A stretch of DNA of 64,000 nt from Klebsormidium nitens (taxonomy: Eukaryota > Plantae > Klebsormidiophyceae), in the NCBI GenBank assembly GCA_000708835.1, contig DF237417.1, positions 9,999 through 73,998 of the forward strand, in the 5' to 3' direction. Under the pieces are notes generated by a model. The model was not told the origin of the DNA, did no database searches, and saw only the letters and a list, made by a program, of their open reading frames with translations. Both the position numbers and the translations under genes were made by a program. Shown piece after piece: positions 1 to 64,000 of this stretch (its first letter is position 1; the number at the start of each line of letters is the position of its first letter).

Positions 1-2
1 TT

Positions 3-760
3 CATCCTTACAATCATCAAAGGCATCAAGTTGCTAGTATAGATCTGCTGCAGTCTTCGACTCAGGCTGCCAGGCAGGGCAGCAAGTTCAACCCAAGGAC
101 TGCTCAATACGGGTACTCTCTCAGCTTCCACTGAACTCTTTTGCTACGTCATGTACGACGTATCCACTCACTCGTTTATGCTTTTGAACGATTGTTCGTC
201 CTTCGTTCACGGATTGATAACTCTCGATCGGTGCACGTTCTCGACTTTCATGATAATTACCTGTCATTCTGGACCGCCCTTTCGAAATCTGATATTAAGG
301 AGCCAAAGGCTCCTGACAAATCACCAACATTTAATTGTGAAGAATGGTCAGAGCTTTTTGCAGCTTATGTTCATGTTACAGCAACGGCGCAAAAAAACAG
401 CCGTTGGTTTGAGAGATCAAACTCTTGTCAAAGTTTAGCAAGGAAGCTTCGACTCTATCCATTCGCGATCTGGATACAGAAATCGGCTTGTTGACGCGAA
501 CTTTTTGCTTCATCAAACTGTTTCATCATGACAACGTCAGAGCAGCACCAACTTACATTGTACCAAATCATTGAGCACGGAATTTGGCTTCCTGACACTG
601 ATCTCTTGGCACGTGCCCGAATCTGACCCATCGGAGGCACTTTTGAAAACCTGCCAGTCATTGCAGAGCTCTTCGTATCACCTGATCGTTCCAATCATAG
701 GACTACGATGGGGGCTGCAATGGTAGACCGCTGGTCGATTGGATCATGCAGCATTTTAGG
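3..760 (+). pseudogene. Possible decayed coding remnant of unknown origin
   Basis: Frame 3-494 is open except for one TGA at 132-134. A second frame from 527 is interrupted by a TGA at 623. No motif recognised. Confidence 0.25.
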
Positions 761-2286
761 CCGTTGTCATGATCGCGTATTATTGCTGTTCTAGCTGGTC
801 GCTTTAACTTTGCAAGACTTCGAAAGCTTTACTTAAGCGAGCAATCACGTGCATGGTTGGCGGCCTTGAGGACTTGCTGGTTGCATCGTCCTCGTCGAAA
901 ACGTCTGTAATTAACTTCGACTGAGTCCAGCTCGTTGTGTTGCCTGAAGATAATAGGTACGATCTTGCATCAGTCAAAGATCACCCATCTTCAGTCCGTC
1001 TATCAGGTCCGCACTTAGCAGTGCTGTCAGCACGACGTCAGCATCCGCTGTTGCGTCTTCCTTTCTTATCAAATATGGACGCTCCGTACTGCCGAAGCTT
1101 GGATGGACAACCCATACTCATAGCTCCGAGGGAATCCTGTCCGGACTATCACCTGCATGCTCACGGTAGTATCGGATGGATCTTGTTTTCTAAACACGAT
1201 AGTGTCGCGTGCATCGACCGTTCGCGTTCACGTGATATTTTCTGATTGCCGAGATGGCGGTTGGCTACCTCACCGTTCAACGGTTCTTACCCCGCTCCTC
1301 CGGCTCAGTATTTCTCTTTAATAGCATATCCATTTCAGAGCATATCCATTTCAGAAACTTTCATTGGACTTCAGTCAATTTGAAATCTTCTGATCATTGT
1401 CGTCAACAGCAGGTATGTTGCAACCTCATTTGGAGCCGTGCATTGTCGGGGCTACGATCAACTTTGCTGAAGGCCCTCTGAGTGATCCGCTTTCGTTAGT
1501 CGGAAGTAGCCATGTGCAGATCAGTGAGTGATCGAACTATAGCGCAGGATCCGTTACGCATATTTGAAGGCCTAAAAGATTGATCTCAAGTTCTTCAAAA
1601 CCGCATGCATGTTTGTCGTGACAAACGATGTCGATTCGATGAGCTCCGCCGTAACGTCGATCTACATGCATGGGTCACATGTTCGATCATTACCAATGTG
1701 TATGTATGAGTACGTTGGAGCTCATTCCAAATCTGGGACCTGTTCATGTTTCTGTGGACAATTAAATTACTCGTGAAGCAATTGTTTGTCACCAGCTAGA
1801 CGTCGCGTCCTGACAATGGAGCTCCTCAGTGGCTGGGCCCTCACGAGCGCATAAAAGCCCACCCGGTCGCGCGATAATCACTGGGCAATGGAATACTAGA
1901 GTGTAGGCACACCTACAGCAGAGTGCATATATGGACTGGAGCACTGAACTAATGCTACCGTGACGTGCACTCGACGCATGTTTTGATCCAAGAATGAATC
2001 AATCAAATTGACTGCAGTTGGATCCTGCACAACTGGACATGAGTGCATGCAATTGGATAAACGGTACCCAAAACTCATGGAGCTAAGCAGACACAGAACG
2101 ATGCGGTTTCTATTGATGGTCGTCAGGCGATCAGACTACCTTGCGGACCAACTTATTATGCAGAACCTTCTTATTCTGTACACTCAATGGCGCTTCATCT
2201 GTCCTATGCCATCAGATCTTCAAGAGTCCTATTGCAGTCTCAAGCATACCTGACAACACGAGAGCACATGTAAAACTCACGCATCA

Positions 2287-5200
2287 TCAACTCAGCATCG
2301 TGCCTTCCTTGAGCAACACAAACAGACCGCCCCCATCGCCCCGCGAGATCCTCAGATCCTCATCTAGGTACGTGGTCAGCAACCACGAATCCGAGTTCGC
2401 CCCGTTCCTGATCGGAAACTTGAGCGGCGGCTGTCCGGAGATCATACGTGCAACGCTGGCGGCCGCGTCTTGGAGGGGCTTGGTCAGCGTGTCCAGTGGG
2501 CTGATGTCCAACTGTTGGCCGAAGACGCCGAGCGCCTTGGGGAACTGGAAGCCGTCGTTGAAGTTGGGGGTGTTGATGGTGCCCTCCTCGAAGCGGATCT
2601 GCGTATGATAAAACAGTCTGCTGTTGTTACCCCTGTTTGGTACATGGGCGTAAAGTCCAGACTCCGATAATGCCAATCATTTTGAGTTTCTGTAGGACAC
2701 ACTTCGCAGCCTGGATTTTGGAGGGCCTTCCGCCAGTGGTGTTGTCTTCGACAAAGCGAACTTGCAGGTAAAGGAGCTTCTCGAAAACAACCGTTGTCCG
2801 GGAGGCGTAAGACCCCTGTTTTAAGACCTCTGAGTACCAGAAGCTCGAATTCAGCTTGGCCCTGCAAATGGTGCTCCCACGAAGCGAGTCTGCACGGCAA
2901 GAAAGCTTTGATCTTTGAGAAAGCGAGATTTGTCGATTTCCGAGCTCTGCCCAGAAGAATGGTGGCGTCAGAAGGCGTCGTCAATTGAGTTGTGAAAATA
3001 GCTCTAGAAGGATTCGGGAGGCTTTCGACTCTCTGTTCAGCAGAAGTGCCAGGATTGTCCCCCTGAAGCCTGCTGCGAGGGTAGGAAGATCAACGATCCA
3101 TTGAAGCGATGAGGACGAACGATCTTGGCATGGCGGCAGTTTGTCACTTGCCCTATACACAGTCCGAAGTAATTGCAAAAGAGTCAATCCAAGTAGGAAC
3201 TAAATGATTTGTGTGCGACTCGCGAAGTTAAAAGCAGCCTAGTCAACCCACCTCTAGCACTTTCTATTCTACGTCTAAAGCTTGCGTACTTCTTCAGCTC
3301 TTCTTCGTCACTGCAGGCATTGCAAAACGACCTTCTATGTTGCCAGGTTAACCCAACATTCTGTCATAAGTCCCTCAAAGGCAAAGTACCCAAATTCAAC
3401 CGCCAGTAGCAGTCACCTTGAATGTTGAAGTAAAAGAAGCTAACTCCAAGCAAGGGGAACTCTCTCTGTCCCAGCTTTTTGGTTTGGAATCGTAACAAAA
3501 CGATCAGACAGCTTACCTGAATCCTCTTCGGCGAGCGGACCTCGATCGCTGCGGTGACGCTAAACGAGTTGGAGCCCAGGGGTCCCTTGTACTGCACTGC
3601 GTTGGTGGCCGTGAATCCATACGTGTCAATGGACTGGGAGATCTCACCGACCTCGATTCCGGGCAGGTTGCTGGCGGCCAGGAGGGGGTACAGCTCCGAG
3701 AAGCTTGTGTAACTGCAAAAGGGAGGCCAGGAAGACTGCCTGTCAGTACAGGGTGATTTGGACTCAGCGGACTTTCTGCCCAAGGTCAACGCTTGCAGAG
3801 TGGCTTCGCAATGACTTCTCACATACAGCGAATTGCGTGGTCAGATGGGGTGTCAAGCTAGTTGCTAGAGTATGTAAAGTGCGATGATGCAGGCAGACAA
3901 TGAAAATAATCTAAAAGAGAAGGACCTTTTGTTTGCAAGAGTGAATGAAGACCACCCTTAGGATGTCGAGCGCAATTCATTAGAAATTGGTTCAGTGCAC
4001 TGATAAGGCTTGTAATGCGAATTGACTCCCAGAGACCAGGAAAAACCTTGCTGCGAGGGGCAGAGTTGGAGGCGCAGCAGGAAACTCTATTGTGACAGCC
4101 AGCAAAATCATAGCGCGTGAAGCTTCCGGTGGCTGCCCCAGGCTAGCCTGGTAGTGCTTTTCAAAATTGCAGGGAACTATGCCGAGTTGCTACAACTTCA
4201 GTCTTGTTTGACCTTTGTGCTTTTGGCATGGCCCTGTCAGGAGGCGTGATGAGGCAAAAGATGGAGAGCGGGGGAGCCATTCGAGAAACAGCAGAAAGTC
4301 CCGCCAGGCAAAGCAAAAAAGCAACCAAAAAGAAAGGTGCACCACAAAGAGCAGAAAAAGATAGACTTGTCGATCGATAAATTTAGCAGCCGCTTAGCAC
4401 AGTACAAAACTGCAAATGCAATCCTTTTGCATACCTGCATCATTCATCCAAGTAGCGAGTGGGTAGGCAAAGACGCTGCATAGATCACTATCAACCGTCT
4501 GACAGTATCCTGCTTGAGAAAGACTCGACCTTGGGGTAACCGCACTTGATCCCAGTCGCAGCTAGTCCCAGTTCTTTCAGAACACTTCTCATCTGAAGAA
4601 CGCTCTAAACTAAGAGACCCAAGAACTGCCAGATCTTGAAAGTTGCTCAAATCCTTGGCACAAATGTAACCAAACCAGCGCTGTCCAAGGATCATGCCAC
4701 TGTCGCCACAGGGGTGGATCCACTGACTCGTAAGCTTGATAGATCCAACTGCTGCTGATATTTACTTGCAGTGGGATCTTGCTAATCAATAACAAGTCAG
4801 CAGAAAACGAGCACACCGCAGTATACCAACAAACAAGGAATGAATGGCAGGTGGTAAAGTGAAAACTTCTCTCACTCTCCCCTACCTCATGAATGGTTTT
4901 GCCCTCCACAGATGCCTCGATCTCTGGCGTTCATACCACCCCCAACGTCGCCACACAGAGATATCGGTCAACTCAACGGCGTCCACCGCCCAGAATCTGC
5001 GAAGGTATTGCTCTGAAAGAAAAGAGATTGTTACTCACGCCAGATTCCACTTTCCATTGAGGAGCTCCAGTTTCTCTGTCGGCGCAGGGTTCGGGTTGGC
5101 CGCCTCTAGTTGGCTAATGATCTCTGTGATCTCAGCCCTGGTCTCGCTGCTCGCTCTCAGACCCCTGTCTGTCCCGTACAACGTATCGACCAGCTGCTGT

Positions 5201-5608
5201 TTGAGATCCTTGGTGCTGAGCTCAGTGGGACCCTTGGTGACCTCACTCCCCTCGATCGGTTCCACGTCAGACGGCACTGTGTCTGCAGGAGGGAACTCAT
5301 CTGCAACTACGATAGCGGTCTGACCAGGCTCAGCATTGGGGTCTGCAGGATCGTACGTGCCTGCATTTGGACCAACAGCTGCAAGGATGTTCAACGGTTG
5401 CCTTCCAAAATGTTTTTGCTGCACTTTTGTAATGTTCAGCTGCTTTCCGCTAAAAGCTTTGAAAGACGGAAGAGCACACTTGGACGAGGAGTGCAGAGGA
5501 ATGGCCGCGCGGATAGGAGCCTTGCTGATGTCAGTGCACGGGCATCCTGTGCTCCAGAGGCTGGCGTTCTTCAGGAGGTGCCCCTGCAAGCTTGCTGTGG
5601 CCGCCATA
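2287..5608 (-). CDS. Plastid lipid-associated protein / fibrillin (FBN1-like), 3 exons: 5608-5039, 3712-3517, 2598-2287
   Basis: Transit-peptide-like N-terminus, then [56 protein letters not shown] and C-terminal [24 protein letters not shown], typical of PAP/fibrillin. GT-AG junctions keep phase. Confidence 0.93.
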
Positions 5609-6364
5609 ATAAGCGCAGTGGTGAGACTGCTGGCCTCGTTCCCCTCTGCTTTTCTGCTTTCTTCTGCACTCGAATGCACCTTTCCAAGAGCAGATTGAAA
5701 CGTTTGCTGCAAGAGAGATCTGGGTCGCTTCTTCCAGAAACCTTCTGCACAAGGGCTTCGTGAGACGGGGTTGACGTGGACTACTCTCAAAGCGTCCGAT
5801 GAAGGACGGCGAGTGTTCCAACCGTCGATTGAGGATGCGAATTGCCGCCTTATGATACGAACTTGGTATTAGTAGGTAGTACCTAGCCTTTCGGTGCACC
5901 CGCTCTGCGCTAACATCGCAGGTCGATCTGAATTGTTCCAAGTTCAACGTCGGCAGGTTTAATAAAGCCATGCAATTGAGGCTGCCCGTGCAGGCTGTCA
6001 TACTACCTAATAGCCGCCAGTGATCCCCACCCTTCATACTGCGCTCAGCGCGTTTGCATGCTCCATGCGCGGCGAAGGTGCAGGCTAGCCTTCTTGTTGG
6101 CCTATCTTGTATCGACCCACAAACTAACATATACCGCAGATGGCTTAACAACTGACAGCCAGAGATTGTGTGAAACTTCGCATGGTAGGTATTGTGCATT
6201 TACATGACACCTGCGAACGCCCGTGTGAGTGGGAAAGTCCATCATGATTGCTGGCACCATTGAGCGAAAAAAAGGTGCTTCCATTGTGCGTGCTTGAGGC
6301 AGGCTCTTGGCTTGAACAAGTCAGCAAAGAATCTATGTACAAAGGACATCTTCAATGTGGATCA

Positions 6365-9300
6365 TCAGCCTTTTAAAGAGTAACCCTTGCCGGAGAAAGC
6401 CGCAAAGCTGGACTTTTTCTCCTCGGGCTCCTTTGGTTTCTCGGGACCTTTTCCTTTGTCCGGTGCTTTCCCCTTGTCCGAAGCTGGGACCTGGATGTAG
6501 GACAGGATAGAAAGGCTGAGTGATTCCCGCAAATCCCTTTCTGTGAAAACGGTGCCTGGATAACGAGGGCCCGACTAACGAATGACTCGGCAAGGTTGCA
6601 CAGCACCTATCTCTGTAACGGCAATGCATAAACGCAAGAGCTTGCATGCATTTGTATCTCGAAATTCAAGCCTCTTGCCAACGCTATGTGTCCCGCATCA
6701 GGAGGAAAGCGAAGACCTTCGCCTATGCCACCTGTTGCCCAATGATAGGCGTCGTTGAAACACGTACTATAAACTCAGAACCGGAAAACAAAATCCAGCG
6801 AAAGCCGGGAGTAGGACTCCCTGCAATGCACCAAAACAACAAGATGGAAGGGCCTGCAGACCGCATTCGACCATCCATGTTTTCTTCCAACCTCCTACTA
6901 TTTTGAGGAGGTTAATAATAATCCGCCCAATTATTCGAACCGTCCATAGTGTTATGTACTGACACGACACGTTCCTGCGGCTGTGCAATGAGGAGCTAAG
7001 ACCACCCGTATCGATCCTTAACCAGACACAGTACAAAGCTCACCTTTGGTGCAGCGGCGGCCCCTCCCGCCCCAAACACCAGCTTCCCCGACGCTCTTCT
7101 TGGCGCCTCCGCGGGAGCGGCCGCGGGCGCCGGGTTGGTCCCCGTTCGCGGAGGGGCTGATGAGGTTCCTGCTCGCGCCGCCGCCGCTGCCGCGGCTCCC
7201 GTCGAAGGAGACGGTGACGTTTTCGGGGCCTTCCCGTCGAGCCTCTTTCCGGAGCCGGTGAAGGGAGTGAACTTGGGCTCCTCTGGGGCGGGCTCCGGTT
7301 CGGCTCCTGAAGAGGAAACAAACAGATAAATCAGCGGATACGTTACACGGAAAGGAAAAGCAAGGAAAGGCCTTACCTTGGGATCCTTGAAGGCAGGCTC
7401 CAGATCGGCACCTGGGGCGCAAGAGGACTCGACGACAGCTCTTTCTGAGTGAAAGAGGTCTTGAACCCGACCCAAGAGCTGTTTTTCGGCTGTTGTCATC
7501 TGGAATGATTGCCCTCAACGTTTCCCTAATGAGCCCCGCATAATCAAGCTGGCAAGACCAAAAACAGCTCAAACGCTTTTGGCCAAAAGCTATTACCCGT
7601 CCTTTCGACGTTCCGTCCGGAAAGAAACATAGTGGCTTTCGTCACTACGGCTCACATGGGAGGTACGAAGCATACACCCACCTGCTTTCGGCGCGCCTGC
7701 CTTTGGCTCTGCCACCGGCGGGGCCGGGCGTGGAACTCGCTCTGGCTCCTTGTAATCCAGGGGCGCCGCAAAATCAACCTCGCAGTCGGTCTCGATGATG
7801 GAGATGGCGGGGCCGGGCTTGGCTTCGACGATGTTGATGTAATACTTCTTGTTGTTGTACGCCATCATGATGTTGTCGCCCGTCGTGAGGCACGAGAAGG
7901 AGCGCAGCGTCGTCTCCAGGCTGCATGCACGAGGTGGGGAATTGTTAGCTATTGAGGACTGACAGGAACCTTTCCTAAACCTTGATAGTCAGGTGGATAA
8001 ACACTTGAAGAAGCGCCAGACAAACCTCCTCCAACGGGTGCTCACCATGCGCCGCACCATTAGCGATTCGGGCTGTCCACGACCAAGGCTGAACGTTTAG
8101 TACATCAATGAAGACATCGCTACCAATGCCTCGAAAGAGGCCGGACTCTTCTCGGTCAAACGTAATGGATGTTCGAACTCACGGAAATCAACCACATCTA
8201 CCGTCTGCAATATTGGACTGAGAAGGGTTTGCAGATCGAGTTCAGCACAAGCGTAGTAAAATCTTTGCAGAGACTTTTAAATAATTTTCGAGGATACAGC
8301 TCCCTTTCCACGTTATTGAGAATCTTCGAGCATCTCAAATAAGAGGAATTTCACCAGTCTGCTGCAACGAGACACACATTTCCACTAAGCGACAACTTCG
8401 TGCGAGCGGAATGGAAACATCTCCTGGTCTACTGGAAATCTGGATATAGGCCAACAGCTTTCAGAGCAGACGACGCTACTCACACAGCCTTCGGGTTGGA
8501 GATATCGAGGAAGTCCGACGTGTGCGGCTGCAGCTTAACGTACGTCCCCTTGGGCAGCGTGGCGCTCTTAAGCCGCACCAGGTCTCCCTCCGACAGCAGC
8601 AGATTTTGCATCATCTGTGGAGCAAGCAAGAGGAAAGGTTTAGGAACCATGTCCATTCAATAGAGGGGAGCTGTTTGCTTTCTAAGATAGTTGCGTCGAG
8701 AACGGGAGAAACAAAGTCAACATTTTGTTGTTGCGGACTAACAATTTCAAAGGCGGAAAGGGATGCAAGATCAGTCCCTGGTTGATTGACGAAGACGAGC
8801 TTCATCTTTGCACATCAACCACAAGGAGTTTCACTTATCGAACAGCGAAACCTCGTGGTTGATACCCAAAATATCATCAGCACCAGCTTTCTCCTTTCAA
8901 TCCTCAAAACCGACTACGAAAGAACGACCTGCGAAAATCGCTTCATATAACAAAGAACACGTGGTGTTTGTATCAAACCAGAAACCAAAGAGCTATGGCT
9001 CGACACAAATTGAGGATCTCAGCTCACCCAGTATGGCATGTAGACAGCGCCCTCGTCTGCAATGAACTCCAGCACTCCGCAGTGTGACTTGTTGCCCTCA
9101 GCCGGGTTGGTCACCTCAAAAAGCATGGGGTAGTCGATGTGAAGGGACGCTGCAGCACACCAACATGGAGGTTACGAACGCTGTTATCTGACCAGACGAG
9201 CCTGGCAGGAAGAGGTGCCAGGTATCTCGAGATATTATCAGCCTACAGTATTGCTCAACTTTGGCGTAGGAAGGGGGCTTCATCGAGATTGCTACCAGCG

Positions 9301-10648
9301 TTTACATGTTGTCTCTCCTTGACTTTGAGGATTCTACCACATGCTCAACCAAGTAACACTTCACTGAAGTCAGATTTGCTCCATGGGTCATGGCCATCAC
9401 AAAGCACGACAACAGAAAGCATCCAATCTCGTTGACCAATTTCAGCAAACGTAACCGGACTTGGACACGAATCAGCTCAGGATAAATAGAGAATTGGACA
9501 GAGACAAGACACAATTATTCTCATTGCTGGCACCGCCAGACTAGTAGTCAAGTCTTGTTTCCTCACCAAGCCGGTCAAGTGCTGAGGGAGGCATGATAAC
9601 TGCAAAGGAAAAACGGAGGTAAGTATTTTCAAGAATCCCTTGGAAGACACTTCATCCGACTTGCTATATAAGCACACCGGCAAAAGTTTCATGTCAAAAC
9701 AACAATATCAAACGAGACCTTGACCTGTGCAACACTGCAACTCGGGAAATGTTTGTAGCTTTCAAAGGTCTTGCACGAGAGACTGGACAATTCGTGAAAA
9801 CAGGTCGCTGCTCCTGCAACATGCAAAGCAACTCACTTTTGTCCCCACTCTCCAGGTGCGGCTGCAAGAAACAGGTGGTGGTATATCAGGTGACTAAGAC
9901 CAATGAGGATTTAGAGCAACTGCAATCCTCCAGCAGCTTTAAGGCGCATCTGAACAATTCAAACCGCAGCTCATATGAGGTGCTGCATCCATGCCCCCTG
10001 ATTGACGACCAGAGTGGCAAGTAAAGAACGAAACATTTCTTTTCAGAGGGTCATCATGTGACCCGTAATGCCTCAGCGACCAGATAACCCGTATGCCGTA
10101 CCCTTGATTGCTAAACATGGGACCATATGAACAAACTTTTGGCAAAACGAGGACAGAGAATGTTGCGTTAGGGGCCGCCGTGGATCCACTCAGTTAGACG
10201 CTTTCTTTCAGGAGTCAATCTCGTTGAAGCGCTCACCTTGTCAATGAATGAGACAGGGTACACACGATAGCTCTGCTCGAATCTTTGCTGGCCCATGGGC
10301 CCTCCGAAAGGGAAACCCCCGCCCGGGCCGCCAAAGGGCCCACCACCATTATAACCAGGGAAAAACTGCATAAGATTCAGTGGTGTGCTGTTGTTTGCGG
10401 TATCTTGTCGTGTGATCATGTTGTGCTGCACTCATCAGGACTCATGTGAGGAATTGTTTACGTCCTTCTGCAGTGCAAGCTTGCAACAGCAGCTGCTCCT
10501 CTCAAACCTCAGAGATGGTGACCAGAGCAAACAACAGTGCCACAGGAAATAACAAAAATGAGCGAGCAAATCATGATCGATATGAAGTCAAACACCGTGC
10601 ATACTTGTTCCAGCTGCAAAAGATCCTTTAGGTCTATGCCCTCACCAT
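6365..10648 (-). CDS. UFD1: Ubiquitin fusion degradation protein 1. Exons: ATG 10648-10646 (tentative), 10365-10237, 9861-9837, 9599-9567, 9149-9028, 8614-8484, 7920-7682, 7306-7044, 6490-6365
   Basis: [101 protein letters not shown] boxes [10 protein letters not shown] and FSGKGYSL. All exon phases are consistent. Confidence 0.95.
7377..7411 (-). repeat. Degenerate copy of the first 35 nt of UFD1 exon 7306-7044, with its own AG and GTAAG
   Basis: cag|GTGCCGATCTGGAGCCTGCCTTCAAGGATCCCAAG|gtaag versus cag|GAGCCGAACCGGAGCCCGCCCCAGAGGAGCCCAAG. Confidence 0.6.
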
Positions 10649-11497
10649 GATGACGTCCTACAAACACCTTCTCCTTCAATGGCAGGTCCACAATCAAGAC
10701 GCAGCATGCACCAAGAATTCAAAGCCTATGCAATGATACTTCCGCTGCAACCTCCGTGAAGTCTCCTGGACTAACTCTAAGAGTGCGATCAACAACGCGC
10801 TTGCGATCCCAAGGTTTGCCTAGCTTTTGTCCTCCTTATCTCTCGTATGATCCGCTCTCGACTCAAGCGATGTGCAGCCTGTGCGTCGTTGTCTTGTCTT
10901 CACTCCGAGTCCTGGGCCCTGGCAACTTTCTGCATGAGGAAAGCTGAGCCTGTAGGAAAGCGTGTAGTGGAGCCCAATTCTGGGTTTTGGTCGAGGTGGT
11001 CAGGTTCCGAAGAGGGAGCAAAACAAACAGAAACCCTTGCCGGATTTCTCGTAAGAGGCGTGTTCGAATGGAGACAGAGATTGACCAGTGGAAGCAGTGA
11101 CAAACCAAGACAAACACAACGGTAAGGGTCAAAGGCAGGTTTACTTGAAGTTTTCGAGGAGGTTTGTTTTGCAGCGAAGAAGAAAGGCGCGCAAAGATCA
11201 GCGTCGAAACACTCGCAATTGGAGAAGCGAGAGAAGTGAAGGGAGGCTGTGGCAGCACGACGTACTGGCAGTCGTGGCTTCCCACTGTTGATCTTGTGGA
11301 AGAAAAAGCGGTTCACTGTGGAAGCGAGGGAGATTAGCGCGTTATTATCTAGCCGTTGACGACCAGTTAGCTTTGGAGGCAAGGTAGTCGGGCGTCGGAT
11401 GTTTGTTTGAGGACCATTGGTTTGTACAGCAGCAGGAACGCAATTCTCAGAGAGCATCGCACCCGAGGCCCGGGCGAACAGAACAAGGGGGGTCGCC

Positions 11498-14400
11498 ATG
11501 TCGATGTCAAAGAGCAGCAAGCTGCTGCACCACATAAATTACAGGATGCGGGTCACATTGCAGGACGGGCGGCAGCTGGTGGGAAAGTTCATGGCGTTTG
11601 ACAAGCACATGAACCTGGTGCTGGGGGATTGTGAAGAATTCAGAAAATTGCCTCAGAAGAAGGGCAAATCTGCAGAGGACAGGGAGGAGAGGAGGACGCT
11701 GGGGCTCTTGTTGCTTAGAGGAGAGGTAATTTTGCTGGCGCCTGATGGTTGCTGAATACGAATCAGTACCTTACTTGATCTGCTTGTTGTACAAGTGGCG
11801 GCGATGAAGAAGTTGCATGTGTGCAGTGTTTGCATCAATTCTCCTTGTTTGGTGAATCTATTTCATCTCTTTGACCTACCTCGTGAGTTTGCCGGAATGC
11901 GGTACTGATTGCGCTGCTTTTCTGCTCAACCATTACCATCGGTGGTACTACAAATTGGTGCATTGTGATCGTGCAAAGCACCTTCTTTAAACTGGTGCCT
12001 CTAGGTCCAACATCCAACACACTGTAGCTTCTTAAGCAGTCGCTAGAATGTAGCGCCAATCAGAAATGCAAGAGTAATGTGTCTGATTTTTTCAAAAGAA
12101 GTTGTTGGCAAGTCGGAAGATGGAGATTCTTGTCAAGTATGATGAATTGCTTGTTTTGACACCTTTTGGCCACCTTGCTCGTTAATCTGATTGGTTTGTG
12201 AGTCTGTTACTCTGCACTCATGTCTTACAGAGTATTTTTACATTTACGTATCTCATGGTTCTAGGGAGGAGATGGGAGAAGCATTGCCTGTTGTTGCTGA
12301 GCGTCACAGTGTGAGCATCAATTTTCTGAGTTCTGCCAAAATGAGGCTATCCTGGTCGCCCGCAGCTCGTATTTGTGTGATTTAGAAAGACCATCTTCTC
12401 ATTAGTTTTCTCAGCGCTCAAGTGTTGCTGTGCTCTGATGTGATCTGCAGGAAGTCGTGTCACTGACTGTAGAAGGCCCGCCGCCGCAAGAGGAGTCGCG
12501 AGCGAAGGCAATGGCCGCTTCCGGAGGTCCAGGAGTGGGTAGGGCGGCAGGTAAGCTCACAGATTGGTGACCCATCTTTATGGTAAATAGAGTACTCTGC
12601 GACGCAGGTTCCTCCCAGTGAGCTTGAATGTCCCATTGCCTACATCATGCTGGCGTGGTCTATTTGCAGTTATCTTGGCCGCACTTGTTAACACTCCTTG
12701 GCACTCTTACTCTCGAGAGCCCTCTGGACTGAAATCGAAGTTGGCTGATCGCTTACATTTTCGACAAGCACGATGGTATGCTTCCTTTTGCATGTGCATT
12801 TTCAGAGCAGGCTTGCCGTAGCCCTGAAGCAACCCCAATTCTCAAGCAAGAGCCACTCAACGCCACTTGCAAGGCTTCTATCTTTTTCAAAGCCTACTTT
12901 GGCTTCTCAGACCTCATTAAGCGCGCCCCTCTTACCCACGCCCCATTCTCGTCGCAGGCAGGGGTATTCCGACTGCCCCCCTGGGTCAAGCCGCGCCGGG
13001 TTTAGCGGGGCCAGTTCGTGGGGTGGGGGGCCCAGCGGCAGCAATGATGCAACCCCAGGGACGGGGGATTGCAGCAGCAGCAGCCCCAGTGTCATACGGA
13101 GCCCCCGGTCAGATGCCCCCCGGACAGAGGCCCCCAGGCACGATGCCGCCGCCGCCAGGGGTCGCTCCCGCCGCTGGTGTCTACCGTCCTCCGCCAGGTA
13201 AGCGAATTTGGTCCTTCGACAGTTTTGGTCCACTCCATGTTGCATTGCATCGGCTCATGGAGAGAGAGTGGTGTTTTATAACATCGTAAAGGTGGAGGAC
13301 ATGGACCGTAGGTGAATGTTTAGCAACAAGGGAGAGCTGCGGTCAGCTTTGACACAGGTTTTTAGTTTTCATCCAGAGTGTACGAATAGGGTGGTCAAGG
13401 ACAGCTGAAGAGTTGCCTTGGGGCTTTGGGTTGCTAAGGCTTGAAAATGCAAAGCGTTTTGAAGAGCGGCATGCTTGTGCACCAGCCCATGCTAGCCCGT
13501 TTGCCTGGCCGAATCTGGACTTGAGTCGTGTTTGCAACCATAGCACCAGGGACGTCAAGACGAAGTCCGCTGATGAAAGAAAGTAGCCGCATGTCTGGAG
13601 AGTCTGTCTTTTCGCCTCTTGAAAAGTGGACAGCATTGTGGTTCCCTCGTATGTTGAATATGTCCTGAATATTACTACGACTTTTGAAGTCGCTGCTGTT
13701 TCAATGTTCGTTTTCCTGAGGGGTTTGAGGGACAGATTTTCTGGAGCACCTTAAGAGGAGCACATCAGATTTGCTGAGCAACTTAGACGTAGCGCAGTAT
13801 GTGTTTCAAGGGCAGGGCTTCATATCATGCCCTGGCTTTGTAATTCTCAAAAAGGAACCGAGTAGGATTTGCAGCAAGTATCTTTGTCACAACCACGATC
13901 TGGGTATATCATTGCCTCATCATTCAAAGCCTACTTTCATGTCTGCTCGGCTTGGATCAGGCACTTTTACACTTTCGGCGGCAGGTTCGCGAAGCCTCTT
14001 CTTTTTCAAGATTCAGTCGTCCTCTTTACTTACATAGTCTTGGTTCTAGATCTCCGGATAAAGTCCCAAGAGTTTAAAGCCAGGCTTGACTTGAACTCAA
14101 CTGGAGAACCATCCCAACAAAGTCTCCTTCCGGTTATCCAGGTGCTCCTCCTCCCGGCTATCGACCTCCCACAGGTGCTCCTCCCCCTGGCGCCCCCCCC
14201 GTTGGCTTCCGCCCCCCTCCTGGAGCCATGCCGCCAGGTACGATCAGAAAGATTGCAGCTCTGCCGTGGTTTTCCTTCTTGTATACCTGTTCAGCAGCGA
14301 TTACGAACACCTATGTGCATCTCTCTCGACAATCGACTTGCCGAGAACCTGCTCCTGTGATCGATGGTGGGGCAGTTGCATCATTCTTCTGGTTAGATGG

Positions 14401-14775
14401 CCAGCAACCAGACGGTGATTGTGCCACATACAGAAATCTCGGTGACATTCCTTCTGGTGCGTGGACTACAGCCAGTTGTGCACTGATTTGCTTGTCCTCT
14501 ATTGCGCCAGCCTTGTTTGCATCTTTCTTTATCCTTACTTGCTTTTGGCATTACTCACCCAAGAAGGTGCTTTCCGTCTTGTCACAGGTGTTCGTCCCGG
14601 GGGCCCGCCCCAAGCCCCTCCCGGTGCTTTCCGACCCCCCCAGGGCCCCCCCGGGCAGAGGCCCCAGTTTGCCCCGCCCCCGGGGGCTCGTCCTGGTGGA
14701 CCTCCGCCCCCCGGATACAGGCCACCGTACCCCGGCCCCCCTCCTCCGGGCTGGAGACCGCCTCCCCAGCAATAG
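11498..14775 (+). CDS. SmB: Small nuclear ribonucleoprotein-associated protein B (SmB). Exons: 11498-11725, 12451-12550, 12958-13197, 14142-14237, 14588-14775
   Basis: [74 protein letters not shown] Sm domain followed by a Pro/Gly/Arg-rich tail. Confidence 0.96.
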
Positions 14776-16055
14776 TTTGGTCATTTGCTGGGTCAGGTAG
14801 TTGTCAGCGCGTACAGGGTGGAGCTATAGTCGAAGGGGCCTGCTTAGGAAGGTGACAAAGGCGTTTCACGAGGTTGTGTGCAGAAGAAGCGTGCACGAGA
14901 TCATGAAGTGTCAACTGCAATGCGAAAATGATGATTACAGCTGCCGTTGCTCACTGTCGAACCAGTGCTGTGTCATGCATGACCGTATGCTCACTAAAGA
15001 TTGCCTTTTGCATTTAGACCAAAAATAGTGCATGTAATTCTTACAGTACCCAAGCTGAAGCTACATGCCTGAGGGACCGGGGACACCTTGTGCATGAAGC
15101 AGACCGGGCCAGATGCAAGCCATCATGGCTTGCCTAAACTTATCATGCAGGCCGGCCGGTGGCACGAAGTTTGGATCTTCATCTGTATCCATTGACCATG
15201 TGTGCCGCCACGCTGTTGTAGTACGCCATGGACATAAATTCCGATTGCGACTCACATGACGGATCAATCAAGCACTTGAGCTAGTTCTCCTGTCTACTAA
15301 CGTACCAATCCATTATCTGCGAACATTTCCGATGACCATGGAATATTGCTTGCAGTCAGTCCACGCGCGCTTCACTCTTAAGCTGCATGCATGATATACC
15401 TGAAACTGCAGATCATAAGGCCAGGACACTCGGAATGAGTTAAGCGCGTTGATCAGCAGCAAGAGTACACTTCGTGGTTAAGCACACGTTGCGCGAGCGC
15501 ATGCACGTCCGAAGACGCTCGGTGCTCAGAGCGTACAAAAGCGACAATCTGTAGCTGCCAAGATCACTGTTTCAGGAAATAATTTGTCAGTGCTTCTTGT
15601 CTTTCTTAAGTGAGAAGCTTCGACCATCCTGACAGAGCAAGGCCAGGCCAGGTCGAGAGTAAAAATCTTGTGTCGACTTTCAATCGTCTCAGTGTCAATC
15701 TCATAACATCAGGATTCGTTGAAATGCGTCACTCTGTCTAGTGTTTTTGTTTGACGACTCTGATCTTCAAGTTATTGCGTATCTTACACCATGCACGAGA
15801 CAACCGCGTTCCGGCTTTCAGAGACTTCGACAGAGGACGGAAGACGACGAAGCTCTCGACTTATAGCGCGCAGCAGCGCAAACTTAGAAAAATCTTCTTT
15901 GAAGCACGTTTTAGAGGCGCCTGTGGCTACTGCAAACGCGCGTTGGCGCTTCAGGAGAGCAGCTGTGGTATGATCAGCGAATCCTTCGGCGATTTTTTTC
16001 TGCTGAAGAGATCATAACCCAGGCTTTGCTAATCGCGTGACAGCCATCTCGCAAC

Positions 16056-17663
16056 ATGAACACTGAAGAAACCGCGACAGGAGCAGCTGCAGACGGGGTT
16101 GCTCAGTTTACGAAGCTCCCACCCGAGCTTCTTGTGAGGATTCTGTGCCAGGACGCGCTTGAGATTACTGACCTCCTGATGTTTGGAGCAACGAGCAAGG
16201 ACTTGCATGGTTTCATCGATGGATCTGCGGAGCTCTGGCGCACCCTCTATGTAAGGGACTTTACGAAGCTTCATCCTGAGGAGAAGAACATGGATGCAAA
16301 GCTGATCAAGAAGCGGTACAGGCAGAAGTGAGTCCTTCCAAACGCTCCATGCACTAAGCTTCCTCAGGTTCATCTTTGAATGAAAACAGACTGATTGGTC
16401 GTGATTGAATTTTGTTCCGTGTCTCTTCGAAGTTCCGCTCGATCTTTTTGAATGCAACCATCTCTTTTCCTGCTCAGACAGACAGCCTTTCCTGTTCTGC
16501 CTTGAGATGCCGTTTAGCGGGCATGAACATTATCATCTTGAAGGATGGTGAATCACATGCCAAAGTAGATCGTTCGTGGAAAAGGTCACTGCTAGAATCT
16601 GCTTGAGATACCTTCCGTTTGTGACATTGCAGACGTAGCAGACTCTGCTCCGTGCGAGGGCACGCAGTCCGTTTTCCGGCGTCCTGGCTGTGACTTCTCG
16701 AACTAATCTGCAGAGTTACGTAGAATATCTTTAGCTCTTTTGAAACATCTGCCTACTGTACACTGTGGCAGTCAAATCTTGCAGAATCGCTTCTGAAAGA
16801 TTCTTGCAGTACATACTCAAATTGAGGACTTGTCACCAGACAGATTTTCGAAGTTGAGCTTCTGAACTTTGCTCCTCCAGACGTTCTCTTTCAGGTCAAG
16901 AAGCTTTAGCTAGCGCTTTCTTTTTAACGCTTTTGGATTCCGATACTTGATGAGTATTGTCGCTTGTCTCTCACCTCTACTGGATTACTATCATCCAGGT
17001 CTTGAAAGTCTTGTATAGGCTGCGTCTTGACGTTTCGCTCAGGCCAGAGCAGCATGGTAGAAAAGTTGCAGAGGAACTTAATCCTACGGGGACTGAAGTT
17101 TTCCACGAATTGGAGCCTTGTAAAGCTGACTGAAATGCTACAGACGATATGAGATCCGTTGGCAAGTCTGCTTGCAAAGAACAACACAGCTTTGGCAGGT
17201 CATATAAAATTATTCTTTCTTCAGTCAATCCTGTTTCGAGGCAGGGCCCCTTGCTTTCGCAAAAGTGTCTGTCCGGGAAGGTGGTGAGGAAAACGGAGAA
17301 TCATGAGAAGCCATCCGCCTGGATTTCAGGACTATTCAAGAAGAACACGTCTGCTTCTCTCTGAAAGATCTCACCGAATAGTCGTAACAAGGGAAGATTG
17401 CTCGAAAAAACATCCAGGCTTACTCCCCCGACTCAAAGCACGCACGAAGTTGCTCTGATCCATTCTCCGTTCAAATCAGAGTTGTATCTCCGTTTTTCAG
17501 GCACGTCCGACTGGCACGTAAGGGGAAGGCCGTCAAGTGGTCACGCGAAACCATCATCGAGACTGGAGAGCTCATGGGGGACTTCGTGTCGCACGCTCGA
17601 AAGCGTTGGTGGCTGCGCCGCACCTTGGCAACCTGTGCCTCGTCTTTGGGGTTTCGAGAATAG
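16056..17663 (+). CDS. Small F-box protein. Exon 1 is 16056-16327. The terminal exon is uncertain (17501-17663 or 16633-16693).
   Basis: FTKLPPELLVRILCQDALEITDLLMFGATSKDLHGFIDGSAELWRTLY resembles an F-box motif. Donor AA|GTGAGT at 16327. Confidence 0.65.
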
Positions 17664-19013
17664 CCGTTGGTGATTATGGGTTCCTTCCCTCGATAAGCAT
17701 ACCAATGGGAATGTATCTGATGATGGACTGGCTGTACGAGTCGCTAGTCAGCTTTGGGGACGTGAGAGGCTGAGGAGCAGACGGTCGATCTGGAAGACGT
17801 TCGGTTGAGTTCTATCAGGTTTAGGAGGAATCCAAATCAGGCAGGAATTGATCGACCTTTTCGCCGTTCAAAGCAATTCACGTAAGAGTTTAGGGTCTGG
17901 ACGCTGTATCGTTGAAGCAATTGCGTTTGGTGCGATATCTGGTTGCAAATGGCACCGAGAGCATCATGGCCTGAACGAACGCTGCCTGGCTACAGATAGC
18001 ACAACACATATAATCACATTGAACGAAACTTGTTGCTATGATGCCACCTTGCTGTCACATGTGCCGCCGGGGCAGCTCCGCGCATTTGCTATAATCCGTC
18101 ATTTTCATGAAAGAGCTGTAGCTGTCGGAAAGCTGGTACTTTGCTTCATTGAAGCGTTGTCTTTATAATGCATCAATGAGCACGGCAGGTCGTAATCACA
18201 TGCATGGTGACATCACGATGATGCGCTGCTGACGTAGAAGTGAGCGAATGATCCTTCTGGCATTGATATGATGCCTCATGTTTGGAGACAACCGTAAGTT
18301 CGTTGGCCCATACATCTCATATGTGTAAACTTGATTTCAGCTGACTGTTTAAATGAATTGTTATAGCCATGTAGAGTCGCTGGCAATCATCATTGTACCC
18401 CGGAAAGGAGAACGCCACATGATGTGCAGCTAGGCCGCCGTTAGGCATAGTAAACTGATCCGGTCGCGCACTTGCAATTGAGATGCCGGCCCAGCCAATC
18501 AATCGGGTGTCACATACAGTGTGCATCATGCATCAATGGCACTTCGCTAGCTACGATGCAACCATGCGCGGTAGCAGCACGGCAAAGCGTATTATTGAGA
18601 GCGGTCCCTGTAGCTTTGGGGATCGAGTGCCATGGGCTGCTATCATCATGCGAAACCGGCTGAGATAGTAGATTCTCAGAAATCTTCCTGTGGAGTGAAC
18701 AATCCAGTGCGAGGTGGATTGAGCAGTGATTGCGGCATACAGCCGTTCCTTTGAAATGCAAAACGCTCCAGTCTCGTCAAACCGTGAGGCAATCATCCAA
18801 TTGCGAAGTGCAAGACCGGGCAGCAGTTGAACTTGCAACAGTTCTGGCCGGTGAGGTCCATGATTGGCGTCAACCCAGCCGGCATTTATCCCTGAATGTC
18901 GCTCTGTTAATAAGGAACTTGACCTCTGTCTGACCGACTTACAGTTGGGAAAGGACAATGAAAGGGCTGGACCACCGCTCACAACGTCGAGAAAACCGAG
19001 CCTACACACATCC

Positions 19014-22000
19014 CTAATCACACTTAATGTTGCGGTAGATACGCCGCACAAAGGTTGATGATCCCAAGTAGCCGATTGCACCTGCAATGTTGGCATATGC
19101 ATGTCAGCTTTCAATCAATGCTATCGTCAAGCTCTGAGCAAGCTGCTCACTCTCCTTTTGTGGAAACCCTTGGCGCAGAATTGCTGGATCAGTGGCAGCT
19201 TATGACCTCCAGGCAGCGTTGTGCCCCTCATACCAGATGCCAAAAGAAAGAAAAGCCTGACCCATGAAATGAAACAGGGAAAAAGAGGCGCCTGTTGCCA
19301 CCTGGAGCGATGCGTGCAAGATCCAATTTCTCCTCAAAGCGTGGGTGAAACGAGGTGGGAAAGAGTGCGTATCTAGCGTATCCAGCAAGAAAGCGCTTCC
19401 GCAATCTCCAAGCAGCCATACTTGGGAAAAATCGAACCGCCGGCGCACTCACCACACATGATCCCCAGGCCGAGGCAGAACATGAGCGTGTACCCAAAGT
19501 AGAAGCTCGTTTGGAAGAAGCCCGACATCTTGGTCTTCATGAAGTAGTAGTATATACTGTAGAGGTACACGTACGTCGCGGTCGACGCCGCGCTGAAGAA
19601 GGACGTCCACTGCCAGTGGTAGTTCTCGGCGTTGAGCAGGAAGTACGTGCCGACGATGGTCACGCACACGGTCACGATCACCAGGATGATGAACACCAGC
19701 AGCATGAAGCCGTACACGTAGTACACCTGGGGGGCGGACGAACGTGACGTGAGCAGGGCGTTGGCGGAAGGATGACGGCAGAGGGACGGTGTGAGCGAAG
19801 GTCTTACGTATGATCGATGGTGCAGTAGCAGTGACCCTTATAATCATCATCAGCCGAAACTGAGCGGAGGGCAGGTGAGATGGGTAGGGGGGCAGGGAGT
19901 CAGTAGAACGATGATGTCAGCATGCATGCAGCAAAAAGAGCCACACATGCATGCCTTGCCAATGACCAGGATGATGAGCCCCCAGAACCGTACATGTGGC
20001 ACACTAGAACGCAAAGCGGGGGATGAGATCGGTGACGGGTCAGCGATTACGACCAGAGCGGGACAGCGGCTTACAAACAACTGGCCAAAGTCATATTGAC
20101 AGCCCGTCTGTTGGGACGACGAGCCTAGAGCAAAATTTGTGGCAGCACGAGTTTGGCACTTTTCACCAAATGTGCAGAAGGGCAGCAAACAAACGGACAG
20201 CTGGCAAGGTCAGGGTGAAGAGAGGCGGTAACTGGTACACAAGCGCTGCGGAAGTGCAGTAGCGAAAGCGTCTAAACGCCCACCTTATAGTTCCAGAAGG
20301 ACGTGAAGATGAAGTACATCTCGATGAAGATGCTCCCGAACGGCAGCAGGCCGCCCATGATCGCCACGACCGTCGGCGTGAGGTACCACTTCTTCTGGGG
20401 GATGGGCCGCGGGATGGTTTTCACTCGGCACGGGTTGTCCGGGACGCCGCTCCAGTTGCGGCCCACAACGGTGCCCGCCAAGCACAGCGGGAACGAGATG
20501 AACGCCCAGATGAGGAAGACAACGACCTGAATTACAAGGAAGCAAACGCTTCGGTTGATATCCAGCAGATTTCAAGGTGAGATAGTCTTCTAGGAATCCT
20601 TTCTGGGCCTTCACACCGATCAAGGGGCACCTACAAAAGCAAGACGACCGCCCAGGTGAGATAGTTACTGCCCGGGTTTAGAGGGTGCAGTAGCTCAGAA
20701 ACATATGGTCATAGTCTGAAAGATGCTGTCAAATTAGAATCGTAACCGTCAACTGAAGCATGCTTCAAGAACTAAATCACTCAAAGCTGGACTTCGAAAT
20801 GGATGCTCAGGTGAGAAGCACAGCCACATGCAAAAGCAAGGTACGAGGGTTGACATAACTTTTTGAAAGTCAGAACCTGTCAACCGTGCAGCAAGCAATG
20901 AGACTTCCGAAGGCTTGAATCACGATCCGTTGTATTAGACCCCACGATTAGGGAGATGTGATACGAGGGCCTGTCGGAGACAAAGACTTGAGCCTTAGCT
21001 CTGCACTTGCGTCCGAATCATCCCCGTTGAGTTCCAACCACTGCAGTTTTGAAGTAGCACCATCAACAAGGAAGGGTTCATGTAAATAAGAGAAAGGCCT
21101 TGCACATGCGCGGGGAAGAAGACAGTAACCTTACGAATCCACCCAGAAACCCTGGATGGACTGCAATATCGCATCCCCGAGCGGCCCCCCGACTCAGATC
21201 ACTACAGCTCTCAAACCGCACTTGATACGTCCAAGCCAGACCGGAGATCCATAAGGCTCAATATTCTGCAGCCAAGCGGGAGAAACTCCAAGCACCAGAA
21301 AGCAGCCCTTACCATCGTCCCGAATGGGATGGCCGCCAGCGAGTGGTAGAAGATAGCCACCGTGTTGAGGATGAAGCCGATCCCGAAGGACGCGAATGGG
21401 AAGAGCGAGGCCGTCAGAAGCATCGACTTGATCCAGTGCTTTCCGTCGCTCCGCGAGTAGAAGCCCCCGCTGACGTATCCCGCCACGAACGACGTCAGCG
21501 CGTAGCAGATGATGAACGCGGTGACGATCGTGCCTCGCCTGCAGGGTGCGGGAGAATGAGGTGATGAAAGATTTTTCTTCTTGCCTTTTTGGGTCTACTC
21601 TTGGTGTTAGAGACATTCAAATGAATGGCGTTTGCACAAGCGTTTTGTAGCTCCGAACATTCGGAAGTGGCTCCCCGAAGTATATAATCTAACAGGGCTT
21701 TGCATCTCATCGTGGAATCGGAACTTTCGGTGGACGATCTGGCCAGGTGTGTCCGGAATCAAGCAAATCCAAAGCTGAGCAACTCCACATATTCAGCAGA
21801 AAGATGGTTCTGAATGACGACCAAGCAACGGTAAATGGCAAAGCAATACGACAACAAGCCCACAGCACACACATCACGTCAGCAATGCCTCAAGGAGAGA
21901 AAGCGGACCTTGAATCAGATTGAAACGTGCGACTCAAGGGGGTCCCGTTGAGTTAAAAGAACGCTCACCCGACATAGAGCATGCCAATGATGGCAATGAT

Positions 22001-25000
22001 GATGACCGACAGGATGAGCAGGGCGAGCTGCGCTCCCGTCCCCACGAGGGCGGCCAGCAGCACCAGGTTCCGGGGCGCGCGGAACACGTCACCATGGACC
22101 AACTTCCAGCCAGACTCCTCGCTCACGTCGCGCTCCTGGAGAGGAGACGATCCGAAGCCTTTGAAGGCGGAACGCAGAGATTTGAAATGGCTGGGGGCCA
22201 GCACAGAACCGTATCGCTGCCGTCCATCTTCCGCATCCAATGATCGAACGCTCCAGCTTCTTGTTCTTAAGCGGTTTTGCCGGGTTTGAACCGAACCAGC
22301 TTCTAAACCCCGTCCTGATGCGATAGGGCCGCCCGAGGCCCAACAGTGCAGAATGGGATTGTTATGTGAAGATCGGACGGCTGCGACACAATTGGCTATC
22401 TTGAACTTCTACGATCCGCATGTTTACTAACAAGGAGCCAAGAAAGACAGGGGGCGCTTTTACAGACGTGTAGGTCCAGCGCGTTGACGAAGATCAACAA
22501 AAGCGGACCGGAAGAAAGATCCCCAGCGTAAAGAGACGGAACGTGTGGACTGGGGACAGTTGACAAGGAATCTATGCAAAGCCGTTGCTTTGTGCGACGC
22601 AGATGTAGAAAACGTTGACACTGCAGGAAAAGTCTCTAGAGTGCCTTCTTGACACTCTGTTGAACAGGTGATTAGCAGGTGACAGTAGGCTGAACGTTCG
22701 TGGATTAGAACGTGACATGCACCATGTCTGTACCACAAAGAGGCCCATTCGACCTCTTCAGATTCTGCTTCCATGTTGACCCATGTTTATTTATGACACT
22801 TGTTGATGTAATGGCAGGTCGCCAAGCATCTGTTGGACTCGTCCTGGCCCGTTAAGGAGCGCGTCAAGAAATTGCTCCCTCCAGCGACCAATCAGCTTAA
22901 AATCCACTCTAGCGGTCGCTGTAAACAGAACGTGCTGCGACAATACGGCGATAATCGGTCAGATTCAAACGTGCGTCCTCAACAAGCCACTGCCCTATAA
23001 AGGAGTGTCCATATCCTCCAAAAGTTGTCCCACTCACCAGCGTCTCCAGGTCATCCTCCTCGCGCGCATACTTTGCATAGTCGTTGCGCAGCGTGCGCAT
23101 CAGGATCATTGACACCAGGCCCGTCAGGAAGATGACCATCATGAACGAGTTGAAGATGGAGAACCAGTGAATCTGCACACAGGGAAAGCATGACCGCACT
23201 AAGCACAAGAAACTTTGTTCCATCCGTCGAAGATTTACAATGAGTGTGCACGCTATCAGAGAGGTAACCCGTTTGCACGACTGGTTTCCGGCACTGCTGG
23301 AATGAAATGCAACTTAGGGAGTATGTTGTAGAGCCCAATCCATTCCAGGAACAGACTTGTTTGAGGTGTTACTTCACAAGTATGACCTCCTGATGTGTGC
23401 AGCCGTCACAAGCGGCGCATCCCGAAGTTACCCCTCTGTCCCCTGCAGCGTCCTCCCCTTATCTTTCTAAAAGCATGTGTGGTGTATTGAACCAGTATTT
23501 AGCCCACTCGCATCACAGACCTCCTCGCCTGCCCCTCTTGTCACCCCAAATGGCACTCAAGTATTCATCGTATCAAGAACGCGCAGATGCCGACTTTTAC
23601 AATATGCATGAACCCAGCCCTACGCATTCAGGAGCATGAAGCCTCAGACGCCATCCTTCCAAGGTTTTACTCGTGACTGCCAGTGTGCCTGTCCAAGATC
23701 TCAATTCAGCAACTGACTATAGCCACAAGAACTCCTACAGTGACTTCACAACACACTTCTTTTGTAAACCAGCAAAGTGCAGGACGTCTCACCTGGTGTT
23801 CAAAGAAACATCTCAATCCAGCAGGTGCCTATAACCGCAAGCACTCCTGTGATACTTTCACAATGGCTTCCTTCTTTGTAACCAACAAGTTGCACGACAC
23901 CTCACCTGGTGTTCAAAGAAGTTGTAGTCAAGGTAGCGCTCAAAGCGCTTGGCGAAGGGGATGGTGGACGCCTCCCACTTGACCGAGTATGTGAACTCCA
24001 GGGACGTCCCAGGCACCAGCGGCTTCGGCACATCGGACGTCAAGTTCACTTGGATAATCTGCGTTAAATGCAGGGGGATCGCTCACTTGATCGCTCAAAT
24101 TTTTTCAACATTGTAGACGTTTGTTTTCACTGTGTCCATCGGTGCTTCGAGTATGGATCTTCACAATGGTCGGTGGGCATTTGGCAGCTTGCAAAGGATG
24201 GACTTGCAGAATTCTGGGTGTAATATCTTCGAATGTTTGCTTTTCCCGCCTAAGTACTGGCAGCTTGGCCACCCCTTTTCTAACAACCAGCTTTCGAGTT
24301 ACGCGCCTTTTGAGGTGCTCGGACCTTCCCACAACTTGCTAAGAGGCAGCGTCGAAGGCAGAGGGTATCAGCTGCAGTGTTTGAGTGAATTCAACAAGGG
24401 GCTGTCAGCATTATAGTAACCATCTCATGACAAGATATGGATAATTGCCGAGAAACCCTGTTGGGGCCTAAGGCGTAATTACTTGCCTATTGTTTCCACC
24501 CCCTTCTAGAGGCACACAGTGGTGCTTTCAGGAATCCCTCAGAGTAGCATGATGGAACTGACCTGCTCGTTGTTGTAATTGATGTCAAAGCTCTTGTGCG
24601 TGTAGATCAGAACCTGGTCCTCCTGCTTCGCCTCGCCTTCCGCTTGCTTCTCCCCAGGAATTGACTCGCCAACGAATCCTGGCATGCCACGTCAACCTCG
24701 TTAACATTGTCAATAATGCTCCTATGAATAGCAGGGGTCCAAAACCAGCTCAAATTTTAGATATAAAAGCGCTGCACGCAAGTCTGCTTGTGCTTGAGGC
24801 GACAATACTTTAACCTATGCAGCGGCGTGAAGTCAGACCGCTGACTGCCAACTTGATGTGACACTTGATATCAGCATATGTTCCATATCATGTAACCTTT
24901 CCACTCTCTTGCTCTCAGACTCCACATGTGCTTGCACACTTACCCCAAATCGGGAGGTCATCTGCATAACAAACAAAAGGGCGTCACAAAGCTGGCTGCA

Positions 25001-26139
25001 GTGACATCAGCAGACAGCACAGCCACCTTAATCACAGCGAGAATCTATCAATGAGATTTGACAAGAAACCACATTTAGTGAACCTTCTGAAGGAATCCTA
25101 CAGATCATGTCTTCAACTCAATGCTGTTTGCGGGAATTTGACACTTAAACTAAGGGGCAGCAAGAAGCCAGGTTGATCCAAATCCTGCTTTTCAGATTGA
25201 CACAAGCGACATTGCATTGCCTCGCCCGACTCACCCATGAAAAGCTCGTACCAGTAGTGGTTCTGAATGGCATACTTGAACTGGTCGGCGGCTTTCTCAT
25301 CCAAGGGCGTCTCACAAATAACAGTCTTCTGTGTGTCCACTGCGATCAGTGGTAAAATCCTTGTTTCAGCGGACGCCACTCTTGGTCTCAGGCACAATCA
25401 AACCCTAAGTCATCAGTGCGCAGATCTGCATAATTGCCATCGAACGATCATCAACGATAAATGCACCATTACGGAACGGGCTGCTAGGATGCAGCGCACT
25501 GCAATGAAACCACCTAGCCGTTTCGAGCAGCCCTTGACTCTGAGTCAGCCCGCAGGAGGACTAGTACTCACTTCTGAACTTGAATGAGAGCTGGCTGTCA
25601 ATCAGCTCATTCCCCTCCAAAACTTCCCCTAATCCACCCCATTTGTGCTCTGGCCGTTCCTTGCCCTCTCCGGGCTTGCAGAACGGCAGAGTGTAGTAGT
25701 TGTACGTCTCTTGGGGATTGTTGTACGGGCCTACTTTGTTGACCCAGAGGGTGACTGGATCGCCCAGCGCATACTGAAGAGACGAGTCAAGAAGCCAAAA
25801 TCAAAGGTCAAGTGCAGATGCTCATTCCAGGTCTTGCACGAGCGGGGTCATTAAAAATCCTATCAGAGCTTACATGGAGCAACTTCGCAAATCAATGTGA
25901 GAGTTGCCTCCATGAATGCAGTGGTGACCTTTCATTGAACATTGAAAAGGCGTCCATTGCTGCTCAGAGATGCACAAAGAGCAGGACCTGACTGAAAACG
26001 TACAGGTCTAATGTCACAGAAGCTTAAGCTGACTGATGCTTACCTTGTGATCATACTCCTCAGCAGCACATAGGCCTGCCAGAAGGAGCGAGATCAACAG
26101 TCCTGACAAGAATCTCGCTTGCACCTCCAAGGTACCCAT
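19014..26139 (-). CDS. TMN1: Transmembrane 9 superfamily protein (TMN1/TM9SF3-like), multi-exon
   Basis: Signal peptide; [26 protein letters not shown]; [35 protein letters not shown]; [13 protein letters not shown]; [31 protein letters not shown]; last exon ends [12 protein letters not shown] (stop 19014-19016). Confidence 0.96.
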
Positions 26140-27225
26140 CCTCCTGTATTCTTGGTGTATATAACAGAAACAGGGCAACCCTAGAGATGGAGATTGGGTG
26201 GCTTTGCAAAGAATGACCGCCTTTGATGTGAAAAGCTCATCTGTAATCCTGCTCACTCATTCCCGGCTATGAGAACCCAACTCTTTGTAGTGCAAATCCT
26301 AGCAGCTGCAATGTGCTCCAAAAAGCTACCGCCGTCACCGTTTCTGCTGCCCGTCTCTGAAATTCATTCAACCGTCCATGAAAAGGCTGGCCACCATCAT
26401 CAAGAGACAATGGGGTTGCTCAAGCCCGCACGTCTCACTGCTCTCAGCAAGAGCGCCCCGTAACAACCAGAATTCACAGCAAATTGAGTCTGCCATGTCC
26501 TGTGCATCTATCCATTTGCTGTTCACTTCCGCAGCAGATGCTCGTTGCTGATGTCCTGCGAAATTGGCGGTGAGCGCATTCTCGCAGGCAATTGAAGAAC
26601 GCTGTATAGGCAAGGTCCTTATGGTCACGCACTCCCAGAATGATCGAGACGGGGCTAAAAAGTATCGAGACAGCCTGCGCCATACAGGCTACAGCGGGTT
26701 TCGGAGTCCGGTTGTGTGTGAAAAGCCTCCTTTCTTCCAAATGCTCCGCCCGCTTCTTGCCGAACCGTTCGATGATGAATGAAAGCAATGCGAACCGGTG
26801 GATAGGAGTCTTGGTTCACTTCGAAAATTGCACCCTCTCCAGATCAAGACCACTAGCAAGTTGAACGTGCGAACTGCACTCGCAGTCTGCAGAACGAAGG
26901 GGGTTCGCGCGACGACAGACGTGAAGAGAGGCGTCGGATTGCCTTTGCAATGCTGGGGTTTTGTCAGGTTCGAAAGCGAACGAGGCCGCAACGTTCTGGA
27001 AAGCAAGTAGATTTCTGGTGGAGGAGGAATTGTCCAACAAGAAGGACAGATTGCAGTTGAGGATTGGGAAAAAGAGCAACAAAGAGTTGGGGGTCGTTCT
27101 TGTAGGTGGACGCAGTTCTTCTGCAAGGAGAGGCTTTGTAGAAACGACAAGAGCGGTGCACTTCTCACCGCTTCCTTGAAAAGCATCTCCTTGCTCACAA
27201 TTGAGGGTGCATTAATCCAGTCAAG

Positions 27226-29868
27226 ATGATTGGGTCATTCATCACAAGGGGCGCTATGTGAGTGTCTTAACTCAGGGTTGTGTGGCTTCAATACTCAGGT
27301 CTTTCAACATATAGGTTTGTTTGTGAGTCATAAGCTTTCTGTGAAAGGCCAGCATCCAGAAACTCTGAATGTTCCTCTAATCAGTATGCTGCATTCTCAA
27401 TTGAGATTGTGTAATGCTTGCTCACAATCTGTCCTCTGCATGCTCTGAGTTGCACTGCTCAAGTGAGCTGCCACCTCACACACTCTCTTCCGCTTCTGAG
27501 GCCAATGTATGCATGCCTTCAGCATGTGACTACGACATTGAGGCTCCTTTTGAGGGGCTTGACCGCAGTGTTTGTTCATACGAGCTTTCTGGAAGCCCGT
27601 CTCGTTGGTGCGAAATCGCCTGACAAAAGAGCGTTGTGCCGCAGAATGGCGTTAGGGTACTTGTACCCTGCCTATGAGTGCTACAAAGCTGTGGAGAAGC
27701 CCCGCCCAGACATGGACCAGTTGCGATTCTGGTCGCAGTACTGGTGAGCACGTTCTCCTTAGCTTATGGCAGCATTGCGGAGCTTGTGACGCCATTAGGT
27801 GCACCTCCTGTCACGATGAGATAGCTCTCCGAAACAGCATTTCACTGCCACTTCTTGGGTAATTGTAAGGCCGCATTTGTGAGTAAGCAACATTCTCTAC
27901 TCGTTGCAGCTTTCTTTGTATCAGGGCTTTGTGGGAAGCTCTTGCCATGAAGCTCTTGTCTCCATCTTTCAGGGTGATCATGGCTGTCATCACGGTCTCA
28001 GAGAGAGTAGCTGACGTCTTCATTGCATGGTGAGAAGCCGAGCAGCCACGGACTGCATCCATTCTTCTTCCTAAAGCTCAAAGTTCATCCTCTAAAACGT
28101 CAAGAGACTGCATGTTTAAACAAGCCCCATGGGTTGTTCAAGAACGTCCCTTTCCGGTACCATCGCTTGATGCCTGTACCAGCTTGGATCTTGATGATGT
28201 CACCTAAGCACGGTAAGGAAGGTGCATGTAGTGCGCCCCAGGATTCATTGACTGCTATTGATCACCAAAAGCCTTCTGCAAGTCTTGTGCAAACTGCCCC
28301 TTCGTTGATATTGGTGCAGGATTCCAATGTACTGCGAAGCTAAACTGGCCTTTATTGTGTACCTCTGGTATGACAAGACAAAGGTATGCTAGAAGCTTTT
28401 CCCCCTTCTTCTGCGTTGTGATATCAGTCAAGTGAAAAAAGTTGTCAGTTTTTGATTCTGTGAGCATGTATCCCAATCATTTTGTCCTGTTCGTCTTAGG
28501 CTCTGCTGGACGAGTCGTTGAGCAAAAGTTGTGGACTACAGTGGCTCACCACATGTTTTAGTTCAAATGGGCACAACCCAGCGTTTGATACTTCTTCAGC
28601 CTCCCACGGAGTCGTTACAAACCTTCTGCTTTCGTAGATATGTGATTGCAATCCTAACATTCAGAGACTTTGATCCAGTGTATCGGAGGTCGTTCTTGTT
28701 TCAAGGGATCTTTTAGGACGATCCTGTGCAATTGTTTCTGTCTGAACAAAGCCCTTCAGGTGACTTCATGAATTGCATCTTCTCCTAGCGGCATGCAGAG
28801 TGCTTGTTTGAGACATTGCATAGATCTGGAATGATACAAACCGGTCAGCAGATCACTTTTGAAGTTTCTGATGCAACTTCGGCCCTCGACTGATTCCATT
28901 GACTGGGGCCAACACAGTTCACCAGGTTCTGAAACCTTTCTGCTCCAACCTTCCTGCAGGGCACGACGTACATCTACCAGCAGTTCCTGAAGCCGGTGCT
29001 GACTCAGCACGAGCCCGAGATCGACCGCCGCCTGCACGAGCTCAAGACGCGCGCGGGGGACGTCGCGCTCGAGTATTGGCGGCTGGGATACAACTACGCC
29101 TACGGAAAGGTTCTTATGCTGCTCACGCAGGGGTCGCTGCAGCCGCCCCCGCCCCCGCAACAGGACTACAGGGCGCAGCCGCCACCCCCGCCGAGGGTAA
29201 GGGGCTGTGCTTTTTCGTATGGATGTTAAGTAAGAGACTTTTTGGTGGGTCGGATCATGGAGATTTTGGAAGATGGCAGCGGTTTGGAGTTGCGGCAACC
29301 AAGAAGGTGTGGGATCAGGCAAGGATGCGAAATGCACCAGTGCGATGCACCTTCTTCTTCTCCAATCGCGTTTGCGGCTGCGAGGACTTTGGCAGGTTTG
29401 GTTTGCTTGGGTTGATGCGAGACTTGAGGGCGTTTTGTTGGTCCTGCCTTGTTCCCTTTTGCTGGACGGGTGCAAGAGGCCGCGTCAGGTACGGACAGTT
29501 CCTGTTGTTTGCTAAGATAGCCTGCTCAAACATTAACTCTCAGCTCCTCATCTTGTCAACTACTGTTACGTCCCTGCATATTTTCAGGGTCCGCCCGCAT
29601 TCTTGAGACAAACACATCCGTAGACCCTCCGATCCTGTAATCGTTATTCCTTGCGTCGATAGTCCTCCGTTGCTAAGTCGTCAACTTGATGCAGGAGTAT
29701 GGCCGGCGCACTCGGGACAGGGCGTACCCGTCATACGTGGTCGAGAACGACGGCTCCGATTACGAGGTCGTCGAGCCAAACGAGCCGGAGCCAATGGATG
29801 CAGCAGATTACGCGACACCTACACCTGTGACACGCAACGTCCGCCAGCGAGCAAACCGTCAATATTGA
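27226..29868 (+). CDS. HVA22-like / REEP family protein. Exons: 27226-27257, 27645-27743, 27973-28029, 28320-28383, 28960-29196, 29695-29868
   Basis: MIGSFITRGAIMALGYLYPAYECYKAVEK..QLRFWSQYW..IPMYCEAKLAFIVYLWYDKTKGTTYIYQQFLKP..HEPEIDRRLHELKTRAGD matches the TB2/DP1/HVA22 family. The last exon is less certain. Confidence 0.92.
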
Positions 29869-30854
29869 CCTCAAAAGCTAGGTCGACGAAAGTAGAACTA
29901 CAAGCCATGGGGCACAGTCGGTTAGAAGTATACGAATGAAAGTCAAGCTCCGTGCATTCCGTTATGACAACACATAAGGCAAACAAAGGAGGGAAGAAAA
30001 TGTAGTATGTACAGTACCGTTCGATTAGAAACTTCAGTTCCTTAGCCAAATGTAGTCCTGTACATAGTGACCTCATCAAGTCAAGTGGAAGTAAGCGACA
30101 ATATGATGCAGCATACGGTAGATTGTGCCTCGATATGTGCTTGAACCTGGCATGTGTCGAAGACTTCTATCATGTATACTTGAAGCAATGACGTATGCAT
30201 GACGTTCCAGGACTCGAGTCCCTAGGTTTCAATGCATGTGATGTCGCCCGCAGGCGGCCACGGCCCAATTTGTCTATACTGGTATCGTACTGCTATAGAA
30301 CTAGAGATCAAGCTAGCTAATTGAATCTATATCTCATGTATAGGATCAAGCGCGAATTCGTCAGCTTGTGCACATATATGCATGCATTCAGCTAGCTAGG
30401 CTGTCAATATGCATGCGCTAGCTAGTGCAGCCATGCATGTGCACTCATTCTCTGAGAAATCCGCATGCAGGCGACAGCCGCATTGCCTGCGCGGCGCGGC
30501 CCCGCTTACTAAACTCAAGCTAGCAATTCGAGTTGAGAAAGATGATATATACCATTGATGATATCCCGCGCCAGCATAAGTACGCGAGACTACATCATCA
30601 AACGCAGTGTAAACCAATTTCAAGCAAGAATGTACGGTATGCCAAATCAAGGACAACATGAAGTGCAGAGCATGCATATATGCAATCAAGCCTATTGACG
30701 GACATTGAACCCTGCCTTACCAGCTTGGGCATAATTTCACTGATGAATTGAATAGGAGACCAGCAGAGCTTTCAGAGAGTAAACCGAGCTGCGCCCGAAA
30801 CACTTGAATTCAAAGAATGAAATCTACATTAGACTCCGAACCTCGACTGCTTGA

Positions 30855-33800
30855 TCATAACCACTGGTTTTTCAGCTGGTTACGGTGCGCTATCGCTGCA
30901 GAAACAACGATTGCGCCCACAAGAATGAGGATCGTGAGCACTAGGAGAGCATAACTAAAGTCTTCCGTGAGGAGGTCGTAGGTTTTGCTGGGGGCGGTGC
31001 GCATGTAGTAGAGATCGATCCCATACGCGAACATAAGCGAGTTGGACTCAAGTCGGGCGGGCGCTGTCGCGATGCCGCGAAGGCCCTCGACCTGCAAGCA
31101 ACGCCGATGCAAAATCGTTACAAAACAGCCTGGTTTAAAGATGTCGGTTGTTAGCCAAAATCGCTTCCAGCTTGTTTCGTCATTTAGGGGGACCACTGGC
31201 CCCACTTGTGGGGTCTGTATAACAAGATTGTAAGCGTGAACTCCGTGCCATTTCCAACCCCAGCTACGCCAAACTCACCACTTCACCTCAGAACTCCATT
31301 CTCAACCGTGCTTCAAAGACGTTCCTCGAACTTTGAATGGTATACATGCGTGAATGCTCTCCGGGTCATCACCAAGCCCGGATGCACCTTCTGTATGAAA
31401 GCTCCCTCTGTGGATGCTACTTAGATGAATAGCATTCTTAGACCTTCAAGGGGACTTCTGTAGAAAGATGTACAGGTCAGAATGATGGACCGGGCACTCC
31501 TCGGGGGACGGCCTCATCTGGTGGTTGTGCCTGATGAAGAGGGGCGGTAGGGATGGTAGCACGTCCCAGTGCGTTTGAACACTTTCTCAAAAGTTATGAA
31601 ACTTGATAAGGTAGAACCAATCCGGGTGAAATCAGAGCAACGAGACTCCTCGAGAAACGGGCTCATCTGGTGGTTGCGTTTGATAAAGAGGGGCGGTAGG
31701 AAGGGCAGCGCCTCCTGGACTCTTGAAAAGTTTTCCAGGAGCTCTAAAACTTGATCGAGCAAGAGTAGTCCGGGTAAAACCGATACATCGAGACTCCTCG
31801 AGCAACGGCACTTGGTGGTTGTGCGTGATGAAGAGGGGCGGTAGAAAGCAGCGCCTCCCAGACTTTTGAACAATTTCATAGAAGCTAACATGATTTGAGT
31901 GAATAGCCCGGGGAAAGCCAAAGAAAATGAGACTCCTCGACAAACGGGCTCGCCTGGTGGTTGTGCGTGATGAAGAGGGGAGGGACAAAGGGCAGCGCTA
32001 CTGGTCTAAGGACTTTTCTTTCAGAAGCTTCCACACATGATGGATTAAGAAACGGGCTCACCTGGTTGTTGTGCGTGATGAAGAGGGGCGGAAGGAATGG
32101 CAGCGCCTCTCGGTACTGGATGAGGCCCTCCTCCTGGTCTTGGGGCGTGACCACCTCGGGCCGGCGGGGGTCCACGAAGCGACGGTCCAAAGCCACGATC
32201 TGAAAGTGAGGAACATAGAAAGTGAATGAAAAATGCAACCTATGAAAACAAAGTGCAAGTTTCAGCCGCACTGTCCGTTGGAACATGGAAGAGTAATGTT
32301 AGTGGGGCCGGCAGGGGTCCACGAAGCGACGGTCCCGAGCGACAAATTGCAAAGGGGAACCAAGAAAGTGTAACAAGCTGTAGAAAGCAGCAATCGTCAA
32401 AATTCTTGATAGAAAGCTTTTTGACTGAACATACGAAAGACTTCAAGCGGGCCGGCAGGGTCCCCGCGGCAAAAGTCCAAAGCCACAATCTGGAATATCC
32501 GAGGAGTAGGAGAAGCTCCGAAGTATTGGAAAAGAATGTCGCGCTTTACAGTAGAGAGGTATTAGTGGACGGAGGGAAGGCTGAAGGGCGGTAGCTCCGG
32601 AAGCGAGGGTCCACAGTCACAACCTGGAGAATGAAACTCAAGAGAGTGGAAAGCTGGGAAGTATGAGAAGGATTCGCATATGGGAGCCGCAATGTTTGTT
32701 GAGATGGGGATTAAAGTGGGGTAGACTTAAGAGGCCAGCAGAGGTCTATAGGAGGTCCAGTGCTATATCTGGGAGGGGAGTAGAAGCGTCAAGACTTGAA
32801 TAACCAAGTCTTGTCACAAAATCCGCAAAAACCGCACGAGTTGGAGTCTGCTAGCAAGATCAATATCTACTGTAATAACCTAGCAAATGAAATAGGGGGC
32901 GATACAAAGAGGGAACAGGGGAATAGATTCAATAGAAGGCGATGCAATCAGAGGAAACAACTTCCAAAGACAATCCAGAGATTCCTCACCTGGTCCGAGC
33001 TCGTCCCGATCAGTACCTGCTTCCCTGTGATCCCCTTCGCGGTTAACGTAACCGCCATCATCTTAACCGTCTGAGGGAAGAAGTACGACTGCGCCACGAC
33101 TTTGATTGGGGGGGGCGCGAGCGAAGACACTGGGACAGTCACGTTGGACCCCCCGAAGAGTGCGCCCAACACGTCGATTTTCTCGGAGTCGTGAGACTCG
33201 TCGAACATCTCGAGGGCGGAGATCTCGGGGCGGAAAGCGCGCGCGTTGAAGTAGCTGTATGCGATCCAGTTCTCACTGAACACGCCAGACACGGGGCCCT
33301 GCACAAGTATCGAAAGGTGCTTCCTACTAATCCAATCACCGAACTCGCTTCTTACGGTGTTGCTTCCCTTTATTGTTTCTGTCTTAAAGGAGCTCTGAGG
33401 ACCCAGTTCTCGCCGCGGGCGCCACAAGCGAGACGCTGCGGGCGAACAAACTAACTTTGTTTGAACCTGCTTCATTTACCAGGTGTCACGTGCAAACTTT
33501 CGTGTTTTCGTAACGATAGTCGTCCAGTTCTTCGCACAACACAGAGCTACGAAAGCGGCCTGAATACGAACTTCTCGTTGCGTTTAGAGTCTTTAAGAAT
33601 GAGAACGGTAGAATAACAGAGTTCCTTTAAGCTGCTGACCACAGACACCGCTGGCTCGAAGTTTCGTCCGCAACACCATCATCTCTTTCTCATGCATTCT
33701 CTGTGGTGCCATGCGTTGCTCCCCGTTACGTCTTCTGCAATCAAACAGTCCCGAACTGCTAGCCAGGACGTCTCTACCCATTGAGCTCAAGCGTAGATGA

Positions 33801-36800
33801 CACCACTAAGACGTGGGCTCACCTGTGCGTTCTGGTGCGTGACCCGGTACAGGACGCGGCCGGTGACGGTGTCAAGCAGGTAGGCGACCACGGAGCGCTC
33901 GTCGACTGGCTTGGAGGACTCGTCTGGCGTGGTGGTCGCCACGAAGATGGTGTTGCGGTTGAGGTACTTGTGGAGGACCTGGTGGTTGCCCAACATGCGC
34001 AGCTGCAGAGAAGGAACAATTGGTGTTTTTAAGGACCCGAGCACAGGAAGTAAGTAGAAGTTCGCCGCTGATCTCTAAACCTTCTCTCTTCTTGTTGCCT
34101 CCCTTATTGACATGACATGTTCCAAAAACGGTAAGGCATTTCCATTCGCAACCGTATTGGCCGAAACCCTTACCGGGTTGACCGCGTTGACCGAGACCAA
34201 AACTTGAGCGACTAACCCCCTACTAACCCCCGCAGAATTCCTGCTTCGAACACGAAAATTTTAGAACCCCATACTAAACCCTTCATTGCAGAATTTCCAA
34301 GGGGGAGGACATTCTAGTTATCAGCTTTCTTTCCTCGCCTCCTTCTCTGTGCAGGCCCGACGTTGCCTGCTGCGTGTCGTCTTTCCTTAGCTTTTACATG
34401 TCGACTCTGGTTGCAATCCCTGTGCTCGCTGTTCTTGTTCACGAAACTCATCCGACTCATCAAATCACCGCTTCTCATCAGGAGAAACCAGAACAGTTCC
34501 AATGTAAACGGCAAAATCGACTTACCTGCGAGTGAACGCTCTCTTCCGGCCGCCTCCCAAAGACCGCCGCAATCTGCTCCGTCTCTTTTGGGAACACAAT
34601 GCTCCATAACTCCACCGACGAAGCCGCGGGGGATCCCTCGGAGCGTCCGGCGCTGTCCGGTGCTTGCAGGACATAGCCGGTGATCGTGCCCGCTTTCTTG
34701 TCCACCCTGGAGGAACGGAAAGCAGATTGGTAAGTGCGGAACGGAACCGGAAAATGAAGGGCGGAACACGGTTGAAGCCAAGGGGGATCCCTCAGAGCGT
34801 CCGGTGCTGTCCGGTGCTGCAACATGCAGCCGGCTGTGCCCGCTTCCTTGTCCACCCTAAAGGAAAGGAAAAGCAAACTTGCTGAGCGGAAAGGAACGAA
34901 ACGGAATGTGGAGTACTGTTGTAGGGCGTTCGTGCTTGCAAGGGGTGGCTAGTGACTGTGCTGGAAACGTTGATGGCTTATTATTGAGAGGTTCAGGGCC
35001 GTTCAAGGGCACGAAAATGTCATCATGGGCAGCTGAGAGTTTGCAGCGAGAAGCCACTGATCGTGGGCCCTTTCACTTGAAAAAGCAAATTTAAGGTTGC
35101 TTAGCACTGGAGCGCTTTTCATGGATCGAGTCTCATCTACTGAATATGCCGGCTTGATAAATCGCCCGACATCGACTCGATTGAAGTGGGTAGAACTAGG
35201 AACTCCTTCCATCTTGCTTGGTTCACGGACGGCCAAGCCTGTGCTTTTTAGACATTGCAGACATCCTTCCGTCCACTTCGTGAGAAACTAACTCTTCCTG
35301 CATGAGCTAGGAAAGATGCACTGGCAAAGCGACCCCCCGACTCACTTGTAGTAGAACGTCTTGCCCAGCAACCGCTCCCGGAAAAGCGCCCCCGCCTCCG
35401 CCGTCCCCGGCACCACGTGGGCTCCCCCCTCCGGGTCTACCAGCAGCACGAGCCGCTGTTCCGCCGGATCCTTCAACGGAAGCGGAATCACTTGGCTGAC
35501 TTCAAATCCTAAGCTCTGTTTCCGGAGCACTGCGCCAGTGTGGCCATTCACCCAGATCATCTCCCCCTCCCCGCCAAGAACCATAATCTCAGGGGGAGTG
35601 CGCGGAGAGGACGGAGTGCGTGAGAGGAAGAGTCGTTGGGGCGATTTCGTGAGGGGTGGGGTCGACCAGATAACGCGGCCGTCCCCCGTGTGGAGTCCCA
35701 GGACTTTGCCGCAGGAAGTCAGGACGACAATCAGGCGGCGGAAGCCGTTGTGGTCCATTGTGACCTTCATCTTCTCCGCGGAAAACTTGCGGGCGTTGGC
35801 GAGCTGCTGCTGCTCCTCTTCGGACGCCAGAAACAGGGTCACCTGCAAATTCGAGAGTATATGTGGTGCTTCAGCAAACTTGGTTAAAGAGAAGGTCAAT
35901 GATGAAACCTTCATCTTCTCCGCGGAAAACTTGCGGGCGTTGGCGAGCTGCTGCTGCTCCTCTTCGGATGCCAAAAATAGGGTTACCTGCAGATTCAGCA
36001 ACATATGTGGAGATTAAGCACGTACCTGCGGACTTGGTTCAAGAGGAGGTCAATGATCGAGTTTTCAACTTTTCTTACGGCAAGTCTGCGGGCCGTTGGA
36101 ATCTGCTGCTGCTCCTTTCGGACGCCGGAAACACGGTTGACTGCCGATTTAGAGGTTCACATGGCAAGCCAGGAGCAAAGTTCCTAACTGAGATCTTTCA
36201 AACAACTCTGAAAGAATGCACTATGTGGTTTGTAACAGAATCACAAGGGGTTCCAAAGAGGCAAGCAACAACGACGGGTTACCTGCTAAAGACACACTCG
36301 TCTCAGCAGATCAATCTGCTGTGTCGAAAGTGGAACGCAAAACTTGACACAGCGACGTCTTGCTGGACCGCACTCAAGAAATGCGAAAGCTTGGAGTCGT
36401 GAGAATCGTCTTCCCTGGAAGAAGATAATCCAACTTCTCCTCTAGCCCCACCCTTGCAGCCAGGAGCTACTTTTTTCTCACTCCTCGATGCCATGAAGTA
36501 GTGCGCCTTCATGCCAGTTTTATCCAAGGCGTTCGCAACAGCACTTCGGAACACATTAGCTATCCAACTCATTTACACGACCGGTAGAATCTCACACACA
36601 ATGGGAACGACACCTTTTTAAAAGAACCTTCATCGAATCCGACCCACCTTTGCGGCGAGCAGCTGGAGCTTGACCCACTCCTCGATGCCCTCCTCCACAC
36701 GCTTCACGGCGCTCTCCTCGTCAGGGGGTAGGTTCACAAACTGCACTCCGACCACCCCCGCGAGCGCCTCCTCTCGCGCCCACACCACTTCCCCCTGCTG

Positions 36801-39800
36801 CAGTAAAGCGAGCGAGTCGTCCCCCCCCACCGCAAGAAACCTGTACCCCCACGTCCCGTCCTTCTTCAGATAGGGGTTGAGAAACACCCGCGAGAGGCCC
36901 CCGTGGTTACCCCCCCACTGCACACTCTCCGACTTGGAAACCACGTCCCCGGACTCGCAGCTGAGGACCTGCGCGGAGAGGAGATCGCCGCCGCCTCCCG
37001 GGGGAGTAGTGAGTGCTGCGACCACGGCTGGGTCTGTGAGCGAGTCCGACAGAACGAGACCCCCCTCGGACGGAGAAAGAACCGCCGTGCGTGACGGATG
37101 CCCGGTCTTTTCGTCAATCTTCAAAAGCACCACGCCGGCGCCGGTTGACAGCGCAACCGCGTTTCCGCTAACCCCCGGAAGCAGCTCCGCGCGGCCCCCT
37201 CGCGGGAGTTTGAACGGAAGCAGGTCTGCGGCGGACGCCTCAAACCCGGCAGACCTCTCCAGGGAGTGCGTAACGAGAGTGAGACCGTCGGAAGAGAGCG
37301 CCGCTACGTAGCCGTTTGCGAAGACGAGCGACTTGGTCGAGAGGGGTTGGAGGGGCTCGAATTCCATATGGGCCTTGTGGATGGCCTCCTCTTTGGTTTC
37401 CGAGGGGAAGTCGAAGGAGAGGATGGCGAGCTTGGAAGCCGCAGTGCCTTCCACGCCCAGGAAGCCGGCGGCGAAGAGGCGCTTGGCGGAGGGGTCGGCG
37501 TGCAGCTTTTGGATGCGGATGTCGCTGCAGTTTTGAGAATTTACTTTTGAGTTTTAGAATTTGATATTGAAGGTAGAATGGTCATGTAGCGCTTCAAGCG
37601 ACAGCAAAGGTGCAGTTTGACACGGTGTGAAGTGTCTTGACAGGTACGTTAGTGAGCAACTTAGGTTCCAGAAGATTGAAAAGTTGAGACCGCAAAGCTC
37701 TCAAAAACTTCGAAGTCTCTTGGGACCCGAGAGCTTAGCGGATGTTCATGGCAGGAGCGCACTTGTTCAAAGTGGAGCCATCAGAAGCAAAGAATCAACG
37801 TTTGCAAAGGTTCTCTAGGCGGCCGAGATATCAGAAGGGGTACATAAACCTTTTAAAGCTGCTAAGCACTTTGTACTCCGCAAATCCACCTATCTGGTCA
37901 GCAGTCTCCATTTCATGAACTGCCAATTCTTCCACGATAATCAAAAGATAGTGAGCGAAGCTTACGTGAGCATTCGGGTCCTCCACAGGAGCTCCCCCGA
38001 AAGTGCCGAGTAGACAAAGACGTTGTTCCCAGCCAGAATCGCAACATCGTTTGCACCGTCGCCGTCCCAATCAAACTGCGGAGAGAGGTGCATGTCTCGT
38101 GACCAATCTTCGGAAAACGCGGCCTTGTGCCTTGAGACACTGCTTGCTTGGTTGGAAAATGTTGACGTTTTGCTGATAAGTCCACTTTTAGACGAATTTT
38201 GAAAAGATTGTTCCGATCCAATCTTCGGTCTAAGCTCCTGCAATTTGATTCATCAATGCAGCACACACATTCCAATCATGACAACTTTAGTGTCTGGCTT
38301 CAATAAGAAGCATAGTACGACACTCACCGACAACAGGCCAATGTCCACCGGTGCATCAGGATCCTCCTTTGAGGACGACTGTGGTGCAACTTCCCACAAG
38401 AGGACCCCATCATTCGGGTTCCAGGACCGGACGTACTTGCCATCGCCAGATATTGTGATGATAGCTGCAAGGGACAAATGGCAAATGTTCTTACGCCCTC
38501 ATTCTCAAATCCGGGACTTTCTACATATTCTACGTTAAACAATCAGCTTGACAATCCAAGATCCTACCATATGTTGCAACCCAGATCAGAAGGCTTCTTC
38601 AGAAGACTGGATACTACGGATCGAAGTGTCCACAAAATCCTTAGTAGTAAGCAGACAAGCAAGCATGGATCATTGCAGAAAATGTTCAAATGTCGTTACT
38701 CACTCCTCCCTGCACTCTCCAATGTCTGAATAGAGTCACCCTCGCCCAACAGATGGCGCCAAGCTGCAAAAGAAGAGCAGGAAACATGAGACGTTCCTGT
38801 GTTTACGAGGTTGGCTTCGTCTTTCTCACATGTGAAGGAATGGTAAAAGAAGACCAGAGCAAGCCTCCGTTGACAATAACGACGCCCTTTGAAGACTGTG
38901 CAGCTTCTCCACAAAAAGCAGCACCACTCAGGTGCATTCTGGCTGATATTTACAGATGATCGGACGCTAGTGAAGATTGGAGACGGCATCAAAGCTACCG
39001 CCTTGCTCGACTAAGAACCGTACCCTTCCGTGCCACCCTCTACCACCACCGTATCACCCGTTGAACATTCGCGGCGACAAATAATCATCAACAATGCAGA
39101 ACAGTCGATTAGTCGATACTCAGTTGGTCGTACCAATCTGTCCCGTCCGCAGATTGAGAGCCGCAAGGGCATTCTGCTCAGTCGCCACAAAGACGCGTTT
39201 CTTCTGTGTCCCCGAGGAGAAGACGGCGCTCTTCACACGCCCCACGTACTGCTGGTGCCTGCTCGTGCAGGCACACAAAACTAGGCGTCAGGAATAATTT
39301 GAAACCAAGTTGGCTAAACCCTCTTCTTCCTTGTGTTGTTCTTGAAAGACCCCCCAATGATCACCAAAGAAAAAGAAAATAAACAGAATACAAAGCACTG
39401 ATTACAACGAAAGTTCTACCGTAAGCTTGAATTAGCAACGTGGACAGGGGGACTGCGCTCGTCAAATCAACCTGCATTTGGTCGGAAAGCAGGCTAACAA
39501 CCCGCAGTATGTGCAGAAGTGCACCTCAAATGAGTAACTTCGACCAGGCGGATCAAAGTTAGCCAACGACATGACCTCTACATCTGAAAACCGGGTGCTA
39601 ATCAGTCTGTGTGACAAAAAACTTACTCAATGAAGTGGCAGAGCGAAGAAAGACACTCCGCTGACGAGAATGACTGAAACCACCACGCCTCATAATATCA
39701 GAAAGAGTGGACATTGTTCATGATCACGAGAGTATCACGTGCTACAATTTTGCAGTGTCACATACCCCTGATTATGCTGCGCAACACTTCTGCATTCTGA

Positions 39801-40126
39801 TCATCCGAAATGATCAGTCTGCATATTCGGAGAGAAAAGCCGCCAGCAATTGAACTGTAAGCTAAACAACATTGGCACCAAAGCTGCCGCGATCGAAGAT
39901 CAAGTTGCAATGCAAACAGCACCGAAGTAATCATCAAAGTCGCAACTTTGATTGTATGAGATATTCTAGGAGTGAACACCTAGTATCCAAACGACTTATT
40001 TTATGTCTATCATGTTGCTGCTTACCAGTCCCACATGCCAACTTGATCCTCAAACAAGCCCTGCGCTAGTGGGGCGACCACCAAGAAAACCGTCGCAATT
40101 GTGAAGAATTTTTGAGCGCCTGCCAT
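30855..40126 (-). CDS. EMC1: ER membrane protein complex subunit 1. Exons: 40126-40026, 39258-39134, 38763-38704, 38464-38328, 38075-37966, 37524-36648, 35842-35346, 34706-34526, 34002-33823, 33298-32990, 32199-32062, 31091-30855
   Basis: Signal peptide then LFEDQVGMWDWHQQYVG; DHNGFRRLIVVLTSCGKV; VLHKYLNRN; IVALDRRFVDPRRP; LESNSLMFAYGIDLYYMRTAPSKTYDLLTEDFSY plus a C-terminal TM helix. All phases are consistent. Confidence 0.95.
31490..32630 (-). repeat. Tandem exon-echo array on both sides of EMC1 exon 32199-32062
   Basis: Four copies of the exon 3' end plus donor region (about 31494, 31641, 31791, 31932) and three of the acceptor plus exon 5' end (about 32306, 32449, 32585). Period is about 140-150 bp. 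Confidence 0.9.
34640..34990 (-). repeat. Echo copies of the acceptor and 5' end of EMC1 exon 34706-34526
   Basis: ag|GGTGGACAAGGAAGCGGGCAC at 34856 versus the real ag|GGTGGACAAGAAAGCGGGCAC at 34706 (150 bp apart), plus a fainter copy near 34930-34970. Confidence 0.85.
35760..36145 (-). repeat. Three tandem copies of the acceptor and 5' end of EMC1 exon 35842-35346
   Basis: Exon starts at 35842 (real), 35986 (near-identical) and 36140 (frameshifted). Spacing is 144 and 154 bp. Confidence 0.92.
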
Positions 40127-41782
40127 GGTCCCACTTTTGGCTGGCAGCTCTTAAGACTTGTGATCGCTCTCCATCAAAAGTGTATGCGTCAAGACAAGTA
40201 GCTGCGCCAGATCGCCCAGGAGTCAACTAGAGACGAACGGAAGACCCAGGTAGAGCTAGTAGAGAGCACTGCAAGACGAAGAGTGGCCGCGCCGCGGCGG
40301 ATGTCCGCGGGGCGGCCGCGGCATGCCATGGCTGGCGCAAGTATCTAGACTGAGACCGAACAGGTTTTACCTCGTCTGCAACAATTATCGCTCCCCTGGC
40401 ACCGTCTGTGAAGAGCGGGTGTTCCGCTCTAGTTTCCGAAGTCAGTCCTGCCTGGCGCTGGCCTGGATTCGACGACGGCCTACTGTTTCGGTTAAATCGT
40501 ACCATCATCTGACGTCGAAAGCATTTGTCATCGAATATTTCTACCGAGCAAGTCCAAAGAGAACAGTGACACTGACAGTGACAGCCTGGCTGACTCACGC
40601 ACACATGATCTCCCATGACCGCAAACTTGGATATATAGCTAGCTAGCGGGTCTGTCAGACGCTGACAATTCCATGGCGGCTGCTGCGGTGACTCCACATT
40701 CTGGTGTGTCTGGCAGAACGTCATCCTGTGCTTGGATACGAGCTTCGTTTCAAGGCCTCCGTTGATGCTCGGGTTGTATCCGGTGACCTGCACCCCATCG
40801 CTGACAGGACACTCGCAAGTTGAGGCCATGGCTTCTGGGGTCTTGCTGGACTCCTCCCACGATGAAAAGAAGAGGAAATTGTGAGTCATTTCTGGTTGAT
40901 GTTTAGGTCTCTATGGAACTTCTCGCAAAATTCACCTTAGGAGGAGTGATGACTGACTCCTTGAGTAACTTTTCAGGCAAGAGTAAGTCTTCTTGTGGTT
41001 TGTCAGTGGAGTTGCGTGCTGAGCAGTGTCAAAGCTTTCAAAAAGTCTTTACTGTTGTGCTGAGTTCAAGCTGAGTCTGTACTACTTGAAGTGATTATCC
41101 ATTTGACTTCAATTGTTGATACTTTCGAAGGGGCGAGCTCGTGGTCACTTTTGCGAAATGCAGCAGGCAGTTTGCTTTCCTCATGAGCTCATAGAGGTTT
41201 GTTCACATCAGCCGTGCTGCTGATCATACATATCATTGTTGGAAGCGACCAGCAGTTGAATGTGTGGCAGTGACGATTGCTCGGTTTAGACAGCCTTTCG
41301 CACAAGAAGCTAATCTGGCGGCGACACCTCTCATTGTGCTGAGCTGGAATTGTCTTCAGTAAACAGTACTGCCCTTCAACTGCCTTTATGGACATAGTTG
41401 CCCTTGAGAAGCAGTTGTTCGGAAACTGCACTTCATCCAGCTAAATTTGTGAAACTCTGTGGCAGAAAACCCCAATCTGCTGGCTTTTGGCAGGTCACCA
41501 GTTTTGAAACTGACCCTTTCTTTTCGGTTCCCCTACCCCGCACTCTCTTCTCCCCACAATCATATGGTGCCTACCTCATGGGCAAAGCCAGAGAGAATCG
41601 GTCTTTTGCAGGTCTCCTGTCTTATGCACAATGACACAATGACACAGAGAAGCGTTGTTTTGCAGGTCTGATCAGATAAAAGAATCTGCTGACCCCGCAT
41701 CTCTTCCTGGCGACATCACATTGTACTCTTTGCTGACATCACATCTGTGGCCATCTGCAGGCAAGAGAGCTCCCTGCTCAGT

Positions 41783-43928
41783 ATGGACATGGACGTGGAC
41801 CATGCCTCCAAGAGGCCCTGTTTAGCAACCGGCAGCGACGGCCAAGTAGGAATGGCCAGGCAAAATCAGAACCCCAGCCAGTGGCAGGGCCCTGCTTTCG
41901 ACTGGGAAGAAGTGCACCGGCAGGCTGATGAGGCGGAGAGTCCGTTAGAGCAGGTCAAAAGGGTGGACTTCCCAAAGACCCTCCGTAGGGCAGAGTCGGA
42001 ACCGGTCTTTGACACAGGGCCCCCCAGGGGAAAGCCTTGGGCGAGCAGCTTTGGGAAGACTAACCCCCAGCTGACCGGGATGGGTAAGCCTAACCCCCAG
42101 CTAAGTGGGATGGTTAAAGGCAGCAACCCGCTCTGGGGGAGTGCCAAGCCGGTGAGGCAGCCAGTGATCATTCAGCCGATGACATCAGCGCCGCTCTTTC
42201 CGCCAACAGCGACGTCTGGGCACACTCCCCCCTCGCCGGACAGCAACACATCGTCCCGCCTCAGCAAGCGCTCGTTCGCGGAGGACGACGGGGCGACCGC
42301 GTCTGGAGCGGGGGTGTCGGGCTTAAGCCACGAGGGGCCCCCCGGCAAGATGACAGCAGGGACACCTTTGAGGCCCGCACCGAAGCACAGGAGAATTTTG
42401 GAGGAGGTCAACAGTAGCAGCGAGGATGAGGGGGATGGCGACGTGGAGCCTCAGACGAAGTCGGTTCTGGCGGAGCAATTTCCAAAAGGGGGGGCCGGCG
42501 CAAGCAGGAACCAGGGGGGGGGAGCTCGAAGCGCCGACAGCGGGAGGCTGCTCCAGAGCAGTGCGCAAAATGCCCCGCTCCATGATGGGGGGTTGTTTGC
42601 AGGGGGCCGGCGGCAGGTCTTTCCCCCCCTGCCGGGAATGATGAAACGGAGCACCAGCCGTGCGGACCTCACAGAGGAGAAGCGGCCGGCGACGCCGTCT
42701 GGGGGGGGTGTGCCGCTGTTTGAGCGGCTGACTCGGGGGCTGCCCCCCGCGGGCGAGAGGTCGGGCGAGTCCGTCGGGAGCGAAAGGTCAGAAGGGGGCC
42801 GGTCTACAAAGGACAAAGAGGAGCTCCGGAGGAAGGAGCTGGATTCGGTACACCCTGCGCTGCGAAGGAGCATGTTTCCTTTGCGCTCAGAGAGTGGTTT
42901 GTCGGGGCTTGGGACGTCAGACCGTAGAGCTCCGGTGTCAAACCTTTCTGGGGGGGTGGGCATAGAAAATGTGGTAAAGCAGGGCTCCGCAGGAGCAAGT
43001 TTTAGGCCGCGGCCACCAATGGGGCGGAGCGGGGTACATTCCACTGGTATAGAAACCCTAGGCGCGGCAAAGTTTGTGTTGCCAAACGGGGTGAAAGTGA
43101 CGAAAGCGGCGTCGGACAGCCTGGTGCCGGGGCCGACGCTTACGGACGAGGCGATGCGGGAGCGGACGCTGAACAGCGTCAGCATCACGAGTGAGGCGTC
43201 TTCAGGATTTCTGCTTCAGGATTTTTGGTCGCTATTCTCTTCGAGATCAGTGCGACCTTGTCAGTGCCCGATGGAGCTGCTAATTCGGTCAGGATGAAGG
43301 GTCCTGGGCTCTTGTCTAACCAAGCAAAAGCACAAAGTAAAGGAAAAAAGGGGGTTATTGTTCCAGGGCTGTTGTAAAGGGGTTTGCATTCTGGAGAACT
43401 CTGCCTGTCTGCTGCAAGTACGTTGTTGCCTGCCGAGATTGCATCCACGTTTTTCTGCATGTTGTGATAGCATCCGTTTTGCACCAGTACATTTTCTTTT
43501 GTCAGTGGGAGTAGGCTGAGTGTTTGATGATTGTATGCTTGGGGTTTCAATGCCGAGTTGTTCAACGAGCTCAGGTTGTCTCCTCTCTTCCTTACTAGTC
43601 ACGCTTGATTGCTTAGTGCCGCAACTCGAAGATCGGTAAGGAAGGAGTTGTCTGACCTTGATTTTGCCGCAGCTGAACTTTTGAGTTGCTTTGCATGCAA
43701 AATTCTGGTGTGCAAAAGCAGGCTAGCCTCAGAAGCATTGCGGGTAGTCAGTGAGTCCTGCTGGTTCATGGGCTTGTTCCCTTTGTCTATCGAAGTGTTG
43801 CCCGGAAACAGATCTCTTTGTGGAGTTTCTACCAATTTGTCAATTTGGTCGCAGGCGCTCAAGGCAGAAAACAGACAGTGGAAGACGAGTTTGAGGCGTA
43901 CTTTGCGATGATGGGCATATCCATGTAG
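41783..43928 (+). CDS. Hypothetical low-complexity (Ser/Gly/Pro-rich) protein. Large exon 41783-43190; terminal exon probably 43855-43928.
   Basis: About 470-codon ORF with coding-like GC-rich composition and basic NLS-like patches. Donor A|GTGAGG at 43190; a phase-matched acceptor gives ..TVEDEFEAYFAMMGISM*. No family recognised. Confidence 0.6.
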
Positions 43929-45668
43929 TCTTGTATAGTAGAATGAAGAGTTGATTAGTGGCTTAGGATGTGAAGTCGCGGCCTCCGTGCTGGAGGCCTG
44001 CACTCAAGAAGTGATTGCCCTTGTACTATCTGCATTAGAGAGTGTTTACTTTGTGGGCGACACAGCGGTGCGTGCTCGACGGAGCTCTGCTTTGCATGAC
44101 AAAAAGGAGGAATTAAGCAGGCAGGCTTTAGCCTGCAGGGACACCATCTTAGAAGCGTTATGCAGCAGGCAAGGAGAGGATATGACAGCCCTTTTTGAAG
44201 ATTGACAGTGATCCTGGCTTAAGCAGACTTTTGGGCTGTCTCGTTGTCTTTGGTAGGTTGAGGTTATTAGGCATCAGACCAATCATCAATGCTTCCGCTT
44301 AAGGAGGTAATTGTAGCCGTTTGCAAACAGTACGTGCGTGCAACTCTGCAGCGCATATGTCAAGAGAACACAGTGTTTGTGGCTTGTTGCGTAAAGGAAC
44401 CACGTCGTGCGTGTGCATCATTCGTGATTCGTTTGCATATGGTAGTAACGAAAATTTAGAGCTCAAACAGCCGCCGCGGTCGGCACCACATGCATATGCG
44501 CCACTGACTCAGACACATACTGTGCGCGGTATGCATGACGCGGCCGAATCGACGTGCAAGGCAGCGCCGCATGGAATCATTGCATGTAAACAATACGTGC
44601 ATGCAATATCGACCTTAAGTGCACAACAAGTATCCTCAGTGCAAGCGCAATGTGCTCGATCTGCTTAATTGACGTGATCAATTTGATGCATCAGTGTTGC
44701 ATAAAATCCTCACAGAACTGAAGTTCAATTAAGTTCTGCGGTGCTACACTAGTGGTACAGCTGTGGTAGAGAGACTCAGGCTAGATCTACATGGAGTCGC
44801 AAGCCATGAAAGGCACATGGGGCGCTGGTGCATCTGCGATCTATTGAACTTGATTCTCCAGTTTTTGGACAAACGAACTATATCCTGGCGGTATGTACAT
44901 CTATAAGACTACTCTTACTCACCTGGAAAATGGACCCAACCTAACTGCTACGACTCGTTCTTCTAAACTAAGGCCAAAAAGCACATTCGCACCTTCTTTA
45001 ATACTTCCCGTCTACAACATTATACTTTGTACAGATCTAACCACGAAGATAGTGAGAAAATGCTGCACATGCAAACGAGCATTTGAGCTCGCTAACTGGC
45101 TGCAGGGCCTTTGAACTGCTTTCTTACAACCCTCCAAAAACAAGAAACCTGGAATTCTGCGTCCTCTTCGGCCGACCTTCTCTCATCCACTCTTTGTATC
45201 GCTACATTCTAAAAGCACGCCCGGCTCGGGTCAAAACCGTCTCAAACTTGCTGCTTTTCCTTACTCACCACTTCTCGTGGGTGAAGTTGTGCATTTCTCC
45301 GGACGCCTGCAATGTGAGAATAATAGGCATCTGTGAATGTGGTTCTCAGGGGGCTGCGGGCTCAAAAACTCTAGAAGCAAAACTTCGTTGCGTGGATCTC
45401 CGTACACATGTGCACAGAAAGCATCGAAGCGAACCTCGATGCATCCCCGCTTTTACATTTCCCTCGTCGTTCACCCTCTCCTTTACTCTCCGGAATCAGG
45501 CAGTTGAGCAGAGAAACAGCGAAACAGAAGCGACTTTTGCATGTCGTTTCCACCACCTTGCAGCCCGCACCAAAGAGAGTAATTCTGAAACTGCAGGTTC
45601 GACCTGCCGAAAGCCCGTATTTTGACTCCGGAGCCAGCGTCCCTTGCAGTGCGGACAGAGCCGTAACT

Positions 45669-48600
45669 TTAGAGCGACGGAGGCGAAACCAGCCCACGAC
45701 CGACCGAACCCACCTCCTCTAGTTCGACCAGGACGCCATTAGTGTCTTTCGGGTTAAGGAAGACGACGGGGTCTCCGTGCGCGCCAATCTTGGGCTTCCC
45801 GTCACCCAATAAATTGACGTCCGACTCCTTCAAGTGCTGGGCCGCGTGGTTGATATTGTCGACCTGCAAAACGTTGGTAGATGTCAACCATCGGCGAAAG
45901 ATAAGACGCGTTTGTGACGTAACGAAGGGCGGACGGAGAGTAACCAGGGGTTCGGTTCCTTCGCCGTGGGGCGTTTATTGCCAAAGCTTGGCAATACGAA
46001 TTAGAACATCGAGCAGACAGGAGCGACAGTACTAATCGGGATAAACAACATGCTCTTACATGCAAGACCTGCAAAATATGCCAAGGCGGAGACGAGGTGC
46101 TCTTCAATTTAAACGGGAGAACAGAGTGTAACAGCGGCGAAGCAATCCTAATGGACGATGGGAAGCTTCAGCAACTTAGCCGGGGTGATGAAAATAAAGG
46201 CTCTGCCGACCCAGCACAGGTGTCAAAGAAAGAAAGCGCGTAGAGCCGTATGAGGATTGGAATGGAAAGGCGACACAACCGGCGTACATTTGGCGAGGGG
46301 GGCCCGGTTTCCGACGGCGTGGTCTGTTTTGAGGAACCCATGACAACGGGACACTAGACTTGGCAAGGCTTGTCTACTGAGTATCCAGGCTGAATTGCGA
46401 GATTAGCAATTCGTGGCGCGTTTTACGGGAAGAAGTCGGGAAAGACCAGTAAGAACGCTAAATCCTGTTTATCCGAAGTGCATTGCGATACGGACGCACT
46501 TCCAAAGTCAAGGCAAGAGGAGGGGCATGCAGAGACCAGAAAAGGAGAGAAGCAAACGCGCGACTGGAAGAGAGAGAGAAGCGGACGGTCCCAGAACACA
46601 AAGAGAAGCAGAAGAGGATGCGGGAATGACATAGAAAGAGAAGGGGTCAGCTCACGGTGAGGCAGACGTGGTGCAGGCCCCCCCGGGGGTTTTTTTGGAG
46701 GAACTTGGCGATGGGGCTCGCGTCGCCCAGCGGGTGCAGCAGCTCGATCGTGAGCCCGGGCAGCTTGACGAACACCACCGTTACGCCGTGCTCAGGCTGG
46801 GGCTGCATAAGGGAGGGTGTAACGCTGGTGAGCTTTAGGGTCGTTAACCCTAACTGTTTGGCCGCGATGTACTCGGAGGAGGGGTTGAGAAAAACGAGTT
46901 GGGTTTTGGGTTGGGAAGAGTTGGGGTTGCAAGTTGGGGTTTCAAGCTGGAAAGAGTTGGGGTTTCGAGATCGGGGAAAACGAGTTGGGGTTTCGGGTTG
47001 AAAAGAGAAGTTGGGGTTTGAGTTTGGGAGAAACGAGTAGGGGTTTCGGGTTTGGAAGAGTTGGGCGTTTGGGTTTTGGAGAAAATCGAGTTGGGGTGTT
47101 GGGTTGCGAAGAGTTGCCGTTGCGAGTTGAGGGAAGCGAGTAGGGGTTTCGAGTTCAGCTTGTACGACAAGCAGCACCACGGGTACTGAGTGTGCGGTGA
47201 CAGAAGTGAGAAAATCCTGAGAGGATCATGATTCAGCCGAATTGAGGCCCCACGTATGGCCTCGATTTTTACTGTTGCGTACTTGGGAGCGACTGGACGG
47301 CCTTGGATAACTTCGTAATTCCGGTGACGTGAAGCATTACGCTCAACTGATTCGGCAGATTCATCTCGAATCCTTAATTACAGCCGTGTTGACCACGAAG
47401 GGATAGAATGCACCAATTGTTTCAAGAGGCCCAGGATGGACGAGAGAAAGTGGGAATCAACACAACGAGCAGGTCACAAGAATGAAAGAGGTGGTGTGGC
47501 CCAGAAACATCAAGGTGGGGGGAACTTCCAGGTTCAAGTCAGACCAACGAGGGATGATATGAGAAACCTGGCATTGAAGAGGAGCGACGTGGACAGTTGA
47601 CAGCGACGTTAACCTAGGTGTGAGGAAGTAGGATATGTTTCTGAAACCGAACAGGAAGAAGTGACAGAGCAGGGCTGGAGTGGCTGAAGAAGAAACAAAA
47701 GAAGATAACCTAGGTGTGAGGAAGTAGGATACATGTTTCTGAAACCGAACAGGAAGAAGCGACAGAGCAGGGCTGGAGTGGCTGTTGAAGGAACAGGATA
47801 AGAGAGAGAAAAGCGACAGAAGACACAATTGACGGCAAAGAAATAGAAGTGTGCCTGGTGTGCCTGCTCACTTTGGGATTGCTCACGCTCGCCCCAAAGA
47901 CGGTGCGGTACTTTTCGGAGGCTGCTTCCAGGTCCGGAACGGCGACGGCGAGGTGATTCAGGCCAAGGACGGAGTAGGGGATGTCTGCGGGGGCGTCTGT
48001 CATGGTCCAGTGTTCCTCTACCACGTTTGCATGGCTGCAGTATGGGATCTGCAGGATAAACAAAGCGGAATAAGTTTCATCAAGAAAAAAGCTCAAGTGG
48101 TAGGGCTTTCGGTTGTGGCAATGCTCTAAAAATGGGAAAGAAGACGTTCCATTGCCACAGGCTGCTCAAAAGTTGGAAAATGGAAGAAACGAACCACCAT
48201 ATCCTAACATTCAAACCAGCACCAATCGGGTTTGCCAAGCCGACAAAGGTATTGGCTGATCAGGTGAGGTCTTCTGTGAGGGCGTGCTCTACTGTAGTTT
48301 GATTATCTCCATTGTTGATTATTAAGAGCAAGTTATAGATGCACACACAGATTGCCCATTGCATGTTTTTGGGGGGGGAAGTAAGGATGGTGCAACATCC
48401 AGGTTGGAGAAGTGACTCCCTTCAATTGCCGCAAATGGTCAAGAGGGTCATAGGAATCAAGCCGCAGGCTCATACTATCTGGTCAGCTTACGCCCCAATG
48501 GTATTTGCAAGGGAGGAGGCTAAGGAATGAGCAGAGCTAGGTTGGGGTTGCAAACGAGAAGTAAGAGTGCACCACCAAGATTTTGACGTTCTTTTCGTGC

Positions 48601-49349
48601 TTTTGAGTGTGCATGATGCGCTGCCCTCTTCAAATCACACTCTTGCAGACTCAAAACTTAAGGTTTACAATATGTGAAGTACATGCCATGCCATGATGCA
48701 ATGGTCACCGTCTTAAGTTTAAAATTATTGCTTCGATGCCGCCTCAGATTTGCAAGGCACAACAGATGTATACTGGCCAGAAAACCAATAAACCAGTGGA
48801 AAGGGTGCTGCATCAAGCATGTAGCGCCAAACGAACTTAAACACCACCTTGACAGGTTCGCCCGTAGCTCTCCGCTGGTTCTAAAATTCATTGGAGTTTG
48901 CTGGACAACTCGAATGCACGAAAGACGGGCATTAAGCAGCTCTTCATATCTTCTTCTGCACACTGCTCTGAGTTGCTCCAGCCCAATTAGTCCATGGCTA
49001 CTTGATACAAGGAGTAAAAGTGTTCTTTCAGCTCTGGTTTTCTTGAGCTCTTCACATTTTCGACCGAAACTGCCCTGCAACCATGACCAGGTTTTGTTGC
49101 CCCAAAATGCATCAAAGCGACTGCACTTTGACCGACCTGCTTCCCGCTGTTCCTTCTCCAGCTCCCACTTTGAACTGCCCCATGCTTGCCACTCGGTTCC
49201 GCTTCAGCTGCACCTGAAACTCCTGGCCTTTCTGGCGAGGTCCTGTCATTAGACACCGGACTAGCTGCCACCAATTGGTGCATTTGAGAAAATGCACCAG
49301 CAGCAATCCGTCCGTGCAGTTGTCTGAGCGTTACCACCTGTTTGGACAT
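45669..49349 (-). CDS. MCEE: Methylmalonyl-CoA epimerase (VOC fold). Exons: 49349-49137 (tentative), 48048-47872, 46802-46656, 45863-45669
   Basis: LNHLAVAVPDLEAASEKYRTVFGA..PEHGVTVVFV..IELLHPLGDASPIAKFLQKNPRGGLHHVCLTVDNI..GKPKIGAHGDPVVFLNPKDTNGVLVELEE carries the metal-binding His/Glu motifs of MCEE. The 5' end is uncertain. Confidence 0.88.
46860..47160 (+). repeat. Degenerate G/T-rich minisatellite in an MCEE intron (unit about 26-28 bp, GAGTTGGGGTTTCGGGTT-like)
   Basis: About ten imperfect GAGTTGGGGTTT units, adjacent to TTTAGGG and CCCTAA at 46835-46853. Confidence 0.8.
47610..47784 (+). repeat. Near-perfect direct duplication (about 77 bp, period about 96 bp) in an MCEE intron
   Basis: AACCTAGGTGTGAGGAAGTAGGATA..TGTTTCTGAAACCGAACAGGAAGAAG.GACAGAGCAGGGCTGGAGTGGCTG appears twice. 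Confidence 0.92.
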
Positions 49350-49905
49350 GCCACCAACGCCTAGGCGTCCCAGAAAGGCCATTTGGAAGGGGTGCAGTTT
49401 CAAACCAGAGGTTTTCTGAACGTGAAGCAGATCCGCGGAGGGTCTATCAGGAAAGGCTGAGGCTCAAACTAATTGCAGTGCTTCCTTCGCAATTGCGAGG
49501 CAAATGGAGCCTTGGCGGAGGTCTCTTGGACTTGGAGGGAAGAGGAGCCTTTGACACGAAGGAAGGTGGGAGCTGTGCGCTAAATTGTGCAAGCACAGCC
49601 TGAGCGAGCTATGTATAGACTCCAACCTGCTCAGCCCAAACCCTAATCTGGACCAAAGCTTAGCTTTAGACTCTCGATGAATCTGAACTATCGATTTACC
49701 AAAGGTCCGGATCCGGTACATCTGACGCTCCAGAATTTGCCACGTCATTTACCTGCTCCGCTAGGTTCCGAGTTGCTGCTCTTCAGTCGATCTCGCACCT
49801 TCGCTTCGGAATCGCAGTGACGCATTCCCTTGTCCATTGGCATCATTGTCAAAGGTACAGTGGCGTACACAGCTAGTTCCTTGGACGCCACCTCTCCTGA
49901 CCACG

Positions 49906-52900
49906 ATGCAGGCCGTCTGCCCCGCCGCCTCTGCCCCCTTCTCCTCTCTTTCCTCCCTCTCCCTCTGCCACACCTCCAACGGGGCCCGCTTCGCCCTTTT
50001 GCGCCAAGTCAGCCTCTTCCCTCACCCTATTCACTTCAGGCGCTCGCCGATGCCCCCCACCCCTCGAGCACTTTTCAGCGGTCTTAAAAATGCTGTTTCG
50101 GGGGCCCTGAATCAGAGCACTGCGGGTGGGACCACTGCAACCCCCCCCCCAATGGTGGAGCATAACCTCCCCCCCTGGGAGGATCTGGCGGCGGCGCTTC
50201 CGAAGGAGTTGGAGAGCTTGAAAGACAGGGTTCCGTGGGCTAAAGAGAGGCGGTTTGGCCTGGCGGGGGGGAAGGAACCGAGGGTCGTGTTTTACAGGGA
50301 TAATAGCAGCTGGTGTCCGTACTGTGAGCGTGTGTGGCTACAGCTGGAGGAGAAGCAGGTGCCGTATAAGGTGGAGAAGATCAACATGAGGTGAGGAACA
50401 AGACCGCACTTCTCAGCACTGTGTTAATTTTCTCTTAATGGGCAAATTCAAGTAGAGCTCATTCAGACATAATAAGAGGGCTTCATTTTAGAGAAAATGA
50501 AATGACAAGGTGAAAGAGAGGGCCTGACCCTGAATTTTATGTAGCTCGCAGCCAAGCGTGTCTTTACTAAGAAGAAAGAATATTTGGAAAGGAAGAATGC
50601 TGGAGGAAGTATTATTGAGTATCCGCTGGAAGAGAGAAAGCTGGGGGGACATAGTTGTGGTCATGGTAATTCCAAAAGAGAGTGATTGCGCTCCCGTTCG
50701 TCTGACCGGAAGGCAGTGGGATACTTTCCACCAGTGGGCTGAGTCATTTAGGTTCAGACTGCAGAATCCTCCATTCTCCTTGCGACTGAAAGTTGGACAA
50801 AACGTTTGAGACGTCCGTCCTATTCAATATCTTTGCTGTTTTCACAGGACTGGGGAGAGGAGATAGAAGGCAGCTCGCAGCAGACTCTCCGAGGCTGACT
50901 AACCCGTTTTAACTCCGTATAACCTGTATCGGTTCTGATAGCAAACCCACCCAAGAATCTTTCTTTCAGAAGCCATAGCTTATCATACTCCACCCGTTTA
51001 TGTCCTGTCCAGGTGCTACGGCCCCAAGCCCGAGTGGTACACGCGCATGGTTCCCTCTGGTCTGCTGCCAGCTGTCAAGATCGATGGCGAGCTGATCACC
51101 GAGTCTATGGATATCATGCTCCGGCTTGAGCAAGAGTTCCCTGAGCGCTCACTGCTGCCCCCGCCGGGGTCGCAAGAGAGCAAGGCGCTGCAGGTGAGCG
51201 AAGGCTCTCGTCCTGAGTGCAGTGTGTTGGAGCAATGTTATTCGTCGGTTGTATGTAAGCTCTGACCTACCGTGGTGAACCTCAGAGATATCCAGAGATT
51301 GCTATTCAGAATTGAGGCACGCATTGTCCGCGACCTGGAACGCAAGGCCCGCTGTGACGACATGCTTTGGTTGTGGAGGTCGTTCTGTGAGGTCGATACA
51401 TGTGAAGAACCGCTTTTACACCTGTATGCGTCAAAGTGGCCATCGGGTTCCAACTTCCGAGCACGATGATCTTGAGCCGTCCGATGGCTTCCTTGTTGAC
51501 GATTGGACGGTTCAAGGTCAGGAACCATGCTTGGAGCATTTGGAAGCCAATGACAGATTTGACAGAAAGAGCTGTAGAAAGACAGTCGAGGGGCCTTTTA
51601 GTGCCCACGAGGGTGGTGCAGAAGCCAGGCCTCTATTCATGGTTTTCCATAAGACCTTTCTCTTGAGCCGGTTATTCAAGCCCTTGTTAACAACCAAAGT
51701 CCAATGAGATCAGCATTCCGGACCGGCTCTTTGACTATGTCACTATTTTTCGGAATATCACCTACAGTGGCACCCAAAATAGACCTGGACGTGATGGCAG
51801 GTCACAATTTTCCCTTTCTGTGAAAGACCTTTGACTGCGTTTCTCCTTGCTGCGAGTGGTGAGCTTTCCCTCTGCATTGCGAAACTTAGCATTTGTGACA
51901 TGACGGGACTCCAAACAGCAGCGTCTTCGAGAGAATCTTCCAAAGTGGTCAGAGTCACGTGGGCCTTGGATCTAAAGCACAGGAGCCTCTGCCCACCTCC
52001 TCAAACTTGAAGCGTCTGCGAGCTGGTTGCAGTTTGTACCCGCACATGTAGCTCCTCACTGATTTCCCACAGCCTCAAATCCCAAGTTCCCCGACGTTCA
52101 AAAAGCTGTGATCATATAACACTAGGTTTTAGCATGGCAGGGCTCGTTGCATCCGGAGTAGCAGTTGTTTGGCAGCTGCGATTCACTCTTCACTCGCAAC
52201 GGTAGAACTGCGATTCATTCTTCACTTGCCATCGTAGAACCTGAACCCCCAACCTGTCGACTTTCTCAGACTGTTGTAGTGCTGTACCCGGTGTTGTAGG
52301 GCTTGCTGCTTCTGGAGCGGCACCTGTTGGCACGTTTCCCTCAGTTGGCACGTTTCCCTCTCGCTGTATTTCGCAAAATCCCGGACATCTCAGAATCTCA
52401 TAAACCCTTAAACCTTGCTACCCGGAACCGATTTCACAGGGCGCGCTCCGCCAGGGGCGACAATTGTCCGGTAGCTGACTCCACTTCATTACCAGTGGGT
52501 TAGCCGACCACATGTTACGCATCATACCAGCAACATTCTACTTTGGAATCCTCGATGCCGCAAATTTATTCAACCTGACCCGAAACCTCGAAACTCTGAC
52601 TTCGCGTCTGTAGGGCCTGCTCCGCTTGGAGCGGCAACTCTTCGGCAGCTGGCTGCGCTTGGGTGGGGCGACGGAGCGACTTACAACTCTGCGCCCGCAA
52701 CCCTTGAGTTCGAGTCTCAGAGCTGCAAAAATCCCGGAAACCTTAATTTAACGTTCATAACCCTGGGTTTGTTTTTGTAGGGCTTGCTTCGCCTGGAGCG
52801 GCAACTCTTCGGCAGCTGGCTGCGCTTCATTACCAGCGGGTGGGGCGACGCCGGCAACGGGCAGCGCTTCGAGGAGACCATGGCGGACGTCGACGGGGCG

Positions 52901-54134
52901 CTGCGGCGCTTTGGCGGGCCGTACTTTCTCGGGAAGGAGGTGAGCTCGACACGGAGAGGTTGTGATATTCGTAGGCGAGCAACGAAGTGGAGCGGCCACA
53001 TGATTGGTTAGCCTTTTCCTGAACACTTAGTCGTGGCGCCGAGGATTAGAACCCTTGATGCTCGATTGGAATTCCGTCAGATTTTGACTTCTTGAGTCAA
53101 ATGAAACAGAAAGATTGATTCTTGGAAGAACGTGACGGCCCGACTGACGTACCAATGACAGTTGCCACTCTTGGCCGTGATGTTTTTGATATTCAGTTGT
53201 CCGGATGGGTTTTGCTGATCTGCGAATCAGTTGTCAAAACGTCGACCCTCCGAACCAAGTTTTCCGGGCACATTGAGAGTTGCACCTTGGGCAGAGAGCA
53301 AGTTTTTCAATTATGGTTCCCGTTCCGTCCCCGCAGTTCTCCATGATCTACGCCGTCTATTCCTCTGATGTGTACAGATCTTGTCGTCAGGCCGTTGACT
53401 CCCCGGATTAAGTTCGTGCACATTTCGACGAATGATCCTCATTGTGACGTTCGTTTTATCTCATCGTAATGGCAAACTTTTCTGATCACGCTCCCGTATC
53501 TCTCCCGCAGTTCTCCATGATCGACGCCGTCTACGCCCCCTTTCTGGAGCGCATCGCCGCGAGCGTGCCCTACTACAAGGGCCTTACCGTGCGCAACAAC
53601 AAATGGTCCGCCGTCAATGGTTGGTACGATGCTATGGATTCCCGGCCCGCGTACCATGCCATGAAGTCGGACGACTTCACGCACGTCCACGATCTACCCC
53701 CCCAAATCGGGGAGTGCTACCACAACGACGCCTCGAAGGATTATTGGGCGCTGGTTGACGGAAAGGCCGGCAGTTGGGACTTGCCGTTGAAACCGGAGAC
53801 TACCGGATGGGGATTTGACGAGGGAACTGCGGGGAAGGGCGAGGCCGCGTATAGTCTGGTTACGAACCACGCTGCCGTGGTTAGGTTCGCGTTGCGGCCG
53901 CTGAGAAACGACGCCGAGGCATACGCCGAGGCGGTAGACGTCGTGTTCAGGTACGTTGCGAAGGCGTTGCTTGAGGGAACGGAAAAGGCGGGGGAGTTGC
54001 CGGCGGGTTTGCCTAAGCAAGTGAAGAAAGCGGTGGAGCATTTGAGGGATAACGTGGGTGTACCGCGGGATATGAGCTACCCGGCGGCACGGCAATTGCG
54101 GGCGCACCTGAACTGGGCTCTCCGCCAATTGTAA
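49906..54134 (+). CDS. Glutathione S-transferase family protein with a predicted plastid transit peptide. Exons: 49906-50390, 51013-51193, 52781-52939, 53511-54134
   Basis: [59 protein letters not shown] (Cys-type GST N-domain); C-domain FSMIDAVYAPFLER..SDDFTHVHDLPPQIG..VGVPRDMSYPAARQLRAHLNW. Confidence 0.9.
52141..52850 (+). repeat. Echo array of the GST exon-3 acceptor and 5' end
   Basis: ag|GGC.TGCT.CGC.TGGAGCGGCA..TTCGGCAGCTG-like copies start at 52141, 52300, 52440, 52614 and (real) 52781. Confidence 0.85.
53325..53545 (+). repeat. Echo of the GST exon-4 acceptor and 5' end
   Basis: cccgcag|TTCTCCATGATCTACGCCGTCTA at 53337 versus the real cccgcag|TTCTCCATGATCGACGCCGTCTA at 53511. Confidence 0.88.
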
Positions 54135-55690
54135 GGTCTGTCCCTACCAAGCAGGTTTGATTGACAAAAACGCTTTAATATAAGCAATGCGCGCCTATCC
54201 TATGACAGACCGACAAAGGCAGTGAGACCGGTCAAAGGACTGGTCAAAGGCATTCTGCTGGTGTTCGAACCCTAGGATAAGTAAGTAGCACCTTCACCGA
54301 ACACGATTTGGCGGAATACTGTCGATTACAGTCACCATGAAGTCCGCCGCGATGTTTGCAGGTTCTTGCTACGGTACTCCTATTGTGATAACAGGGTGGC
54401 TCCAATAGGCTGGAATCAATTCATGACGCTATGAAGAAAGTCTACTGCGCCCGCTTGTTGAACTTTCGATGCATCATACATGTAATTCTGGTAACTTGGA
54501 ATGATGTGCTGGTCTAGTTATCGGTTTCGCATGGGTTGAATCCGGATTCCGTATTAGTACATCCGATCCGATCGATGATCTATACATGAGCAGGCAGTCC
54601 CGATCCTCAAAGAAATGTATGTGCCATGCAACGCGCGAATTTACTTGGCTAAATCTGCTACGTAAACTGCATAAGAGCTAAATTGTAAGAGTCGGACTCA
54701 CAGGAAAGTTGAAGGTGCCTGGCCGTTGCCTTGAACGAATCAGCAAACTTCTAGATAAGCTCGAGATCGCCTTCGAAGTGATTGTGGCCAACATAGCATT
54801 TTCGACAGCTGACTGTGAGAGGTGCGTGCGTGCGTGCGCAACAATACTGTTCAGGGTTTCTCGCTTTAGTACCATGATCCCTTTCAACCGAATGCATTTA
54901 AAATTGGGGCGCATGCATCCCGTCTCCTCTAGAAAGTCCGGTCCAACCGTTCACTGACTGAAAACTTCGTTGGCTTCAAGTATGTCGAGACCAAGGAATG
55001 CTGGCACTTCCCTCGAATACTGATGCACAGGGGTCTTCTACATTCCATGCACTGACGTACATGCAAGTCATCGCTTGCATGAGAAGAGGTCTTCATGCAT
55101 CCACCCTGTTGCCAAATCACGGGTTATTCTTGAAAATCAAAGTTTCAAACTTTCCCATGTCATCGAACAATGGTATCAAAGTCAGTGCACGAGTCTACTT
55201 GATTTGCTCACTTGAATTGGGCGATGCTCGGCCAATCTATCAGCATAAAATCATAGTAACGCTTCGAGAGGCAGATGGACGTATCACATGCCCGTAGTAT
55301 CTATCACAGTAACGCGAGCGTCCACGATTACTTCGCTGACCTATCTGTGATCCTCGGTCTCCAAGTCCGCAATCTAAAATCTGGGCTTGAAAGGCTAAAC
55401 TTAGGCCAGCCACCTTTAGGACGGTAAAGTGGCAGGCGCTGGGACTTTTAAATGCAGAAGTTCACGAGGGGGCAGAGGGCTTTCGCTTTATCGATCTATC
55501 TTTGGAATCCATTGTGAAGCGGTGAAGTGGTTTGGCAAAAAAAATTTGGTCTCTCTACGACCGATACGTTTCGGGCCTTTTCGAGTGGGTTCAGCGGGTG
55601 ATAACTTCGGTCGCGAAGCTTGCCCGGGCTTGGTTGCTCGTGCATGCTGTCATCGGTATCGAAATCAACGGCTCCTCAGCTCTCATCTTC

Positions 55691-55731
55691 GGCCCACAAG
55701 CAGATCATCATTTTCAAGTGACTCCTTATAA
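55691..55731 (+). promoter_or_regulatory. Putative upstream Pol III elements: USE-like GGCCCACAAG and TATA (TTATAA)
   Basis: A CCCACA core about 68 nt and TTATAA about 30 nt upstream of the tRNA-like 5' end, roughly 24 nt apart. This resembles plant type-3 Pol III promoters. Confidence 0.4.
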
Positions 55732-55759
55732 GCAGCCGACGAAAAAAGGACATTTGTTG

Positions 55760-56026
55760 GGGGCTGGAGCTCAGTGGTAGAGCGCCAACTCGGATGAGGG
55801 CAAATTCGCCTAGCTTTGCATTAGGGACAGGGTCCTGAGTCTAGACTGTATGCAGTGCACGGCTACTCCCAGAATGGGACGTCGGATGTGCGTAGGGATA
55901 GGTGCATACCTCAAGCCCGGGGCAGTAGTGTCGCCCTGTAGGCTTTCAGACTTATCAGACCTCCGGGTGCCCGCGATAGCCCGACCCGCCGAGTGAGAGA
56001 CGCGGGTTCGAATCCCGCCAGCTCCA
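55760..56026 (+). ncRNA. tRNA-Ala-like RNA with a 195-nt insert in place of the anticodon loop (tmRNA-like architecture)
   Basis: Acceptor GGGGCTG(55760-66)/CAGCTCC(56019-25) with G3:U70 and A73; D arm GCTC-AGTGGTA-GAGC; T arm GCGGG-TTCGAAT-CCCGC; helix ACTCGG(55788-93)/CCGAGT(55989-94) closes the insert. Function is unproven. Confidence 0.7.
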
Positions 56027-56029
56027 TCC

Positions 56030-56033
56030 TTTT
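56030..56033 (+). terminator. Pol III T-run terminator
   Basis: TTTT begins 4 nt after the discriminator A. No CCA is encoded. Confidence 0.5.
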
Positions 56034-58499
56034 CTGCGGCGCATCAATCGAGCGCCAATGCGGATTATATCAGCTTTAACCCCCGCGATGCTTCTGCGTG
56101 CATATATGGAGGCTCCAAGCCTTGCCATGCGATGGTGAAGCACGTGACAGGCAAGTACAAAAGTAGCGCCAAGCGTCTCCCGTTTAACATGTAGAGTCTA
56201 GAATTTCTGATCGCTTTTGCACGTGCCCTGAGTGACAGAGTGAATACGCGGTCGGAGCGCCCCAACTTGGCCATTGGGTTCTCCCGAGGAGCTGACCCGG
56301 GCTTAATCGTGGGCTCAACATAGTACCCGCCACTGGCTGCAACTTGACCTTCTGCTACAGTCAAGTCCGGACGACTGATCTTGCAGAGCGTCTCGTACCT
56401 TCTACGTACGTTCCGGCACGCAGCTTTATGGGAATTGCAACTCAACGGCCTTGGGCTTTCCTGAGAATATGCGCAACTTAAGTTAAACGGTGAAACTCTT
56501 CTGCTGAACCAGGACCTCTCGTTAATTGATTGGAGACCTTAGTATCACCTTATGCCCAACTTCCGAGGAGGTGCCAACCGTTCGAACGACCTTCGCCGCT
56601 CCCGGATCCAGATGCAACATGCGGATTGATGCATACATGATACTTCGTGCTTGGAGTACGTACTAGTCTGGGCACCTAATTGGCGTTAGAACGCTGAGGT
56701 GCAATTGCCTCGTGTCGGTCGCTTTCGGATATGACGTCGTACGACCAACTCAAAAGCCACACTGAAGCATAGGTCAAATTCCGACGAGTCAGCATCAGGC
56801 GCGGCTAAGTTCCAGCCAGCTTCGATCTGTGAGACTGAAGGCTCTCGTAAGGGTGGACCAGCTAACGGGCGCAAACGAGAACACCGTCTGAATTGGGTTT
56901 GCATCTGGACTTCTTAGGAGCACCCTAATCATCCTCCAGGGTGTGGAATCTTGCAGTCACGGTATTGCGCGCCTTGCTTGAAGGGGGCTGTGACTGGTCC
57001 GTTCTCGGAACTTCGCGTGACGTGGTACTTGTACTTTTTGAGCGGTAGTAAGTGCTCAACAAGGTATTCGTGTACGGTATGCCAATGACCATTGACTTTG
57101 AGATTGTGCGCCGAGAGGTTCACCATTTAGGAAAGCACGTAAGAAACACTGCCCGGAAGCTAATTAAGTTCGAAAGAAGCAAGCTGGTTGTCCTGATATC
57201 CTCCTTTGGAGTCACGTCAGCTTCCGAGTCGTACGTTCTCGGAAGTGGTTCGATCCATCGCCCTTCAAAAGAATGTCCAAAACCCAACTATGCGAGAACT
57301 CAGGTCGAAGGATGAGGCTGTCATGCAGCTGGCGACGGCCCGGGGAAATCTATGGATCTGAGAGAAGGAAGAGTCCGGATCATGAGGCGAGATTAAGAAT
57401 TAGCGAAAGACGCATGATATTCGCTGCCCACTAGAAGGTCTTCAACTCAACCTCAGACATACATATGGTGGCTTTCCCCAAGACGTCAGTGCCAATGAAT
57501 CTGACGTTATCAGATTCTAACGGTGCATGTACATTATTTATCACACCTGAAATCTTTCAAGCCGTCAAGCATCGCGTCGACGTCGGCTGCGGGTCGGAAG
57601 CACTTGCAAAAGTGAAGAAGTGGTGATGGCGAGACAAGCGTCTTCTGTTAGCTTCAACACCGGTATCGCTGTTATTTTGAAGCAGGCATCATTGGCGCCA
57701 AAATCTGACAGCTACCTTGCAAGACTAGGGGGTCAAGAGGTATGGTTTTATTCTGCAGTCTTCGAAGCAGTGGGGTCTTTCTTCGTGATGCAAGTCTGCA
57801 AGTCGCTGTCGTCAATATTGCATGCAGCCTGATGATCCTGAGCGGCGCGGCCGCACGCACAGTACTGTAATGTGCGCGCGCGACAATGGGACCTGAGTCA
57901 AAGATGGAGTGAGATTTGTCCGGGGGCTTGTTAGGAAACCGAGCAAGTCCACCGGATGGGGGTTTGTCGAACTTGCCAGTCCCGACTCCCAACGCGGCGA
58001 CCGCGGCAGATGCAACTCACCGGTAATCTCGCCCGGTCAAATGTGTTACTGGTAACGAACCCCCTGCTACGGACCGTACTGGCGCGCCAGGGGGATTGCT
58101 TGTGACGTCAGCGTTGTGGTGCTTGGGAGTTTCCGAGGTGACGACGAGACGACGACAGAATGTACTCTCTAGAGTCTAGGACTAGGCGACACAGGCTGGT
58201 CACTTCGCACGGGCATTGTCGCCAGCGTCTATTGCAATGGCGCCTTTTAATTGGATGATATTGATACAGGATTTCCAGGCGGACTTCATTTGACTCTTCG
58301 AAAAAGCTGATTGAGAAAGCTGATGAGCACTGAGTGCACATTGTCTCGGCTCAGGGTTCAAGATGGAGGTCTAGAATGGAGTGCATTGCATTATCAAGGG
58401 TGGCGACATGGGGGAAGCATAAATTAAAGGTGGTCTCCCTTGGCATTTCAATCAAAAAGCGTTCTTCAGGTGCTTCTGGGTCCCAAACCCCTGACCAAA

Positions 58500-61400
58500 A
58501 TGACTGCTTCTCAGCTGCTAGCTGAGAGCTTGGGCCGCTACTGGACTGCTTTGAGCCCCCATTCATTGCAGCGTTCCCCATACCTCTCCTTCGCTGAGCT
58601 GTCAGCATGGGGGATCATCAGCATTCTGTCCCTTCTCCTTGTAGCTGCCTTGATTGTGCGAGCATACGTGCAGTTTGTCTACAGGCCACTGAGGTTGATA
58701 AGGCATTTCAAAAAGCAGGGCATGAAGGGGCCCCCGTTCAAGCTCCTTGTTGGACAGATGAGCGTGCTCAAAGACAGTGAGAAAGTAGTGGAGAATGGCG
58801 GGAAGAACATGCAGTACATGATGGACTGGAAGAAGGAGTACGGTGAGCTCTTGAGCAACAAAGTGTAGTGTTTAATCTGAACTATCCAGTGAACAATTAT
58901 GAGTGCGTAAAACTGCACATTTCATCTCTGAATGCAGACAATGTAGTCAAGTGCCAGATGACAATTGTCTCAGAGTAGCGATGGCGACATGGAGAAAGCC
59001 ATCAGAAGCGATGGACTGAACAATGTGGAGCCGTTCAAAGTGTTCTCTATTGAACTGCCTGTCAAACTGCCTTCGGAGGAAGACCCAGGAGTTATCGTTC
59101 TGCTCTCACTTGGCGGCAGAATTGCCACTTCAATGCAGAGATCCCACAAAGGCCTGATTCGTATGTTGATGTGTTTCGAGGCCGGTTGAGGTTCTGTCAT
59201 GAAAAGCCTCCTGCTGAAATTTTGTTATCATCTCTGTCTTTTGCAGGCAGCATATTCTACTACTGCATTGGCCCCAAAGTCCGGTTAGCAATCTTGGACC
59301 CAGCGTTACTGCACCAGGTTCTCCACACGACAACAGGGAACGGCGGCCACTACCGCAAGAACGACTATGGAGCTGAAGTCTTTGAACCAGTCTTGGGAAA
59401 GCACGGGCTGGTTTTCGCCTCCAATGCCATCTGGTCCCGCCAACGAAAGCTGGTTAACCCCATGTTCTCACACAGCAAGCTCAAGGTGAGTTAGAGCTAC
59501 ATGGTTTGACGGCCTGCTTGGGGGTTAAAGCCTAACCTGATTCTGAGAACCATTCTTACCTACAGTATAGGCAGGCTCTTCCAGTTTGAAATTGCAACTT
59601 CATTTGTCACATCGATCTAGATAGTTTCCACACTGCATCTCTTTTCGAAACTGTCCCTTCCTCAATGCACGTCTTTGGATTCATGGAATGCGACGTCTGT
59701 GCAGTGGAGATTGGGTGCCTTCATCAGAGTGCAGGCACAGAATGATTACCCTTGATGCATTATTGAGTCAATATTGGAGGTCAAAATCTCGATCGATGAT
59801 CTGTAGTGGTGTTCACCCTAGAATTCAAGACGTTGCAGATTCCGGCCGAGCATTTATCAAACCCCGGCAATACTTCGTCCGTAAGCTTGAACCGCCTCAA
59901 AAATTGCATCACTTACTTGTGGATCCGGTTTGACCTTCTTGCCAAACCCCATTCCTTCATTTCGTCTTACCCAGCTTGCCCTGCCAATGCTTTGTTCACA
60001 TCCGTATTCGAACCCTCGGATTGGCCTTACCCCCACAGTACTACGCTCAGTCTCGGATATTGCGATACCCTCTAGAAGTCCCCTGGAAAACTCGTCCAAA
60101 CCCCTCAGACCACCGAATTACCTCGTCAATCGTGATTGTTTAGTGAGCAGTAGATAATACTGAGATGATAAGTACACGAACCCCATCTCCGCAGGACATG
60201 GAACCTTTCATCGTGAGCAGCACTGAGGAAATGGTCCGCCGCTGGGAGGCGAAGATCGACGGCGCCGGGGGGCGGGCTGAGATCGAAGTGAACCAGGAAC
60301 TGTCAACCGTGGCTCGTGACGTCATTTGCCGGGCGGTATTTGGACAAGAGGACGGAGCGGAATCCGCTTATTCCGGTCAAGACATCTACCACGACTTCGA
60401 GAACCTGCTCAAGGACATTGCGGCGCGCTCGTTCGGGCCCCAAGCGATGTTCATTCCCTTCTACAAGTGAGTGCGATCCAGTGCTCCGATTTATGCGTTT
60501 ATATAACCAGGGCAAAGGTGACATCTGATGTTTCGCACTGGTTCCCCTTTGTCTGGTTGTTGGACAGGGAGAGAATGTGAGACGTTCAGTCGGGCCGCTA
60601 GGGGTGGGGGATTTGTGTGATTGGGGTGAGCTCAGATGCAACACCATTTCTGCCGGATAAAGACACCAGTAGGCAACCTTACAGTCAAAGCTTCCAATCT
60701 GATCACTCCTTTAGCCTCCCCTTTGTCGCAGCCTGCCAAGCCTTCACATCGTGCGCACTCTCAAAATTACTTTGGGCATAATACCTTATGGCTGTTTGTC
60801 CGCATTCGCAAGGACTCTGCTCTAGGTCTACCTATGTTCTACCCTATCGGCAAGCTTCTGCTTCTTTGAACTTTCTGCTTTGCCCTCAACGATAAGCGCG
60901 ATGCTTCATACTTTGCCTGCACAACAAAACGCTATAGGTCAACCATAGCCTATCGTTCGCCTGTGCAGGTATCTGCCCATCCGCATTGCGCGGACCCGCT
61001 CGCGTGTCCGTTCGATGATTCTCACGTTTGACAATACGCTATCACCAAATTATAGCTTATCTGTGGTCTGTGCAGGTATCTGCCCATCCCCATCAACTTC
61101 CGCATCGCGTGCACCTGCGCGCGCGTCCGTTCGATGATTCTCACGTTCGACAATACGTTGTCAGCAAACCATAGCCTATCTGTCGTTCGTGCAGGTATCT
61201 GCCCATCCCCATCAACGTCCGCATTGCGCGCACCCGCGCCCGCGTCCGTGCGATGATCCTCTCGCTGATCAACAACCGCCGCGCCAAGGCGGCCGTCGCC
61301 GCGAAAGCTAACGGCGGGCCGCCGGATTTTGGAGACGATCTCCTGGGGTCGCTGTTGGCGGCTTCCGACGAGCAAGGGTCGCTCTCCAGGTGAGGGGGAG

Positions 61401-62925
61401 CTACCGATGTAAATTGTAAGCCCGCGCTTTGCTGGCCACCGCTTCGTTGTTTTAGACTGAACGTAGTATCTGATTGGAATTCTTTGGTCTTGCGAAATGA
61501 ATTTGTCTACCCACGAAGGTGTCATAAAGATGTGACCCTGAAGAGGCGGGATCTGCTCTCTTCGATCGATTGACATGGCCGGAGGTTTTGTTCGAGCTTG
61601 TTGTTCTGGGACACGCTATTGATAACTTCCTCATGGGATCCCTGGAAGAGCGACAATCCGCATAGGATACACTTTAACCGCCTTCAAACGGCTCTTTTCG
61701 CAGCGAAAAGGTGATTGACGGCCTTCTTTGCGGGACACGAGACGTCGAGCATCGAGCAATTTCTTGACTTAGAGCAGATACAGCATTAGTCTCCATCAAG
61801 CGGCTCTTTACCCAAAAAAAACTAGAACCGCGAACTTTCCCTCCCACAGCGAGGAGCTGATCGACCAGTGCAAGACGTTTTTCTTCGCGGGCCACGAGAC
61901 GTCTGGCCACGCGCTGACGTGGACGCTGCTGCTGCTGGGCCAGCACCCCGAGTGGCAGGAGCGCGCGCGCGCGGAGGTGCGCGAGCACTGCGGAAGCGCG
62001 CCGCCCAACAAGGACAGCGCCAACAAGCTCAAAGTGGTGAGGCGACCGAAGCCGTAGTGGGCTCTCACTTCTCATGCGTTATCTGTGTTCTTGCTCCTTC
62101 GCTACTCGACCTTTTCGCAGGTACTACCGCTCAACGGCTGCCGCGAGAGACACCTCTTAGCCGCTGAGATGGAGAGGCTCACCGTTCAATTGTTGAATAT
62201 GCTCAGTGTATTGCTGTCCGATACTTCCTTTTGATCGTCTTCTTTCGAGATTTGGTGACCCCAAAAAGCTTTCTGCGACTTCCCACGAGCTCTTGGATCG
62301 TTGGACTCACCATTCATCCTTACTTTTGACGCTTTACCTTAGAAGCCTCAAATCGGTTTTGGAACAGTCAGCTGGAATCTGCAAAGGAAATACTGTAACG
62401 GACGGAAGACGGAAAGGGAAACGGAAGCGGAACGCATCAAAGCACCGTTCACCCCTGCTTGCTCAAGCGCCACGGCATCTCCCCGGGCAGGTCACAATGG
62501 TCCTCCGCGAGACGATGCGCCTCTTCCCCCCGGTCCCCTTCACCACGCGCCAGGTGTCAAAACCTCAGCAGCTGGGGCCATACGCTATCCCCCAGGACGA
62601 CAACCTCGTGATTGCGGTGCCCATTTACCCCCTCCACCGCGACCCCGCCACGTGGGGCGCCGACGCTGACGTGTTCAACCCCGAGCGCTTCGAGAACGGC
62701 CCCGCGGGCGCGGCGACGGACGCGCGCGCGTATATCCCGTTCGCTTCCGGCCCGCGGAACTGCGTCGGGCAGCAGCTCGCGATGCTGGAGACGAAGATGG
62801 TGCTCGCCATGGTGCTGCAGCGGTTCCGGTTTTCGGTCGCGCCAGGGTACCGGCACTGGCCGCACAACACGATCACGCTGCGGCCGAAGCTGGGGCTGCC
62901 GCTCTTGGTCGAGAAAGTTGAGTAA
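58500..62925 (+). CDS. Cytochrome P450, CYP72 clan-like. Exons: 58500-58842, 59247-59485, 60195-60466, 61195-61389, 61850-62036, 62491-62925
   Basis: TM anchor plus GPPFKLLVG; WSRQRK; I-helix CKTFFFAGHETS; WQERARAEV; ETMR (ExxR); FNPERF; heme motif PFASGPRNCVGQ. Confidence 0.95.
60955..61270 (+). repeat. Three tandem copies of the P450 exon-4 acceptor and 5' end
   Basis: gtgcag|GTATCTGCCCATCC.. starts at 60969, 61076 and (real) 61195. Confidence 0.92.
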
Positions 62926-64000
62926 GTAACACAAGGAGTCAAACTCATTTGACGAACGGGCGGTTTGATGGAGCAAATCAATTTGGTACGCTACATTTTC
63001 TAGATTGTGTGACGGGTTACTGCGGTAAATTTTTGTCCTTACTGAGCACGTCAAAATAGACACGGTTGAATGGGTAGAGGCTGGTGGCTCCGTTTGGGTT
63101 TTTAAACACCCTGTGTATTTTATATAGGTAGTATATGACCAGATACTGCTAGACTCAAGCCCTATCATATACATAATTATTGGACCCATGCTTTCCGGGC
63201 CAAGTTACCATCGTCCTTTTCTATACATTTGGCACTTACTTTTCGCTTGAATTCAAGTAACCACTTCTTATATCTTATCGACAGTTGGATTCAGCTTTGA
63301 AAGCGGGCCCACAATAATCAAGTTTGGTGCCATCGAGAATGAAGTTTTAGCTCAACTCTAACACTTGAAATGATGCGTCTGCAAAATACGTGCATGCAAG
63401 ATACAGACGGTTGTTCCATTGGACAAGCTTCTAGGTTCAATCAAATGTATGCCTCAATTCGACCACCATGGCGTTCATGGTTAGACGCGGAGTCACGAAG
63501 TACCAGCATGTCGTAGCACATTAATTGCGGATCGACGGAGTGTCGTCGAGAAAATTGTTGCTCCACTAGGTTAGGGATGTATTATGGACGTTCTCGCAAG
63601 TTGCTAGTAATTCGATCATGAACTCAACACGAAAAGTTGTACATGTGACCTGCAACTTGAAATTCCAATATCTCGGCATGCGAGCATGTATCCCCTCGTC
63701 GTTCCTTCCTTCTCCCCACCCCGGGCCCTCCCATGCAAGTGCTGGTGGCCCGTCAATCCAAGTTATGGTATAGAAGTATGGCATTCAACCGCCTGCAGAA
63801 CCCTAGGTCACGTTTTGGGTCACGAAATGCCCCAACCTTAACCAAATCGAGTCGAGTTTTTTGCATTGGGTTCGAGGTCCCAAGGGGGTCCTAGGACCCG
63901 GGTCTCGAGGTGTCTGGACCCCTCGAGCCACCCCCACCACCCGGGGAATCTTGGCTCTCTCAGAACCGGGGGGGGTCATATTCTATTTTTCGTAGCTCTT

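Follow-up and report, generated by a model that had tools for sequence, protein, structure and literature searches.

A 64,000-nucleotide stretch of Klebsormidium nitens NIES-2285 contig DF237417.1 (assembly GCA_000708835.1, bases 9999-73998), referred to here as the window, contains a tRNA-Ala-like element at 55760-56026 on the forward strand. Read directly from the sequence, the element consists of a complete tRNA-Ala "top half" and, in place of the anticodon loop, a 195-nt insert. It is intergenic and lies in an unannotated 4.3-kb gap between an upstream glutathione S-transferase (GST) gene (GAQ88907.1, stop at 54134) and a downstream cytochrome P450 gene (from ~58500). One neighbouring ORF is 97% identical to the K. 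nitens protein KFL_004680090. Each tRNA half occurs once in the window, where 0 chance matches are expected.

The 7-bp acceptor stem pairs GGGGCTG with CAGCTCC (56019-25), giving G3:T70, and is followed by the discriminator position A73 at 56026. Both the D arm (GCTC-AGTGGTA-GAGC, 55769-83) and the T arm (GCGGG-TTCGAAT-CCCGC, 56002-18) are canonical, and the elbow and tertiary nucleotides are complete (A14, G18, G19, G15:C48, G26/A44, T54, T55, C56 and A58). Position 8 (55767), a nearly universal U in tRNAs, is G in K. nitens and T in a relative represented by contig L001. In place of an anticodon loop, the 6-bp helix ACTCGG/CCGAGT closes exactly 195 nt. This helix also appears in the MFE and centroid folds and, with a 4-nt variable loop (AGAC, 55998-56001), is in register with tRNA pairs 30:40 and 31:39. 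Among the outer anticodon-stem pairs, C27:G43 is formed, and 28:42 (C/A) and 29:41 (A/G) are mismatched. An initial annotation had described an acceptor stem with G3:U70 and A73, canonical D and T arms, a G instead of U at position 8 and a helix around 195 nt; direct reading agrees on every one of these points and fixes the insert at 55794-55988. The features of the element and its surroundings are collected in Table 1.

Table 1. Features of the tRNA-Ala-like element and its upstream and downstream surroundings, in window coordinates.
Feature	Position	Strand	Basis or comparison
Two upstream blocks kept in the relative, ~-133 to -80	55627-55680	+	Alignment to L001
14-mer TCGGCCCACAAGCA, -71 to -58, with CCCACA core (55693), USE-like	55689-55702	+	Identical in L001
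TATA-like box TTATAA, -34 to -29 (TATAA from 55727)	55726-55731	+	Partly kept in L001 (GATAAA)
Acceptor stem 5' strand GGGGCTG, G1-G7; G3 opposite T70	55760-55766	+	Identical in L001
Positions 8-9 and D arm (A box)	55767-55783	+	Sequence; L001 alignment
G26, degenerate anticodon-stem 5' strand CCAAC and closing-helix 5' strand ACTCGG (55788-93)	55784-55793	+	Sequence
195-nt insert replacing the anticodon loop; unique sequence	55794-55988	+	Repeat, fold and Rfam scans
Closing-helix 3' strand CCGAGT (55989-94) and anticodon-stem 3' strand GTGAG (55993-97)	55989-55997	+	Sequence
33-nt 3' module: stem remnant, AGAC variable loop, T arm, acceptor 3' strand, A73	55994-56026	+	Common to the putative family copies
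B box GGTTCGAATCC	56005-56015	+	Inside the 3' module
TTTT, likely Pol III terminator, ~3-4 bases after A73	56030-56033	+	Sequence

The element carries the features of a type 2 Pol III gene at the sequence level, with an A box (55767-77), a B box ~237 bp away and a downstream T-run. No TTTT occurs within the element itself, and the consensus of the organism C (X8) paralogue contigs described below likewise has CTTTTCTG just downstream. Additional signals lie upstream. The two conserved blocks include an 18-nt run, CTCGTGCATGCTGTCATC, that is identical in K. nitens and L001; they may act as a further promoter element or mark another small RNA. The CCCACA core of the 14-mer resembles the land-plant snRNA-type USE, with 7/11 positions matching the consensus, although the Klebsormidium USE may differ. 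The USE-like and TATA-like boxes are 24-25 bp apart, to be compared with the 23-24 bp that separates USE and TATA box specifically in the Pol III genes of Arabidopsis thaliana (PMC8287931). The upstream boxes and the TTTT run are thus compatible with Pol III transcription, and the proposal of a Pol III-type gene with A and B boxes in the initial annotation appears sound, with a TATA-like box upstream and TTTT after A73. None of the RNA runs listed holds the 267-nt element, and one run has a few words in common with the flanks only. Most of these runs are probably poly(A) libraries, which rarely capture Pol III RNAs, making absence from them weak evidence. Total-RNA libraries of three Klebsormidium species are described in PMC8287931 (BioProject PRJNA700859).

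Standard family scans pass over the locus. Across the whole 64 kb, ARAGORN at default settings reports no tRNA and no tmRNA, and Rfam at gathering thresholds gives no match. In a permissive Rfam search (E<=10, 501 nt), the sole notable match is tmRNA (RF00023), scoring 28 bits against a gathering score of 47, and the alignment occupies the acceptor and T-arm columns only, with 326 model positions skipped. The same search finds no group I intron, RNase P or other family, and matches to families of the mascRNA, tRNA-miRNA and YrlA type are noise (14 bits). A group I intron was rejected as a candidate: under permissive filters, RF00028 does not match anywhere in the 501 nt even at E<=10, and the exons rebuild no tRNA. 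ARAGORN run at an 80% threshold returns 'Tag not identified', and allowing introns together with lowered thresholds produces only forced, mutually inconsistent calls, such as a Leu-GAG tRNA with a broken D arm.

In a metagenome scan, the 28-nt 3' end of the element matched, letter for letter, four AT-rich bacterial tmRNA genes and nothing else; these genes also begin with GGGGCTG. They are found on four metagenomic contigs (L004-L007) of 25-28% GC and lack an encoded CCA. The likeness to bacterial tmRNA ends noted in the initial annotation is therefore real, extending to 28 nt at the 3' end and 7 nt at the 5' end, and is what would be expected of two tRNA-Ala mimics. Other parts of that annotation fared less well. 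The tmRNA analogy is not supported beyond tRNA-Ala mimicry, given an RF00023 match that is below threshold and restricted to the ends and no ARAGORN call at default. A ribozyme or group I cargo has no Rfam match even at E<=10. The description of the insert as a structured domain is likewise not borne out by folding energy, its fold being no stabler than those of shuffled sequences: relative to dinucleotide shuffles, z is -0.44 for the whole element and -0.62 for the insert with its closing helix, both ordinary values. In shape, the predicted structure is a long, imperfect rod.

The insert is unique in sequence, with no second copy elsewhere in the 64-kb window or in the fetched loci, and it contains no tandem or internal repeats longer than a 10-mer. 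Its sole terminal inverted repeat is the 6-bp closing helix, and no target-site duplications or flanking direct repeats were found at the element. An origin from decayed copies of the gene's own parts was rejected, as there are no tandem repeats and no significant likeness to either module. Two further readings were dismissed by eye: a box C/D or K-turn interpretation of the AUGA loop beside the closing helix, where the D box is not in place, and a telomerase RNA, where the transcribed strand has no template for the Klebsormidium telomere repeat. At 55977, a position unpaired in the predicted fold, K. nitens has T, and C is present in 4/4 other covering runs (an air metagenome and organisms B, C and D).

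Contigs from these four other DNA runs, the air metagenome (X5) and organisms B (X6), C (X8) and D (X9), were aligned to window positions 54000-58000. Organism B contributes a single 3053-nt contig that is collinear with the locus. Within it, block 55572-56062 takes in the promoter region and the complete element and ends 36 nt beyond it; over these 491 nt, 30 substitutions and 16 gap letters leave ~91% identity. The five other aligned blocks show ~78%, 82%, 75%, 85% and 92% identity, with unalignable stretches between them; the 92% block is short (56826-56909). The 3' part of the insert and the 3' module are also found in X5, X8 and X9 over ~150-250 nt, carrying 5 (plus 10 gap letters), 11 and 3 substitutions, respectively. 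Misassembly, raised in the initial annotation as a possible objection, was checked, and the junctions between insert and tRNA halves are genuine because independent contigs of other organisms and samples cross them. In organism D, a contig lacks 185 nt downstream of the element (56199-56385); close relatives are polymorphic for this indel.

About a dozen further contigs from organisms B and C (X6, X8) match 55994-56026 only, most with 1-2 differences. The sequence before the 3' module in these contigs resembles neither the window locus nor that of the other contigs (loose-end agreement 0.53-0.67), and no D arm is recognisable in it. These contigs appear to be sister genes with different preceding sequence.

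A Logan contig from another relative, L001, was retrieved via the GST protein, and its GST exon is 87.7% identical. Between the GST gene and the end of this contig, the sole alignable DNA corresponds to 55613-55789, comprising 150 nt upstream at 75% identity and the first 30 nt of the element, the 5' module, at 27/30; the remaining ~1.5 kb between the GST gene and 55627 gives no alignment. Homologues in relatives, which the initial annotation proposed to look for, are thus present both in organism B, whose contig spans the element, and in L001, where the 5' module and the 150 nt ahead of it are retained. The three differences in the 5' module are G8->T, which restores the canonical U8, G10->A and C25->T. 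The last two convert D-stem pair 10:25 from G:C in K. nitens to A:T (A10:U25) in L001, a compensatory change observed over 30 nt in one orthologue. By a rough estimate, a compensatory double change among three substitutions has a 1-3% probability of arising by chance, which points to selection on the RNA fold. GCCAAC is kept in L001, and the contig stops exactly after it. A de Bruijn assembler stops where a repeated module ends, so this break indirectly supports the view that the family is multi-copy in that genome.

In a more distant clade (L002, L008-L010; GST exon 76% identical), the element is absent within 1.7-10 kb downstream of the GST orthologue, suggesting that the element is young or that the locus has been rearranged. 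One of these contigs, L010, from a JGI metagenome relative, carries a chromodomain/integrase fragment of a Ty3-type retroelement at 13054-13763 on the reverse strand, 2.4 kb downstream of the GST orthologue and at about the same position as the tRNA-like gene in K. nitens. Searches with parts of the element returned no match for the 5' module in bacterial and archaeal genomes and viral contigs, none for the 33-nt 3' module in a metagenome scan, and none for orthologous contigs when the frame across the insert served as the query. An upstream reading frame (55526-55777, +) resembles Listeria-Bacteroides repeat (Flg_new) proteins with an E value of 3e-24; this likeness was rejected as chance because it amounts to ~28 bits per repeat, summed over up to 12 repeats per protein.

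The best explanation, held tentatively and at somewhat short of an even chance, is a Klebsormidium-specific family of tRNA-Ala-derived Pol III genes in which the frame is under selection and a long variable sequence occupies the anticodon position. The anatomy, the cross-species conservation and the compensatory D-stem change on which it is based are observed; transcription, processing, charging and function we infer. Several findings weigh against this reading and fit a decaying tRNA-Ala pseudogene, an unlikely alternative that nevertheless carries appreciable weight, in which the anticodon loop was lost to an insertion or an expanded intron and the copies are alike through recent duplication or gene conversion. 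These findings include G8 in place of the near-universal U8, an insert fold of ordinary stability, the absence of a transcript from the listed RNA runs (weak evidence, as noted) and the absence of the element at the GST locus of the more distant clade. With no excess fold stability and with unrelated sequence beside the 3' module in the copies, a functional cargo is not evident, and the modules could owe their likeness to gene conversion among paralogues, with no function at the RNA level. The base-by-base orthologue comparison also covers 30 nt in one orthologue, and the 91% identity in organism B lumps promoter, frame and insert. The two anticodon-stem mismatches fit decay as well, and the insert 9-mer TCGCCTAGC (55806-14), joined to C27, would read like the 5' strand and AGC anticodon of a plant tRNA-Ala; this short Ala-AGC-like match may be a relic of an ancestral anticodon arm, or chance. 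A pseudogene does not readily account for the element block being the best conserved long stretch in the organism B contig, for the 5' part and its upstream region being the sole alignable intergenic DNA in L001, for the compensatory D-stem change or for the conservation of promoter-like boxes upstream. In addition, modules that are near-identical across copies next to wholly different sequence beside the 3' module are consistent with lasting selection on the frame. A mobile origin, whether as a tRNA-derived SINE, as another mobile element or through a transposon inserted in a tRNA gene, would explain a multi-copy gene with tRNA-derived ends in several genomes, but is very unlikely: the insert is single-copy in the 64 kb and all fetched loci, there are no target-site duplications and no terminal inverted repeat beyond the closing helix, the acceptor 3' strand is kept after the insert, unlike in SINEs, the locus is syntenic in two relatives, and removal of the insert restores no tRNA.

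The remaining alternatives would give the insert a definite role in making or using a tRNA. A working tRNA-Ala gene, with one or more unusually long or non-canonical introns spliced out to leave a normal tRNA-Ala, is rather improbable, although conserved exon-like modules around a variable middle are the pattern expected of introns, and ~34% of K. nitens tRNA genes carry them (PMC13578239). Intron models were searched exhaustively for one and two introns and compared with shuffled inserts. A two-intron model that removes 55786-55805 and 55815-55990 yields CTCGC-CTAGCGA-GTGAG, with anticodon AGC, but shuffled inserts contain equally good hidden exons in 32% of cases when the arm has 5 pairs and in 96% when it has 4. 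Hidden anticodon exons were accordingly rejected, the Ala-AGC arm being at chance level (equalled in 32% of shuffles). The junctions of this model form no bulge-helix-bulge on a hand check for a 4-bp central helix and 3-nt bulges. As the initial annotation had stated, no canonical splice rebuilds an anticodon arm: an intron at 37/38 leaves the loop TCGGATA, in which position 33 is C, position 37 is the pyrimidine T and the anticodon is the non-alanine GGA. At its default threshold, ARAGORN makes no call when introns of 0-400 nt are permitted, and streptophyte algae, according to a review, mostly have canonical introns only. A eukaryotic analogue of tmRNA, charged with alanine, entering stalled ribosomes and carrying a tag frame in the insert, is extremely improbable. 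The G3:U70 identity pair, the 3' end shared with real bacterial tmRNAs and a short frame from a GCA codon at 55800 speak for it. Against it stand the weak, ends-only RF00023 match, the ARAGORN results at both thresholds, the full D arm, unlike tmRNA, and the lack of any detected pseudoknots. Paralogues carry unrelated sequence before the 3' module, so that no common 3' portion or conserved tag frame is evident there, and we know of no cytosolic SmpB partner.

Under the favoured reading of a selected gene family, Pol III would transcribe the element from its internal A and B boxes, aided by the USE-like and TATA-like boxes, and would stop at TTTT. The intact acceptor/T-arm half would be sufficient for the transcript to be cleaved by RNase P and RNase Z and to receive CCA. 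Alanylation would probably also be allowed, because AlaRS reads G3:U70 and not the anticodon. Judged from these sequence elements, tRNA-like processing and alanylation of the RNA are mechanistically plausible. The RNA would be unable to decode because it has no anticodon loop. The tRNA-like frame would be the conserved, selected part, with the insert behaving as a variable passenger or spacer that may be kept or excised at the internal loop beside the closing helix. It is a doubtful further step, and one offered as speculation, that Klebsormidium makes Pol III RNAs with a chargeable alanine-tRNA top half and no anticodon that are matured, alanylated and active outside normal decoding. Equally speculative roles for such RNAs might include ribosome or nascent-chain quality control, regulation of AlaRS or of tRNA-processing enzymes, and service as precursors from which linear or circular insert RNAs are freed by the tRNA splicing machinery.

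No description of such tRNA-Ala-framed insert RNAs was found in the literature. If expressed, the family would show in the eukaryotic nucleus an architecture for which bacterial tmRNA is the example to date, an alanine-chargeable frame around a long internal domain, and would add a new class to the few tRNA-derived Pol III non-coding RNAs. If silent, it is an ordinary though unusual pseudogene family. Because Klebsormidium is positioned near the base of the lineage that led to land plants, and its tRNA genes are unusually rich in introns, the family could illustrate tRNA-gene repurposing or the expansion of tRNA introns. Loci of this kind are missed entirely by standard tRNA and Rfam scans, a point of relevance for annotation.

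The element can be compared with several known systems. Like tmRNA (RF00023), it has an alanine-identity acceptor (G3:U70, A73) and a T arm around a long internal domain. Unlike tmRNA, the Klebsormidium element is nuclear; its D arm is complete, its A and B boxes are of the eukaryotic type, and CCA is not encoded. Neither pseudoknots nor a tag frame are recognised in it, and its copies carry unrelated sequence beside the 3' module. Intron-bearing nuclear tRNA genes share the arrangement of tRNA exons around a non-tRNA stretch in the anticodon region, with a middle that varies between copies. They differ, whether their introns lie at 37/38 or are of the Cyanidioschyzon merolae BHB type, in that the element has no anticodon loop beside either module and no bulge-helix-bulge motif at its candidate junctions. 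At 195 nt, the insert also far exceeds the introns that the review calls 'unusually long' (~64 nt, O. tauri). Plant type-3 Pol III genes (U6, 7SL, MRP and telomerase RNA) offer a possible parallel in layout, with a USE-like element at ~-70, a TATA-like box at ~-30 and a T-run, a likeness in which the USE assignment in the element rests on a 6-nt core; those genes are without internal A and B boxes and without a tRNA fold. In MALAT1 mascRNA, gammaherpesvirus tRNA-miRNA units and bacterial YrlA, a tRNA-like fold likewise occurs in a non-decoding RNA, where it would attract RNase P, RNase Z and the CCA-adding enzyme, which would then shape or stabilise that RNA. The Klebsormidium element differs from these three in that both tRNA ends frame the foreign part internally, and in that it looks like an independent Pol III gene.
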